Virus record (IMG/VR): IMGVR_UViG_2061766007_000215
DNA: 56,176 nt
Source: an uncultured virus (IMG/VR IMGVR_UViG_2061766007_000215)
Taxonomy: Duplodnaviria > Heunggongvirae > Uroviricota > Caudoviricetes
Reading direction: 5' to 3' (one strand)
Shown here: piece by piece, positions 1-56,176 of the stretch
How positions within the stretch are numbered: the stretch's first letter is position 1
How the letters are laid out: every line of letters starts with the position of its first letter
The notes under the pieces: model-generated
The model's input: the letters and a program-made list of their open reading frames with translations, nothing else
Databases searched by the model: none
Told to the model about the DNA's origin: nothing
Position numbers and translations under genes: made by a program

Positions 1-103
1 TGAAAATAGGGAATTAAAAATAGGGAAATAAAAAATTGAAAATTAAGAATGTGAAATATTATAATATGATTAGGGAGTGGGAAATGAAAATTGGGGTTGA
101 CAA
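1..103. repeat. Left arm of ~100-bp imperfect inverted repeat (partner 4202-4304)
   Basis: 1-50 and 78-103 are reverse complements of 4255-4304 and 4202-4227; the middles differ. Confidence 0.9.
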
Positions 104-120
104 CCTCAAATCAACCCCAA
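91..120 (-). terminator. Hairpin terminator of the leftward early gene array
   Basis: TTGGGGTTGA...TCAACCCCAA perfect 10-bp stem, followed by TTTT on the minus strand, downstream of 159..611. Confidence 0.55.
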
Positions 121-158
121 AGACAAATGAGAAGAAAACACAAAACAAAAATTAAAAA

Positions 159-611
159 TTAAAAACCACCACTACGTTTAATTATGTCAAGAATGAATTT
201 TATTCTTTTATCAAATCTATCTTTATCAGTTTTGGAAACGCTTAAAATCCATTCATTATTGTTATTATGATAATATTCAAAACTAATACTATATTCATTT
301 AAATCTCTTGTCATTATATTAAATTCTTTTATAATTCTTCTTGCCTGTTTTTCATTTGGAAGTTTCATTACTTCTATAAAATTCAAATCATAAAATATAT
401 TATTTTCATCTTCTTCCTCATATTCTTCATTATCATAATAATCATCACAATAATCAAAAAATTTTTCATCCAACGTCTGTTCTGTATATGTTGTATAAAA
501 ATCCAACATACATTCTAAACTACAATAATAATCTAAAGTCTTTTCATCTTTATATATTTTATCTCCAACTTTTAATTCTTTACCACATACACAACATTTT
601 ATAGTATTCAT
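159..611 (-). CDS. Hypothetical protein, N-terminal Zn-finger (CxxC...YCSxxC) and acidic linker
   Basis: ORF, GGAG RBS, Cys motif. Confidence 0.75.
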   Translation of the reverse strand: MNTIKCCVCGKELKVGDKIYKDEKTLDYYCSLECMLDFYTTYTEQTLDEKFFDYCDDYYDNEEYEEEDENNIFYDLNFIEVMKLPNEKQARRIIKEFNIMTRDLNEYSISFEYYHNNNNEWILSVSKTDKDRFDKRIKFILDIIKRSGGF

Positions 612-613
612 AT

Positions 614-910
614 TTACTCCTTATCTTTATAATCACTCTTATCTTTACTTACCACATCACCACAATATAAACCACCATCTTCAAAAGCATTATTCATACA
701 TACAAGAAATGTTGACATAAGATTTCTAAATGTTCTATCATCAAGATAATAGTCATCTACATTTGAAAAATCAAGATTTCCATAATCAATATCTCCGTCT
801 GCAACCCCACACATAAGCCACGTATCAAGAACATCTTCATTGTTTATCTGTCTTGCGATAAACTCCATACAGGAAACCATTTTTGCACGTTCAATTATCT
901 TATTATCCAT
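614..910 (-). CDS. Acidic hypothetical phage protein (start at MDNKII)
   Basis: GAGG RBS and own promoter (-35 at 959-964). Confidence 0.75.
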   Translation of the reverse strand: MDNKIIERAKMVSCMEFIARQINNEDVLDTWLMCGVADGDIDYGNLDFSNVDDYYLDDRTFRNLMSTFLVCMNNAFEDGGLYCGDVVSKDKSDYKDKE

Positions 911-967
911 TATTTTACCTCTCTTTTCTAAAAATAATATATCATAATTAAAATCAAATGTCAAGTA

Positions 968-1168
968 TTAATCAACATAAATTGTACATTTTGTTATTGT
1001 GACCAAATCACCTTCATCATCATAAGCCTGTATATTTGAACCTACTTTCATTTTTTCAAGGTCGTTTAAAGCCGTTTCTAAATCAAAATCATCATTGTTT
1101 TCAAACAGATATTCATCTGCATCACCTTCAAAAATTGTTTCGTTAAACTTATCTACCATAATCTGCAT
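968..1168 (-). CDS. Small acidic hypothetical protein
   Basis: GGAGG RBS, ORF. Confidence 0.75.
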   Translation of the reverse strand: MQIMVDKFNETIFEGDADEYLFENNDDFDLETALNDLEKMKVGSNIQAYDDEGDLVTITKCTIYVD

Positions 1169-1169
1169 T

Positions 1170-1463
1170 TTAAATTACCTCCTCAATTCTTATATATCTT
1201 TTTGAAAAATCTTCAATTTCTGCAATAGCCTTTTTATATTCTTCTGTTGTAAAATCAGTAACCATATACTGACCATTCGAATCTCCAACCCATTCCATCA
1301 TATAGATAAGACATTCTTCGGAAGATTGATTAGGGTTATATTCTTTTACAAGTTTTGCCATAAGAATTACATCTTTACGTGTATTCCTACATTCACATAA
1401 ACGATAATAACAATCATTATCTACTTTTTTAAGTTTTTCACGCCAATCATTATTCCATTTCAT
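1170..1463 (-). CDS. Hypothetical protein
   Basis: AAGGAGG RBS, own promoter (-35 at 1511-1516). Confidence 0.8.
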   Translation of the reverse strand: MKWNNDWREKLKKVDNDCYYRLCECRNTRKDVILMAKLVKEYNPNQSSEECLIYMMEWVGDSNGQYMVTDFTTEEYKKAIAEIEDFSKRYIRIEEVI

Positions 1464-1512
1464 ATTGTTTCCTCCTTTTCTGTTACCACTATATCATATC
1501 TATAATGAAATG

Positions 1513-1707
1513 TCAATACTTTTTGAAAAACTTTTTTAACTTTGAATATCCTGTAAAGATATATAATGGATTTTGATTATTATAATCATATATCCATATA
1601 TAATCTGTCATTGTATCAATAAATATAAGTATATTTCCTATCCAAAATAATTCTTTGCAATTACCCCAAGTATTCATTTTCATCACCAAATTCATTAAAC
1701 CAATCAA
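1513..1707 (-). CDS. Small hypothetical protein (start uncertain)
   Basis: ORF in operon; its stop TGA lies inside the next promoter's TTGACA. Confidence 0.55.
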   Translation of the reverse strand: MIGLMNLVMKMNTWGNCKELFWIGNILIFIDTMTDYIWIYDYNNQNPLYIFTGYSKLKKFFKKY

Positions 1708-1870
1708 TTATATCATCATATAAACAATATCCATCACATTCTGTATCATCCCATATAGCAGTTTCACATAATATGTCTAATACATATGGGCTGTTTTTTT
1801 GTTTTTGTAATAAATCATAGGTTGCTTTAAGTAATATTTTTGCTCTTTTTATTGCATCTTGATTATTCAT
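1661..1870 (-). CDS. Small acidic hypothetical protein
   Basis: AAGGAG RBS before MNNQ. Confidence 0.7.
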   Translation of the reverse strand: MNNQDAIKRAKILLKATYDLLQKQKNSPYVLDILCETAIWDDTECDGYCLYDDIIDWFNEFGDENEYLG

Positions 1871-1906
1871 TTTTATACTCCTTAATAAAATCACGTATTC
1901 ATAAAT

Positions 1907-2086
1907 TTACCTTATTCCAAAATATTTCTTAATATGTTCTATATCTTCTATTGCATTAACACTAGGCGCAGGGGCTTTGTGTGTGCCTTGCATAATTGTA
2001 TTTTTATTTTTCTTTTTTATGTCTTTATCTCCAATTGTATATAGTATAGTTGGATTATTTGAAAGTAAATTACCTAATATCCACAT
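1907..2086 (-). CDS. Small hypothetical protein
   Basis: AAGGAGG RBS before MWILG, own promoter. Confidence 0.65.
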   Translation of the reverse strand: MWILGNLLSNNPTILYTIGDKDIKKKNKNTIMQGTHKAPAPSVNAIEDIEHIKKYFGIR

Positions 2087-2134
2087 AATTTTTACCTCCT
2101 TATGTATATACAATACCATATTTCATATTAAATG

Positions 2135-2686
2135 TCAAGCCGTTTTATGTAAAAGTTTATTAATTTCCTTATTTGCTCTATCAAGTGCATTGGAATGATA
2201 TTCTATATTCCAATCATAACTATGCTTAGCATTATCGAGCATACGTTTATATTCAGCCGTAATATTTTCAATTTTCTGCTGATATTCAGCCATAGCATTA
2301 TCAAGATTTTTCTTGTGATATTTTCTATCGTGTAAAGCAGTACGCATTTTTACTGCATTACTCCTATTATCGTGCCATACTAAATTATTACTGAGCGGTG
2401 TATTAAGAAGATTTTCAAAATCTATAACCGATATAGGCTTGTTTACATAACCGTTTTTACGTGACCATATATGACCAAATCTTATACCACCATTAATTGA
2501 GTTGGTATGAATATAATTTTCATTATATCCTAACTCAATAAACCTATCGGTTTTAGGATTTCTAATAATCCAAGCCCTATCTTTACGAATCACATAACCA
2601 AGTTTTTCAAGTTCAAACTGATTTCTTGCCTTACGTTTTCTGCTATCCGTTGTAATTGCTTCAATAATCATTTCATTTACTGTCAT
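2135..2686 (-). CDS. Hypothetical protein with C-terminal coiled coil
   Basis: GGAGG RBS, own promoter. Confidence 0.8.
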   Translation of the reverse strand: MTVNEMIIEAITTDSRKRKARNQFELEKLGYVIRKDRAWIIRNPKTDRFIELGYNENYIHTNSINGGIRFGHIWSRKNGYVNKPISVIDFENLLNTPLSNNLVWHDNRSNAVKMRTALHDRKYHKKNLDNAMAEYQQKIENITAEYKRMLDNAKHSYDWNIEYHSNALDRANKEINKLLHKTA

Positions 2687-2730
2687 TGTTATTACCTCCT
2701 CTTGATAATACTACTATATCATATCTAAAA

Positions 2731-2898
2731 TCATTTGTCAAGTTCTTTTATGGTTATTGTACAAAAAGTTCCTGCTTCATAATATGCTTTATTTGCTTTT
2801 TCTGCCGTAGTATATACACCTATAATTCTATCTGCGTATGATTCACCTTTAGCGTTCTTTTCAAAAGCAATAACTACATACACTTCTTTATTTTTCAT
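2731..2898 (-). CDS. Small hypothetical protein (VYVV...IIGVYTTxEKA type)
   Basis: GGAGG RBS before MKNK, own promoter. Confidence 0.7.
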   Translation of the reverse strand: MKNKEVYVVIAFEKNAKGESYADRIIGVYTTAEKANKAYYEAGTFCTITIKELDK

Positions 2899-2955
2899 AT
2901 TTTTTACCTCCTGTACTTGTTGTTGAATATACAATACCATATTTTCAATTAAATG

Positions 2956-3507
2956 TCAATACCATTTTAAAATTTCTTCAAGTAAATCTTTTTTCTCGGT
3001 TTCGTAAAAACATCCCATATCTTTATTTTCTTCGTGATTATATACGCTATACTCTTCGGAAAATATGTTTATATCAGCACTATATTTATCACTTATATCT
3101 ACTATTTGATAAACACTTTCCATTTGAAATAATTGAGTTAAAACACAATCATCATAATAATCATTCATTTCAACTACAAAATCATCACTAAATCCATATC
3201 TTGCATCACCAAATAAATGTACACAGATTATAGCAATAGGATTTCCCTTTTTATACCAAATTGAAATATCCTTATCAATACAATTACCATAATTATATGA
3301 ATAATAATTATCAGCATCCTTTTTAAATTCTGAAATAAATTCATCAGTAGCGTCTATTTCATAATCTTTAAGTTCTTCAAGATAAGGAATAATATCTCCA
3401 CAAATCACATCATTAGATATATTCCCATTTTCATCGTAAATCCAAGCCCTATTTTCACCTAATCTACTTGCTTTTACCGCTTCAATTACATTTGTTAATC
3501 TTGACAT
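2956..3507 (-). CDS. Acidic hypothetical protein
   Basis: GGAGG RBS before MSRL, own promoter. Confidence 0.8.
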   Translation of the reverse strand: MSRLTNVIEAVKASRLGENRAWIYDENGNISNDVICGDIIPYLEELKDYEIDATDEFISEFKKDADNYYSYNYGNCIDKDISIWYKKGNPIAIICVHLFGDARYGFSDDFVVEMNDYYDDCVLTQLFQMESVYQIVDISDKYSADINIFSEEYSVYNHEENKDMGCFYETEKKDLLEEILKWY

Positions 3508-3573
3508 ATTATACCTCCTAATCGGTTGCAATTTTGTTTTCTGAAAATACTATATCATATCTGTTTTAAAATG

Positions 3574-4143
3574 TCAACACTTATTTGCAAGTTTTGTTAA
3601 CTGTTTTGTGTATTTAATCATTTTGGTTCTAACTGCCGTTTTCTGTTTAATAGTTAAGAATCCATTTTTGATTAGAAATTCTGCACAACTTGATAAAAAT
3701 TGAGCGTCAACACTATTAAATCCTACGCCATTTTCTGTTATAGTATCTTTTGCACTCTTTTCATCTGCCGTTTGATAACTATAAAGAATCTTTAATGAAC
3801 GATATAACATAGTATCATTAGTCTGTAAAAGTCTTTTAATATCATCAGTAGTCCATACTCTTTTTGGATTTTCGATAATTTCAACTCCGTTATTTGATAA
3901 CCATTTTGCAAAAGTTACTTTTGCTTCTGCAATAGGATATTCTACGGTTGTTCTATAAGGCATAAAATGTGTTTCGATATTATAGTTTTCTTTTACTATA
4001 TTAGAAAACTTTTCCATTATCTGTTTATTTGCTTTTTCTGCCTGTATTTCCTGTTCATAACTATCAATATACATAGTGAACGGGTCATAACTTCTACATA
4101 ATGTAAATAATTTTTCAAAATCGTTTTTCGTTATTGTTTTCAT
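3574..4143 (-). CDS. Hypothetical phage protein (C-terminal QTxDE...NGVGFNxxDAxFLSSxA motif)
   Basis: GGAGG RBS, own promoter at ~4180-4208. Confidence 0.8.
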   Translation of the reverse strand: MKTITKNDFEKLFTLCRSYDPFTMYIDSYEQEIQAEKANKQIMEKFSNIVKENYNIETHFMPYRTTVEYPIAEAKVTFAKWLSNNGVEIIENPKRVWTTDDIKRLLQTNDTMLYRSLKILYSYQTADEKSAKDTITENGVGFNSVDAQFLSSCAEFLIKNGFLTIKQKTAVRTKMIKYTKQLTKLANKC

Positions 4144-4201
4144 TTCTCATTTCCTCCGTTGAATATTTGTTACGCTAATAATTTATCATACCTTTATCTA
4201 T

Positions 4202-4304
4202 TTGTCAACCCCAATTTTCATTTCCCAATCTAATCATATATTATAATATTCCCTATTCTTAATTTTCAATTTTTTATTTCCCTATTTTTAATTCCCTATT
4301 TTCA
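4202..4304. repeat. Right arm of imperfect inverted repeat (partner 1-103); contains the -35 of the first leftward promoter
   Basis: Direct comparison. Confidence 0.9.
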
Positions 4305-5086
4305 ATTTTCATTTTCAATTCTCAACAACCTTTCAAATACTATTCTTATTTTCCATTTTCAGACCTTAAATACATTCTAATATATAAATATGTATATATC
4401 TACATAAAATTCAAATATGAGCCATTTAAACGAGTTTTAAGACTATACACCCATTGAGTGTATTCAGATTATAGATTATCGGCAAATTTTAGATTTTTTG
4501 CCGTTATATAGTTCCCGTACCCTTATTGAAAATATTATAATATTTTTCATTCTAACCCTTTCTAAATTACCTAACAGGTAAATCTGAACTATGTTTCACG
4601 TAATGTTTCATGCAATATATGTGAGTGATTAATTGATTTTATCACATTTTATGAGGGAGTTAATATTTTAATATTTAAAGTTATTCAGTTGAATTTAAGT
4701 TATTCTAGGTAAAACTTTAACTTTTACCTATATTTACCAAACTAGTCGATTTTAATTTACCAAACTAGTCAATTATTATTATATCTGAATAATATGTATA
4801 TATACTATGATTGATACCATATATCTAAATAATATACATATATACTACGACAGATACCATACATACCATATATAACACATATTAGCCCCGTATATTTGCG
4901 CCCGTATTATATAGACTAGACGGGTCAAATTTGATTTTTAATTTCGACTTCTGCGGTCAATCGTAAAATATTATAATATTTTTCACGCCTCAACCCGCAC
5001 AAAAATATTATAATATTTTTATTTTTAATTTTAGACTTGACATTTTATTGGGGGTGTGATATTATATTCGCAGGAGGTGGATACAA

Positions 5087-5239
5087 ATGTTTGATGCGGT
5101 ATATTTTAATACAAAAGAAAAAATGATGCGGTGTTTTAATATTTTAATAAAGGATAGCAAAAGATACGCACATACTTTTCGTTTAATAGAACCCGTTGAA
5201 GATAACAGATACTACATATATTATATAAGAAAAATGTAA
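5087..5239 (+). CDS. 50-aa hypothetical protein (not in ORF track)
   Basis: AGGAGG RBS, ATG 5087, TAA 5237. Confidence 0.6.
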   Translation: MFDAVYFNTKEKMMRCFNILIKDSKRYAHTFRLIEPVEDNRYYIYYIRKM

Positions 5240-5321
5240 AAAAAACTGTTGACAAATGATTTCTATTATGATAATATGATTACAGAACAAGAAAACAATT
5301 AGCCAATAGGAGGGTAAAAAA

Positions 5322-5567
5322 ATGAAAATTTACAAGGATTATGATTTTAATGATTTGATGGATGCTTGTTGGAGTGGTGCTATTGATACGCTTAATACAA
5401 TACAGGAAAACGATAAAGAAGAAGAACTTATGTCACTTTTGTCTTTAGATTGTTTTTCTGATACGCCCGACCTTACAGAAGTAAATGACCTTCTGTGGTT
5501 TGAAGATGAGTGGATTTTTGAAATGCTTGGTATTAGCACCGAAGAAGAGGATGAAGATGATGATTAA
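5322..5567 (+). CDS. Highly acidic small protein
   Basis: GGAGG RBS, own promoter, D/E-rich. Confidence 0.8.
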   Translation: MKIYKDYDFNDLMDACWSGAIDTLNTIQENDKEEELMSLLSLDCFSDTPDLTEVNDLLWFEDEWIFEMLGISTEEEDEDDD

Positions 5568-5757
5568 ATATTCATTAGAAATTAAAAGAAGTAATAATGG
5601 TAGTTTTATTCGACAGGTAGATATATTTAATACTTATAAAGAAGCAGAAAAATATGTAGATACATTTCCATTAAACGATGAAATGTATTATTCGATTTGG
5701 TGTATAGAATACGATAACCGTGGTGAAGAAATAGACTATTATCCTATATATAATTAA
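5560..5757 (+). CDS. Small hypothetical protein
   Basis: ATG overlapping upstream stop region. Confidence 0.65.
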   Translation: MIKYSLEIKRSNNGSFIRQVDIFNTYKEAEKYVDTFPLNDEMYYSIWCIEYDNRGEEIDYYPIYN

Positions 5758-5768
5758 GGAAGTATATT

Positions 5769-5906
5769 ATGTTAGACAAAAATAAACAAAAACTGAAACG
5801 CAAGCAGGAACGTGAAACCTTTGTAGGTTTTCGCCCTTCGGTTATAGACCACGGGAAGATATACACCCGCAAAACAAAACACAAGAAGCCTTATTCTGCG
5901 GAGTAG
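5769..5906 (+). CDS. 45-aa basic protein resembling ArfA/BrfA ribosome-rescue factors (not in ORF track)
   Basis: MLDKNKQKLKRKQERETFVGFRPSVIDHGKIYTRKTKHKKPYSAE; AAGGA RBS. Confidence 0.5.
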   Translation: MLDKNKQKLKRKQERETFVGFRPSVIDHGKIYTRKTKHKKPYSAE

Positions 5907-6064
5907 GGTAACTTGTGTTTTTATTTTTCAGACTCTAAAAATATTATAATATTTTTCAGATGACACGAAAATATTATAATATTTTTAATTTTAAAAACTT
6001 CAAAATTAGTATTGACTTTTGTTTTTGTATATGATAATATGATATTAGAAAAGGAGGTAATTAT

Positions 6065-6232
6065 ATGAATGAATATAAAGAACTTGATTTTGTAGGTTTT
6101 AATTATAAGGGTTATAATATCGTATATAATATGTATGGTATAAATGAATATACTGTTCAGTATTGCGGAGATGAATATTGTTTTGAAACAGAAAAGGACG
6201 CAGAAATTTTTATTGATAGTCTTGACAAATAG
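6065..6232 (+). CDS. 55-aa acidic hypothetical protein (not in ORF track)
   Basis: AAGGAGG RBS, own promoter. Confidence 0.7.
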   Translation: MNEYKELDFVGFNYKGYNIVYNMYGINEYTVQYCGDEYCFETEKDAEIFIDSLDK

Positions 6233-6256
6233 AATTAAATATGATATACTATAATT

Positions 6257-6410
6257 GTAGAGAGGTAAACCACAAAACGTAGTAGGGTGTTGAGGGGTTG
6301 TTACAATCAAGCAATATCCGAACCAAATGCAGGTTGTTAAAATTCAATTCATTTTATCGTTTTTGTCCTCCTTTTGGCAAAGGCAAGTCTGAAAATGGCT
6401 TGCCTTTTTA
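6257..6410 (+). ncRNA. Candidate ~150-nt sRNA
   Basis: Promoter 6222-6250, terminator 6379-6409, no RBS-led ORF, CCTCCTTTT just before the terminator. Confidence 0.5.
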
Positions 6411-6639
6411 TTATTATATAGTTAAAAATATTATAATATTTTGTATATGTAAATGCCGTACTATACAGAAAATATTATAATATTATTATATAAATCGAAA
6501 ATTATTATAATATTTTTGCACCCAAATTATACAGTATATTATAATATAATGTCAAAAACAGGTGCAAAAATTATTTTAAAAAACTATTGACATTATTATA
6601 TAATAGTGATATAGTATATACATAAGGAGGTATAAACAA

Positions 6640-6735
6640 ATGGCACTTATTGAGAAACTTGAACAGGCTTTTGATAATGAGGATTGGGAACTCGTTAATG
6701 AGATTCTTGATGAATTAGCAGAAAAGGAGGATTAA
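6640..6735 (+). CDS. 31-aa acidic peptide (not in ORF track)
   Basis: AAGGAGG RBS, in-frame TAA. Confidence 0.6.
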   Translation: MALIEKLEQAFDNEDWELVNEILDELAEKED

Positions 6736-6737
6736 TT

Positions 6738-6863
6738 ATGAAAGGATTTTATACAGGATATTATTATTGTGGATGGATTGATGGTAAATATTATATGTTT
6801 GCATCAGAGTCGGATTACAAAGAAGCGTATTATGATTACTATAATAGAATGGAGGAAGAATAA
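6738..6863 (+). CDS. 41-aa peptide (not in ORF track)
   Basis: AAGGAGG RBS, in-frame TAA. Confidence 0.6.
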   Translation: MKGFYTGYYYCGWIDGKYYMFASESDYKEAYYDYYNRMEEE

Positions 6864-6866
6864 ATT

Positions 6867-7034
6867 ATGTATTATCCAAAGTACATAAAAACATTTGATG
6901 GTTATATAGGTAAATTTTCTTATTTAGATTTTGGAGAATTTCCTGTTTATCGTTTTGAAGGCGGTGAACGCATAGCGGATGAATGGGAACTAAAAAATGG
7001 TAGTGATAATATAAATGATTTAATAGAAGAATAG
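6867..7034 (+). CDS. 55-aa protein (not in ORF track)
   Basis: GGAGG RBS, in-frame TAG. Confidence 0.6.
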   Translation: MYYPKYIKTFDGYIGKFSYLDFGEFPVYRFEGGERIADEWELKNGSDNINDLIEE

Positions 7035-7044
7035 AGGTGAATAT

Positions 7045-7317
7045 ATGTTTATAATTAGTTTAATGGTGCTTTTAACGGCTTTAAATCCATTTGTTGATAT
7101 TACAATTGGGCGGTGTTTAGATGAGCAAGGAAACGGCAAAGAATACAATGGAGAGCCGTATTATAATTATATAAACTATGGCGGTCACGGAGATATTCAC
7201 AAAAACGATATTGTTGTTACGGGTTTTATTCTTAATGAATATGGAGAATGTGAGTACAGATTATTTGATAAAGTTATTTTAAAAGATGCAAAAGAGGGAG
7301 ATATTTATGCTTATTGA
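7045..7317 (+). CDS. Protein with hydrophobic N-terminus (secreted or membrane-anchored)
   Basis: GAGGTG RBS; MFIISLMVLLTAL. Confidence 0.7.
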   Translation: MFIISLMVLLTALNPFVDITIGRCLDEQGNGKEYNGEPYYNYINYGGHGDIHKNDIVVTGFILNEYGECEYRLFDKVILKDAKEGDIYAY

Positions 7318-7507
7318 TGGTTTTGAATGTTGTTATAATTGTGATAATGAATTTTATTTTGTTATTAACCCAAAGGAAGATGTATTTGTAACTTGTCCTC
7401 ATTGTGGTACTATACAACACGCTTGCAGTTTGTGTGATAATCCTACTGATTGTAGTGGAAAAAGTTGTAAAAGAAATATTTTAAAGTCACTAGAAATGGA
7501 GGATTAA
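7307..7507 (+). CDS. Cys-rich zinc-ribbon protein
   Basis: CxxC repeats (CYNC, CPHC, CSLC); terminator 7519-7552. Confidence 0.7.
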   Translation: MLIDGFECCYNCDNEFYFVINPKEDVFVTCPHCGTIQHACSLCDNPTDCSGKSCKRNILKSLEMED

Positions 7508-7834
7508 TTTTAGTTTTTAAAAGGTAAACTATTTTAGTTTACCTTTTTTTTATTTTAAATTAACATGAAAATATTATAATATTTTTAATATCTATATATT
7601 GTATAATTGATTTTTATTTTTTAATTATAGATACTATATGTGGTAATTTATCAATAATGGCTGCAACGGGCAGCGGGCGCAGATATTTATAAATATTATA
7701 ATATTTTTTGATATTAAAACTTGAAAATTATTTTTAAATTTCTATTGACATTTTTGATTTTCTATGTTAATATATAATTGTCGAAAGACAAAAACACATT
7801 GTAAAACCTAAACAGAAAGGAAAGGTAAAAGATT

Positions 7835-8158
7835 ATGAGAAAGACAGAAGATTATTTGCAGGTATCAGTTGAACAGATGATTAACGACAGAGGAAATGGT
7901 GCGATGAATCAATTTGTAATTCACGATGGAAACTTGCTGATGTTTCAGAGTTACAGTTCGTTAATCGCAGTTGTTAATTACGACACAAAAGAAATTATAC
8001 TTGGTTCAGATTGGGATTATTCAGTTACCACAGGTAAGCACAGAAATATATTCTTTAGAGATTATGCTAACATACCCGATTTGGGGTCTAAAAAGGGCAT
8101 AGAAAAGGCTTTAAAAGACGGATTATGCAACAGGTGGACAATTAAACTTGGTGCATAA
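7835..8158 (+). CDS. Hypothetical phage protein (FQSYxSxIA...DYSxTTGKH motif)
   Basis: Own promoter, RBS and terminator (8186-8216). Confidence 0.8.
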   Translation: MRKTEDYLQVSVEQMINDRGNGAMNQFVIHDGNLLMFQSYSSLIAVVNYDTKEIILGSDWDYSVTTGKHRNIFFRDYANIPDLGSKKGIEKALKDGLCNRWTIKLGA

Positions 8159-8559
8159 AGTTTAGATAAAACCTCCTATTTTGCGAAAGGGTCACGGCAA
8201 ATGTCGTGGCTTTTTCATTTTGCGTTTTATAATCTTGAATGTATATGGTATCTAAATAATATAATATTTTTACTACTACGGATGTCATACGACATAAATA
8301 TTATAATATTATTGGCTAGTATGCGTATATATTATAATATTTATAAGACAGGACGGCGTGAAGTTTTGAAAACATTATAATATTTAAATGTTAAAGTTAA
8401 AAATATTATAATATTTTTGAGTGTAGCAGGTAGTCGTATGAAAATATTATAATATTCTTTAATATATAAAAAAAATAAAAAAAACTATTGACTTTTATTT
8501 CTAAATATGATATATTTATTACAGAAACAAACAAACGCACTACATAGGAGGTAATAATT

Positions 8560-8925
8560 ATGTTAAACAAAATTAGATTTTCTTTTAAGGTAGCAGATAA
8601 GCAGGATAATCTTTTCACACCTAATCACACACTTTTTAAGTGTAAGATTAAAGTAGATGGTTGTCAGTTTACGTTTAATTATCAATGTAATACGGCATAT
8701 TCTACACCTAATCTTTTAGATTGTATGTGTGCAATCATAAGTGATATGGATTGTTACGATATGAGTCGTGACGTTATAGATTTTTGTGATGAGTTTGGTT
8801 ATAGTGACACAAAAGGTATTAAGGCTTATAAGGCTTGCAAGAGAACAAGCAAGGCGTTACATCGTTTATTTACAGATGAAGAACTAGCAGAAATAGGTGA
8901 TGAACTTATGGAAGAGGGCTATTAA
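8560..8925 (+). CDS. Hypothetical phage protein (FCxEFGY motif)
   Basis: Own promoter, GGAGG RBS, terminator overlapping the stop. Confidence 0.8.
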   Translation: MLNKIRFSFKVADKQDNLFTPNHTLFKCKIKVDGCQFTFNYQCNTAYSTPNLLDCMCAIISDMDCYDMSRDVIDFCDEFGYSDTKGIKAYKACKRTSKALHRLFTDEELAEIGDELMEEGY

Positions 8926-9106
8926 GCCCTCTTTTTTATTTTTATAATTAGAAAAATATTATAATATTTTTAGATATANNNNNNNNNNNNNNNNNNNNNN
9001 NNNNNNNNNNNNNNNNNNNNTTTTCAAAAAAGGTATTGACATTTTCTATTATATAATATATAATAGAATTATCAAAGGAACACAAACAAAGCAGGAGGTA
9101 ACTAAA

Positions 9107-9364
9107 ATGACAAAAGCACAGATACTTGAACTCAAGGGCATTGAAGCACAGATTGCAGAACTTAAAAAAAAAGCAGATACAATCAAAGATGAAATGAAAG
9201 CCGAACTTGGAAACACAGAACACCTTGAAGTCGAGGGATTCAAAGTTAACTACACAATAGTTATTAGCACCACACTCGACAGTACCAAACTCAAAAAAGA
9301 ACTTCCCGATTTGTGGAAGAAATATTCAAAGGAAGGTATTACAAGAAGATTTTCTATTACGTAA
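9107..9364 (+). CDS. Small coiled-coil protein resembling the C-terminal domain of YqaJ-type recombinase nucleases
   Basis: LDSTKLKKELPDLWKKY...RRF motif; own promoter and terminator (9373-9403). Confidence 0.6.
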   Translation: MTKAQILELKGIEAQIAELKKKADTIKDEMKAELGNTEHLEVEGFKVNYTIVISTTLDSTKLKKELPDLWKKYSKEGITRRFSIT

Positions 9365-9593
9365 TCCATGATAAAAAGAGCCGAGAAATCGGTTCTTTTT
9401 TTTGTTTTTGTTTATGAGAAAATATTATAATATTTTTTAACCAATCAAAATATTATAATAACTGTTTATATAAATAAAATATTATAATAATTTTTAATTA
9501 TAAAAAATAAATTTAAAAAGACTTGACATTTTAATATAATAGTGATATAATATTAATGTAAACAAAAACAACATATAGAAAGGCGGTGTAATC

Positions 9594-10376
9594 ATGTGTG
9601 TTATAGCGTTCCAAACTAAAGAACAGCCATTCCTTACATATGATGAAGTCAAAGAAATGGCTCTGACTAATCCTCATGGGATGGGTCTTATGTGGCAAGA
9701 TGGAAAGACAATTCAGTACAGAAAAGGATTTTTTAATGTCAATAAGTTTTATGATTTTTATTGTGAAGTTAAAAACAATCCTAAAACAGGTGATATAGCC
9801 TTACATTTCCGTATTGGTACAGGTAGTAATATTGATGGTGCTAATTGTCATCCGTTCCCTATTACAAGCGTTCCTAAACGTATTAAATCACTTAAAGGCA
9901 CTTGTGATGTTGGGGTGATGATGAACGGCATAATTGGTTCATCTACAAAAGAATTTTCAGATACCGCACTTTATGTTATGAAAAACTTAAAAGAATACTA
10001 CGATATAGACCGCAGATTCTTTTTACATTTTTCAAAACGTGGTGAAATGCTTTTTGAAAATGAGATTCACGGCAATCGTTTTGTTCTTATGAGTAAAGAA
10101 GGTACAAAATTGTTTGGTGTGGGTTGGAGTGATTATGAAGGTAAGGCGATGGTATCAAACCGACATTGGATTCCTGTTAAACATTCGTTTGATTGGTATT
10201 CTTATATGTATGGTGATGATATATACTATGGTAATAGTAATTCATCAAGTAAAAGTAAATCATATGATTCATATGATTCATGGTATGTAAACCAAAGAGC
10301 AAAAAGATTTGCAAAAAAGAAAAATGAAACTAGACACAAAAGTTATATTGATGAACTTATGGAGAGTGTGGTGTAA
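9594..10376 (+). CDS. Class II (Ntn) glutamine amidotransferase
   Basis: N-terminal MC, NPHGMG, HFRIGT, NCHPF, NG and SDT motifs. Confidence 0.85.
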   Translation: MCVIAFQTKEQPFLTYDEVKEMALTNPHGMGLMWQDGKTIQYRKGFFNVNKFYDFYCEVKNNPKTGDIALHFRIGTGSNIDGANCHPFPITSVPKRIKSLKGTCDVGVMMNGIIGSSTKEFSDTALYVMKNLKEYYDIDRRFFLHFSKRGEMLFENEIHGNRFVLMSKEGTKLFGVGWSDYEGKAMVSNRHWIPVKHSFDWYSYMYGDDIYYGNSNSSSKSKSYDSYDSWYVNQRAKRFAKKKNETRHKSYIDELMESVV

Positions 10377-10532
10377 AAACCACACTCTTTTTTATACGTC
10401 ACAACAGAACATATATTCACGGCAGCGGGCGCACAAAATATTATAATATTTTTTTATTTAAAAATTACAAAAAAAGGTATTGACATTTATTTTTGTCGGT
10501 AGTATAATTATATATATAAAGGAGGTAATACT

Positions 10533-10850
10533 ATGAGAAACTTAGAAAGAGTAATTATAATTTTGAAATCGGTTTTTGTTACTATGTTAATTATTGGGTT
10601 ATTATTTTTTGTTGCCTATAATGAAACTCATTATTCTAAGACGGGAACCGTAACTCAATGTGATGGAGTTAGCACATTTAAAGACCACTATGGAAATCAA
10701 TATGATTTTTATACAGATGATATAATACCTATTAATGCAAATGTTCAAGTTAAATTTTATACTAATAATACACTTGATAATATTAGAGATGACGAACTTA
10801 TTGATTATAAAGTTATTGGTTATGTAGATGAAGTTAATTTAAGTTTTTAA
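10533..10850 (+). CDS. Membrane-anchored hypothetical protein
   Basis: N-terminal hydrophobic helix, own promoter. Confidence 0.75.
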   Translation: MRNLERVIIILKSVFVTMLIIGLLFFVAYNETHYSKTGTVTQCDGVSTFKDHYGNQYDFYTDDIIPINANVQVKFYTNNTLDNIRDDELIDYKVIGYVDEVNLSF

Positions 10851-11783
10851 AAACGAAAAACAAAAACACATTTCATTTTTAAAACAGAAAACAATTTTTG
10901 TTTTCTGTTTTTTATTTCATTTGAATTTTTAATTTTTATTTTTTAATTTATGTTTATAAATATTANNNNNNNNNNNNNNNNNNNNNNNNNNNNNNNNNNN
11001 NNNNNNNNNNNNNNNNNNNNNNNNNNNNNNNNNNNNNNNNNNNNNNNNNNNNNNNNNNNNNNNNNNNNNNNNNNNNNNNNNNNNNNNNNNNNNNNNNNNN
11101 NNNNNNNNNNNNNNNNNNNNNNNNNNNNNNNNNNNNNNNNNNNNNNNNGATAATGTTTAAATATTGTAATATTATTTATATCTACAAAACCAAATTTACT
11201 TTGTTGATAAAAAAAATATTATAATATTTTTAATTTTGATTTTTTATTTTTTTTCGAATATATGTTCGGTTGTTGTTTTTGATTTTAATTTTTAGTTTCT
11301 AATATGTATATATATACTTATAACTTACATATTGGTATCAAATTTCAATTTTTATATTTCGTTTGTATATTTATATACCTAAGTATAATAAATTGAAATA
11401 TGAGCCAAATATGAGTTTTTAATTTTGATTTGATATTATAACGCATATTTCGTTTTTAATTTTGGTTTTTAATTATCTATTTGTATCTTACTGCTCTATT
11501 ATATATACTATAACAGATACCATATCTCATCTATATACAGTTGTATTACTTTGGCAAAGTTCGAGAAATTTATATATACGGAAGCGGTAGATTCAGAACC
11601 CGTTTTTATTTTCAGTTTTTGATTCTGATTTTTGAATTGGGAAAATATTATAATATTTTTGCCGATAATATTCTAGTTTTAAATAGTCAAAAATATTATA
11701 ATATTTTTTAATATATAAAAACAAAAAGAAAACCGACTTTTGCAAATCGGTTTTCTGATTTTGATATTCATTTTTAATTTTTA

Positions 11784-11960
11784 TTATTCATAAAGTTTAA
11801 AATTAATATCTGATTCAACAACCTCTCTCCATTCTTCTATGCCTTTAAGAGCATCAGCATCGCCTCTCTGAGCATCATTCCTTGCCTGTTCTACAATCGC
11901 CGCTAAAAGTGCCGTATAGCCTACTCCGTTAAGAATATAATTTTTGTTTGTGTTTTCCAT
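11784..11960 (-). CDS. Small hypothetical protein (start MENT)
   Basis: AAGGAG RBS; terminator 11727-11756. Confidence 0.65.
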   Translation of the reverse strand: MENTNKNYILNGVGYTALLAAIVEQARNDAQRGDADALKGIEEWREVVESDINFKLYE

Positions 11961-12022
11961 TTTTAATTCTCCTTTTTGATTTTTAAAATATTGTAATGTT
12001 TTTGTTGTGGTACTTTGGGGAA

Positions 12023-12850
12023 TCAATCCCCAAAGTACTTAGTTGCTATGTTGACTATCTCTTTACCCGCTTTACTTGCCACCTCTTTTCTATTTATACT
12101 ACTAAGTGAATCCTCTTGGAAATCATAACATTCAAGGAAAAATCCAACCTCACGCCAAAACTTAATTACGTTCATGAACTGATGACGTTCTTTGATTCTC
12201 GGTAAACGAAACTCTATCGTATTATCATGTTGAACGTTTACAAAGTTCGAATGATTTTCGGGATAACTATTATTGTCGATTTTGCAAGCGTAATGTCTAA
12301 AATTAGAACCGAATTTTGAAATTATCCACTCACTATCATGACTACTGATATAGTAGTAAAGCGGTAAAAATATCGAATGATAGTAACGTCTGATATACTC
12401 TATCTTGCTTGTGCTTGTGTGTATATGTGCGCCTGTATTGCTTGTAAAGTATACAAAAGCATCTTCGTTATTCTGTAATACTTTTGAAATGTGCGCAAGT
12501 CCTCGCATCTTCGGACTAGGTGCTTCACCACCACACACGGTGCAATCCGATTCGAAACAATACCCGACACGTTCAAGCGTACCTCTAAAACGCTGGTATA
12601 TCTCATCTTGTATATTGGCGTCAACTTCTATCTCGACACCTACTAATTGATTTGTAAGTGGCATTTTTTTATGCGTACCGATATAGTCGGCTCTGTATGT
12701 ATCACTATCGTGATACTCTTCGAAACTAAGTGCATGGTCATCGCAAAATACACGCATTCCTCTTCCTCTCACGTAACGACGGAAACCGTTACCACCTTCG
12801 ACTACACAATTACATACTAAGCAATGTCCTCTGTTAATGTTACGTTCCAT
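12023..12850 (-). CDS. Putative amidoligase (COOH-NH2 ligase type 2) with N-terminal Zn-binding motif
   Basis: GVEIE, ESDCTV, EAPSP, GAHIHTS and TIEFR motifs. Confidence 0.75.
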   Translation of the reverse strand: MERNINRGHCLVCNCVVEGGNGFRRYVRGRGMRVFCDDHALSFEEYHDSDTYRADYIGTHKKMPLTNQLVGVEIEVDANIQDEIYQRFRGTLERVGYCFESDCTVCGGEAPSPKMRGLAHISKVLQNNEDAFVYFTSNTGAHIHTSTSKIEYIRRYYHSIFLPLYYYISSHDSEWIISKFGSNFRHYACKIDNNSYPENHSNFVNVQHDNTIEFRLPRIKERHQFMNVIKFWREVGFFLECYDFQEDSLSSINRKEVASKAGKEIVNIATKYFGD

Positions 12851-12877
12851 GATAAAATCCTCCTTGGCTTGTGTAAA

Positions 12878-12893
12878 TGTTTCACGTGAAACA
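12878..12893. promoter_or_regulatory. parS: parS (ParB/Spo0J binding site)
   Basis: TGTTTCACGTGAAACA, perfect match to the bacterial parS consensus. Confidence 0.8.
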
Positions 12894-13340
12894 TTTGTGT
12901 TATTTGGTTTTGAAAATGTTTTATTTAACTTTCATTTTCTGAGTATATTATAACATTATTATAATATTTTTGCAATACCCCAAAAAACCGCGTAAAATCA
13001 ACGATTTTTAGTTATCATATGCTAACAATTAAGGGTAATAAAATGGACTCAATTAGGGGAGGGCGGGGGATGGTGTTAGTTTAGAATAACATGAACTGTT
13101 GAAAATGGCGTAAATACGGGGCTTTTTTTGAGGTTTCGTTTGAAAAAATTTTTGGAAGTCGAGTGTAGCACTTACATCCCCAACTCACCAACTCAAATTT
13201 CAAAACAGGGGGCATAATTTCAAGAATAAAATATTATAATAAAACACCAACTCACTTATACATAAAAAAAAGTAAAGATATATTTCAATCTTTACTTTCA
13301 CTATTTTTACATTATTCAGTATTTTACTGAAATTTAATAT

Positions 13341-13583
13341 TTACTGAAACCTATTCAAATGCTTTTCAAGAGTTTCATTCATAATTTTAATCTTTTCCCT
13401 CATATCGTCAACACTAACCATATCAAGAAACACTTGATGTAAAACATCGGTAAGTACACTTAAATCTTCCTGTATTTGCGCTACATCATGATTATTTTCT
13501 TCATCTCTCTCACTAAATCTCATAACCACATTATTAATATCTTTCAGCGCATCAATCCCACTATTTAAAAGTTCTCCTGTCAT
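13341..13583 (-). CDS. Hypothetical helical protein
   Basis: AAGGAG RBS. Confidence 0.7.
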   Translation of the reverse strand: MTGELLNSGIDALKDINNVVMRFSERDEENNHDVAQIQEDLSVLTDVLHQVFLDMVSVDDMREKIKIMNETLEKHLNRFQ

Positions 13584-13593
13584 ATTATTCTCC

Positions 13594-13947
13594 TTATTCT
13601 ATAATCTCAATAGGATAACCTAATTCATTTTCAATTTCTTCAATGGTCATATGACGAATTTCTTTAATATTGATAAGTGCCTCAGTTCTAACAAGAAATG
13701 CCTGTGTATTACTATAATTACTCGGCTCAGCAATAAGTGCTTTATCATCTGCTACGGCAAGAACTTCATATTCAAATGGGTCTTTTTTTCCTGTGTCACT
13801 ATTATACATATCATAATTTCGACTATCACCATAAGCATATCTAATCATTAATTGAGAATGAATATCATTCCGTATAAACCAATCCATAGCACAAGAATAA
13901 CCTTCTCCCCAATCTTTAACCTTAACAATATCTCCTACTTTAATCAT
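13594..13947 (-). CDS. Hypothetical phage protein (KVGDIV start; MTIEEIENELGYPIEII tail)
   Basis: ORF, RBS, common phage C-terminal motif. Confidence 0.7.
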   Translation of the reverse strand: MIKVGDIVKVKDWGEGYSCAMDWFIRNDIHSQLMIRYAYGDSRNYDMYNSDTGKKDPFEYEVLAVADDKALIAEPSNYSNTQAFLVRTEALINIKEIRHMTIEEIENELGYPIEIIE

Positions 13948-14277
13948 TATCTCTCTCCTTAATCGGCTCAACCTTATTTAACTCGTCATCTAAAGTTGAC
14001 ATAACATTCTTAATACTTTTCTGCATTTCTGATATATTTTTAGTCATATCATTCAGACAATGAATTATAACACAAAACTGCGCTAACATATCTTTAATCT
14101 GATAATCACCCATTATTATACCACCTTTCCATACATAAAAGAAACTCTTCTTTTGTCATAATTCTTTCATCGTGATATATCTGTTCTGTTTCATATATAC
14201 GTCTATAAAGAACATCGTTTTTAATAAATATTTCATCGGGTTTACCGAATACCCAACATCCACCTACATTCATTTTA

Positions 14278-14481
14278 TTATTCTCCCAATTCATAATATG
14301 GCTCATCAAGCCAATCCTTAACATTCTTGACTACATTCTCATTATACCACTCTTTTGTGGAATTGTCAACCTTTTCTTTAAGATAATCTTTATGGATTGC
14401 CTTTTTAATAATCGCACAAAATACTTCCGCAAGATTTTGATTATCCATATTTCTAACTATATCACCATATGTAACTAACAT
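14278..14481 (-). CDS. Small hypothetical protein
   Basis: Operon packing, GGAG RBS. Confidence 0.6.
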   Translation of the reverse strand: MLVTYGDIVRNMDNQNLAEVFCAIIKKAIHKDYLKEKVDNSTKEWYNENVVKNVKDWLDEPYYELGE

Positions 14482-14985
14482 TTAAATTCTCCCAATTACT
14501 TTTTCTTCAATTTTTGTTTCGTATTTCTCTATTTGTTTACGATTGAGTTCAATTCTAATATCCTCATAATTATTAGAACTGCGCAAAATTCTCCATTTAC
14601 TATTATGTCTATGTTTATTTTTACCCCATAAAATATAAGATTTAACTTCTTTTACTTCTCTTACAGGTAAAGATAAAGCCCATTCATAAAGATTTTTAAG
14701 AAATTCTTGACGACTTTCTTCATTATTACCACTCCAATAAAAACACGTTCTATATTTTGACGAATCATAGGATTTTGGATATTCTAAAAACTTATAAGGA
14801 GATTTAAATGCTATATAACCATTCCAATGTCCATTTTCATTTAAATGACCTTCACAACAAGCATATGTAAAATAATTTTTAGAATTAAGTTCAATAAGAA
14901 TATTCCACATACCCTCATCAATATCTGTTACTTTATCAATAGAGATATTAAGTATTTTTGCTAATTTGTTAGCGGTTTTATTCAC
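14482..14985 (-). CDS. Protein with Tyw3-like N-terminal motif
   Basis: IDxxMxxILxxLNxKxYxTxxCCEGH resembles the Tyw3 TxSSCxGH motif. Confidence 0.45.
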   Translation of the reverse strand: MNKTANKLAKILNISIDKVTDIDEGMWNILIELNSKNYFTYACCEGHLNENGHWNGYIAFKSPYKFLEYPKSYDSSKYRTCFYWSGNNEESRQEFLKNLYEWALSLPVREVKEVKSYILWGKNKHRHNSKWRILRSSNNYEDIRIELNRKQIEKYETKIEEKVIGRI

Positions 14986-15173
14986 TAAATCACCTCTCTT
15001 AACTTTTCCATTTCAACATCTAACATATCACCAAATTGTAGTTCTTTATTATCTTCAACCGCCTCAAACACCATACGCTGATAATTTCTTTTAGCGGAAT
15101 CGTGACGTTTCATATTCGATTGATAGACCGCCTCAACTACATATTCATTTGGCACAAATCCACATCTATACAT
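14985..15173 (-). CDS. Small hypothetical protein
   Basis: Translationally coupled ORF. Confidence 0.6.
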   Translation of the reverse strand: MYRCGFVPNEYVVEAVYQSNMKRHDSAKRNYQRMVFEAVEDNKELQFGDMLDVEMEKLREVI

Positions 15174-16237
15174 TATACCGCCACTCCATTTACTGTTCCT
15201 ATTACCGCATTAGAACAAAGCCTATTTGATGTTATTATACCATAATGTAAACCATTTGCATTTGTCAAGCCACAGTTAACCGTAACAGGAATCGTTGAAT
15301 TAATTGAATTAACATCAAGTGTAATACCTTCTGTATTAGTATTATCTACTGTCGCAGTTACTCTTTCAGTAAAATATTCCTTTTCAAATATCTTAGCCAT
15401 CTTACGACCTGCCTTAATAGCCGCCTGTTCATTACACCCACGGCTAATATAAAACGTGTTAAGAGCCTTAAAAATCTTCTTAAATGTCTTTAAGAATCTC
15501 ATATACTGTACCGCACTTGTAAATCTAGGCATACGGATTTCAAGTGTATAGCGGTGCTGAATATTTATCCAATTTTCATGTCTATCGGGGCATGAATAGG
15601 AAAGTGACCTGTTATAATTCTCAAAATCTCTACCAAAAATTTCTTCACGCTTTTCCGCAGACATATTATTAATCATATCATTAAGGGGCTTGAAAAGATT
15701 TTCATAATGTTCATAAAGGTTTCTAAAATCATAATGATTATCAATAAACCCATAATGAGTATGAATACCGCAGTTCTCATTGTTTACTGAAAACTGATAG
15801 TTATGGTTATTATTCATGTATTCAATAGCCCCGACAATCTTAGCAAGTGGCAACTCACTTGTGTAAATAGGACTTTTATACTCAATATCTACTGTGCTAT
15901 CATAAGTCGGCAGAAACTTATTCTTTACAAAATAAGCCCTTGCACTTGTAGACCTACCCATAGATTCAAGTTCTATAGATATTGAAATACCATCAGCGTT
16001 TCCCTTGCCTACTCTAATAGTGTTTTCATCACTATAATCATTAAGGTTATTTTTACCTCTATGTGCGCTACACATCCACACACCATTCTTCTGACTAGGT
16101 ATGGTAACTCTCTTACCTCCAAGCGCAATACTTGTTACAGTACCGCACTCTACACAATGACCACTTGTAGGACGACCATTCTGTGAGTTCATAGGATTTG
16201 TTCTATAGTTCTTATAATTAAGTGTTGTATTCGGCAT
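15173..16237 (-). CDS. Second putative amidoligase (COOH-NH2 ligase type 2) with N-terminal Zn-binding motif
   Basis: SIELES, DSTVxxEYKSP, CGIHTH and TLEIR motifs; own promoter. Confidence 0.7.
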   Translation of the reverse strand: MPNTTLNYKNYRTNPMNSQNGRPTSGHCVECGTVTSIALGGKRVTIPSQKNGVWMCSAHRGKNNLNDYSDENTIRVGKGNADGISISIELESMGRSTSARAYFVKNKFLPTYDSTVDIEYKSPIYTSELPLAKIVGAIEYMNNNHNYQFSVNNENCGIHTHYGFIDNHYDFRNLYEHYENLFKPLNDMINNMSAEKREEIFGRDFENYNRSLSYSCPDRHENWINIQHRYTLEIRMPRFTSAVQYMRFLKTFKKIFKALNTFYISRGCNEQAAIKAGRKMAKIFEKEYFTERVTATVDNTNTEGITLDVNSINSTIPVTVNCGLTNANGLHYGIITSNRLCSNAVIGTVNGVAV

Positions 16238-16317
16238 TTGTTTTGCCCTCCCTTTCATTTGATAAGTCAATTATATCATACTTGTTTTTAAATGTCAATA
16301 CTTAAAATATATTTTCT

Positions 16318-16563
16318 TTAAAAATCTTCGGGGCGTGGTATATATTCTTTATAATAAGGACAAATCTGTTCTTCTACAGTATTCCATTCTTCCCCATAAG
16401 TCCAAACTCTATCTATTATATTTTCTAACTCTTCATCAGATACCTCAAATGCGGGTTTATCAAATTCCCCTATAATACATTCATGTTCATCGGGCGACCA
16501 ATAATCATTACTATACCATACTTTATGACATACACAGTTCTTACAACCATAGTTTCCACACAT
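16318..16563 (-). CDS. Small Cys-containing acidic protein
   Basis: ORF with own promoter. Confidence 0.65.
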   Translation of the reverse strand: MCGNYGCKNCVCHKVWYSNDYWSPDEHECIIGEFDKPAFEVSDEELENIIDRVWTYGEEWNTVEEQICPYYKEYIPRPEDF

Positions 16564-16708
16564 TTAACTTACCTACCTTTCAAGTTTGTGCTTTAATTTT
16601 ATCATATTAAAGTCAAAATGTCAAGATATATTTCAAAAAAAAATTTTTTTACTTTAACGAATAGTTATGTATTGACATTCTTATATAAGTATGGTATAAT
16701 ATCGGTGT

Positions 16709-17689
16709 ATGGAAATTGCACAGAATAATCAAATTGAATATAACACGCCACTTAAATATAAAGAAATATGCGCTTTGTTTAATGATGCCCCTAATAATAG
16801 TGGTTCAAAAGGGCGCAGTTTACAATTAAGAAAATGGCAACAGTATTATGATATAGAAAAAGTCGGAATGTATTATTACATTAAACGTAAATATGATGAT
16901 ACTGAATTAGACCTTATTGAGAATAGCGGTAAATATACTAGTTATATAACCGATAGATTGCTCGATTATTTGTCGTGTGTCAAAGATAAGGAAATAACTT
17001 TGTCGTTTTATGATATTTATGAATTGACCACTATGGTTAATGAGAAATATCACAAGGGTAAGAATAATCTACATACACAGGATAAATGCGCAGAGGTGCA
17101 AAAATTTCACCTTAATTTAGGTAATGATGTGCAGAATAACTTGGGGCTTAGTAATGAGCGTATGATAAGCGTGGGCTTATATACGTTCTTTAAGGTGTCG
17201 AATAAATTATTACGACAGAATGTATACAATGCACTCAAGTCTATGCAAAGAAAAGGGCTGATAATTTTCCATGATAGTTTTATCCTGTATAAGAAGCCCA
17301 CGAAATGTGCTGATGGTCAAGTTATTTATCACACGCCTTATGTCTGCTCTAATGCGGAAATCAGTAAGATACTCGATTTTAAGTCTGAGAGTCTTAGGTA
17401 TTGCGGTCTGAGTACCCCTAAAGAGTTATATTGTGCTAGTATTGATACTCAAAACAAATATTATGAGCATTTATTGGGTTTGATTAAACGTGAGTTTGGA
17501 TATGACAGTTATACAAATGCCGTTAGGATTATTCTTGGTAATAAGGCTATCGAACATGAAATACGTTTTAATAAGAGTAATAGATTAAATGAGAATGTTC
17601 AGAAACAAATGATTGAGAATAAAGAAATGAGTCAAAAGATTGTTAATTATTTAACTAATCAATTTGTAGGGGAGTATGTTAAGATTTGA
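16709..17689 (+). CDS. Hypothetical 326-aa protein, possibly DNA-binding or replication-related; apparently leaderless
   Basis: TTGACA 16672 and TATAAT 16695, ATG ~8 nt after the -10, no SD. Confidence 0.7.
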   Translation: MEIAQNNQIEYNTPLKYKEICALFNDAPNNSGSKGRSLQLRKWQQYYDIEKVGMYYYIKRKYDDTELDLIENSGKYTSYITDRLLDYLSCVKDKEITLSFYDIYELTTMVNEKYHKGKNNLHTQDKCAEVQKFHLNLGNDVQNNLGLSNERMISVGLYTFFKVSNKLLRQNVYNALKSMQRKGLIIFHDSFILYKKPTKCADGQVIYHTPYVCSNAEISKILDFKSESLRYCGLSTPKELYCASIDTQNKYYEHLLGLIKREFGYDSYTNAVRIILGNKAIEHEIRFNKSNRLNENVQKQMIENKEMSQKIVNYLTNQFVGEYVKI

Positions 17690-18780
17690 ATGGGGATTAG
17701 CGTTGGTTATTGATTTATTGGAATGGGGATTAGAGTAATTGGACTACTATATATTGTATAGTAGTCTTTTTTATTTTATTGATTTATACTATATGTTGTA
17801 ATTTTAGGTTATAATTTGGGTGAGTTTAGGACTCTTGGAGTTTGGTTGTGTGTAAGTGTCACAGACCCCACCTAACCCACCCTTTCTCTTTACACGGCTT
17901 TCTCTTTCCCACCCCAAAATCCACGTTAAAAAATGCACAAGTGTTATATACAATATAACCAAATAACTATATAATAAATTAGTAATATTATACAAATATA
18001 TAAATATTAAAATATTATTAAAATAGTAATATAATACCTGTATAAATAAAAATCAAAAATAAGAATTAAAAATAGAAAATATTATAATATTTATATAAAT
18101 AATCANNNNNNNNNNNNNNNNNNNNNNNNNNNNNNNNNNNNNNNNNNNNNNNNNNNNNNNNNNNNNNNNNNNNNNNNNNNNNNNNNNNNNNNNNNNNNNN
18201 NNNNNNNNNNNNNNNNNNNNNNNNNNNNNNNNNNNNNNNNNNNNNNNNNNNNNNNNNNNNNNNNNNNNNNNNNNNNNNNNNNNNNNNNNNNNNNNNNNNN
18301 NNNNNNNNNNNNNNNNNNNNNNNNNNNNNNNNNNNNNNNNNNNNNNNNNNNNNNNNNNNNNNNNNNNNNNNNNNNNNNNNNNNNNNNNNNNNNNNNNNNN
18401 NNNNNNNNNNNNNNNNNNNNNNNNNNNNNNNNNNNNNNNNNNNNNNNNNNNNNNNNNNNNNNNNNNNNNNNNNNNNNNNNNNNNNNNNNNNNNNNNNNNN
18501 NNNNNNNNNNNNNNNNNNNNNNNNNNNNNNNNNNNNNNNNNNNNNNNNNNNNNNNNNNNNNNNNNNNNNNNNNNNNNNNNNNNNNNNNNNNNNNNNNNNN
18601 NNNNNNNNNNNNNNNNNNNNNNNNNNNNNNNNNNNNNNNNNNNNNNNNNNNNNNNNNNNNNNNNNNNNNNNNNNNNNNNNNNNNNNNNNNNNNNNNNNNN
18701 NNNNNNNNNNNNNNNNNNNNNNNNNNNNNNNNNNNNNNNNNNNNNNNNNNNNNNNNNNNNNNNNNNNNNNNNNNNNNNNN

Positions 18781-19321
18781 GAGAGAATTGGAGGGGTGTG
18801 GGTATGGGAATATAGTAAGTTATACTAGTAGACCTATTCGTGAAAACGAAGTTGATGGGATAGATTATAATTTTGTAAACCGTAGTCAGTTTGAAAAAAT
18901 GATAACAACAGAACAAATGATAGAATATAGAACTTATAATACATTAGTTAATAATATACCCGATAAGTGGTATTATGGATTAAAAAAAGAAAAATTAGAC
19001 CCGAAAGGGTGTTATGTTGTAGTTCTTGATTTAGATGGAACTGAAAACTTTATTAAGTATTATGGCAAAAAGAATTGCTATGTTGTATATATGTGTTGTC
19101 CTAAAGAAGAAAGAAAACGTAGGGCGATAGAACGTGGTTCATTTGATATTACAGAATGGAATAGACGTGTATCGGCTGACGAAAAAGATTTTAAGGCTAA
19201 GAAACTCAATAAATTTACGGATTTTACAGTTGTTAATATGAGTGATGATATTAATGATATACCGAAAATAGCAAAGATACTTAATAAAATGTATATTGAA
19301 AAGTTTAATAAGGAGAATTAA
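18781..19321 (+). CDS. gmk: Guanylate kinase-like protein, copy A (5' end in gap)
   Basis: VSYTSRPIRENEVDGIDYNFV and WYYG motifs. Confidence 0.85.
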
Positions 19322-19322
19322 T

Positions 19323-19603
19323 ATGGTATTAGGTTTTAAAAGTGGGGTCTTTAACAATAAAGTAATTAACATAAACAAGTTTATAAAACAAACCAATCCA
19401 AATAGGATATATCTCGATGTTGATGGTGTTATATGGCACTCCTGTCAAGCCGTTTGTGATGTAGTAAATAAAAGATTTAATACGAACGTTCAAGGCAATG
19501 AAATTTTAAGTTGGAATTTTAAAGAACTTAAAGAAGATTTAACAGATGAAGATATTGAAACTATATTTGGAGATTATTATTTCTTTAAACGTATAAGATG
19601 GAT
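19323..19603 (+). CDS. HAD-family 5'(3')-deoxyribonucleotidase (truncated by gap)
   Basis: IYLDVDGVI motif. Confidence 0.7.
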
Positions 19604-19823
19604 NNNNNNNNNNTATATATAAACATTATAATATATATAAATATAGTATTTATAAGGATTATAATAAATTTTTGTACCTCTTTTATACAGTATATTTTTA
19701 TATATTGCAAATATAAGTGCAAAAATTAATGAGAACATAAGAAATATTAGAAATAGTATTGACATTTATATATGGGTGTGGTATAATATGGGTACAGAAT
19801 TAAAATTAATTAAATAAGGAGAT

Positions 19824-20059
19824 ATGTATATGGGTGTTATTATATTGACGGGGAAAAGTTGTAGTGGGAAAGATAGTGTTAGAAGAGAATTGGAAAAAGA
19901 GGGGTGGGGGAATATAGTAAGTTATACTAGTAGACCTATTCGTGAGAACGAAGTTGATGGGATAGATTATAATTTTGTAAATCGTAGTCAATTTGAAAAA
20001 ATGATAATGACAGAACAAATGATAGAATATAGAACTTATAATACATTAGTTAATAATAT
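19824..20059 (+). CDS. gmk: Guanylate kinase-like protein, copy B (N-terminal part)
   Basis: P-loop GKSCSGKD; near-identical to copy A; promoter at 19759. Confidence 0.85.
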
Positions 20060-20070
20060 NNNNNNNNNNA

Positions 20071-20099
20071 TGTGGATAAAGGTGGTAAAATGTGGATAA
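20071..20099. promoter_or_regulatory. Two perfect DnaA boxes next to an AT-rich tract
   Basis: TGTGGATAA at 20071 and 20091. Confidence 0.55.
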
Positions 20100-20220
20100 T
20101 AATGGTAGATTATCCCAAAATCCGATATTTTTACACATTACAAATATACACTAAAAATGTATATTTATACAAAATTAGTGTATATTATGTATAATTATTT
20201 AATAATTAAAATATTTTTAT

Positions 20221-20448
20221 TTACTTATATGGTTTATATGGTGAGTTCCACCACTCTTTGTCAAAATCATAGTTTTCCACAATTACACCATCATCTGTTC
20301 TCTCAACGTGATTTGGATTAAATAATGCCCGTATGACTTGACCATTTGTCGCATTGTTTGATATTTCTATATACTTACCATTATATAAATCACAATCTAT
20401 ACATATTCTGAAATCACTACCACAATTTTCACAAGGTTTACTCATCAC
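20221..20448 (-). CDS. Small protein, TNGxVI...WWNxxY family
   Basis: Shares C-terminal module with 20445..20693 and 21012..21257. Confidence 0.7.
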   Translation of the reverse strand: MMSKPCENCGSDFRICIDCDLYNGKYIEISNNATNGQVIRALFNPNHVERTDDGVIVENYDFDKEWWNSPYKPYK

Positions 20449-20693
20449 TTACCGCCTTTATTATACAATGCGTTCCACCATTCATCATCAAACGTAGCAA
20501 TATCTCCCAAATCAGTACAATCCTCACAATGACCAATACGCTCATTTGGGAATAAAGTCTTTAACACTTCTCCATTAGTCGCATTATCAGAAATTTCAAA
20601 TATTGTTGGCATAGCATTTATTTTTTCTTCTGATACTCTAAACTCACCACATATATGTTCATATTCAATATCGTGTGCATCTATTAATCTCAT
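20445..20693 (-). CDS. Small protein, MRLIDA N-terminus plus TNG...WWN module
   Basis: ORF, GGAG RBS. Confidence 0.7.
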   Translation of the reverse strand: MRLIDAHDIEYEHICGEFRVSEEKINAMPTIFEISDNATNGEVLKTLFPNERIGHCEDCTDLGDIATFDDEWWNALYNKGGK

Positions 20694-21011
20694 CTATAAA
20701 CTCCTGCTTTTTCTAAATCTTCAACTGTACCTATACTTATTATTTCTCCTACCTTGTTCATAATATAAACTTGTTTATTACCACACATATCAGCCTTTAT
20801 ATAAGGTATCAATAATCCATCTTTTATATCTTTACGAAGATAAACAATATCTATGGGTTTCATTTTTTTATCACCTTTCTATCTACCAACTAATTCCGAT
20901 ATACCACTTCAACCATGCTAATTCGATAGTTTTATAAATACCATCTCCATTATGATATAGAATTGTTGGTATGAAAAAAAAATCTCTTATATAAGTTCCT
21001 TTTATCATTTT

Positions 21012-21257
21012 TTAATCCCTTTCATATAATGCGTTCCACCAATCAGCATAAAATGTTGACGGGTCATCAGTTCTATCAAGTCCATACACATCAACCATTC
21101 TATCTTCATCATAGAAGTGTTCTTCTGTAACATCAAAAATTCCTTTTATTATATCACCATTTGTATCACCATTTTTAATAAGCACAATATTTTGAACATT
21201 TTCAAGACCTATTTCTCCCAAACCTTTATTTACTTCTCTTAAATGTTCTCTCGTCAT
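21012..21257 (-). CDS. Small protein, TNG...WWN family (copy B at 27495..27635)
   Basis: ORF, paralogy. Confidence 0.7.
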   Translation of the reverse strand: MTREHLREVNKGLGEIGLENVQNIVLIKNGDTNGDIIKGIFDVTEEHFYDEDRMVDVYGLDRTDDPSTFYADWWNALYERD

Positions 21258-21750
21258 TTATTTATCACCTACTTTATAATACGGAGTACACATATTAAAT
21301 TCATTCATTCTATCAATAATTATCTCTTTACAACGCTGAATATTTTCATCTGTTCCTGTCGTAGAAATCCATTCAGCCCATATATCAACATCAAATATAA
21401 TTTCATTAACTAATTCGGTCAATAACTTATTAGCATTAATATTAATGATAGTTGTATTAATTTTAGTATATTTATTATCAAGTATTATAACATTATTTTC
21501 CCAAATAACTAAACAAAATTGATATGTTTCACAATCAAATTCAATAATACAATGTTGGGNNNNNNNNNNTTAAACAAAATTGATATGTTTCACAATCAAA
21601 TTCAATAATACAATGTTGGGAATCTTGATATTCTTTCCAAGCGTCAATTATATCTAATGGTAAAAATCGTATATAACTTGGACGACCATTAAAATCGCCC
21701 AAGTTAAAATCACACCATCCGTGTGCTATATTAGTTAGTATCTTATCCAT
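21258..21750 (-). CDS. Hypothetical protein split by gap, homolog of 27636..28067
   Basis: Both halves match copy B. Confidence 0.7.
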
Positions 21751-21754
21751 TTAT

Positions 21755-21934
21755 TCACCTCAGATATTTAATCCAAAATATAACCAAAACAATTAATCCA
21801 ATTATTACAGAAATCCACAATGGACTAAATACCCACAACCAAGACCAACTAATAATTCCAATAAGTTTAAGAATAACAAATGCAATCGTAAGAATAGTTC
21901 CTACACTTAAATCAAAGTTTATCTTAATATTCAT
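21755..21934 (-). CDS. 59-aa membrane protein (LKLIGIISWSWLWVFSPLWI), absent from copy B
   Basis: Translated by hand; two hydrophobic helices. Confidence 0.7.
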   Translation of the reverse strand: MNIKINFDLSVGTILTIAFVILKLIGIISWSWLWVFSPLWISVIIGLIVLVIFWIKYLR

Positions 21935-21937
21935 ATT

Positions 21938-22219
21938 TTATGCCACCTGTATATACTTATCAATATCAATAGTATCTCTTGCAATAATATAACAAGGTGT
22001 AAGACCCTTATCAAAAGTATCATTTATCTTAATATTTATTCTATAAAGTTTGCTACCTTTAATAAGTCCTGTATAAATAAAATGACTTGAATAAAAATCT
22101 TTTCTATTTGCTTTCTTATACTTATAAACTTCTTCCATAGCAACTTCGGGATTGTCTACCCCAATTACTGCATAAACTACCTTACCATTGTCAACGTGTG
22201 AAAACTTTTCAATCTTCAT
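21938..22219 (-). CDS. Hypothetical protein (copy B 28067..28348)
   Basis: AAGGAG RBS, homolog in the other copy. Confidence 0.75.
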   Translation of the reverse strand: MKIEKFSHVDNGKVVYAVIGVDNPEVAMEEVYKYKKANRKDFYSSHFIYTGLIKGSKLYRINIKINDTFDKGLTPCYIIARDTIDIDKYIQVA

Positions 22220-22238
22220 AATTTTAATCTCCTTTACT

Positions 22239-22469
22239 TTAAATACTGACACCATAAAGAAACCAATTATCATAAGTTATTTTTTTAAAATGTTCTTTTA
22301 AACACTCAGAACATAATTGTTCTCCATCTACATCATATAAATAAAGTTCATCGGGTTCTTCACCACATTTATCACATACTAATACAGGAATATGCCGATT
22401 AGGACACACTTCACCTAAACAACCACGTTCGGGTGGACAACCAACACATTCATCAATAAACTTAATCAT
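22239..22469 (-). CDS. Cys-rich Zn-binding protein (copy B 28364..28585)
   Basis: CVGC, CxxC motifs conserved in both copies. Confidence 0.75.
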   Translation of the reverse strand: MIKFIDECVGCPPERGCLGEVCPNRHIPVLVCDKCGEEPDELYLYDVDGEQLCSECLKEHFKKITYDNWFLYGVSI

Positions 22470-22660
22470 TTTAAATCATCAACTCCTTTTATGTATTCTA
22501 TCATTAAATTAATTCCTACACTAAGAGCCGTTTGTTGTCGTTCTGTTGCATTAGGTATCATTTCATCTAATTCTTTAATGCAATCTTCAATTGTCATACG
22601 TTGCTTCTTTTTATAATTGCCTTGTTTAAATTTTTCTATATCTATAATTTCTGCTGACAT
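22466..22660 (-). CDS. Small hypothetical protein (copy B 28582..28773)
   Basis: RBS, promoter, homolog. Confidence 0.7.
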   Translation of the reverse strand: MSAEIIDIEKFKQGNYKKKQRMTIEDCIKELDEMIPNATERQQTALSVGINLMIEYIKGVDDLK

Positions 22661-22723
22661 AAATTCTCCTTTCAAAAATTTTTCTGAATATATTATATCA
22701 TATTAAAGAATAAATGTCAAGCA

Positions 22724-23043
22724 TTAAGCGTGTATATTATATGTTGGATAAAATTTTTTAATATATTTAGTTTCTTCATCAAATAATAAATCTTTATTAT
22801 TTACTATTTTTAATACACCAAATCTTATTTGTTCTTTTAATAAATAAGCATTATATAATATTTTATACATTGGTAAATTAATATTTGAACATTTATTAAA
22901 ATTTTTATTATTATTTAATATACAATATTTATGTTGTAGAAATCTTTTAGCAATATTTTTACTTTGACCAATATAAATTAATTCATCTCCTAAATAAATA
23001 CCATATATTCCCATAATTTTATAAGGTATTAATATATTATTTA
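22724..23043 (-). CDS. GIY-YIG nuclease, copy A (5' end in gap)
   Basis: GIYGIY...YIGQSKNIxxR...E...YN. Confidence 0.8.
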
Positions 23044-23974
23044 NNNNNNNNNNNNNNNNNNNNNNNNNNNNNNNNNNNNNNNNNNNNNNNNNNNNNNNNN
23101 NNNNNNNNNNNNNNNNNNNNNNNNNNNNNNNNNNNNNNNNNNNNNNNNNNNNNNNNNNNNNNNNNNNNNNNNNNNNNNNNNNNNNNNNNNNNNNNNNNNN
23201 NNNNNNNNNNNNNNNNNNNNNNNNNNNNNNNNNNNNNNNNNNNNNNNNNNNNNNNNNNNNNNNNNNNNNNNNNNNNNNNNNNNNNNNNNNNNNNNNNNNN
23301 NNNNNNNNNNNNNNNNNNNNNNNNNNNNNNNNNNNNNNNNNNNNNNNNNNNNNNNNNNNNNNNNNNNNNNNNNNNNNNNNNNNNNNNNNNNNNNNNNNNN
23401 NNNNNNNNNNNNNNNNNNNNNNNNNNNNNNNNNNNNNNNNNNNNNNNNNNNNNNNNNNNNNNNNNNNNNNNNNNNNNNNNNNNNNNNNNNNNNNNNNNNN
23501 NNNNNNNNNNNNNNNNNNNNNNNNNNNNNNNNNNNNNNNNNNNNNNNNNNNNNNNNNNNNNNNNNNNNNNNNNNNNNNNNNNNNNNNNNNNNNNNNNNNN
23601 NNNNNNNNNNNNNNNNNNNNNNNNNNNNNNNNNNNNNNNNNNNNNNNNNNNNNNNNNNNNNNNNNNNNNNNNNNNNNNNNNNNNNNNNNNNNNNNNNNNN
23701 NNNNNNNNNNNNNNNNNNNNNNNNNNNNNNNNNNNNNNNNNNNNNNNNNNNNNNACATTTACAACATTTTGTGGTATAATATAATCAAGATACAAAATAT
23801 TAAAGAAAGGAGATGTGATTTCCGTGAGTTGGTATTATGATGAAACCAACCCCGTAAAAGAAAATGATATGTTTAGATTATATGAATTATATGACGAAGA
23901 AACTGATAGCATTAAATATACAGAAGAAGAACTTGAAATAATAGAACGAATTAAGAAGTCGGGGAGTTTAAGTT

Positions 23975-26578
23975 TTGATAAGTAAATATGGAATAAAGAT
24001 AAAGAACTTTCAAGCAGGTGCTTTATATCAATGTAACCTTGGTGTAAGAGAAAATTATGATTATACTAGGGCTATGTTTACTAATAATCTTTTATTATAT
24101 TATCTTATGGATAATGGATTAAAAGTAAACAATGGTTGGACTAGAGATATAATTTGTATAGAATTTGATTATGGTTCAAGGTCTTATGAAGAAGAAATTA
24201 AACATTTAGATAAATGTATTAAGTCAGCCGAGTGCGAAGGTAATATTGAAAAGATTGAATGTTTAAAATCTTATAAGGCACAAGCAGAACTTAAAAAAGA
24301 TTTATTTAATAAAAAGTCTGCTGATGAGATAAGAGAAATATTTTATACTAAAGGTATAGAAATAAGACACGACATACAAAGAAAAAATGGAAAAATTACT
24401 AAACAAGAATTTGTCCATTATAATATGCTTTATCGTTCAACAGGTAAAGCAAAAGATGGTTCTTGTATGTTTATTTGTGATAGACTTTATAAAAAGGCAC
24501 TTAATTTTATTCGTATGGGAATTAAGTTGCCTAAAAATAATGCGCCTATAGTTGAGATGGGTGCATATAGTTCTCTTATTGCAAGTTCTATTATTGATAC
24601 AATACATATTGACCCAAAAAATATTTTAATACTTAAAGACATTGATAGTTATTTTACTACCAATGTTATTAGTATTGAAACAGATAAAGACAAACATTGT
24701 ATTGCAATACCTAAAGAAAATTATCAATTAAAGAATACTATGTTTGATGGTCAAGGTCTTATTGATGAAAGTATTTTTCCTAAATGGGGAAATGGTTATC
24801 TTTTATTAAGACACCATATGTGTAAGATGGCTTGTTTTAAAACCAAAATACAAAAGTTCTTTAAGGATTATTATAAAAATAATTATGATAATGCAATAAT
24901 TACAGATATGTTTGGTATAGAACATTATGCTAAAGATATTAAACTTATAACTACAGATAACGCTATGAAATGGTTAAAGTTTGATATATCTTATGATTAT
25001 TGGTGTAAAAAAGTTTATGAAAATAAATGCGCTTTTGGTGTAGTTAAGACCGCACATAAAAGTAAATTAGGTGAAGTTCAAAAGATGAGTTATCAAATGA
25101 TTAACTCTTTAGATATGGACGTAATGCCTAATGTAGTAAATAAAAGCAAAGAATATATTGAACTATTAAAAAAAGATAATGATGTATTTTTAGATTATCT
25201 TAGAGAAAACAAAAACTTTTCAAATGATTTTGAAGTGTTAGTCGCTTTATGTAATCAAAATAAAGAGTTTACTAGGAGTGATTATTTTAGATATAGAAAA
25301 TCTAACATAATTGAATCCTATGTAAATAATTTTAAATTTGGTAAAGTATTACAGAACGCAGATAATCTTGTTTTTGTTGGTAGTCCTTATGCTATGTTAC
25401 TTTATACTGTAGGACAAGACGTAGAAACAGATACTACTTTTAAACAAGAAAAAGATTGTATTCAATGTTTTACTCAAAGATTTAAAGACAGAGAATATTT
25501 GGCTTGTTTTCGTAGTCCACATAATAGTAAAAATAATATATCTTATTTGCATAATACTTATTCAGATGAATATATTAAATATTTTGATTTAGGTGAACAA
25601 ATAATAGCACTCAATGTATTACATACTCCTGTTCAAGATAGGATGAATGGTTGTGATTTTGATAGTGATTCGGGATATGTGACTAATCAAGAAGATATAG
25701 TTGAATGTGCAAAGAGAGCATATTTAAATTATCCAACAATAGTTAATAATATATCAAAAGATAAAAATCATTATAATAACGATTTATTAACTTTTGCTAA
25801 AATAGATAATGGATTAGCACACGCTCAAAGTGCAATAGGTTTATCAAGTAATCTTGCTCAATTTGCTCAAACTTATATGTATAATTTTGATGATAATAAA
25901 TATAAAGACTATGTATGTATTCTTTCTGTACTTGCTCAATGTGCTATTGATAATGCTAAAAGAACTTTTGATATAAATATAGTTGATGAAATAGAACGTA
26001 TTAAACAAGATATGGATATTGAAAAGAATGGCGTACCCGTATTTTGGAAACACGTTAAAGATTATAAATCAAAAATTGGTGATAAAAAATTTGATAGTGC
26101 AAAAATAAATAAAGATTTAAAATGTCCTATGAATTATTTAATGGACTTAAAGTTTAATAATTCAAGGAGTAATGAAAGCACTTTACCAATGAGTTATTTC
26201 TTTGAGAAATTTGATTTACAAGAAGATAGACGTAAATGCAGAAAGGTTGAAGAACTTATAGAAAAATATTCAATAGATTTGTTTATTTATAATGTCACCC
26301 ATTCCCTTGATGATGATTATAGATATTATAAAAATGCAATTGAAATAGATTTTGAAGAATTATTAGATGATATTAAAAGTATTTATATTTCAAAAAACTA
26401 TTTAGGTCTTATGTCTTGGTTAATTGATAGGGCTTTCTGTATTACTCCGAGTATTAAACAAAACAAAATGACAATAAAAAATAGTACAAATAAAAATAAA
26501 TCGTTATTGATAAAAATTTTATATGATATAAATTCTCAAAATTTATTAAAATGTTTTAGCAAAAATTGTAAAAAATGA
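23975..26578 (+). CDS. yonO: YonO-like single-subunit (double-psi beta-barrel) RNA polymerase, copy A
   Basis: 867 aa; FDGQG, RSPH, GCDFDSD and AIDNAK motifs; SPbeta-like position before HU, YonK, YonJ and terminase. Confidence 0.85.
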   Translation: MISKYGIKIKNFQAGALYQCNLGVRENYDYTRAMFTNNLLLYYLMDNGLKVNNGWTRDIICIEFDYGSRSYEEEIKHLDKCIKSAECEGNIEKIECLKSYKAQAELKKDLFNKKSADEIREIFYTKGIEIRHDIQRKNGKITKQEFVHYNMLYRSTGKAKDGSCMFICDRLYKKALNFIRMGIKLPKNNAPIVEMGAYSSLIASSIIDTIHIDPKNILILKDIDSYFTTNVISIETDKDKHCIAIPKENYQLKNTMFDGQGLIDESIFPKWGNGYLLLRHHMCKMACFKTKIQKFFKDYYKNNYDNAIITDMFGIEHYAKDIKLITTDNAMKWLKFDISYDYWCKKVYENKCAFGVVKTAHKSKLGEVQKMSYQMINSLDMDVMPNVVNKSKEYIELLKKDNDVFLDYLRENKNFSNDFEVLVALCNQNKEFTRSDYFRYRKSNIIESYVNNFKFGKVLQNADNLVFVGSPYAMLLYTVGQDVETDTTFKQEKDCIQCFTQRFKDREYLACFRSPHNSKNNISYLHNTYSDEYIKYFDLGEQIIALNVLHTPVQDRMNGCDFDSDSGYVTNQEDIVECAKRAYLNYPTIVNNISKDKNHYNNDLLTFAKIDNGLAHAQSAIGLSSNLAQFAQTYMYNFDDNKYKDYVCILSVLAQCAIDNAKRTFDINIVDEIERIKQDMDIEKNGVPVFWKHVKDYKSKIGDKKFDSAKINKDLKCPMNYLMDLKFNNSRSNESTLPMSYFFEKFDLQEDRRKCRKVEELIEKYSIDLFIYNVTHSLDDDYRYYKNAIEIDFEELLDDIKSIYISKNYLGLMSWLIDRAFCITPSIKQNKMTIKNSTNKNKSLLIKILYDINSQNLLKCFSKNCKK

Positions 26579-26694
26579 TATGTTTTTATGTATACCTAAA
26601 TTTTAAAAGTTTATGTAAACCCTTGATTTTATTGGGTTTTTAGAACATTAATAACTTAAACTAGTGATAGAGGGTGTTGCAAACCCTTTATAGA

Positions 26695-26872
26695 ATGAGG
26701 TAGAAAGTTTGGAGAAATGAGTAGCCTAGCCGCTAGTGTCCAAGTGCGGTACTGTTAGTTTAGTGTAAAGTTGCAACTACACGGATTAACGAGTTAATAT
26801 GGAGAACGTTCGCAGTTATTTAAATTACATGACAAAGCCACGGCAAGGGGCTTGATACCTTGCCAATATATT
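26695..26872 (+). ncRNA. Conserved structured RNA or leader after the RNAP gene (copy B 32683-32849)
   Basis: Several hairpins; compensatory changes between copies. Confidence 0.55.
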
Positions 26873-26894
26873 TAGAAAGGGGTGGCGTACTGTC

Positions 26895-27287
26895 TTGGGT
26901 GATGAAAGGTTTAAAAACTTTAGAAACAAAAAGAAAACCAATCCACGATTAGTTAGTGATGATATATACAGATATATTTCTAACAATTCAGAAACAGGAT
27001 TAAATTTAAAGCAAGTCGCAGAATGTTTTCGGTTATATAAACAATTAGTTACGGATTTATATATGAGTCCATATGCCGATAACGAAATGACCATAATCTT
27101 ACCACACTTAGGATATTGGTATTTAAATAAAAGAGTGGGAAGAAAGAGTGGTAGTACATATAAATTATTTGATAACGATACTGTTGTAACCTTAAAGGAT
27201 TCAGAACCATCGTTCTTTCAAATAAGATTTAAAGTTTATAGAACCTTATATGAAAAAGTCAAAGAAAAGACAAAACATTATGAGTGA
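26895..27287 (+). CDS. Divergent HU/IHF-like DNA-binding protein
   Basis: Helix-helix then ILPHLGYWYL..R beta-arm and IRFK; position equivalent to SPbeta yonN. Confidence 0.55.
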   Translation: MGDERFKNFRNKKKTNPRLVSDDIYRYISNNSETGLNLKQVAECFRLYKQLVTDLYMSPYADNEMTIILPHLGYWYLNKRVGRKSGSTYKLFDNDTVVTLKDSEPSFFQIRFKVYRTLYEKVKEKTKHYE

Positions 27288-27484
27288 TATTTCGTATGAC
27301 GACTTGTGTAATTTGATTGCACTTAAAATAAATAACCTATATAATGCAAAAGCAAGTCCACATTCGGTTGATTATTACTTACAATCAATCTATAAGGTTA
27401 TATTAGACCAACTTAAACTAAACAATAGAATTAGCATAAAAGACTTTGGTATCTTTGAAATCAAAGACCGTAAAAGCGGGGAAA
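27280..27484 (+). CDS. HU/IHF-like protein, N-terminal part (C-terminal part at 33122..33374)
   Basis: ISIKDFGIFEIKDRK...VKPRKSITFRAAKKF. Confidence 0.7.
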
Positions 27485-27635
27485 NNNNNNNNNNATGTTC
27501 TTCTGTAATATCAAAAATTCCTTTTATTACATCACCATTTGTAGCACCATTTTTAACAAGCATAATATTTTGAATATTTTCAAGACCTGTTTTTACTAAA
27601 TCTTTTTCTACTTCTCTTAACTGTTCTTTTGTCAT

Positions 27636-28067
27636 TTATTCATCTCCCACTTTATAATACGGAGTACACATATTAACTTCATTCATTCTATTAATAATTA
27701 TTTCTTTACAACGCTGAATATTTTTATCTGTTCCTGTCGTAGAAATCCATTCAGCCCACAAATCAAGATTATCCACAATCTCATTAACCAACTCATTTAA
27801 TACTTCTTCCGCATTAAAATCTAAAAATATACAGGTATTCTTACCCCATTTATTGTTAATTATAATAAGATTATGTTCCCAAATCATTAAACAAAACTGC
27901 CACATTTCACAATCAAATTCAATAATACAATGTTGGGAATCTTGATATTCTTTCCAAGCGTCAATTATATCTAATGGTAAAAATCGTATATAACTTGGGC
28001 GACCTTCAAAATCACCCAAGTTAAAATCACACCATCCATGTGCTATATTAGTTAATATTTTATTCAT
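27636..28067 (-). CDS. Hypothetical protein, copy B
   Basis: ORF, homolog at 21258..21750. Confidence 0.75.
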   Translation of the reverse strand: MNKILTNIAHGWCDFNLGDFEGRPSYIRFLPLDIIDAWKEYQDSQHCIIEFDCEMWQFCLMIWEHNLIIINNKWGKNTCIFLDFNAEEVLNELVNEIVDNLDLWAEWISTTGTDKNIQRCKEIIINRMNEVNMCTPYYKVGDE

Positions 28068-28348
28068 TATGCCACCTGCATATACTTATCAATATCAATG
28101 GTATCTCTTGCAATAATATAACAAGGTATAAGATTCTTATCAAATTTATCATTTACATTAATTTCTATTCTATAAAGTTTTTTATTCTTAATAAGTCCTG
28201 TATAACAAATATGTTCCTTAAAAAATAATGTACTATTTGCTTTCTTATATCGACATACTTCTTTCATAGCCTCTGTAGAACTATCTGCACCAATTACTGC
28301 ATAAACTACTTTACCATTGTCAACGTGTGAAAACTTTTCAATTCTCAT
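28067..28348 (-). CDS. Hypothetical protein, copy B
   Basis: Homolog at 21938..22219. Confidence 0.75.
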   Translation of the reverse strand: MRIEKFSHVDNGKVVYAVIGADSSTEAMKEVCRYKKANSTLFFKEHICYTGLIKNKKLYRIEINVNDKFDKNLIPCYIIARDTIDIDKYMQVA

Positions 28349-28363
28349 ATTAAATCTCCTTTT

Positions 28364-28585
28364 TTAATTATTATAATTGTACCAATAATTACTATAATCT
28401 ATTTTATCAAAATGTTCTTTTAAACAATCAGAACATATTTGTTCCCCATCCACTATATAAAGTTCATCGGGTTCACAACCACATTCATCACATACTAATA
28501 AAGGAACGTGTCTATTAGAACAACTTTCACCTAAACAACCTCTTTCGGGTGGACACCCTACACATTCATTAATAAATTTAATCAT
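28364..28585 (-). CDS. Cys-rich Zn-binding protein, copy B
   Basis: Homolog at 22239..22469. Confidence 0.75.
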   Translation of the reverse strand: MIKFINECVGCPPERGCLGESCSNRHVPLLVCDECGCEPDELYIVDGEQICSDCLKEHFDKIDYSNYWYNYNN

Positions 28586-28773
28586 TTTACATCATCCTCT
28601 CCCGTTATATATTGTATCATTAGATTAATTCCTACACTAAGAGCCGTTTGTTGTCTTTCTGTTGCATTAGGAAACATATCATCTAATTCCTTAATACATT
28701 CTTCAATAGTCATTCGTTTTTTCTTATTATATTTACCTTGTTTAAATTTTTTAAAATCAATAATTTCTGCCAT
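28582..28773 (-). CDS. Small hypothetical protein, copy B
   Basis: Homolog at 22466..22660. Confidence 0.7.
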   Translation of the reverse strand: MAEIIDFKKFKQGKYNKKKRMTIEECIKELDDMFPNATERQQTALSVGINLMIQYITGEDDVK

Positions 28774-28829
28774 AAAAAACTCCTTTCAAAAATTTTATAA
28801 ATATATTATATCATATAATAACGAAAAAG

Positions 28830-29222
28830 TCAATAGTGTATATTATAACGTGGCTTAAATTTATTAATATATTTATTTTCTTCATACAATAATGAATTTT
28901 TATCATAAACGACTTTTAATATACCAAAATAAATATTTTTCTTTTCTGAATATGCTTTTCTTAATGCAACATATATAGGTAAATAATCATTATTATATTT
29001 TTTACGCTTCTTTTCATTTTTTAGAATATAATGTTTATGTGTTTCCCATCTTTCTCCGATGTTTTTACTTTGTCCAATATATATTAATTCTTTATCTATA
29101 TATATACCATATATACCCATAATATTATAAGGTTCTAATAATTTTTTCATTGAAACTCCATATTTTTCTTTAGTATTAATAATGTCATTAAAACTAAGTA
29201 ATTCTATTACACCTAATGTCAT
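28830..29222 (-). CDS. GIY-YIG nuclease, copy B
   Basis: GIYGIY...YIGQSKNIGERW...EENKYI...PRYN. Confidence 0.85.
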   Translation of the reverse strand: MTLGVIELLSFNDIINTKEKYGVSMKKLLEPYNIMGIYGIYIDKELIYIGQSKNIGERWETHKHYILKNEKKRKKYNNDYLPIYVALRKAYSEKKNIYFGILKVVYDKNSLLYEENKYINKFKPRYNIHY

Positions 29223-29315
29223 AAATTTATTCCTTTCTATTTTTAATATATAAATTTATACTTATTTATATTATATCATATTTTAAAATAAAAGTCAAGT
29301 ATTTTTTAATATAAC

Positions 29316-29712
29316 TTTTCCACACTTTATCCACATTTTGTGAATTACTAAAATCATTAGAATTTATNNNNNNNNNNNNNNNNNNNNNNNNNNNNNNNNN
29401 NNNNNNNNNNNNNNNNNNNNNNNNNNNNNNNNNNNNNNNNNNNNNNNNNNNNNNNNNNNNNNNNNNNNNNNNNNNNNNNNNNNNNNNNNNNNNNNNNNNN
29501 NNNNNNNNNNNNNNNNNNNNNNNNNNNNNNNNNNNNNNNNNNNNNNNNNNNNNNNNNNNNNNNNNNNNNNNNNNNNNNNNNNNNNNNNNNNNNNNNNNNN
29601 NNNNNNNNNNNNNNNNNNNNNNNNNNNNNNNNNNNNNNNNNNNNNNNNNNNNNNNNNNNNNCTTGTTTTTAACTTTGTTTTTTGTCACGATTTATCATAG
29701 GATTTATCCACA
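29316..29712. promoter_or_regulatory. DnaA boxes between divergent promoters
   Basis: TTTTCCACA 29316, TTATCCACA 29327 and 29704 (gap in between). Confidence 0.55.
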
Positions 29713-29809
29713 AAAATTTTTTTTTGAAAATGCTATTGACATTTGCAATAATTTGTGGTATAATATAACCAAGATACAAAATATTGAAAGAAAGGAGATG
29801 TATTCAATC

Positions 29810-29956
29810 GTGAGTTGGGAATATAATAAAACCAACCCCGTAGAAAACGATATGTTTAGATTAGACGAATTATATGATGAAGAAATAGATAGCATTGAAT
29901 ATACAGAAGAAGAACTTGAACTTATAGAACGAATTAACAAATCGGGGAGTTTATGA
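29810..29956 (+). CDS. Small acidic protein coupled to RNAP (copy A from 23824)
   Basis: AAAGGAG RBS, ATGA overlap with RNAP start, conserved in both copies. Confidence 0.65.
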   Translation: MSWEYNKTNPVENDMFRLDELYDEEIDSIEYTEEELELIERINKSGSL

Positions 29957-32556
29957 TTAGTAAATACGGAATAAAGATAAAAAACTTTCAAGCAGGAGCA
30001 TTGTATCAATGTAACCTTGGCGTGAGAGAGAATTACGACTACACAAGGGCTATGTTTACAAATAATCTGTTGCTTTATTATCTTATGGATAATGGATTAA
30101 AGGTAAACAATGGTTGGACAAGAGATATAATATGTATAGAATTTGATTATGGCTCAAGGTCTTACGAAGAAGAAATTAAACATTTAGACAAATGTATAAA
30201 GTCTGCGGAGTGTGAGGGCAATATAGATAAGGTTGAATGTTTAAAATCTTTTAAGACACAGGCAGAACTTAAAAAAGATTTATTTAGTAAAAAGTCTGCT
30301 GACGAAATAAGAGAAATATTCTATACTAAAGGTGTAGAAATAAGACACGACATACAAAGAAAGAATGGTAAGATAACAAAACAAGAGTTTGTGCATTATA
30401 ATATGCTTTATCGTTCTACAGGAAAAGCCAAAGATGGTTCTTGTATGTTTATTTGTGATAGGCTTTATAAAAAGGCACTTAATTTTATCCGTATGGGAAT
30501 TAAGATGCCTAAAAATAATGCACCTATAGTTGAAATGGGTGCATATAGTTCTCTTATAGCAAGTTCTATTATTGATACAATACACGTTGACCCGAAAAAT
30601 ATTCTAATCCTTAAAGACATTGACAGTTATTTTACTACCAATGTTGTTAGTGTAGAAACTGATAAGAATAAACATTGTGTCGCTATACCTAAAGAAAACT
30701 ATCAATTAAAAAATACAATGTTTGACGGACAGGGTTTAATTGATGAAAGTATATTCCCTAAATGGGGAAATGGGTATCTTTTGTTAAGACACCATATGTG
30801 TAAAATGGCGTGTTTTAAAACAAAGATACAAAAGTTCTTTAAAGATTATTATCAAGACAATTATGATAATGCCGTTATTACAGATATGTTTGGTATAGAA
30901 CATTATGCTAAAGATATAAAAATAATAACTACAGACAATGCTATGAAATGGTTAAAGTTTGGAATTGATTATGAGTATTGGTGTAAAAAGGTATATGAAA
31001 ATAAATGTACTTTTGGCGTAGTTAAAACGGCACATAAAAGTAAATTAGGTGAAGTCCAAAAGATGAGTTATCAAATGATTAACTCTTTAGATATGGATAT
31101 TATGCCTAATGTAGTTAAAAAGAGTAAAGAATATATTGAGTCATTAAAAAGAGATAATGACATATTTTTGAAATATCTTAACGATAATAAAAACTTTTCA
31201 AATGACTTTGAAGTATTAATTGCTTTATGTAATCAAAATAAAGATTTCCTGCGGAGTGAATATTTTAGAAAGCGTAAAACAATTATTATTGAAAACTATA
31301 TAAGTAATCTAAAGTTTGGTAAGGTATTACAAAATGCAGACAATCTTGTTTTTGTTGGTAGCCCATATGCTATGTTACTTTACACAGTTGGAGAAGATGT
31401 AGAAAACGATACTACGTTTAAACAAGAAGAAGATTGTATTCAATGCTTTACTCAAAGATTTGGTGATAATGAACGTTTGGCTTGTTTTAGAAGCCCGCAT
31501 AATTCAAAGAATAATATTTCTTATTTACATAATGTTTATTCAGAAGAATATTTCAAGTATTTTGATTTAGGTGAACAAATAATAGCACTTAATGTTTTAC
31601 ACACACCTATTCAAGATAGAATGAATGGTTGTGACTTTGATAGTGATTCGGGATATGTTACTAATCAAATTGATATAGTACAATGTGCAAGACGGGCATA
31701 TTTAAATTATCCGACTATAGTTAATAATATCCCAAAAGATAAAAATAAATATAACAATACTTTAGAGAATTATGCTTTAATAGATAATTCATTATCACAC
31801 GCTCAAAGTGCAATAGGACTTTCAAGTAACCTTGCTCAATTAGCACAAACATATATGTATAATTTTGATGACCAAAAATATAAAGACTATGTTTGTATAT
31901 TGAGTGTTCTTGCACAAGCGGCTATTGATAATGCAAAAAGAACATTTGACGTTAATATCATAGATGAGATAGAAAGAATTAAACAAGATATTAACGTTGA
32001 AGAAAATGGTTCTCCTGCTTTTTGGAAACATGTAAAAGATAAAAAGGCAAAACTAAATGATAAAAAATTCAGTTCTGATAAAATAAATAAAAAATTAGTT
32101 TGCCCTATGAATTATCTTATGGATTTAAAGTTCGATAATTACAGGAGTAATGAATCTACTTTGCCTATGAGTTATTTCTTTGAAAAGTTTGAATTAGAAG
32201 ATGACAGGCGCAAATGTAGAAAGGTTGAAGAATTAATTGAAAAATATTCTTTAGATTTATTTTTATATAATACCACATATGCTTATGATGAAAATTATAA
32301 GAGATACAAAGAAGAAATACAATTAGACTTTGAAGAACTTATAAATGATATTAAAAGTATATATATATCTAAAAATTATTTAGGTCTTATGTCTTGGTTA
32401 ATAGATAGAGCATTTTATATTACACCAAGTATAAAACAAAATAAATGTAATGTAAAAAATAATACAAATAAAAATAAATCACTTTTAATTAAAATATTAT
32501 ATGATATAAATTCTAAAAATTTATTAAAATGTTTTAGCAAAAATATTAAAAAATGA
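29953..32556 (+). CDS. yonO: YonO-like single-subunit RNA polymerase, copy B
   Basis: Same motifs and length as copy A. Confidence 0.85.
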   Translation: MISKYGIKIKNFQAGALYQCNLGVRENYDYTRAMFTNNLLLYYLMDNGLKVNNGWTRDIICIEFDYGSRSYEEEIKHLDKCIKSAECEGNIDKVECLKSFKTQAELKKDLFSKKSADEIREIFYTKGVEIRHDIQRKNGKITKQEFVHYNMLYRSTGKAKDGSCMFICDRLYKKALNFIRMGIKMPKNNAPIVEMGAYSSLIASSIIDTIHVDPKNILILKDIDSYFTTNVVSVETDKNKHCVAIPKENYQLKNTMFDGQGLIDESIFPKWGNGYLLLRHHMCKMACFKTKIQKFFKDYYQDNYDNAVITDMFGIEHYAKDIKIITTDNAMKWLKFGIDYEYWCKKVYENKCTFGVVKTAHKSKLGEVQKMSYQMINSLDMDIMPNVVKKSKEYIESLKRDNDIFLKYLNDNKNFSNDFEVLIALCNQNKDFLRSEYFRKRKTIIIENYISNLKFGKVLQNADNLVFVGSPYAMLLYTVGEDVENDTTFKQEEDCIQCFTQRFGDNERLACFRSPHNSKNNISYLHNVYSEEYFKYFDLGEQIIALNVLHTPIQDRMNGCDFDSDSGYVTNQIDIVQCARRAYLNYPTIVNNIPKDKNKYNNTLENYALIDNSLSHAQSAIGLSSNLAQLAQTYMYNFDDQKYKDYVCILSVLAQAAIDNAKRTFDVNIIDEIERIKQDINVEENGSPAFWKHVKDKKAKLNDKKFSSDKINKKLVCPMNYLMDLKFDNYRSNESTLPMSYFFEKFELEDDRRKCRKVEELIEKYSLDLFLYNTTYAYDENYKRYKEEIQLDFEELINDIKSIYISKNYLGLMSWLIDRAFYITPSIKQNKCNVKNNTNKNKSLLIKILYDINSKNLLKCFSKNIKK

Positions 32557-33589
32557 CAACTTTTTATGTATACCTAGATAAAATCAATGTTTAAAAAACT
32601 CAGTAAAATCAATGGTTTAAGAATAGTTGATATTTCTATTCTAATGAGAGAGAGTGCGACTTAGGTTCATTCTCTTAGAATAAGGCAGAAAGTTTGGAGA
32701 AATGAGTAGCCTAGCCGCTAACGTCCAAGTGCGGTACTGTTAACTTAGTGTAAAGTTGCAACTACACGGGTTAACGAGTTAATAAGGAGAACGTTCGCAG
32801 TTATTTAAATTACGTGAAAAGCCACGGCAAGGGGCTTGATACCTTGCCAATATATTTAGAAAGGGGTNNNNNNNNNNNNNNNNNNNNNNNNNNNNNNNNN
32901 NNNNNNNNNNNNNNNNNNNNNNNNNNNNNNNNNNNNNNNNNNNNNNNNNNNNNNNNNNNNNNNNNNNNNNNNNNNNNNNNNNNNNNNNNNNNNNNNNNNN
33001 NNNNNNNNNNNNNNNNNNNNNNNNNNNNNNNNNNNNNNNNNNNNNNNNNNNNNNNNNNNNNNNNNNNNNNNNNNNNNNNNNNNNNNNNNNNNNNNNNNNN
33101 NNNNNNNNNNNNNNNNNNNNNGGATTATTAACAATCCAAACAAAGATAACGAGAAACAATTAGTTTACGTTAAACCAAGAAAGTCTATAACATTTCGTGC
33201 GGCTAAAAAATTTGATATCAGCGTTAATGAAAATAATTTTATTTTAGCGTCTGATAAAAAAGTAAAAAATGTAGGTCGTAAATATAGAGAGAAATTGGCT
33301 ATTTCTAAAAACGGTAATAAGTTTAAGAATGTTGTGGATTTGCTAAAAATAGCAAACAGTAGAAAAGAGGTTTAATATATTNNNNNNNNNNNNNNNNNNN
33401 NNNNNNNNNNNNNACATAAAAGACTTTGGTATCTTTGAAATCAAAGACCGTAAAAGTGGGGAAANNNNNNNNNNCACAGTTGAAGATAAGGATAGTGTTC
33501 AAGAATATAACGTTATAGAAATACTTGAGCAGATGGTTGGTTCTGAGATAAGTTTACAAAGCACAGAAGAAATAGCATAGGGGTAATTT

Positions 33590-34783
33590 ATGTGTAATAT
33601 AAAAAGATTTGACGGAGAAACAGAAGAAGAACTGTTATATCGTGTAGGTCAAAGAAAAGAAGAAATTGGTACATGGGAAGATATAGCCGACCTTATGAAT
33701 ACTTTATTAGGATATGATTATGGTGAGGCTAAATATCGTAAACAATATGCTATTATTAAAAAAATTTATGATAATAGCGAACCTTGTTCTGACGAAGAAT
33801 ATTTAAATGAATTACAAGAACTTAAACAAGAACTAAAGTCTGAAAGAATAAAGATACAAACTCTTAATCTTGAAAGAAACAAGGTTGATAGAATAGGTGC
33901 TAGACAAGAATTATTTTATGAACAAATAGGACAATATATTCAATCAAGAGAAGTTCCTAAATTAGAACCTAAGTATTTACCAAGAAATAAGAGAATGAAA
34001 TATTTATTAGGTATTGCAGATATTCATGCAAATGCTTATTGGAAAACTGCAACTAATGAATATTCCATGAAAATAGTTAAAGATAGATTATCTTTGCTTT
34101 TAACTGAAACAATATCTTTTATTAGAGAAAAACAACTTGATGAATTAAATATTATTCTACTTGGTGACCTTATAGATGGTTGTTTAAGAATGTCTAATTT
34201 ACAAGCAATGGATTCAACTGTTTCAAAATCCGTTGCCGATATATCCGATATGTTAATTGGATTTTTGGAGGTTCTTGTAGAAAAAACCCATATACATATT
34301 AATTTATTTGATGTAATATACGGAAATCATTCTATGCCTAGGTTTTTACAAAATTATGATGTGCGTGAAGATTTAGGATATACAATACATAGATATATTA
34401 AGACGGGTATTAGAAATAATAAAAATATTGATATGTTTTCACCTCTTGATGGAGATATGTATTTAGACTTTAAAATATGGGATTTTGATATTATAGGATT
34501 TCATGGTCATACTGAAAAGAACCAAAGTGAAGCAATAAAGAATTTTACAATTCAACGTAGAAAACTTTATGATTATTCAGTATGTGGACATTTACATTCT
34601 AATCAAAAAACAGGTGTATCATTAGATGGTTACCACGATGTAGAAAATATTCAATTTCCAAGTTTTTGTGGCGATGACCCATATTCTAATTCAATACATA
34701 AAATCTCAAAAGGCTCTTGTATGATATGTGGCTTTGATAAAGATTTTGGATTTATTGAAAGTCATAAAATAATTTTGAATTAG
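33590..34783 (+). CDS. Calcineurin-like metallophosphoesterase (YonJ-like), copy A
   Basis: DIH, GDLID, GNH, HGH and GHLH motifs after an N-terminal coiled coil. Confidence 0.85.
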   Translation: MCNIKRFDGETEEELLYRVGQRKEEIGTWEDIADLMNTLLGYDYGEAKYRKQYAIIKKIYDNSEPCSDEEYLNELQELKQELKSERIKIQTLNLERNKVDRIGARQELFYEQIGQYIQSREVPKLEPKYLPRNKRMKYLLGIADIHANAYWKTATNEYSMKIVKDRLSLLLTETISFIREKQLDELNIILLGDLIDGCLRMSNLQAMDSTVSKSVADISDMLIGFLEVLVEKTHIHINLFDVIYGNHSMPRFLQNYDVREDLGYTIHRYIKTGIRNNKNIDMFSPLDGDMYLDFKIWDFDIIGFHGHTEKNQSEAIKNFTIQRRKLYDYSVCGHLHSNQKTGVSLDGYHDVENIQFPSFCGDDPYSNSIHKISKGSCMICGFDKDFGFIESHKIILN

Positions 34784-35150
34784 TATTGACATTTGTTAAA
34801 TTATGTGTTATAATGTTAATGTATCAACAAAGTAACGTACTTGCAAGCGTGAAAGTTGTTTACATACAAAAGATTTGTGAATTTGTTTGCAAGACAAACA
34901 CAAAGATTTTGTTTTACGTGTGAACGGATTATTCCCTGTATCGTGTACATTAGGTCACGATACCATTCTAGGTAGGGAATTTCCTATTAACTCAAAAGAA
35001 AATAAAATTAATTCACTATTTGNNNNNNNNNNTAAAAATGTAGGTCGCAAATATAGAGAAAAATTGGCTAATTCTAAAAATGGTAATAAGTTTAAGAATA
35101 TTGTGGATTTGCTAAAAATAGCAAACAGTAGAAAAGAGGTTTAATATATT

Positions 35151-35339
35151 ATGGCTAAGAATCTTTATGAAGAAAAGAAAATTATCAAACTTATTGGAAC
35201 TTTAGATAAGACAGAAAGCGGAGATTTTATCTGTACAGTTGAAGATAAGGATAACATTCAAGAATATAATGTTATTGAAATACTTGAACAAATGGTTGGC
35301 TCAGAAATAAGTTTACAGAGTACGGAAGAAATAGCATAA
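35151..35339 (+). CDS. YonK-like small protein
   Basis: Size, sequence pattern and position just before the YonJ-like gene. Confidence 0.55.
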   Translation: MAKNLYEEKKIIKLIGTLDKTESGDFICTVEDKDNIQEYNVIEILEQMVGSEISLQSTEEIA

Positions 35340-35349
35340 GAGGTAATTT

Positions 35350-36549
35350 ATGTGTGATATAAAAAGATATGATGGTGAAACAGAAGAAGAACTGTTATAT
35401 CGAGTAGGTCAGATGAAAGATGAAATCGGCTCTTGGGAGGCGGTTAAGGATATTATGAATGAACTACTTGGTTATGATTATGGTGAAGCCAAATATCGTA
35501 AACAGTTTGCCGTTATGAAGAAAGTTATGGAAAATAGTAACTTAGGCTCTGCTTCTGATGAAGAACACCTTAATAGTCTTAAAGAACTTAAAAAGGAATT
35601 AAAGTCTGAAAGAATAAAGTTACAAACACTTAATCTTGAACGTAATAGACTTGACAGAGAAGGTGCAAGACAAGAATTATTCTATGAACAGATAGGGCAA
35701 TATATTCAATCAAGAGAAGTTCCTAAATTAGAACCCAAGTATATGCCCCGAAATAAAAGAATGAAATATTTGTTAGGTATTGCAGATATTCACGCTAACG
35801 CTTATTGGAAAACCGCAACTAATGAATATTCAATGAAGATAGTTCAAGATAGATTGTCTTTACTTTTAACAGAGGTAATATCATTTATAAGAGTTAAGCA
35901 ATTAGACGAATTAAACATTATTCTACTTGGAGATTTAATAGACGGATGTTTAAGAATGTCTAATCTACAGGCTATGGATTCAACAGTTTCAAAATCTGTT
36001 GCAGATATATCCGATATGTTAATAGGCTTTTTAGAAGTGCTTGTAGAAAAAACTCAAATACATATTAATTTATTTGATGTAGTATATGGAAATCATTCTA
36101 TGCCTAGATTTTTACAGAATTACGATGTGCGTGAAGATTTAGGATATACAATACATAGATATATTAAAACAGGTATTAGAAATAATCAGAATATTGATAT
36201 GTATTCCCCGCTTGACGGAGATATGTATTTAGACTTTAAGATATGGGATTTTGATATAATTGGTTTCCACGGGCATACAGAAAAGAATCAAAGTGAAGCA
36301 ATAAAAAACTTTACAATTCAACGCAGAAAACTTTATGATTATTCAGTATGTGGACATTTACACTCTAATCAAAAGACAGGGGTTTCATTAGATGGTGTTC
36401 ACGATGTAGAAAATATTCAGTTCCCAAGTTTCTGTGGAGATGACCCGTATGCTAATTCAATACATAAAATATCAAAAGGTTCTTGTATGATATGTGGCTT
36501 TGATAAAGATTTTGGATTTATAGAAAGTCATAAAATAATTTTGAATTAG
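35350..36549 (+). CDS. Calcineurin-like metallophosphoesterase (YonJ-like), copy B
   Basis: Same motifs as copy A. Confidence 0.85.
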   Translation: MCDIKRYDGETEEELLYRVGQMKDEIGSWEAVKDIMNELLGYDYGEAKYRKQFAVMKKVMENSNLGSASDEEHLNSLKELKKELKSERIKLQTLNLERNRLDREGARQELFYEQIGQYIQSREVPKLEPKYMPRNKRMKYLLGIADIHANAYWKTATNEYSMKIVQDRLSLLLTEVISFIRVKQLDELNIILLGDLIDGCLRMSNLQAMDSTVSKSVADISDMLIGFLEVLVEKTQIHINLFDVVYGNHSMPRFLQNYDVREDLGYTIHRYIKTGIRNNQNIDMYSPLDGDMYLDFKIWDFDIIGFHGHTEKNQSEAIKNFTIQRRKLYDYSVCGHLHSNQKTGVSLDGVHDVENIQFPSFCGDDPYANSIHKISKGSCMICGFDKDFGFIESHKIILN

Positions 36550-36585
36550 TATTGACAAATGATAAATAATATGGTATAATGTTAA

Positions 36586-37082
36586 TGTATCAACAAAGTA
36601 ACGTACTTGCAGACGTGAAAGTTGTTTACATACAAAAAGATTTGTGATATTGTTTGCAAGACAAACACAAATGTTTTGTCATTCATAGTTAAAGCCCTCC
36701 TTTCTCTATGATTTATGTGCGAACGGATTATTCCCTGTATCGTGTACATTAGGTCACGATACCATTCTAGATAGGGAATTTCCTATTAACTCAAAAGAAA
36801 ATAAAATTAATTCACTATTTGATTTTTTCTTACCTATAATGGTTCTTTTATTCAAATGGTACATAGATTAAAAGTCAAAGGGTTATTGATAATAAAACCC
36901 AAGGTAATGTTTGCTCTCATTGATAAAGAGTTCGTTTACATTCCATATATAAGTAGTAGGCGTGGTGCTAGTATGGGTTCGATTCCTATACCTACAATAT
37001 CCCATACCATATGAGATAGCCATATTGATTATGGTTGTGAGCCACGATGGGTGAAATAACAGTAACCCATTGTGGTGAGCGT
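36586..37082 (+). ncRNA. Candidate ~500-nt multi-hairpin RNA (partial copy 34821-35022)
   Basis: Follows promoter TTGACA 36552 / TATAAT 36575; chain of hairpins including a T-loop hairpin; no credible ORF. Confidence 0.55.
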
Positions 37083-37102
37083 AAATAAATAAGGAGGTCA
37101 AA

Positions 37103-37444
37103 ATGGTTAAATTTCTTGATAATTTTGGAATTAAAGCCACAAAAGGTGATACTATAATTTTTCCTTTTGTTGTTGTAAATAATGATAAACAAATATATCA
37201 AGTCCAAGCAGGTGATGTAATTAATTTTGGACTTAAAAAAAATTATGATGATGCCGAATGTCTTATAGAAAAGACTATAGATAATACCACACTTACTTTA
37301 GTGTTAGAACACGCTGATACAAAAGACCTTGAAGTAGGTGCGTATTATTATGATATTCAGATAACAAAAGCGGCAAATAATGAAGTTCACACTTTTATTA
37401 GTGGTATTATAAGTATTACTAATGAAGTTTATGATAAAGACTAA
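37103..37444 (+). CDS. BppU-N-terminal-like beta-sandwich protein (partial second copy 37588..37870)
   Basis: KGDT...DTxxLxVGxYxYDIQIT...VxTFISG pattern. Confidence 0.6.
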   Translation: MVKFLDNFGIKATKGDTIIFPFVVVNNDKQIYQVQAGDVINFGLKKNYDDAECLIEKTIDNTTLTLVLEHADTKDLEVGAYYYDIQITKAANNEVHTFISGIISITNEVYDKD

Positions 37445-38020
37445 GAAACCTTTCTTAGATTTTTTCTCATACGCATCGCCTCCCTTCAAAGATGCAGGTC
37501 GGATATAAGACTTAAAACTATATCGAGAGGTCGGTGTGGGTAGCGACCATAATCTACCCACCACACATTAGGCATTANNNNNNNNNNCCCTTTTGTTGTT
37601 GTAGATAATGATAAACAAATATATCAAGTCCAAGCAGATGATGTAATTAACTTTGGGCTTAAAAAGAATTACGATGATGCCGAATGTCTTATAGAAAAGA
37701 CTATAGATAATACCACACTTACTTTAGTGCTAGAACACGCTGATACAAAAGACCTTGAAGTAGGTGCATATTATTATGATATTCAGATAACAAAAGCGGC
37801 AAATAACGAAGTTCATACTTTTATTAGTGGTATCATAAGTATTACTAATGAAGTTTATGATAAAGACTAAGAAACCTTTCTTAGNNNNNNNNNNNNNNNN
37901 NNNNNNNNNNNNNNNNNNNNNNNNNNNNNNNNNNNNNNNNNNNNNNNNNNNNNNNNNNNNNNNNNNAAAGGGCTGACTACCAAATGGTAGTTGGCTCTTT
38001 TGAAATTAAAGGAGTTACTT

Positions 38021-39056
38021 ATGGTTTCTACAAAAACAGAAAATGTCCGTATGTGTAAAGGACATAATGCTCCTTTATTAAATTGTACAGGACAAATTAA
38101 AGAATCCGACTTTTATACAAGTTGGTCTAATTTCTCTGATGGTAAAGTGCCGTACTGTAAAAAGTGTACTCAAAAAATATTTGAATATTATTTAAAAGAA
38201 ACACAAACAGAAAAGACGGCTTTATATTTTACCTTAATGAAATTAGATATACCTTTTATCCAAGAGGTTTTTGATTCAGTAGTTAATAAATCTAATTATA
38301 ATGTGGATAAGTTGGTAGGTACATATATTGTTGAATTACAAAAAAGAACAACAAAGAAAACAATATGGTGTGATTTTAGTTCGAGTGATGTCGAGTCGAA
38401 CGAAATCGAGTCAAAAGTTCAAACAGTTGCAGAAAGAAAAAGAGAATTAAAAGACCTTGANNNNNNNNNNGAGAACAACAAAGAAAACAATATGGTGTGA
38501 TTTTAGTTCGAGCGACATCGAGTCGAACGAAATCGAATCAAAAGTTCAAACAGTTGCAGAAAGAAAAAGAGAATTAAAAGACCTTGAATACAAATGGGGT
38601 ATACAAGATTGTGTTGAAGATTATGATTTTCTTGAAGCAACATTTAATAGATATACTAATGGTATTGAATTTACTAATCCACAACAGGAAGATTTATATA
38701 AAGACCTGTGCCGTGACAGATTATTATTAAGAAAGATAAATGATAATCGTTATGGTGGAGAAGAAACTATTGATAAAGTTCAAAACCGAATTAGTAAAAC
38801 AATGTCTACATTAAAACTTGACCAATTTGAAACTAATAAACCTAAGACATTAAGTGAACAATCTTTATTTGAAAAAATTAGATTGTGTGATGAAAATAAT
38901 GTAAAAGATATTTATTCAGAACCTAGTAAATACTATGATTTGAATAAAGTTCAATATTATAATGAAAAATTCTCATTAAGACCATTAGCAAATATGCTTG
39001 TAGGTAATAGAGATTTTTCTGTAAATTTGGAGGATATAGAACAATATGACCTCTAA
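38021..39056 (+). CDS. Putative terminase small subunit (YonG-like, Zn-finger N-terminus), split by gap
   Basis: Cys motifs; directly upstream of and overlapping TerL. Confidence 0.55.
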
Positions 39057-42000
39057 TAAAAAAATAGAACAAGATAAAAAATATGCGGATTGGCAAATAT
39101 TCTTTTTAAATAACCTTGATATTTTTACGGAAGAATATTTACAAATTCCTTTACATTATTTTCAAAAACAAGTTTTATTGGATTGTTGGAAAAATGATAT
39201 TGAAGATATTATTGCAAGTCGTGGATTATCAAAGTCTTTTATGATTGGAATACTTGCAAACAATTTAGCGTTGTTATTACCAACAGTTCAAATTGGTATA
39301 TCATCTCTCACTATAGGTCAATCTAATAAAATAATCAATGAAAAGATTGATGAATTATTAACAAGTGAGAAACGTGGTATAAGTCCTGTTTTAAAACAAT
39401 TAAGGAAAGATGGCTATATACAATTTATAAATGATAAAACTACAGAAGCAAAAATTGTAAAATATGGTAATGGTTCAAAAATATTTGCCGTTAACTGCGG
39501 TGAAGGTGGTAGAGGTTCACGTACTAATATTTCAATACTAGACGAAGCAGTTCTAGTAAANNNNNNNNNNATTATTAAAATTACCTTATTTGGAAACAAG
39601 ATTTATGATTAATGAATCTGTGACATTAAATACTGAATATAGGAATGGTTTAGTTAAAGTCGTTGAAGATAGAAGTGCTACAAAAGATAGATATATGGCT
39701 TTAACTATGTTTAATTATTTTGGTGAAAAATTAAAGAATAAATATTTACAAGATGGTGAACCCGATGAAATTGACCTAGATGATTGNNNNNNNNNNGGCA
39801 AATATGCTTGTAGGTAATAGGGATTTTTCTGTAAATTTGGAGGATATAGAACAATATGACCTCTAATGAAATAAGTTTAAGAAAAATAGAACAAGATAAA
39901 AAATATGCGGATTGGCAAATATTTTATTTAAATAATCTTGATATATTTACAGAAGAATATTTGCAAATTCCATTACATTATTTTCAAAAACAAGTTTTGT
40001 TAGATTGTTGGAAAAATGATATTGAAGATATTATTGCAAGTCGTGGATTATCNNNNNNNNNNNNNNNNNNNNNNNNNNNNNNNNNNNNNNNNNNNTACTA
40101 TAGGTCAATCCAATAAAATAATCAATGAAAAGATTGACGAATTATTAACAAGTGAGAAGCGTGGTATAAGTCCTGTTTTAAAACAATTAAGAAAAGATGG
40201 TTATATACAATTTATAAATGATAAAACCACAGAAGCCAAAATTGTAAAATATGGTAATGGTTCAAAAATATTTGCCGTTAACTGTGGTGAAGGTGGCAGA
40301 GGTTCACGTACTAATATTTCAATACTAGACGAAGCAGTTTTAGTAAAGAAAAAAGATTATGATGCAATAGTAGAACCTATGCTTGAACCTTATAATTTTA
40401 ATGGTTTATATCTTGAACCTAAACAATTCTTTTTAAGTTCTGCTAAAACCAAAGATAAATGGTTGTGGCGACATTTAGTAAATTGTGTAAACGGTCATTA
40501 TAAAGATAAAACTATTAAATATGGTTTCTTTTCGGGAGATATTTTTACGGCAGTTGCTAATAAAATTCAAACAAAGAAACAGTATTTAACTAGAAAACAA
40601 GGTACTAATGAATTTGAGTTTAATCAAGAATTTCTAAATTTATGGCAAGGTGAATCAGAAGGTAGTTTATTTACTTATGAACAATTTCATAATGTTCAAG
40701 ATTTACCAAAAGCATTTTATCCTAGAACTACAGATGAAATTATTTCTAAAGAGGAAAATAATTATAATTATAAAGACACACAAATACGATATATGTCAAA
40801 TGATATAGCAGTTGCAAGTGGACAAGAAAACGATAATAGTGTTTGTATTTTAGGAAATCTTGATTTAGAAACCACTAATAAAAATGTTGAATATATAACG
40901 GCATTAAGTGGAATGAATTCAGTTGAACAAGTTAAATTAATAAAAAGATTGTTCTATGAATATAAATGTCAATACTATGTAATGGACTCTAAAGGTATAG
41001 GAAATGTAATATTTGATATGTTAACAGTTCCTACCGAAGATGACGAAACAGGAATTGTATATCCTGCGTGGACAGTTTGTAGTGATAAAAAATTACAAAT
41101 AAGTTCTGATATGGTAGTTAATGACAAAATTAAAAGAACAATTACACCAAATGCAGAAGAAGTAATTATTCCTATAGCGGGTAATGCCGAAATTAACTCT
41201 AATATGCACTTAACGTTACAAACATCATTAAAAAATGAGGATATACATTTATTAATTGATGATGACGAATTTGAATATAAAGAGTCTACNNNNNNNNNNG
41301 GCATTTTATCCTAGAACTACAGATGAAATTATTTCTAAAGAAGAAAATAATTATAATTATAAAGACACTCAAATACGATATATGTCAAACGATATAGCAG
41401 TTGCAAGTGGACAAGAAAATGATAATAGTGTTTGCATTTTAGGAAATCTTGATTTAGAAACCACTAATAAAAATGTTGAATATATNNNNNNNNNNNNNNN
41501 NNNNNNNNNNNNNNNNNNNNNNNNNNNNNNNNNNNNNNNNNNNNNNNNNNNNNNNNNNNNNNNNNNNNNNNNNNNNNNNNNNNNNNNNNNNNNNNNNNNN
41601 NNNNNNNNNNNNNNNNNNNNNNNNNNNNNNNNNNNNNNNNNNNNNNNNNNNNNNNNNNNNNNNNNNNNNNNNNNNNNNNNNNNNNNNNNNNNNNNNNNNN
41701 NNNNNNNNNNNNNNNNNNNNNNNNNNNNNNNNNNNNNNNNNNNNNNNNNNNNNNNNNNNNNNNNNNNNNNNNNNNNNNNNNNNNNNNNNNNNNNNNNNNN
41801 NNNNNNNNNNNNNNNNNNNNNNNNNNNNNNNNNNNNNNNNNNNNNNNNNNNNNNNNNNNNNNNNNNNNNNNNNNNNNNNNNNNNNNNNNNNNNNNNNNNN
41901 NNNNNNNNNNNNNNNNNNNNNNNNNNNNNNNNNNNNGTTATTAAAATTACCTTACTTGGAAACAAGATTTATGATTAATGAATCTGTAACATTAAATACT

Positions 42001-42177
42001 GAATATAGGAATGGCTTAGTTAAAGTTATTGAAGATAGAAGTGCTACAAAAGATAGATATATGACTTTGGCTATGTTTAATTATTTTGGTGAAAAATTAA
42101 AAAATAAATATTTACAAGATGGTGAACCCGATGAAATTGACCTAGATGATTGGAAATGGTTAAGCGGGAATTTTTAA
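39046..42177 (+). CDS. terL: Terminase large subunit, interleaved fragments of two copies
   Basis: Walker A-like ASRGLSKS, GSR, Walker B ILDEA, LSSA, FNQEF, nuclease DIA...NDNS, DSKGIG, KDRY. Confidence 0.85.
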
Positions 42178-42196
42178 TACTTTGTGGTAAATAAAT

Positions 42197-43015
42197 ATGG
42201 GATTACTTGATAAAGAAGTTTATGTGGGTGTAAATAATAAAAAATATTATATAGAAAAAGGATATAAAATTCCTACTATAGAAAAAACTTACTATTATAA
42301 AAATGGTAAAAAAGATAGAACTAGAATTATTACACCTAAAGGAACTAAGATTAAAGTAAAAATAGAAGATATACCATTACAAAGTATGGTAAAAGTAAAC
42401 GTTCAATGTGATTGTTGTAAAAGAATTTATAAAACAAAATATCAAGATTATTTTAGACAAAATCATAATGGTAAAATATATTGTAATAAATGTGCAAATA
42501 CAATATTATTCACAGGAGAAGATAACCCAAGATGGAATAATAATTTATCACAAGAAGAACGTATTAATAAAAGAAAAACCGATAAAGATGTAATATGGAA
42601 AAAGAAAATTTTTGCAAGAGATAAATATACTTGTAGAAAATGTGGTAAACAATCTAATCTAACCGCACATCATTTAAATGGATATAATTGGTGTGTAGAA
42701 GAAAGATATTCCATAGAAAATGGAGTTTGCTTATGTGAAGATTGTCATAAAAATTTTCATAGTACATATGGTTATGGAAACAATACAAAAGAACAATTTA
42801 TTGAATGGTTTGGCAAGGATTTAAAGTTATTATCCTATAATGGGAAAATAAAAACTTGTAAAGTTGCCTATTGTATTGAAGATGATGAGATTATATATAA
42901 TATAAAACAATATGCCAAAGAAAATGGATTAGATGATAGTTGTATATATAATGTTTGTAATGGTAAACAAGGTACACATAAATCTAAACATTTTATATGG
43001 TATAGAAAGGAATAG
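42197..43015 (+). CDS. Free-standing HNH endonuclease (one strain only)
   Basis: RDKYTCRKC...HHL...NGVCLCEDCHKNFH; Zn ribbon; C-terminal HTH-like tail. Confidence 0.85.
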   Translation: MGLLDKEVYVGVNNKKYYIEKGYKIPTIEKTYYYKNGKKDRTRIITPKGTKIKVKIEDIPLQSMVKVNVQCDCCKRIYKTKYQDYFRQNHNGKIYCNKCANTILFTGEDNPRWNNNLSQEERINKRKTDKDVIWKKKIFARDKYTCRKCGKQSNLTAHHLNGYNWCVEERYSIENGVCLCEDCHKNFHSTYGYGNNTKEQFIEWFGKDLKLLSYNGKIKTCKVAYCIEDDEIIYNIKQYAKENGLDDSCIYNVCNGKQGTHKSKHFIWYRKE

Positions 43016-43062
43016 ATATGGCTGAAAAGACGAAAAAGGACTCTTTAACCACNNNNNNNNNN

Positions 43063-44028
43063 GCCTTCATTTGGAGATGTTTGAACCCAAGTAGAAAATT
43101 CACCATTTCTATAATCCAACTGAGATGCAGGATTATATACATTTTCTTTTCCATCAAAGGCTTCTCTAAATTTCTTTTTAAGAGCAGGAGCGAACAAGTT
43201 TATATCTACAGTAGCATTTAAGAAATAATTAACATTAAAGTCATAAAGTAACTGACTACAATTAAAATATCCTGTTAACAGACAATACTTCTGTGGCATA
43301 ATCTGTAGACCAAACTTTTCATTTCTTTTTATCTTAGTTTCTTCATCACTTAATTCAATAGGATTTTCTATTTCGTGCGTATCTCTAAACCAAGTAAAGC
43401 AAGTTTCTCTTCTTAACATTTCTTTTACAACTTTTTTAAACTCTAACTTGTAATCAAAGTTGTCTAAGAACTTTTGTACTCTTTTTACATCATCAAGATA
43501 CTCTTTCGATTTATATTCACTTGGATTTTTAATATTTTTACAAGTATAAGATAAATCAAAAGCCAATAACCCCTCATAATACCTTAATGTCTTGGCATAT
43601 ATAGCATCCCATATTTCCATAAATTCGGAATATGCGGCTAAACTACCATAATCGTATGGAGCAGACTCTAAAGCCTTAGTTAACTTCTCCATTGTTGGTT
43701 TAGCAGGATTATTATTTAATCTTAGTAAGTTTTGATTTTGAGTAAATGGAGTANNNNNNNNNNTCCTTCATAATACCTTAACGTTTTGGCATATATAGCA
43801 TCCCATATTTCCATAAATTCGGAATATGCGGATAAACTACCATAATCATATGGAGCAGACTCTAAAGCCTTTACTAATTTCTCCATAGTAGGTTTAACAG
43901 GATTATTATTTAATCTTAGTAAGTTTTGATTTTGAGTAAATGGAGTAGCAAAGCCGAAACCGAAACCACCAAAATTGCTATATAAAGCATTACTAAAACT
44001 AAGGACACTATCTAATTCTTGGGTGGTT
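43063..44028 (-). CDS. Portal protein fragments on inverted contigs
   Basis: Overlap (LDYRNGEFSTWVQTSPNEG) with 44231..45121 and with the N-terminus at 43018. Confidence 0.7.
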
Positions 44029-44230
44029 NNNNNNNNNNGAAATTGCTATTATATAAAGCATTACTAAAACTAAGGACACTATCTAATTCTTGGGTGGTTA
44101 AAGAGTCCTTTTTCGTCTTTTCAGCCATATCTATTCCTTTCTACTAGAAGTTCCCGCTTAACCATTTCCAATCATCTAGGTCAATTTCATCGGGTTCACC
44201 NNNNNNNNNNGATATAATCCTGCGGCTCAG

Positions 44231-45121
44231 TTGGATTATAGGAATGGTGAATTTTCTACTTGGGTTCAAACATCTCCAAATGAAGGTGCATACGCATTTA
44301 AGTTTGATATAGGTAACTTTAGACAAGTTCCACCCTTTATTGGGCTTATGAAAAATTGTATGCCTACAGATGAAGTTGAACAAATGCAGATAGATAAAGA
44401 TTTAATATCCGCATATCTTTTACTTGCAGGTGAAATTGAAACAATTACTACTGAAAAGAGTGGTAATAAAGCCGACCAATTTGCAATTAACCCTAAAACA
44501 ATGGGTCAATTTATGAGTTTAGTAAATAGTGGTCTTAAAAATCATATTAAGCCACTTGCATTACCTCTTAAAAATATAAAGGGTTGGCAATACGAAGATA
44601 AAAATACAGATATGGCAAGTTCATATAATAAGAATACTGCGGCTAAAGGTGCAAGTGCCACAACTCTGATTTATACAACTGATAAAATGACACAGTTTGA
44701 ATTAGAGAACGCAATATATTCAGATTATATGATTATGAAACCCTTATATCAACAGTTTAATCAATTCTTAAACTTTTATATTAATAAGAAAACTGTTAAA
44801 TATAAGTTTGAATTTACTTTAGATGGTCTTGATAGACAATGGGATAGAGAAAAAAGACAGAACGCTTTAAGAACTTACGCTGATAAGGGTATAGTTTTAG
44901 ACCCGACTATGTGGGCTAGTGCTTTAGGTATGAAACCGCAAGATTTCCAACGTAGTTTAGAGTGCGCTCATAATTCTAACTTTGTTGATAATCTTACTAT
45001 GCTACTTAATGTTAATACTATGAAAGATGGTGGTATGGGAGATAATGAAGTTGGTGCGCCCGAAAAAGAGGGATTAGAAAAGTCTGATAAAACCGAAGAA
45101 GTTCAAGACGATATAAACTAA
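44231..45121 (+). CDS. Portal protein, C-terminal part
   Basis: Position between TerL and head genes; C-terminal GAP.K motif. Confidence 0.7.
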   Translation: MDYRNGEFSTWVQTSPNEGAYAFKFDIGNFRQVPPFIGLMKNCMPTDEVEQMQIDKDLISAYLLLAGEIETITTEKSGNKADQFAINPKTMGQFMSLVNSGLKNHIKPLALPLKNIKGWQYEDKNTDMASSYNKNTAAKGASATTLIYTTDKMTQFELENAIYSDYMIMKPLYQQFNQFLNFYINKKTVKYKFEFTLDGLDRQWDREKRQNALRTYADKGIVLDPTMWASALGMKPQDFQRSLECAHNSNFVDNLTMLLNVNTMKDGGMGDNEVGAPEKEGLEKSDKTEEVQDDIN

Positions 45122-45137
45122 AGAAAGGAACTGAATT

Positions 45138-45641
45138 ATGGCTATAAATGTAACAGACGAAACAGTTAAAACATTACAAGCCCTTGTTCACGATGCCTTT
45201 GAAACTAATGCAATACTTGATAGAGTAAAAACAGTAATGACTACAACTTTAGCATTTCCTGTATTTGGTAACTTTGTGCATCTGTTAGCACACAGGTACG
45301 CTATAAATATTGGAGATGGTGTTGGTGATTTATTAGAAGATTATAACGAACCTGTTGAATATGGTAATATTCCAACACACGTTAGCGATTATTCTGATAT
45401 TCAATCTGCTATTGATGCGGTTTATAATGCAGTTTTAACTTATCAAAATGAATTGAATCAAAGTGCTAAAGTAGCATTTGATAATATGGACACACATATT
45501 TATGAAGGTCTGCTAGAAATTATTGAAGAACACAATAAATATGTTAAACAAGTTATTTTATGGAAAGATATAACAGATAGATACAAAGATTCTCCGTCAC
45601 TTGATGTTCATTCAGAACATTATAATATTTTAGGAGAGTAA
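45138..45641 (+). CDS. Degenerate ferritin-like four-helix protein
   Basis: Length and hydrophobic pattern follow ferritin; ferroxidase residues mostly absent. Confidence 0.5.
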   Translation: MAINVTDETVKTLQALVHDAFETNAILDRVKTVMTTTLAFPVFGNFVHLLAHRYAINIGDGVGDLLEDYNEPVEYGNIPTHVSDYSDIQSAIDAVYNAVLTYQNELNQSAKVAFDNMDTHIYEGLLEIIEEHNKYVKQVILWKDITDRYKDSPSLDVHSEHYNILGE

Positions 45642-45642
45642 T

Positions 45643-45812
45643 ATGATTATTAGAAAGACACCTAAAAATCCGATGGATTATTGTATAGTGGATTCTGATA
45701 TTAATGAAATATTATATAGTAACGGCTACCAACCAAAATATATGTCTTTTGATGGTAGTCGTTACTATTATGTTAAAACGGAGAATATTTTAAATTTCAT
45801 AAATAATAATAA
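45643..45812 (+). CDS. Small hypothetical protein (interrupted by gap)
   Basis: GGAG RBS. Confidence 0.6.
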
Positions 45813-45910
45813 NNNNNNNNNNCTACTATTATGTTAAAACGGAGAATATTTTAAGTTTCATAAATAATAATAACTTGGTTGTATTAGATTCATAAAGGTG
45901 GGTAAGCAAT

Positions 45911-46731
45911 ATGGAAAACAAATACTATTTTAGTGTTAGTGATATTCAAACTGTTGCTACCGAAGATTCTGTTGAATTTGCTATTGCAAAGATAGCAGTT
46001 TTGTCTACTAAACCTAACTCACATAAAGTAAACATTACAGAAGAAATTCTTAGACGTGATGGATTAAGTATTTTAGGTAAGTGGGTTGTTGCTGATTTTG
46101 ACGGAACAGATACTACCACTCATACAAACAATGAAAAAATAGTTGGTATTATTCCAAATGACCAAACTCCCGAATTTGTTAAAAACGAAGATGGGTCAGT
46201 TACAATGTTTGTTGAAGCGGTTATTTCTAAAATATATGCTACTGAGGTTTATGAATTATTCAGAACACATAACTTTAGAAATGTATCTGTAGAAATGGGT
46301 ACTGCTGATGATACCGAAAGAGAAGATGGTTCAATAGATATTGCAGGACTATGTATATATGGTGTTACAATTCTTGGATTATCTGTTGGTGGTTCTTGCC
46401 CCGATGCTAATATGAGCATTATTCGTTTTAGTAGTGATGATGCAAGTAAGTATTATCATAATACTAAGCATTTTAGTTTAAGGGAATTAGCAGAAAAGAG
46501 AAACGAGGACTTAAAGGTGACTTCACACCCTATTGATAAATCTAAAAATGCGGTAGATATGGGGTCTTGGGATGGTGACAAGGCTAAAGATGATTTACTA
46601 AAAGAAAAGAATTTTAAGACACTTGCTAAAAGTGTATGCTTATTATTAGAAGATGGTTGGGAAGATAAAGAAAAGGGTGCATTAAAATATCCTGTTATGA
46701 ACCTTAAAAATGGTAAGTGGGTTTATAATGC
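45911..46731 (+). CDS. Prohead protease domain (N-terminal part)
   Basis: NSH, H...IVG, SVEM and GVTILG motifs; position. Confidence 0.75.
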
Positions 46732-46741
46732 NNNNNNNNNN

Positions 46742-47218
46742 GAAGTTGATGTAGCAGGTGGTGGGCTTCTTGTTCTTTCTGCTCCTACAACACAGGGTGA
46801 TGACGTATGGACAGCAGAAGAACCCGATTCTGAACTTGGTGGATTATGGATTGCTTATAATCCCGAAGTTAAGTATATCGAAGTTAATGGTAAGAAGTAT
46901 GCAGGACTTTCTGCTGATGCTAGAGATTACACAAACCTTGCAGGTGAAGTATTTGACGCATTTAAGCCCAAGTTAGGTGATGAAATCGTTATTACGGCTG
47001 AGTGTGTTGCTGATTCTGATGTAGACGATGTTGTTGCAGGTGACTTCCTTGAAGCAGTTGATGGTGAAACCACATTTGCTAGAGTTGCGGCAGGAACAGG
47101 TGCTACGGCAGGTTCAACTGCATTTAAGGTTGAATGGGTAGGTTCTGTTGAGTTTCCACAGGCAAACATCGGTATTGAAAAGGTTAAGGCTTTCAAGGCA
47201 GTTTGCGTACAGGAATAA
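46742..47218 (+). CDS. Head decoration protein, other-strain copy (partial)
   Basis: Homologous to 48091..48642; fused to protease only across an N gap. Confidence 0.7.
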   Translation, partial: EVDVAGGGLLVLSAPTTQGDDVWTAEEPDSELGGLWIAYNPEVKYIEVNGKKYAGLSADARDYTNLAGEVFDAFKPKLGDEIVITAECVADSDVDDVVAGDFLEAVDGETTFARVAAGTGATAGSTAFKVEWVGSVEFPQANIGIEKVKAFKAVCVQE

Positions 47219-47239
47219 TTAAAATATATNNNNNNNNNN

Positions 47240-48068
47240 TTCCGTTGCTGATAAAGCAATCTCAATTCAGAAAAAATTGGGTTTATATAAAGATAATGAA
47301 GATTCTAACAAGGAGGAAAAGGAAAAGATGGGAAATGAAGATAACAAGAATTTTTCCAATTCCGAGGATAAAGAAAAAGATGTTATAATGGAAGAGAATA
47401 AAGAAAAGGATATGGCTTGTGGTGACGACAAGGATAAAGAACTTTGTGGTGACAAGAAGATGGCTGAATCCGAAGATGAAAAGTTAAAGGACGAAAAGAA
47501 AGAAGAAGATAACATCAAAGACGAAGAAAAGAAAATGGCAGAAGAATCCGAGGACGAAAAATTAAAGGAAGAGAAAGAAGAAGAGGACGATATTAAGGAT
47601 GAAGAAAAGAAGTTCTCTCTTGATGCTTATGTTGACGAAGCGGCTATAATTGCTATGCTTGAAAACGAAACAGAAGAGAACAAGGCTCTTGCTAATCAAG
47701 TTGCTAAAGAATTTTCTGCAAATGATATTGTCGCTAAGATTCTTGAACTTTCAAAAGAAAATGCAGAACTTAAAGCAGAAAAGAAACTTGCCGAAGTTGA
47801 AAAGGCTGAAAAGAAGTTCTCTGCTATTATGGCTTCTGTAAAAGAAGATTTAGATGAAAAGACTTTTGCTGAACTTTCTGAGGAAGGTAAAGGACTTTCA
47901 TTTGAAGAACTTGGTGGTTTTGAAAACAAGGTTAAGGCTTTTGCTTACGAAGCAACCAAGAAAAATAAAGATAACAATGAAGAAGATGATGTCGTAAGAT
48001 TTGCTTCTTCTAACAATGAAAACGTTGAAACAGATAATGATGTATTCAATAGAATTTCAAAAATGTAA
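47240..48068 (+). CDS. Scaffold-like acidic coiled-coil region (probably C-terminus of the protease gene)
   Basis: E/K/D-rich, internal ~25-aa tandem repeat KKMAESEDEKLK. Confidence 0.7.
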
Positions 48069-48090
48069 TATATAAAGGAGATTGATAATT

Positions 48091-48642
48091 ATGGCATATG
48101 GTGTACTTATTGAGTCTATGATTCAAGCAAAAAATATTGATGCACTTAACAGAAGCGTAAAGGCACAGATTGATGTAGCAGGTGGTGGACTCCTTGCTCT
48201 TACTGCTCCTACAACACAGGGAGATGACGTATGGACGGCTGCCGCACCCGCTACGGGAAACCTTGGTGACCTTTGGATTGCTTACAATCCCGAAGTTAAG
48301 TATATTTCAGTTAATGGTAAGAAGTTCGCAGGACTTTCTGCTGATGCTAGAGATTACACAAACCTTGCAGGTGAAGTATTTGATGCTTTCAAACCCAAGG
48401 TAGGTGACGAAATCGTTATTACTGTTGATGCAGTTGATAATACAAGTGCAAGTGCAGTAGCAGGTGATATTCTTGAATCTAAGGCAGGACAGACGCTCTT
48501 TACAAGAGTTGCGGCTGCTACAGGTGCTACCGCAGGTTCTACTGCTTTTGAAATTGAATGGGTTGGTACTATTGACTTCCCTAAAGCAAACATTGGTATT
48601 GATAAGGTTAAGGCTTTCAAGGCAGTTTGCGTACAGGAATAA
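48091..48642 (+). CDS. Putative head decoration protein
   Basis: A/G/T-rich, directly before MCP, strongly biased codons. Confidence 0.65.
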   Translation: MAYGVLIESMIQAKNIDALNRSVKAQIDVAGGGLLALTAPTTQGDDVWTAAAPATGNLGDLWIAYNPEVKYISVNGKKFAGLSADARDYTNLAGEVFDAFKPKVGDEIVITVDAVDNTSASAVAGDILESKAGQTLFTRVAAATGATAGSTAFEIEWVGTIDFPKANIGIDKVKAFKAVCVQE

Positions 48643-48682
48643 TTAAAATATATATTGTAAAAATTTAAAAAGGAGATAGATT

Positions 48683-49777
48683 ATGGAATTTGCTAATGTA
48701 AAGGCATTTGCAGAAGTGTCTAAAGATTTATACGATGCTATGAAAGCATTTTCTCTTAATTATAATAACGAAAGAAAGGGTCTTTCTGCTTTTTCAGACC
48801 ATTCTCGTGAAGAAATGGCTAAGTGCATAAACAAGGCTTTTGCTCTTGAAATTGCAAAGCAGAGTGGCGTTGAACTTCCTAACCTTGAAAACAAGACAGA
48901 AGTTAGACGTTTTGCTATGAACCCTATGGTAAGATATTTCGCAAATCAGATTCAAGACGTAATGATTGATATGGTTCTTCCCGAAACTCTTATGACGGGT
49001 TCTCTTAGATATTTTGCTGATATTAGAAATGCAGACCTTGGAGATTCAATCAAGTTTGATATTAAGTCAAATTCACTCTTTACTGTTTCTAAGGCAGGTA
49101 ACAGACAGAGAACAACTAATCAGCAAAAAACTTTCCGTACAACTGTTACAATGACAGGTGTAAATCACGAAATTACGATTGGAACGACTCTCTTTGAGAT
49201 GCTTACGGGTCAGTCTTTCCTTGCAGAAGAGGTTATGAAAGTTGCTCGTTCTATTGAAACGACAATGCTCTTTGAAGCATATGACGCTTTCACAACTGAG
49301 GCTAACGCTCTTACGGGTAATCTTGCAGTTGCTAACTACGCAGAATCTTCACTTATTAGTCTTTGCGAAACCATTACGGCTTATAACCAAGGACGTAAGG
49401 CAGTTATTCTTGGTACTCCTGTAGCACTCAAGGACGTTCTTCCCGATAATGCTAATTATCGTTATCTTCTTGAAGATGATTATGTAAAACTTGGACACCT
49501 TCAAACATTCAACGGATATGATGTTCTTCCTATGGAACAGGTTGCTAATCCTTATTCAGCAACACCTTACGCTCTTAAACTTGATGATACTAAGATTTAT
49601 GTAGTATCTCCTGCAAGTGATAAGATTGTTAAGATTGGTGTATTTGGTGGAACATTCTCACATCAAGATAACGCTTATGATAACGCTAACAAGCAAATTG
49701 AGAATACTACCGAAAAGAGTTGGGAAGTTGCTGTGGTTACAAATTCAGTAGCAGGTGTTGTTAAGAAACTTCACTAA
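48683..49777 (+). CDS. Major capsid protein
   Basis: 364 aa, position, codon bias, followed by a hairpin; second-strain C-terminus at 52349..52484. Confidence 0.8.
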   Translation: MEFANVKAFAEVSKDLYDAMKAFSLNYNNERKGLSAFSDHSREEMAKCINKAFALEIAKQSGVELPNLENKTEVRRFAMNPMVRYFANQIQDVMIDMVLPETLMTGSLRYFADIRNADLGDSIKFDIKSNSLFTVSKAGNRQRTTNQQKTFRTTVTMTGVNHEITIGTTLFEMLTGQSFLAEEVMKVARSIETTMLFEAYDAFTTEANALTGNLAVANYAESSLISLCETITAYNQGRKAVILGTPVALKDVLPDNANYRYLLEDDYVKLGHLQTFNGYDVLPMEQVANPYSATPYALKLDDTKIYVVSPASDKIVKIGVFGGTFSHQDNAYDNANKQIENTTEKSWEVAVVTNSVAGVVKKLH

Positions 49778-49792
49778 TTTAATATAAAACTT

Positions 49793-49816
49793 TAGGGGAA
49801 CTTAATTGTTCCCCTA
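49793..49816 (+). terminator. Hairpin after MCP
   Basis: TAGGGGAAC...GTTCCCCTA; equivalent hairpin 52512-52537. Confidence 0.6.
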
Positions 49817-49841
49817 GTACATAGAATAGAGGAATTAAAAT

Positions 49842-50531
49842 ATGGCTGAAACAAAACGTAGGGGTAGACCACCTAAGTCAGAAAATACTCCTAAAGTAGA
49901 AGAAAAGAAAACTGATAATATCCAAGACGAACTTATTAAAAAGTTAATGGCTCAAATTGAAGCACAAAATGCTAAAATGGCAGAAATGCAAAAACAGATT
50001 GAAAGTAAATCTCAACCTGTTGTTGTAAGTAATAACAACGAATCTATTCGTGGTAAAAAGGTTAAAGTAGTAAACCTTATGCAAAATCCACTTAATATTT
50101 CTACTGAACCTAATGGCGGTGGAAGAACTTATTCATTTAAGAATTATGGTGATAGTAGACTTATTAAATTTGATGATTTAGCAGATATAGTAGCATCTTA
50201 TCCATATACTATGGAACACGGTCTAGCATATATTTGTGATAAAGAAGTTGTAAAAGAACTTGGTCTTGAAGATGAATATGCTAAACTTTTTGATAAAGAT
50301 AAAATGGATAAAGTTGTTAAACTAAGAGAAGAAGCAGACCTTGAATTATTCCTTGGTATGGATATTAATTTACAGGATTCTGCCGCTATACGTATAGCAG
50401 AACTTATAAACGCAAATGAGAGAATGGATTATAATTATTTGCGTACTATTAAAGAAAAGACGGGTATTGATATTGAAGAAATTGCAAAAGAACTTAAAGA
50501 ACTTCAAAGAAAGCCCGATGATGAAGAATAA
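49842..50531 (+). CDS. Head-region protein with AT-hook (KRRGRPPK) and coiled coil
   Basis: Motif, position after MCP. Confidence 0.7.
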   Translation: MAETKRRGRPPKSENTPKVEEKKTDNIQDELIKKLMAQIEAQNAKMAEMQKQIESKSQPVVVSNNNESIRGKKVKVVNLMQNPLNISTEPNGGGRTYSFKNYGDSRLIKFDDLADIVASYPYTMEHGLAYICDKEVVKELGLEDEYAKLFDKDKMDKVVKLREEADLELFLGMDINLQDSAAIRIAELINANERMDYNYLRTIKEKTGIDIEEIAKELKELQRKPDDEE

Positions 50532-50633
50532 TTAAAATATTATAATGCGGTGGCGTGGAGTGAAAAGGCGAAAGAAAAAACTTATTCAACAGTATGAGGG
50601 AATCTACCCTTGCCGAGTCACCGCATTAAACAA

Positions 50634-50721
50634 AAATAAGTAGGACAGAGGGTTGCAAACCTTTTCTGTTACCACCATAACAGATTACTACTTATTTATA
50701 TTATCTTGGTGGAGATAAAAA
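50634..50721 (+). ncRNA. Three-way-junction RNA leader with loop-RBS pairing, copy 1
   Basis: Covarying stems versus 52580-52666. Confidence 0.7.
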
Positions 50722-51696
50722 ATGAACAATAAAAATAAATATATTGGTTTGACGAATAAAATGAATTGTGGTATGAGTTGTACAATAATTGATTTTCGTA
50801 ATACCAAAGATATAGATGTTCAATTTGAAGATGGTAATATTATTAAAAATAGAAATTATTACTGTTTTTTAAAAGGAAAAATATTAAATAATAATTTTCC
50901 GCATAATTGGACTAATATAGAAAATTTAATTAATAAACGTTTTAGTCGATGGAAAGTAATTAGTTTTGATAAAAATTCAAATAATAACATAGCACATTGG
51001 ATATGTCAATGTGAATGTGGAACTATTAAAAGTGTTGCGGGTAGAGATTTAAAAAACGGAAAAAGTAAATCTTGTGGTTGTTTAAAAAACGAATTAGCAT
51101 CAATAAGAAGTAGAAAAAACACAAAAACAAATAAACTTAAAGAAAAATATCCCGAATTAATTAAATATTTAGTAAATAAAAATGATAAAGAATTAACTTT
51201 ATCAGTAACCAATAATATAAAATGTATATGCCCTATATGTAATACTTATAAAACATATAGTAGTATGAGAACATTTGTTGCATATGGATTTACTTGTCCT
51301 AATTGTTCATCTAAAATTTCTTATCCTAATAGATTTATGTTTAAAGTTTTAAATCAGTTAAATATTGAATTTAAAACAGAAAAAACATTTAAATGGTCAA
51401 ATAAGAAAAGATATGATTTTTATATTCCTAGTTTGTCTTGTATAATAGAAGTGCAAGGAAATCAACATTACAGAGATAGCCAATGGTCTAAAGTGGAATA
51501 TCAACAACAAAATGATAAATTAAAAGAAATTTTGGCTTTATCTAATGGAATAAAAATATATATACAATTAGATTGTAAAAATAGTGATTTTAAATATATG
51601 AAACAATCTATTTTAAATAATGATAAAGTAAATAAATTATTTGATTTATCTAAAATAGATTGGGATGCAATAGAAAAAGAACTAAAGGAGGTATAA
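50722..51696 (+). CDS. Free-standing putative homing endonuclease (Zn ribbons plus PD-(D/E)XK/Vsr-like domain)
   Basis: WICQCECG...SKSCGC, CPIC/CPNC, RYDFYIP...IIEVQGNQHY. Confidence 0.75.
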   Translation: MNNKNKYIGLTNKMNCGMSCTIIDFRNTKDIDVQFEDGNIIKNRNYYCFLKGKILNNNFPHNWTNIENLINKRFSRWKVISFDKNSNNNIAHWICQCECGTIKSVAGRDLKNGKSKSCGCLKNELASIRSRKNTKTNKLKEKYPELIKYLVNKNDKELTLSVTNNIKCICPICNTYKTYSSMRTFVAYGFTCPNCSSKISYPNRFMFKVLNQLNIEFKTEKTFKWSNKKRYDFYIPSLSCIIEVQGNQHYRDSQWSKVEYQQQNDKLKEILALSNGIKIYIQLDCKNSDFKYMKQSILNNDKVNKLFDLSKIDWDAIEKELKEV

Positions 51697-51698
51697 AG

Positions 51699-52184
51699 TT
51701 GGTTACGTTTAAAGATATACTTGATAGAGCGTACATTACATTATTTACCGACTACAAGTTAGATAAATTAGTAGAAGTTGACGAACAAGCATTTTATACC
51801 TACTTAGGAGGTTTTTTATGTAATGCCACAGATATATTTGATAGTTGTTTAACAGATTTATCATATCACCCTGTTGAAGAAGTAATAGAGAAAGATAATC
51901 AACTTGTTAGAGTTACGAATTATGTGTTCGATAACGAATTATCAAGTAAAGAAATATATATTTTATCTCTTGGTGTTGCTTTAGGTTGGTATAAGAAACA
52001 ACTTGATGATGTTACTCAATTTAGATTGCATTTATCTAATAAAGATTTCAAGTCTTATAGTGAACAACAGAATTTACAACGTAGACTTGAAAGATTAGGT
52101 GCTATGGAAGAGGATTTATCCGAAGAGATACAAAAGTATCAACTTGCTAACTTAGATAAACTCCCGTATTTTGGGGGTGAGTAA
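51699..52184 (+). CDS. Putative head-tail adaptor (second copy 55993..56176)
   Basis: Position; AAGGAGG RBS before TTG; homolog starts MVTFK. Confidence 0.55.
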   Translation: MVTFKDILDRAYITLFTDYKLDKLVEVDEQAFYTYLGGFLCNATDIFDSCLTDLSYHPVEEVIEKDNQLVRVTNYVFDNELSSKEIYILSLGVALGWYKKQLDDVTQFRLHLSNKDFKSYSEQQNLQRRLERLGAMEEDLSEEIQKYQLANLDKLPYFGGE

Positions 52185-52186
52185 TT

Positions 52187-52338
52187 ATGTTTGCTTTTAA
52201 TAGAGAAAGTTATACTAAAAATATTGCTCAGACACCAAAAGAATATTGGGAAGGTTTACATCAAGCAACTATAGATACTATGTGGAGAGATACCACACAG
52301 ATATATAATATAAAAGAACAGGACGCTTTACCTTTTAC
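52187..52338 (+). CDS. Structural protein N-terminus (likely continues at 53567..54443)
   Basis: Truncated by gap. Confidence 0.5.
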
Positions 52339-52579
52339 NNNNNNNNNNGTTTGGTGGAACATTCTCACATCAAGATAACGCTTATGATAACGCTAATAAG
52401 ACAATTGAATCAACTACCGAAAAGGCATGGGAAGTTGCCGTAGTCACGAACTCAGTTGCGGGCGTTGTAAAGAAGCTCCACTAATTTATAGAAATATAAA
52501 TTATAAATATATTAGGGGAAATAAAAATTTCCCCTAAGTACATATTGACAAATCATTCAAAATATGATATAATATAATC

Positions 52580-52666
52580 ACAGACAGGACAGAGGGTTGC
52601 AAACCTTTTCTATCTTTTCTCCCAAAGATAGATTACTGTCTGTAAAATACATTGGGAGATAATATT
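52580..52666 (+). ncRNA. Three-way-junction RNA leader with loop-RBS pairing, copy 2
   Basis: Begins at the predicted start of promoter TTGACA 52545 / TATAAT 52568. Confidence 0.7.
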
Positions 52667-53500
52667 ATGAGTGATAGAAAATATTGTGTGTATAAACATA
52701 CTTCTCCATCAAATAAGGTTTATATTGGAATAACTTTTAATCCAAAAAGACGTTGGTATGATGGAAATGGTTATTTACATAAAAGAAAAGATGGTAAATA
52801 TAATCAACCTTTATTTGCAAGAGCAATACTTAAATATGGTTGGGATAATTTTGCTCATGAAATTTTAGAAGATAATCTTTCCAAAGAACAGGCTTGTGAA
52901 TTAGAGAAAAAATACATACAAGAATACGATTCTACAAATCCACAAAAAGGATATAATATTTCTTTTGGTGGAGATATTTTAATGTATGGAAAAATCCATT
53001 CAGAAGAAACTAGAAAATTACTTAGGCAAAAAACACCTAAAAGTAAAGATTATTATAGAAGTATTAATCAATACGACCTTGATGGTAATTTTATAAAAAC
53101 TTGGAAAGATAGTTCTGAAATATATGATAGTGAATTTAAACCATATTGTGCAGTTATAAAGAAATGTTGTTATAGACAAAAACATTATTTAACTGCTTGT
53201 AATTATCAATGGCGTTATATTGATGATTGTGAAGATATAGGTAAATTATGCAAAATAAAACCACCAACTAAAGTTAGACAACTTTATGAAGTTAATCCTA
53301 TAAATGGTGATATAATAAAACATTATAATTCTATAACGGAATGTAGTAATGAATTAAATTTATCATTTAGGAGAATAATGGATTGTTGTCGTGGTGTAAC
53401 AATATCGGTTGATAAACGTTTATTTATCTATGTAGAAGATTATGATTCTACATTAAATGAAAGATTAATTAGATATAATAATAAATATAGGCATAATTAA
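52667..53500 (+). CDS. GIY-YIG homing endonuclease with NUMOD-type repeats (one strain only)
   Basis: CVY...VYIGIT..PKRRW...E...GYN; HSEET; INQYDLDGNFIKTW. Confidence 0.85.
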   Translation: MSDRKYCVYKHTSPSNKVYIGITFNPKRRWYDGNGYLHKRKDGKYNQPLFARAILKYGWDNFAHEILEDNLSKEQACELEKKYIQEYDSTNPQKGYNISFGGDILMYGKIHSEETRKLLRQKTPKSKDYYRSINQYDLDGNFIKTWKDSSEIYDSEFKPYCAVIKKCCYRQKHYLTACNYQWRYIDDCEDIGKLCKIKPPTKVRQLYEVNPINGDIIKHYNSITECSNELNLSFRRIMDCCRGVTISVDKRLFIYVEDYDSTLNERLIRYNNKYRHN

Positions 53501-53566
53501 AATATGCCTAGTACATAGAATAGAGGAATTAAAATATGGCTGAAACAAAACGTAGGNNNNNNNNNN

Positions 53567-54443
53567 ATATGGTAATATAATTAAACAACCTTGTTATTTG
53601 GGAACAGATGTAACATCTACAAATAACCTTATAGGTAAAGATGGTATTGTTCCTAATGCAAGATTAATTATACTTATTCAAGCAAACGATTTTACTAAAT
53701 CTATAGTCAAAAACCAAAGATTTATGTTTGAACATTCTACGGCTTTTAAAGTAGAAGAAGTAAATAATTATATGCAGGAACAAGGTACAGATGGTCAAGT
53801 AACTTGTATTAAAATATATATTAACTATAGTGCAATTACGCCTAATGATAATGTAGAACTTAATATTTGTGATTATTATGATACTGATTATACTATTAAG
53901 ATAAATCAAGAAAATAATATTAAACAAGTAACAGGATTTACAGGAATATTAACGGCTACTGTGAAGAATATTGATACTGTGGTTGAAGGTTTACAAGTTA
54001 ATTGGTATTCAAGTGATAATACAGTTGTTAAAATAGATAATAATGGCAATTATGAAATAGTTGGTAATATAGTTGGAAATAAAGCAACTATTACCTGTTG
54101 TTTGGATGTTAATAAAGAAATAAAAGATTCTATTGATGTAGAGATTGTTTCAAGTGTTGTTACAAATAAGGTTATAGTAGTTAATCCTAATGATATAAAA
54201 CTACTTAAAGAAAGAGATAAAGTAGACTTTATTTGTAATGTTTATGACGAGGGAGATTTACAACCCGATGTGGTTAACTGTATTGGTAGTGGCGTACCCG
54301 ATAATTGTTATACTCTTACTAGCAATCATAGTGGCTATAAACTTATCATACATAAAAAATACAACACGCCACTTACATTAACATTTAGTGCAATGGGTTG
54401 CGCTGATTATGTGATGACTATTAAACTTATAGGATTATTATAG
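53567..54443 (+). CDS. Structural protein with Ig-like domain (5' end in gap)
   Basis: VNWYSSDNTVVKIDNNG...GxATIT Big_2-like motif. Confidence 0.7.
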
Positions 54444-54452
54444 GGGTGAAAT

Positions 54453-55067
54453 ATGTTAGCAAATGACAACAATTATATGGCATTTAATAACTTTAAAGAA
54501 ATGCCCCAATTACCTTATAAGGTAGTAACAACCTTACTTACTGATGAAAGTAAATCAGCAGAAGATTTTTGGAAACTCCTAAAGTATGTTGATAATGATG
54601 CGTTGTCTAAACCTAATTTAACTTATGAAGAAAAAATGGATTTAATTTGGGATGGAAATTCATTAGAACAAAATTATAATGTTTTTCTAAAACCTTTAAT
54701 TGGTTCTTCTTTAGATAATGCAGAAGCACAAACACAATTAAGAGTATTTAGATTTACTACAATGCCTACTTCAAGATTTGAAGCAGTTATGACAATAGAA
54801 GCAGATTTTATTACTAATGAAAAAACTTGTTTAGTATATCAAGATGGTATATTATGTGAACGTACAGATGTAATGGAATCTTTATTCTTAGATGTTATGA
54901 ATGGTAGAGATATTGAAATAGGTAGTGGGGTTGTAATGTTCGATAGAGAACTTAGTCGTTCTTGTAATTCACAATTAAATATAGGTAACTCAAAAAGTTT
55001 CTATGGTCGTTCACTTGTAATGGCGTTAGAATTTATAAGTGGAGAAAGTGGTGGTCTTTGTGGTTGA
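54453..55067 (+). CDS. Putative neck/tail-completion protein
   Basis: Position, ORF. Confidence 0.5.
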   Translation: MLANDNNYMAFNNFKEMPQLPYKVVTTLLTDESKSAEDFWKLLKYVDNDALSKPNLTYEEKMDLIWDGNSLEQNYNVFLKPLIGSSLDNAEAQTQLRVFRFTTMPTSRFEAVMTIEADFITNEKTCLVYQDGILCERTDVMESLFLDVMNGRDIEIGSGVVMFDRELSRSCNSQLNIGNSKSFYGRSLVMALEFISGESGGLCG

Positions 55068-55872
55068 TATTAAAGACCTAGAATTAAGATATTTTTGTAA
55101 TGGATTTAATGTTCCATATAAGGTAAAAGAGGGTGGAGAATTAAATATAAAACCTATATTAGTAAAAGATTATCCTTATTATGAAGTGGCTAAAAATATC
55201 TTAGAAATACCAAAAAATGAAACTGATAATATTGAAGTAATTAAAATGTCGTATTTGGAGTTTTTATTTAATATTATAAATGCAAATGATACTTATAGAG
55301 ATTTTTTTATTAAAATATGTGAATTATGTTTAGGTTATGAAAAAATTGGAATTATAGAACATAACAAAAAACATTGTGTAGCATTATGTGATGAAGAAGA
55401 AATAGTAAAATATATTATAACTCCAAAAGAATTTGACGAAATTATTAAAATTATACTTAATCAAAATGATGCTCATTATGATGGTAGATATGTTAATCCC
55501 GAAGTAAGAGAACTAATGGAACAATATTATAAGGTTAAGTATTCTAATAGTAGAACACCTACATTAGAAGAAAAGAAAGCCTATGTTACAAGTCGAACAG
55601 GAATAGATATTAATACTATTAATGAAATGACGTATAGATATTTTGATTTGGTATATGGTTCAAGTGTCAATAGTGAATTTTATATTGCTCAAAAAATAAT
55701 TCAAGGTTCATATAAATATGATGTTAAAGAAGATGTTAAACACCCATTGTTTGAACCTAAGAAAGACCCTTATGCTGAAATATTTGAAGATACAAGTATT
55801 CTTGGTGAAAAAGGTATTAGTGGGGCAGATAAATTAAATGCTCAAAACGCTAAAATGATGCTTGAAAATTAA
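55060..55872 (+). CDS. Hypothetical protein of the tail module
   Basis: Long ORF overlapping the upstream stop. Confidence 0.65.
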   Translation: MVDIKDLELRYFCNGFNVPYKVKEGGELNIKPILVKDYPYYEVAKNILEIPKNETDNIEVIKMSYLEFLFNIINANDTYRDFFIKICELCLGYEKIGIIEHNKKHCVALCDEEEIVKYIITPKEFDEIIKIILNQNDAHYDGRYVNPEVRELMEQYYKVKYSNSRTPTLEEKKAYVTSRTGIDINTINEMTYRYFDLVYGSSVNSEFYIAQKIIQGSYKYDVKEDVKHPLFEPKKDPYAEIFEDTSILGEKGISGADKLNAQNAKMMLEN

Positions 55873-56176
55873 AGTTAATAACATAAGGTAAAACTTATGT
55901 TTATATAGTATATAAGATAACTNNNNNNNNNNCAAGAGTGTTGGATTTGAAATATATTCCAACACTCTAATAATAAAAGAAAGGGGTATGCTAAATGGTC
56001 ACTTTTAAGAATGTACTTGACCGAGTATATACAACTCTCTTTACGGATTATAAACTCGATAAATTAGTTGAAATAGATGAACAAGCCTTTTATGATTTTC
56101 TTGGTGGCTTTTTGGTAAACTCCATTGATATATTTGATAGTTGTTTAACAGATTTATCATATCACCCTGTTGAAGA

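Follow-up and report, generated by a model that had tools for sequence, protein, structure and literature searches.

The window, that is, the whole 56,176-nucleotide stretch that was analysed, carries on its + strand a transcription unit whose RNA may function as a phage pseudo-antitoxin, wherein one module, hairpin 2 (37468-37495), base-pairs with the mRNAs of host type I toxins. The probability of this reading is estimated at roughly 45%. The observations that bear on it are covariation in the + strand pseudoknots, a modular build, conservation of the hairpin 2 guide without a minus-strand open reading frame (ORF), and a computed preference of this guide for toxin start regions. In the proposed mechanism, the unit would be transcribed by the host polymerase from a sigma-A-type promoter. 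The open C-rich loop of hairpin 2 would bind first, and pairing would then extend over the spacer and the AUG, covering the ribosome binding site (RBS) and start codon of host TxpA-like (Hol_Tox) mRNAs. A downstream element, pseudoknot b, may make a second contact at a leader site that is normally paired with the 3' end of the toxin mRNA. The phage would gain by keeping host toxins silent, because unstable native antitoxins would decay once host transcription is disturbed. A wider version is proposed more tentatively: the unit would serve as an RNA cassette for anti-defence, transcribed by the host polymerase and carrying swappable modules, which would include a two-site antisense RNA silencing host type I toxin mRNAs at the 5' leader as well as at the start codon, further guides against other toxins (hairpin 1) and pseudoknot decoys.

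Genomic Setting

The window is a gapped scaffold (31 N gaps) in which two strains, A and B, of one phage are mixed, and strain duplicate blocks within it share 78-97% identity. Sequence comparison identified a strain A copy of the promoter and first RNA block at 34786-35022 (+) with hairpin 1 missing; this copy stems from the two-strain scaffold and is not a genomic duplication. This rumen phage is SPbeta-like in gene content, which includes an 867-aa protein that matches phrog_8308, which we take to be a YonO-type RNA polymerase. The metagenome runs that match the phage best are bovine and other gut samples. Three genome bins of relatives are all Bacilli (Coprobacillaceae, Ca. Colivicinus and a Bacilli bacterium), binning of phage contigs being only a weak guide to the host. 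Genes for HNH and GIY-YIG homing endonucleases are found at 42197-43015, 50722-51696, 52652-53500, 22724-23758 and 28830-29222, some of them within the packaging/head region.

A phosphoesterase/exonuclease-family gene (35350-36549, phrog_284) lies ahead of the unit, and the terminase and portal genes come next. Retrieval through the phosphoesterase yielded 20 loci, six of which contain the unit (L001-L005 and L018), with distant loci among those listed without it. Clusters of 110, 170, 67 and 80 proteins point to many further ENA/Logan contigs of this phage group. Another assembly, G001, is apparently a second assembly of the same sample and was left out of independent counts. A blastn search of the region against phage records matched the promoter only. 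Scans of viral contigs with protein queries returned 0 loci, and scans of viral contigs with DNA patterns returned 0, 4 and 14 matches, those found being ordinary gene starts or unrelated.

Organization of the Unit

The unit consists, in order, of a promoter, a structured RNA of about 500 nt, a decayed tRNA, a gene for a 113-aa protein, a second RNA block and a terminator-like hairpin. The promoter (36552-36580, +) is a 12/12 match to the sigma-70/A-type consensus with an extended -10, with +1 predicted near 36587, and it is also present in strain A (34786-34814) and L001. Such a perfect promoter suggests that the host polymerase transcribes the unit. The initial annotation had called the region late, a label that is doubtful because the unit begins at this host-type promoter with its extended -10.

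Block 1 (36587-37090, +), which carries hairpin 1, is structured (z -3.7 against shuffles). Its fold is better than that of 100/100 shuffles, with -127.9 for the + strand vs -106.6 for the - strand, and the + strand folds better in 8/9 stretches tested. The first two hairpins of block 1 (36590-36625 and 36635-36680, +) both have a TTGCA(A/G) loop, which is kept in L004 (6265-6345) and L005 (2370-2450) while the stems differ; these loops could be anticodon-like or kissing loops. The first hairpin also contains an AAAGTA/GAAA internal loop that, in our judgement, resembles an S-turn.

Searches with Rfam covered the window at the gathering score, the region at E<=10 and 12 loci, and the sole matches were tRNAs in relatives. 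ARAGORN called no tRNA within the window. An acceptor-like stem and T arm remain at 36956-36996 (+), where no full cloverleaf is formed; in L005 this position is occupied by an intact tRNA-Met. This remnant has no anticodon arm and is variable in sequence, with the T arm kept in L002 and L003; it might act as a processing site through which the modules are released. The embedded gene (37103-37444, +) belongs to phrog_1084, a family with function unassigned in PHROGs. The terminator-like hairpin with A and T flanks (37967-38001, +) was recognized by eye, while the scanner made no call; it follows pseudoknot b by about 15 nt in L001, L003, L018 and G001, and in the window a second-strain duplicate and a gap separate the two.

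A contig from a sheep RNA run covers 36593-36879, starting 6 nt past the predicted +1, at a depth of 3.6; this run is unstranded and also covers coding DNA at a depth of 2. RNA-run contigs over the unit have depths of 2-4 and are likewise unstranded with coding DNA included.

Structure and Conservation of the Two Hairpins

Both hairpins lie exactly where the initial annotation had placed them. Hairpin 1 (36683-36711, +) pairs TCATAG (36683-36688) with CTATGA (36706-36711) and has an anti-AUG arm and an anti-SD core. Hairpin 2 (37468-37495, +) pairs GCATC (37473-37477) with GATGC (37491-37495), and its guide (37468-37490) is complementary to the SD-spacer-AUG of Hol_Tox genes. The preceding CAT that had been reported for hairpin 2 is present at 37468-37470, and the antisense ORF that it opens is 9 aa long in the window. 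The predicted loops of these hairpins are open and C-rich, complementary to SD sequences. Hairpin 1 is the more stable of the two (-7.4 kcal/mol, z -5.3); it had been thought to expose a whole 10-mer, and the prediction retains an open CCCUC but encloses the remainder with an inner AAAG/CTTT stem. Hairpin 2 has a weak stem (-6.0, z -1.3) and an open 13-nt loop.

The occurrence of both hairpins is beyond chance. Among 20,000 dinucleotide shuffles of the 637 non-coding bases, the P values were 0.0004 for at least two occurrences of CAT.{7,10}CCTCC (two observed), 0.0001 for CCTCC[CT]TT (two observed) and 0.0002 for CCTCCTTTCT (one observed), for patterns that were picked post hoc with the sequence already seen.

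The guide CATA(C/G)GCATC..CCTCC of hairpin 2 is kept in 7/7 relatives that cover the site, with the CAT 8-9 nt before CCTCC in 5/6. In L004 and L005 (77-79% protein identity) the enclosing stem differs and the guide sequence is kept. Conservation of a sequence while its stem changes is the pattern expected of a pairing guide. The exact pattern of hairpin 2 was found in 1/121 and 13/201 genomes, mainly inside genes; the remaining matches comprise a pair of short upstream ORFs and a hydrophobic ORF of 27 aa. The L004 guide gave only chance matches against plasmids.

Predicted Pairing of Hairpin 2 with Toxin Start Regions

Small Bacillota toxins carry leaders of the type to which hairpin 2 is complementary. 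The Hol_Tox family (PF16935) was chosen ahead of testing, and loci of this family were found in only 12/201 genomes of the order of the Coprobacillaceae bin and in 15/151 Clostridia genomes. The PF16935 loci retrieved are txpA/RatA-like, with convergent 3' overlap and 5'-3' pairing. Removal of four doubtful or shifted loci (L115, L116, L119, L139) and one for which no start was found (L149) from the 42 loci, followed by merging of duplicates, left 28 start regions. For comparison, 756 ordinary starts were taken from two such genomes (800 kb of sequence). Extreme SDs have been reported for TxpA and YonT (PMC3531473), and SD-matched controls matter because toxin starts have such SDs; these controls number only 16.

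The sequence GG(T/C)GATGC or GAG(T/C)GATGC occurs at 9/28 Hol_Tox starts, which are homologous and hence non-independent, vs 2/756 ordinary and 0/16 SD-matched starts. Where GGYGA is present, TGC continues in 8/15 Hol_Tox starts vs 2/90 ordinary ones. The predicted pairing energy of the window guide has a median of -25.0 kcal/mol for 21 toxin starts, compared with -17.4 for the 16 SD-matched starts, and the best duplex (L136) involves 22/23 nt at -36.8 kcal/mol; the start regions that match best belong to Clostridia toxins. When the 5' portion of the guide was shuffled, 0/300 versions were as good for the window, L003, L018 and L004 guides, and the L005 guide did not pass this test (28/300). 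When all 100-120 RNA windows were scanned against whole toxin mRNAs, hairpin 2 ranked first. In a best-of-all-windows control, the toxin median was reached by 0/200 ordinary Clostridia starts and by 5/200 (4/63 GC-matched) starts of the Erysipelotrichales order. The L004 guide was no better on Erysipelotrichales toxins than on controls (58/200), and this allele therefore does not fit those toxins. In trans, extended complementarity to toxin mRNA is thus seen for hairpin 2 only, at Hol_Tox start regions. The antisense guide function that had been proposed for both hairpins is consequently retained for hairpin 2, with a target class that the initial annotation had not named, and not for hairpin 1, which shows nothing beyond the SD.

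The most serious competing explanation, though an unlikely one, is that the unit is a generic anti-SD small RNA whose loops imitate the 3' tail of 16S rRNA and dampen any mRNA with an extreme SD, toxins scoring well only by having the strongest SDs. The 16S-tail motif itself pairs with Hol_Tox starts at a median of -18.5 vs -10.75. Relative to the 16S tail, however, hairpin 2 gains 4.6 kcal/mol on toxins and loses 1.5 on SD-matched controls, and the anti-AUG spacing is kept, which also argues against such an RNA.

Less probable still is regulation of the phage's own genes by these loops, e.g., of a 354-aa gene (15173-16237, -) with a paralogue at 12023-12850. The start of this gene at 16237 (-) has an unusual SD ending GGAGGGC, and several guides are predicted to bind it with energies of -19 to -25 kcal/mol. 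Nevertheless, none of 170 candidate phage starts from the partial phage genome pairs beyond the SD, and the best phage-start pairing of the window guides is -20.7 (hairpin 1) and -22.0 (hairpin 2) vs -25 to -37 for toxins. The 354-aa gene gave no Pfam, PHROG or NCBIfam match and was not found in G001-G003 or the fetched loci.

For the pseudo-antitoxin reading, the state of the target is also relevant. The SD of the full-length toxin mRNA is mostly paired in prediction, and the unpaired probabilities of the two target sites are 0.02-0.11 and 0.21-0.37; binding would therefore need nascent or trimmed mRNA. In favour of the reading, Hol_Tox genes were sought in G001-G003 and none was found. A leader pattern gave 14 matches in 6/86 genomes and 3 in a reversed control, and 14/14 were then found to be followed by Hol_Tox-like ORFs; having been written after the toxin leaders were seen, this pattern speaks to motif specificity and is not independent support.

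In genomes of Clostridia and Erysipelotrichales, the GGAGGCGATGCCTATG-type leader (L058, L060, L023, L056) also begins upstream ORFs of 7-16 aa before other genes, as well as one hydrophobic ORF of 27 aa that has a terminator. The occurrence of this leader at other loci counts against the pseudo-antitoxin reading. A multi-copy Hol_Tox family (L108-L125, L209-L222) reaches up to five copies per Erysipelotrichales-order genome and has a conserved leader of about 100 nt with predicted 5'-3' pairing; one member searched against NCBIfam gave no match.

Hairpin 1

Hairpin 1 is present in strain B, L001, L002, L018, G001 and 4/4 DNA-run contigs, and absent from strain A, L003, L004 and L005. Its reported absence from the other strain holds precisely, as strain A (34770-35022) misses exactly those 32 nt within flanks that are 92% identical. 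On Hol_Tox starts it shows no gain over the SD (45 and 22 of 300 in the shuffle test). A search for its target with <=2 mismatches matched 5/301 Erysipelotrichales-order genomes, none at a toxin; the five matches include an IS21-like transposase, a relaxase, a GTPase and one gene, L042, with one mismatch. The consensus target was found in 0/301 Clostridia genomes, no target was found in viral contigs or among the 170 phage starts, and Fst families were found in 0/151 and 0/96 genomes. The designation of hairpin 1 as an antisense guide thus lacks specificity beyond the SD as well as a match in these searches. Pairing in cis with the SD of the 113-aa gene was considered and rejected, as it amounts by eye to only about 7 bp. 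Hairpin 1 and the L004 guide share CATAG-N5-GCCCTCCTTTCT and may therefore be sister modules. Hairpin 1 probably serves as another exchangeable guide, its putative target being a different mRNA with a very strong SD.

Pseudoknots and a Candidate Second Site

Three H-type pseudoknots in the 30-60-nt monomer class, with covariation, were identified on the + strand. Pseudoknot a (37496-37524) has 7/11 pairs covarying among 4 sequences, pseudoknot b (37529-37561) has 3/13 pairs covarying among 5 sequences, and pseudoknot c (36874-36900; 5+5 bp) shows a compensatory change in L001 and L018 and is replaced in L002. The pattern of pseudoknot b was not found in G003.

Pseudoknot b sits 50 nt downstream of hairpin 2, and its 3' half is complementary to a motif in the toxin leader (5+9 bp in L003-L005, with one mismatch and wobbles in the window). 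This motif precedes the start by about 85 nt in 13/18 Erysipelotrichales toxin loci and is found in 0/24 Clostridia loci, and in 800 kb of host DNA it occurs only at two toxin genes. The order of the second site and hairpin 2 is antiparallel to the toxin mRNA. With the window RNA and that of L003, cofolding predicts a duplex at both sites, and with L018 it does not, the duplex having about -20 kcal/mol, an energy that is overstated since pseudoknots are left out of the model. In three lineages the second site ranks with the best windows. In a multiple-window control the window allele fails, with 31/150 ordinary leaders (18/34 GC-matched) as good, and L003 alone passes (2/150; 1/34 GC-matched). 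Within the toxin mRNA, the site forms part of a predicted 5'-3' helix, so that most of it is paired when the full-length molecule is folded. Taken together, these sequence matches are suggestive of pseudoknot b as a second contact with the toxin leader.

The same motifs raise the improbable alternative that block 2 derives from a toxin leader that was captured in inverted orientation and has lost its ORF, the minus-strand SD-ATG being a functionless relic. The minus strand does bear both toxin-leader motifs in toxin order. Against this, the motifs persist without an ORF across lineages at 77-79% protein identity, the covarying pseudoknot pairs include G-U pairs valid on the + strand only, and no minus promoter exceeds 10/12. 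A capture origin is compatible with the pseudo-antitoxin reading.

It is about as improbable that the modules act like type III pseudo-antitoxins by decoying proteins (ribonuclease toxins or factors that bind the ribosome), with the C-rich loops as binding or cleavage sites. Three short H-type pseudoknots with strong covariation would suit such a role, and host ToxI, CptI and TenpI repeats are also pseudoknots (PMC5086642). The upstream regions of 25 ToxI, 4 CptI and 5 TenpI loci, compared by eye, nevertheless differ from the phage pseudoknots in geometry and sequence, the host elements having a shorter stem 1 or a much longer loop 3. Tandem identical repeats are absent, as are tandem near-identical repeats of the ToxI/CptI/TenpI type. 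Mimicry of a type III antitoxin was therefore rejected as a candidate, with no match by eye among the 34 host upstream regions and no Rfam ToxI match.

Minus-Strand ORFs

No conserved small hydrophobic toxin ORF lies opposite either hairpin. The minus-strand ORFs facing hairpin 1 are 34, 34, 18 and 34 aa long, and those facing hairpin 2 are 9, 55, none, 9, 6 and 54 aa (i.e., 18-34 aa, and 6-55 aa or no start). These ORFs gave no PHROGs or NCBIfam match, and the best minus promoters (10/12) equal those of shuffles. The initial annotation had described a 34-aa ORF (36582-36686, -) as lacking a start and frameshifted in the other strain. Its loss from strain A is borne out. The ORF is the end of a 55-aa minus-strand ORF (36749-36582), the strain A counterpart of which is open and 44 aa long. 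This longer frame runs uninterrupted in the two strains of the window and in L018, and is cut or shifted in L001, L002 and L003 (3/4 relatives). A cis-encoded type I toxin-antitoxin pair, in which hairpin 1 is the true RBS of the 34-aa toxin and the + strand RNA its antitoxin, is very improbable: the ORF is intact in the window, L001 and L018 with a strong and correctly spaced SD, but L002 keeps hairpin 1 with an ORF of 18 aa, strain A and L003 lose the ORF, 1-nt indels are tolerated, and there is neither a family match nor a good minus promoter. The 34-aa frame is therefore regarded as a shadow ORF, and the toxin-antitoxin proposal is set aside, as the minus ORFs vary in length and lack a family match.

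Relation to Known RNAs

The pseudo-antitoxin reading has a precedent in phage PhiTE, the pseudo-ToxI of which is likewise a non-coding RNA and has been proposed to counteract a toxin-antitoxin system of the host (PMC3475682). Pseudo-ToxI imitates an antitoxin of type III, with the toxin protein as its binding partner, whereas pairing with type I toxin mRNA is predicted for the present unit, which also, unlike pseudo-ToxI, has no tandem repeats.

The candidate targets of hairpin 2 belong to the same toxin class as those of RatA/txpA and SR4/bsrG, whose native antitoxins are cis-encoded and overlap the toxin 3' end, as described in PMC3531473 and PMC4147584. RatA is reported to have no complementarity to the initiation region. 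Unlike RatA and SR4, the phage RNA would act in trans, has no adjoining toxin gene and is complementary to the start region and to the leader at the 5' end.

ROOL, which was discovered in cow rumen, and GOLLD are described in PMC5737381 as large structured RNAs near phage tRNAs. The present unit differs in being a loose string of exchangeable modules and not one conserved fold. Neither ROOL/GOLLD nor other Rfam covariance models matched at the gathering score or at E<=10. Single modules of the unit may be listed in the RNA-motif catalogues of PMC5737381 and later phage surveys.

The C-rich loops of Staphylococcus aureus RsaE and RNAIII seed on SD sequences. The unit resembles these RNAs in directing C-rich loops toward SDs and differs in being phage-borne, with strain-variable modules, toxin mRNAs as predicted targets and no Rfam match. 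Racr, viral crlRNA and vsgRNA are described as phage RNAs that counter host defence, similar to the role proposed here, but they act on CRISPR-Cas proteins or cas genes, whereas the candidate targets of the unit are toxin mRNAs.

Phage RNA mimicry has been described for type III antitoxins and CRISPR RNAs. In the literature search, mostly judged by title and the start of the abstract with subscription papers outside its scope, no case turned up of a phage directing antisense RNA at a type I toxin of its host. PMC3531473 leaves the role of chromosomal Bacillota type I toxins unclear, and hok/sok, cited in PMC12548467, is the one phage-exclusion case found. A phage RNA shaped to silence toxin start regions would argue that Bacillota type I toxins defend against phages. 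If the wider cassette reading is true, type I systems would have their first known phage pseudo-antitoxin, and there would be direct evidence for TxpA-like toxins in phage defence.

Exchange of Modules

The suggestion that the unit is built of exchangeable modules is upheld by the comparison of strains, in which hairpin 1, a 17-nt hairpin and a 32-nt pseudoknot come and go. The 17-nt hairpin, just behind hairpin 1, is present in L002 and 4/4 DNA-run contigs, with a compensatory variant in L003. L018, G001 and three DNA-run contigs lack pseudoknot a through a deletion of 32 nt that is bounded by 7-nt repeats. The four DNA-run contigs over hairpin 1 have <=3 substitutions among the rows listed, and the region of hairpin 1 tolerates 1-nt indels.

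Block 2 of the L004 (7260-8035)/L005 (3060-3655) clade is 600-800 nt long, with extra pseudoknots and more tRNA-like pieces. These block 2 sequences gave no Rfam match, the lone match in the clade being the tRNA in block 1 of L005. One of the extra pseudoknots has a GGTG/CACC stem that resembles host ToxI repeats. A conserved three-stem element with a TTG(C/T)(A/G)AG loop and an AGCGT tail occurs at 37006-37082 (+), at 6640-6710 in L003 and at 3478-3545 in L005; it precedes the 113-aa gene in the window and lies in block 2 in L005, and modules therefore also move.

What the first reader, a model, noticed from the sequence alone, without database searches (positions are those of the whole stretch)
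50634..52666. Same covarying RBS-pairing RNA leader on two unrelated endonuclease genes
Seen: both leaders share GGACAGAGGGTTGCAAACCTTTTCT and an AGATTAC junction, but stems differ while keeping pairing. P1 is AAATAAGTAG/CTACTTATTT versus ACAGACAG/CTGTCTGT; P3 is TCTGTTA/TAACAGA versus TCTATCTTT/AAAGATAGA. The P3 loop (CCACCA versus TCTCCC) is complementary to each gene's own SD region (TGGTGG 50707; GGGAGA 52654). Copy 2 starts at its promoter's predicted +1. One gene is PD-(D/E)XK-like, the other GIY-YIG. Known: T4 homing endonucleases are silenced by RBS-occluding hairpins, and c4 antisense RNAs are three-stem junctions. Inference: a portable pseudoknot or switch module that limits toxic nuclease translation. 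A related AGGG..TTGCAAACCCT hairpin sits at ~26670.
Basis: partly seen in the sequence, partly recalled or inferred. Interest (0 to 1): 0.8.

Follow-up and report, generated by a model that had tools for sequence, protein, structure and literature searches.

The report
Conserved RNA leader on phage homing-endonuclease genes
A small, conserved three-armed RNA sits in front of many unrelated selfish nuclease genes in uncultured phages, and one of its loops is always matched to that gene's own ribosome-binding site, so it most likely holds down translation of the nuclease.

Summary
Both window copies (50634-50697; 52580-52643) share an identical 25-nt core and fold into the same three-way junction (3WJ). 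Pattern scans and two covariance models recovered 38 distinct relatives from about 45 IMG/VR contigs, two metagenome contigs and one Romboutsia MAG. None matches Rfam 15. Stems P1, P2 and P3 covary (94.7% of cells paired; 21 of 27 pairs with double changes). The P3 loop is complementary to the region overlapping the gene's own Shine-Dalgarno sequence (SD) in 34 of 38 (own 6.3 nt versus 4.0 for mismatched partners; 0 of 20,000 permutations). Of 32 annotated downstream ORFs, 27 are nuclease or homing-endonuclease-like: GIY-YIG, LAGLIDADG, PD-(D/E)XK-like and PHROG 'HNH' families. The leader lies at the 5' edge of the inserted cassette and is absent from empty sites. New here: with its sequence left free in the scan, the 8-nt P2 loop is nearly always purine + 6-nt palindrome + purine (UUGCAA, UUCGAA, GUCGAC, CUGCAG, UCAUGA), which suggests RNA-RNA kissing dimers. 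Best reading: a portable cis-acting SD-sequestering pseudoknot leader. Its effect on translation, any trigger and dimerisation are inferred, not shown. The hairpin near 26670 is not a member.

The parts
50634..50697 (+). Leader copy 1, three-way junction. P1 50634-50643/50688-50697; J1/2 GAC 50644-50646; P2 50647-50651/50660-50664 with 8-nt loop GUUGCAAA 50652-50659; P3 50665-50671/50678-50684 with anti-SD loop CCACCA 50672-50677; J3/1 UUA 50685-50687.
   Evidence: covariance models R1 69.0 bits and R2 67.7 bits
50707..50712 (+). UGGUGG, the partner of the copy-1 P3 loop. It overlaps the 5' part of the SD (GGUGGAG), and its 3' end lies 9 nt before the ATG at 50722.
50722..51696 (+). Homing-endonuclease-like ORF (324 aa) with a PD-(D/E)XK-like, I-Bth0305I/Vsr-like C-terminal domain
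   Evidence: phrog_4538 2e-45, phrog_559 1.3e-21, phrog_9084 1.2e-20; fold match 3r3p_B Z 8.4; motif FDFY..IE.(D/Q)G..H shared with three homologues
52545..52573 (+). Cassette promoter of copy 2: TTGACA, 17 nt, TG-TATAAT
   Evidence: 12 of 12 consensus matches, the only such site in 49700-53620
52580..52643 (+). Leader copy 2, three-way junction. P1 52580-52587/52636-52643; GAC 52588-52590; P2 52591-52595/52604-52608 with loop GUUGCAAA 52596-52603; P3 52609-52617/52624-52632 with anti-SD loop UCUCCC 52618-52623; UUA 52633-52635.
   Evidence: R1 75.3 bits, R2 70.8 bits
52654..52659 (+). GGGAGA, the SD-region partner of the copy-2 P3 loop. The ATG is at 52667.
52667..53500 (+). GIY-YIG homing endonuclease ORF (277 aa) with NUMOD motifs
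   Evidence: PF01541 1.1e-07, 32.5 bits against cut-off 22.6; phrog_314 6.9e-29
52537..53517 (+). Extent of cassette 2 (promoter, leader, GIY-YIG gene, 3' hairpin 53490-53508), bounded by the direct repeat AGTACATA (52537-52544 and 53510-53517). The empty site is window 49778-49841.
   Evidence: Occupied and empty sites compared by eye

Best explanation
The element is a member of a previously undescribed, widespread family of about 60-nt leader RNAs. These leaders travel with free-standing homing-endonuclease gene (HEG) cassettes in uncultured phages, here from bovine gut.

It folds as a three-way junction: P1 - GAC - P2 - (no linker) - P3 - UUA - P1'. The junction is invariant in every member recovered (G-C closing P1; GAC; the A-U and G-U/C pairs at the base of P2; the UCU/AGA pairs at the base of P3; UUA).

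The P3 loop is a gene-specific anti-SD. It pairs with 5-8 nt that cover the 5' half of the Shine-Dalgarno sequence and the bases just upstream of it. This forms a pseudoknot that hides the ribosome-binding site and keeps translation of a potentially harmful nuclease low.

The junction, together with the roughly constant 21-nt path from junction to target, probably holds the loop ready to capture the SD as soon as it is transcribed.

In many members a promoter sits so that the transcript begins at the first base of P1. The silencer is therefore built into the cassette's own mRNA, unlike in T4.

The P2 loop is a purine-flanked 6-nt palindrome and probably lets two leaders kiss. What that does to translation is open.

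Shown by computation: the structure, covariation, loop-SD matching, gene association, cassette position and palindromy. Inferred: repression of translation, pre-organisation of the loop, dimerisation, and any trigger.
For: Structure: on 37 distinct sequences, 94.7% of cells are paired against 67.3% in shuffles. 21 of 27 pairs show changes on both sides, and the covariation score is 0.555 against 0.140 (0 of 500 shuffles). Slid registers give 36-49% paired (the first set of 17 is). P2 carries a G-U pair in 35 of 37 sequences, which would be C-A on the other strand, so it is the sense RNA that folds.

Pseudoknot: 34 of 38 leaders have >=5 nt of loop-to-SD-region complement, using 32 different pairing words. 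Own pairs average 6.32 and crossed pairs 4.03, with 0 of 20,000 permutations as high. The pairing ends 3-13 nt before the start codon (first set).

Geometry: P1 length and linker length are anticorrelated (r = -0.76), and the junction-to-target distance is 21.3 +/- 2.7 nt.

Gene association: 27 of 32 annotated downstream ORFs are nuclease or HEG-like. They include GIY-YIG (7), LAGLIDADG_3, the phrog_559/9084 PD-(D/E)XK-like group, and the phrog_374/3377, phrog_3339/DUF7487, phrog_8446 and phrog_655 groups.

Cassette membership: the leader is present where the HEG is present and absent from both empty sites (L008 between the 231-aa gene and the connector gene; window 49778-49841).

Promoters: an exact TATAAT ends 3-12 nt before P1 in 11 of 38 members, against 3 of 38 in a control window. 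TATAAATA with <=1 mismatch occurs in 12 of 38 against 5 of 38. The window copy-2 promoter matches 12/12.

Precedent: RNA structures that sequester the RBS regulate T4 I-TevI, I-TevII, I-TevIII and segB, and Aeh1 mobE (PMC2988022, passages read).
Against: There are no expression, probing or reporter data.

The pairing covers only the 5' part of the SD, usually AGG or GGG plus upstream bases, so occlusion may be partial.

In about half the members the whole 6-7-nt loop is used in the pairing. That leaves no crossing nucleotide, so the last P3 pairs may have to open.

Four of 38 leaders lack the pairing within 60 nt. One of them (L213) has a 6-nt complement about 57 nt downstream, seen by eye. 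Three form a subgroup with a UUUCCYGA P2 loop; the two whose downstream gene could be called precede a topoisomerase gene and a methyltransferase gene.

Five of 32 annotated downstream ORFs are not recognisably nucleases: the two just named, L100 (DnaD-like), L196 (unknown function) and L088:2080 (DUF7487 only).

None of 6 IMG/VR loci encoding relatives of the window's GIY-YIG enzyme carries the leader, so HEGs do not need it.

Ascertainment: members were found with patterns that fixed parts of the core. The invariance of each core part therefore rests only on the scan that left it free: for AGAUUAC, for GACAG, for the P2 loop. Divergent relatives are under-sampled. Many sequences are related, so shuffle controls overstate independence.
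Confidence: 0.7

Rival explanations
1. Regulated switch rather than a fixed brake. The invariant junction (about 20 nt) binds a small molecule, an ion or a host or phage protein. Binding decides whether the P3 loop can reach the SD, as in a riboswitch or a protein-responsive leader.
For: The junction nucleotides are identical in all 37 aligned members, while every stem has turned over. Conservation of that kind is typical of a binding pocket. The pseudoknot to the SD looks like a riboswitch expression platform. This reading keeps the cis SD pairing of the best explanation and adds a trigger.
Against: No alternative, mutually exclusive pairing (anti-anti-SD) was seen by eye or in MFE folds. No Rfam riboswitch class matches. 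The hosts are diverse and unknown, so no candidate ligand follows from gene context. Part of the invariance comes from how the members were found.
Confidence: 0.15
2. A c4-like antisense RNA. The compact 5' element is cut out of, or outlives, the mRNA. It then acts in trans on the SD regions of HEG transcripts, possibly held to its target through the palindromic P2 loop.
For: The logic matches P1/P7 c4 (recalled, not read here): a structured RNA encoded in the leader whose loops match the RBS region downstream in the same operon. Loop-target pairs differ between leaders like immunity specificities (32 pairing words). The P2 palindrome would give RNA-RNA contact.
Against: No match to the Rfam c4 families. 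There is no evidence of processing: only assembled contigs, not raw RNA reads, were available. The target lies 5-24 nt from the element in the same molecule, so cis pairing should win on local concentration.
Confidence: 0.07
3. A 5'-end stabiliser or processing signal. P1 buries the 5' end, and the conserved junction is recognised by an RNase. As with type I toxin mRNAs, the primary transcript would be inert until it is processed.
For: In many members the predicted transcription start is the first base of P1. Inert primary transcripts that are activated by 5' processing are described for dinQ (PMC5066626, abstract seen only in the search listing).
Against: Stabilisation alone does not explain the gene-specific loop-SD matching. 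Sixteen of 38 members have no -10-like hexamer (<=1 mismatch) in that window, and 27 have no exact TATAAT (TATAAATA sites were counted separately, and the overlap of the two sets was not worked out), so many may be read from upstream promoters. Copy 1 of the window has no such hexamer next to P1.
Confidence: 0.05
4. A DNA-level signal, such as a nuclease or recombination site, an operator for a dimeric protein, or a cruciform. The RNA fold would then be incidental.
For: P2 together with its palindromic loop is a near-perfect inverted repeat in DNA. The element sits at the cassette boundary.
Against: A G-U pair in 35 of 37 sequences is strand-specific. The stem sequences vary freely while pairing is kept, which a protein half-site would not allow. 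The matching of loop to SD has no meaning in DNA. The nucleases belong to unrelated families and would not share one site.
Confidence: 0.02
5. A new small self-cleaving ribozyme that frees the nuclease mRNA from upstream late transcripts.
For: It has a compact three-way junction with an invariant core and sits in phage genomes, as many small ribozymes do. One carrier contig also holds a RAGATH-18 RNA.
Against: No Rfam ribozyme model matches. No hammerhead-type core motif was seen by eye. Where a promoter precedes it, the element is already at the 5' end and there is nothing to cut off.
Confidence: 0.02

Closest known systems
RBS-sequestering hairpins of T4-type homing endonuclease genes (I-TevI, I-TevII, I-TevIII, segB; mobE of phage Aeh1)
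   Same: An RNA structure next to a HEG hides its ribosome-binding site, presumably to limit nuclease synthesis (PMC2988022, passages read).
   Different: Those are simple local hairpins, each idiosyncratic. They are bypassed by a late promoter placed inside the structure. Here one conserved three-way-junction family serves many nuclease families, the SD is reached by a loop-to-tail pseudoknot, and the promoter lies upstream of the whole element, so its own transcript carries the silencer.
c4 antisense RNA of phages P1/P7 (Rfam C4 family; biology recalled, not read here)
   Same: A small multi-stem RNA encoded in the leader, whose loops are complementary to the RBS region further down the same transcript. 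The complementary pairs differ between relatives.
   Different: No covariance-model match. The architecture and conserved core differ. The genes served are homing endonucleases, not an antirepressor operon. Processing and trans action are unknown here.
Retroviral dimerisation initiation site (HIV-1 DIS) kissing loop (recalled)
   Same: A hairpin loop made of a 6-nt self-complementary sequence flanked by purines. The palindrome changes by compensatory substitutions while staying a palindrome.
   Different: The context is a bacterial-phage mRNA leader, the loop is 8 nt rather than 9, and dimer formation is untested. This is an analogy only.
Riboswitch expression platforms that trap the SD in a pseudoknot (e.g. 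SAM-II, preQ1-II; recalled)
   Same: A conserved structured core, with the SD drawn into a pseudoknot with a loop.
   Different: No Rfam match, no known ligand, and the genes served are selfish nucleases rather than metabolic genes.
HEARO / IscB omega-RNA ('HNH endonuclease-associated RNA and ORF'; recalled)
   Same: A conserved structured RNA found immediately upstream of a nuclease gene on a mobile element.
   Different: HEARO is much larger and works as a guide RNA for a single protein family. This leader is about 60 nt, precedes several unrelated nuclease folds, and is matched to the SD rather than to a DNA target. No Rfam hit.
Unnamed candidate structured RNAs of IMG/VR (Fremin, Bhatt, Kyrpides 2023, PMC10690425)
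   Same: Same data source. Their Supplementary Table 3 lists candidates within 25 bp upstream of GIY-YIG, HNH, NUMOD and LAGLIDADG genes.
   Different: The main text does not mention homing endonucleases outside the reference list. The four candidates I looked up come from freshwater, groundwater and similar sources. Their alignments and models could not be read, so I cannot tell whether this family is among their 8,495 DNA-virus candidates.

Membership tests
Any Rfam 15 family (including c4, HEARO, small ribozymes, riboswitches) | Match to the family's covariance model | tested here: not met
   0 matches at gathering score in the whole window. At E<=10 on 50400-52900 there are only chance-level hits, the best overlapping one being Clostridium-PBP at 22.7 bits against a gathering score of 94.4. 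At E<=1, nothing lies at the element in nine related loci.
c4-type leader-encoded antisense RNA | Loops complementary to the RBS region downstream in the same transcript, differing between relatives | tested here: met
   34 of 38 leaders, 32 pairing words, 0 of 20,000 permutations
c4-type leader-encoded antisense RNA | Processed out of the leader and active in trans | not testable with these tools
   Only assembled contigs of public runs were available, and these cannot show RNA ends.
T4-type HEG translational hairpin | RNA structure that includes the SD of a homing endonuclease gene | tested here: met
   The predicted pairing covers the 5' part of the SD and ends 3-13 nt before the start codon. 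Pairing is inferred from covariation, not probed.
T4-type HEG translational hairpin | A late promoter inside or just after the 5' arm, so that late transcripts lack the inhibitory half | tested here: not met
   Promoter-like boxes end 3-14 nt upstream of P1, so the whole element is transcribed.
DIS-like kissing-loop dimerisation element | Hairpin loop with a 6-nt self-complementary core flanked by purines, kept through compensatory change | tested here: met
   34 of 38 distinct leaders carry a 6-nt palindrome in the P2 loop, of five kinds (UUGCAA, UUCGAA, GUCGAC, CUGCAG, UCAUGA). The exceptions are CAGGCCAG (1) and UUUCCYGA (3). Pseudo-pair columns are 91% complementary, and the central pair is GC in 22, CG in 11 and other in 4.
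DIS-like kissing-loop dimerisation element | Formation of an RNA homodimer | not testable with these tools
   There is only a nearest-neighbour estimate for isolated P2 hairpins: the dimer is favoured by -8 to -17 kcal/mol, against about -3 for the non-palindromic subgroup.
GIY-YIG homing endonuclease (gene behind copy 2) | GIY-YIG catalytic domain above Pfam's threshold, with DNA-binding NUMOD modules | tested here: met
   PF01541 at 32.5 bits against 22.6. NUMOD3, NUMOD1 and the I-HmuI NUMOD-like domain fall below their cut-offs. phrog_314 6.9e-29.
PD-(D/E)XK homing endonuclease, I-Bth0305I/Vsr-like (gene behind copy 1) | PD-(D/E)XK-type catalytic fold | tested here: met
   The C-terminal domain of the model (pLDDT about 70-89) matches 3r3p_B at Z 8.4 (96 aligned of a 98-residue chain; rmsd 3.7) and 1cw0_A at Z 8.3, followed by VRR_NUC, Hjc and TnsA. 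The score is only just above the tool's caution level of Z 8, and the top row (Z 8.6) is a mitoribosomal protein.
PD-(D/E)XK homing endonuclease, I-Bth0305I/Vsr-like (gene behind copy 1) | Complete catalytic motif | tested here: inconclusive
   D232 and E243 are invariant in 4 aligned homologues, but the position after E-x is Q in the window protein and D in the other three. Pfam gives only DUF2726 at E 0.061.

The most novel reading that the evidence does not exclude
The leader is an RNA-only dosage sensor. The purine-flanked palindromic P2 loop makes two nuclease mRNAs kiss, as retroviral DIS loops do. Dimer formation then sets whether the anti-SD loop holds the ribosome-binding site, possibly by domain swap, with the loop of one molecule pairing with the SD of the other. 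Translation of the selfish nuclease would thus respond to the concentration of its own transcript, and different palindromes within one phage would keep cassettes insulated from each other.
Probability: 0.3. Interest if true: 0.9.

Novelty: new variant of a known kind. Interest (0 to 1): 0.78.

Why it matters
Homing endonuclease genes are the commonest selfish elements in phage genomes. How they are kept harmless to their carrier has been worked out only for a few T4-type cases, each with its own ad hoc hairpin.

A single conserved RNA module shared by GIY-YIG, LAGLIDADG, PD-(D/E)XK-like and other nuclease cassettes would mean that the control element is itself a portable part, shuffled between cassettes like their DNA-binding modules.

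It would also serve as a sequence tag for finding HEG cassettes, including degenerate ones, in metagenomes. And it is a compact natural part (about 60 nt plus a programmable 6-8-nt loop-to-SD address) for tuning translation.

The palindromic loop, if it does mediate dimers, would add a bacterial-phage example of mRNA-mRNA kissing in gene control, directly testable with short RNAs.

Tried and rejected
Exact 18-mer scan of IMG/VR: the only hits were two GC-rich coding matches, rejected.

Metagenome 18-mer scan: 8 loci, of which 2 were real (L008, L010) and 6 were chance matches in GC-rich DNA.

Genome-collection scan: 3 loci, of which 1 was real (L180, a Romboutsia MAG, 69.6 bits). L179 and L181 were partial matches at 20.6 and 17.5 bits, rejected.

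The closest relative of the window phage by capsid (L003, 57% identity, a 96-kb contig) and L004 carry no copy within 3 mismatches of the 24-nt core.

blastn against 50,697 GenBank phage records with four different leaders found no hit covering the core. This method would miss cores with other P2 stems.

The tRNA-like and T-loop readings of the P2 loop (GUUCGAAA, 'anticodon' GCA) were rejected. Covariation fixes the stem register so that the loop has 8 nt, and other members have GUCGAC or CUGCAG loops.

A second copy of the palindrome nearby, as an intramolecular partner: within 90 nt downstream it occurs only in the L020 and L025 leaders, and within 60 nt upstream only in L213 and L216, so 4 of the 34 palindrome-bearing leaders in all. 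Rejected as a general feature.

Public runs: all holders are kept as assembled contigs, so they give no RNA ends or expression evidence. Laying four of them gave joints 50639->51831 in two runs and 50540->51831 in one. Each has only 30 letters on the shorter side and unknown sequence between. This is compatible with cassette-less variants but too weak to count.

The single-protein search gave 6 loci, none with the leader.

Literature: six full-text searches combining homing endonuclease with RNA motif, pseudoknot, three-way junction, kissing loop, candidate structured RNAs or Shine-Dalgarno found no description of this element.
Full report
**1. The observation**

The window is AT-rich (27.3% G+C) and is a scaffold with 31 runs of N. 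Around the finding it carries phage head genes:
- a capsid-like gene at 48683-49777 (phrog_4088);
- a 229-aa gene at 49842-50531;
- a connector-like gene from 51699.

No match appeared in 100 shuffles. The stems, loops and Shine-Dalgarno (SD) complements are at the stated coordinates.

Copy 2 begins 6 nt after a 12/12 TTGACA-17-TG-TATAAT promoter at 52545-52573.

The two downstream proteins are unrelated to each other (BLASTP E 0.28):
- One is a GIY-YIG/NUMOD enzyme.
- The other matches PHROG homing-endonuclease families. Its modelled C-terminal domain aligns with the I-Bth0305I catalytic domain (Z 8.4) and Vsr (Z 8.3).

The hairpin near 26670 only resembles P2 and is not a copy (10.8 bits, E 2.8; no hit).

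**2. It is a family**

Rfam 15 has nothing for it. An exact 18-mer of the core found only chance hits in IMG/VR. In metagenome contigs it found two real ones:
- L008 is nearly identical to copy 2.
- L010 has the same core but new P1 and P3 stems, a new P3 loop (ACCCC) and a matching SD region (GGGGU). It sits ahead of another GIY-YIG gene, just after a related capsid gene.

I then scanned IMG/VR with patterns that each left a different part of the core free:
- P2 stem free;
- GACAG junction free;
- the whole P2 hairpin free.

Parsing every hit for P1, P2 and P3 pairing gave 130 instances, which collapse to 38 distinct sequences. Many instances are the same contig fetched in several scans. By my hand count, they lie on about 45 IMG/VR contigs, two metagenome contigs, one MAG labelled uncultured Romboutsia (L180) and the window.

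Two covariance models (R1, R2) score the members at 40-76 bits. In the window they find only the two copies. They also picked up a divergent extra copy that no pattern had matched (L191 329-388, 54.1 bits). In it the conserved UCU/AGA base of P3 is replaced by UUC/GAA.

No cultured-phage record in GenBank matched the core by blastn. That method is blind to other P2 stems. The window's stretch is held mostly by bovine-gut and other animal-gut metagenome runs.

**3. Anatomy**

The consensus is:

5'-P1(4-11 bp, ending G)-GAC-[A G n n n]-R-(6-nt palindrome)-R-[n n n Y U]-[U C U ... loop ... A G A]-UUA-[C ... P1']-3'

On 37 aligned distinct sequences:
- P1 and P2 are paired in 100% of cells, and P3 in 88%.
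- Overall, 94.7% of cells are paired against 67.3% in shuffles.
- 21 of 27 pairs show changes on both sides.
- Slid registers give only 36-49% paired.

The G-U pair at the base of P2 is present in 35 of 37 sequences. This shows that the sense strand is the one that folds.

P2 and P3 abut without a linker, so they should stack. P1 is joined to them by two invariant 3-nt strands.

Caveat: each conserved block was fixed in some scans. Its invariance is therefore shown only by the scan that freed it:
- AGAUUAC, with variants in L077 and L191;
- GACAG, with one member (L100) carrying a 1-nt insertion in P2;
- the P2 loop.

**4. The loop-SD pseudoknot**

In 34 of 38 leaders the P3 loop has 5-8 contiguous Watson-Crick complements in the 60 nt after P1. 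Examples are CCUACAC/GUGUAGG, UCCUAUGC/GCAUAGGA, CUCCUAA/UUAGGAG and CCACCA/UGGUGG. There are 32 different pairing words, and 30 of them contain GG.

The pairing ends 3-13 nt (median 9) before the start codon, so it covers the 5' half of the SD plus the bases upstream of it. Own pairs average 6.32 nt and crossed pairs 4.03. None of 20,000 permutations reached the observed mean (first set).

P1 length and linker length are anticorrelated (r = -0.76). This keeps the path from junction to target at 21.3 +/- 2.7 nt.

This covariation is the strongest evidence that the element acts on the ribosome-binding site of its own gene.

**5. What it precedes, and where it sits**

Of 32 downstream ORFs scanned, 27 match nuclease or homing-endonuclease families:
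- GIY-YIG by Pfam: 7;
- LAGLIDADG_3: L067;
- the phrog_559/9084/4538 group, to which the window's PD-(D/E)XK-like enzyme belongs: 5;
- phrog_374/3377, labelled 'HNH endonuclease': 5, plus one weak match;
- phrog_3339 with DUF7487;
- phrog_8446;
- phrog_655.

Six leaders were not scanned. Two have GIY-YIG- or HNH-like ORFs with an in-frame stop. One has a GIY-YIG start truncated after 9 codons. One precedes an unassigned 105-aa ORF. One has no ORF. One (L025) is followed by a near-identical copy of a scanned LAGLIDADG gene.

Exceptions among the scanned ORFs:
- L100 is DnaD-like, L196 is of unknown function, and L088:2080 has DUF7487 only.
- A three-member subgroup (L199, L239, L248) has a P2 loop (UUUCCYGA) that is not palindromic and a P3 loop that does not match the SD. 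Two of the three precede a topoisomerase gene and a methyltransferase gene. The third has no ORF.

Comparing occupied and empty sites shows that the leader belongs to the inserted cassette.
- Site 1: L008 lacks the copy-1 cassette. Its sequence runs from the shared 5' flank (...CAAAAAUAA) straight into the connector gene's SD. In the window, the 3WJ, SD and nuclease ORF are inserted at that point.
- Site 2: the window's own capsid-to-229-aa-gene spacer (49778-49841) is the empty form of the site that holds cassette 2. Cassette 2 consists of promoter, leader, GIY-YIG gene and a 3' hairpin, bounded by an AGTACATA direct repeat.

Conversely, none of 6 IMG/VR loci encoding relatives of the window's GIY-YIG enzyme (26-57% identity) has the leader. 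This was checked with filters off, and the best score was 9.4 bits. The leader is therefore an optional, exchangeable part.

**6. Promoters**

An exact TATAAT ends 3-12 nt upstream of P1 in 11 of 38 members, against 3 of 38 in a control window 30 nt further upstream. With one mismatch allowed the counts are 22 against 12.

A T4-late-like TATAAATA (<=1 mismatch) ends 2-14 nt upstream in 12 of 38, against 5 of 38. It is found in all members with GUCGAC or UCAUGA loops.

Many cassette transcripts should therefore begin at the first base of P1. This differs from T4, where the late promoter lies inside the inhibitory structure so that late transcripts escape it (PMC2988022). Here the cassette's own transcript carries the complete silencer.

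**7. The palindromic P2 loop (new)**

When the P2 hairpin was left free, the 8-nt loop turned out to vary while staying purine + 6-nt palindrome + purine. Counts are of distinct leaders:

| P2 loop | Distinct leaders |
|---|---|
| GUUGCAAA | 18 |
| GUUCGAAA | 8 |
| AGUCGACA | 3 |
| AUUGCAAG | 2 |
| AGUUGCAAA | 1 |
| AGUCAUGA | 1 |
| ACUGCAGU | 1 |

L205 (ACUGCAGG) failed my parse and is not counted. The exceptions are CAGGCCAG (1; only GGCC is palindromic) and the UUUCCYGA subgroup (3).

Treating the palindrome as three pseudo-pairs, 91% of cells are complementary and all three positions show double changes. The central, adjacent pair is GC in 22, CG in 11 and other in 4. Adjacent bases cannot pair within one hairpin, so the constraint points to pairing between two molecules or to DNA symmetry.

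DNA symmetry is unlikely for two reasons. The flanking purine-purine mismatch is kept in all but one palindromic member (L213, A...U). And the stems vary freely while keeping a strand-specific G-U.

A nearest-neighbour estimate for isolated P2 hairpins favours dimers by -8 to -17 kcal/mol, against about -3 for the non-palindromic subgroup. This is not evidence that dimers form.

Phages with several cassettes carry either the same palindrome or different ones:
- three UUCGAA leaders in a row on one contig (L235-L237);
- GUCGAC with UCAUGA (L182/L183);
- UUGCAA with UUCGAA (L251/L252).

**8. Mechanism**

Most likely (0.7), this is a cis-acting translational brake. The 3WJ folds first and presents the P3 loop. 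The loop captures the SD region about 21 nt after the junction, and ribosome loading on the nuclease mRNA is kept low. The covariation shows the pairing; its effect is inferred.

Whether the brake is fixed or is released by a ligand, a protein, processing or dimerisation is open. The invariant junction and the palindromic loop both suggest that there is more to it than a hairpin.

Rivals: a junction-binding switch (0.15), a c4-like processed trans-acting RNA (0.07), a 5' stabiliser or processing signal (0.05), a DNA-level signal (0.02) and a ribozyme (0.02).

**9. Novelty**

The principle of hiding a HEG's RBS in RNA structure is known from T4-type phages. A conserved, portable 3WJ-pseudoknot family shared by unrelated nuclease cassettes, with a purine-flanked palindromic loop, was not found in Rfam or in six full-text searches.

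It may sit unnamed among the 8,495 IMG/VR candidates of Fremin et al. 2023. Their table lists candidates upstream of GIY-YIG, HNH and LAGLIDADG genes. Their alignments could not be read, so this remains open.

I rate it a new variant of a known kind. If the dimer reading holds, it would be a new kind of control.

Noticed in passing
window 50546-50629; L008 1759-1883: A G+C-richer structured element lies between a TATAAT box (50541-50546) and the connector gene. Its closing stem AAUGCGGUGGCG.../...CGAGUCACCGCAUU is conserved, and its interior varies (84 nt in the window, ~125 nt in L008). It folds well (z -3.25 and -4.36) and is present both with and without the HEG cassette, so it is a resident leader of the phage and not part of the finding. 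No Rfam match.
   Followed up: partly
window 52350-52484, 55995-56174, 23975-26578 and 29953-32556: The window looks like a scaffold of co-assembled strain variants of one phage. It holds a second capsid C-terminus, a second connector N-terminus, two 867-aa ORFs and 31 N runs. The two leader copies may therefore come from different variants rather than from one genome.
   Followed up: partly
L067 2714-2775 (-): A RAGATH-18 RNA (RF03064, 60.1 bits against a gathering score of 44.9) lies about 1.5 kb upstream, on the same strand, of the LAGLIDADG leader in a 108-kb viral contig.
   Followed up: no
L229 (ORF after 1194-1254, minus strand); L088 after 3388-3443: Two nuclease ORFs behind intact leaders carry a single in-frame stop about 27-30 codons in, then read on (one HNH-like, one GIY-YIG-like). 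They could be pseudogenes or recoded stops. A third leader (L216) is followed by only 9 codons of a GIY-YIG-like start, so the leader can outlive its gene.
   Followed up: no
L199 1196-1255, L239 1197-1254, L248 1196-1255: A subgroup shares the same junction (GGACAG...YUUCU...AGAUUAC) but has a non-palindromic P2 loop (UUUCCYGA) and a 14-nt P3 loop with no SD complement. It sits ahead of topoisomerase II and DNA methyltransferase genes. This may be a sister family with another target.
   Followed up: partly
window 52537-52544 and 53510-53517: An 8-bp direct repeat AGTACATA bounds the GIY-YIG cassette and is present once at the empty site (window ~49812-49819). A hairpin GGCAUAAUUAAAAUAUGCC overlaps the nuclease stop codon at the cassette's 3' end.
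   Followed up: partly
L235, L236, L237 (one 128-kb viral contig, ~45.7-48.8 kb): Three leader-nuclease units stand in tandem (GIY-YIG, GIY-YIG, phrog_3339/DUF7487). All have the UUCGAA loop, but each has a different P3 loop matched to its own SD.
   Followed up: partly
L038/L076, L047/L084, L057/L093: In leaders ahead of phrog_374/3377 genes, P3 is 5 bp with a 16-nt loop of the form GAAA-CCUAxAx-(A/G)AGUA. Only the middle 7-8 nt pair with the SD region. The conserved GAAA...AGUA flanks may form a structured internal motif.
   Followed up: no
window 26669-26685: The hairpin AGAGGGU-GUUGCAA-ACCCUUU lies downstream of the 867-aa ORF. It shares the UUGCAA-containing loop and stem flavour of P2 but lacks P1, P3 and the junction. 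Its meaning is unknown.
   Followed up: partly
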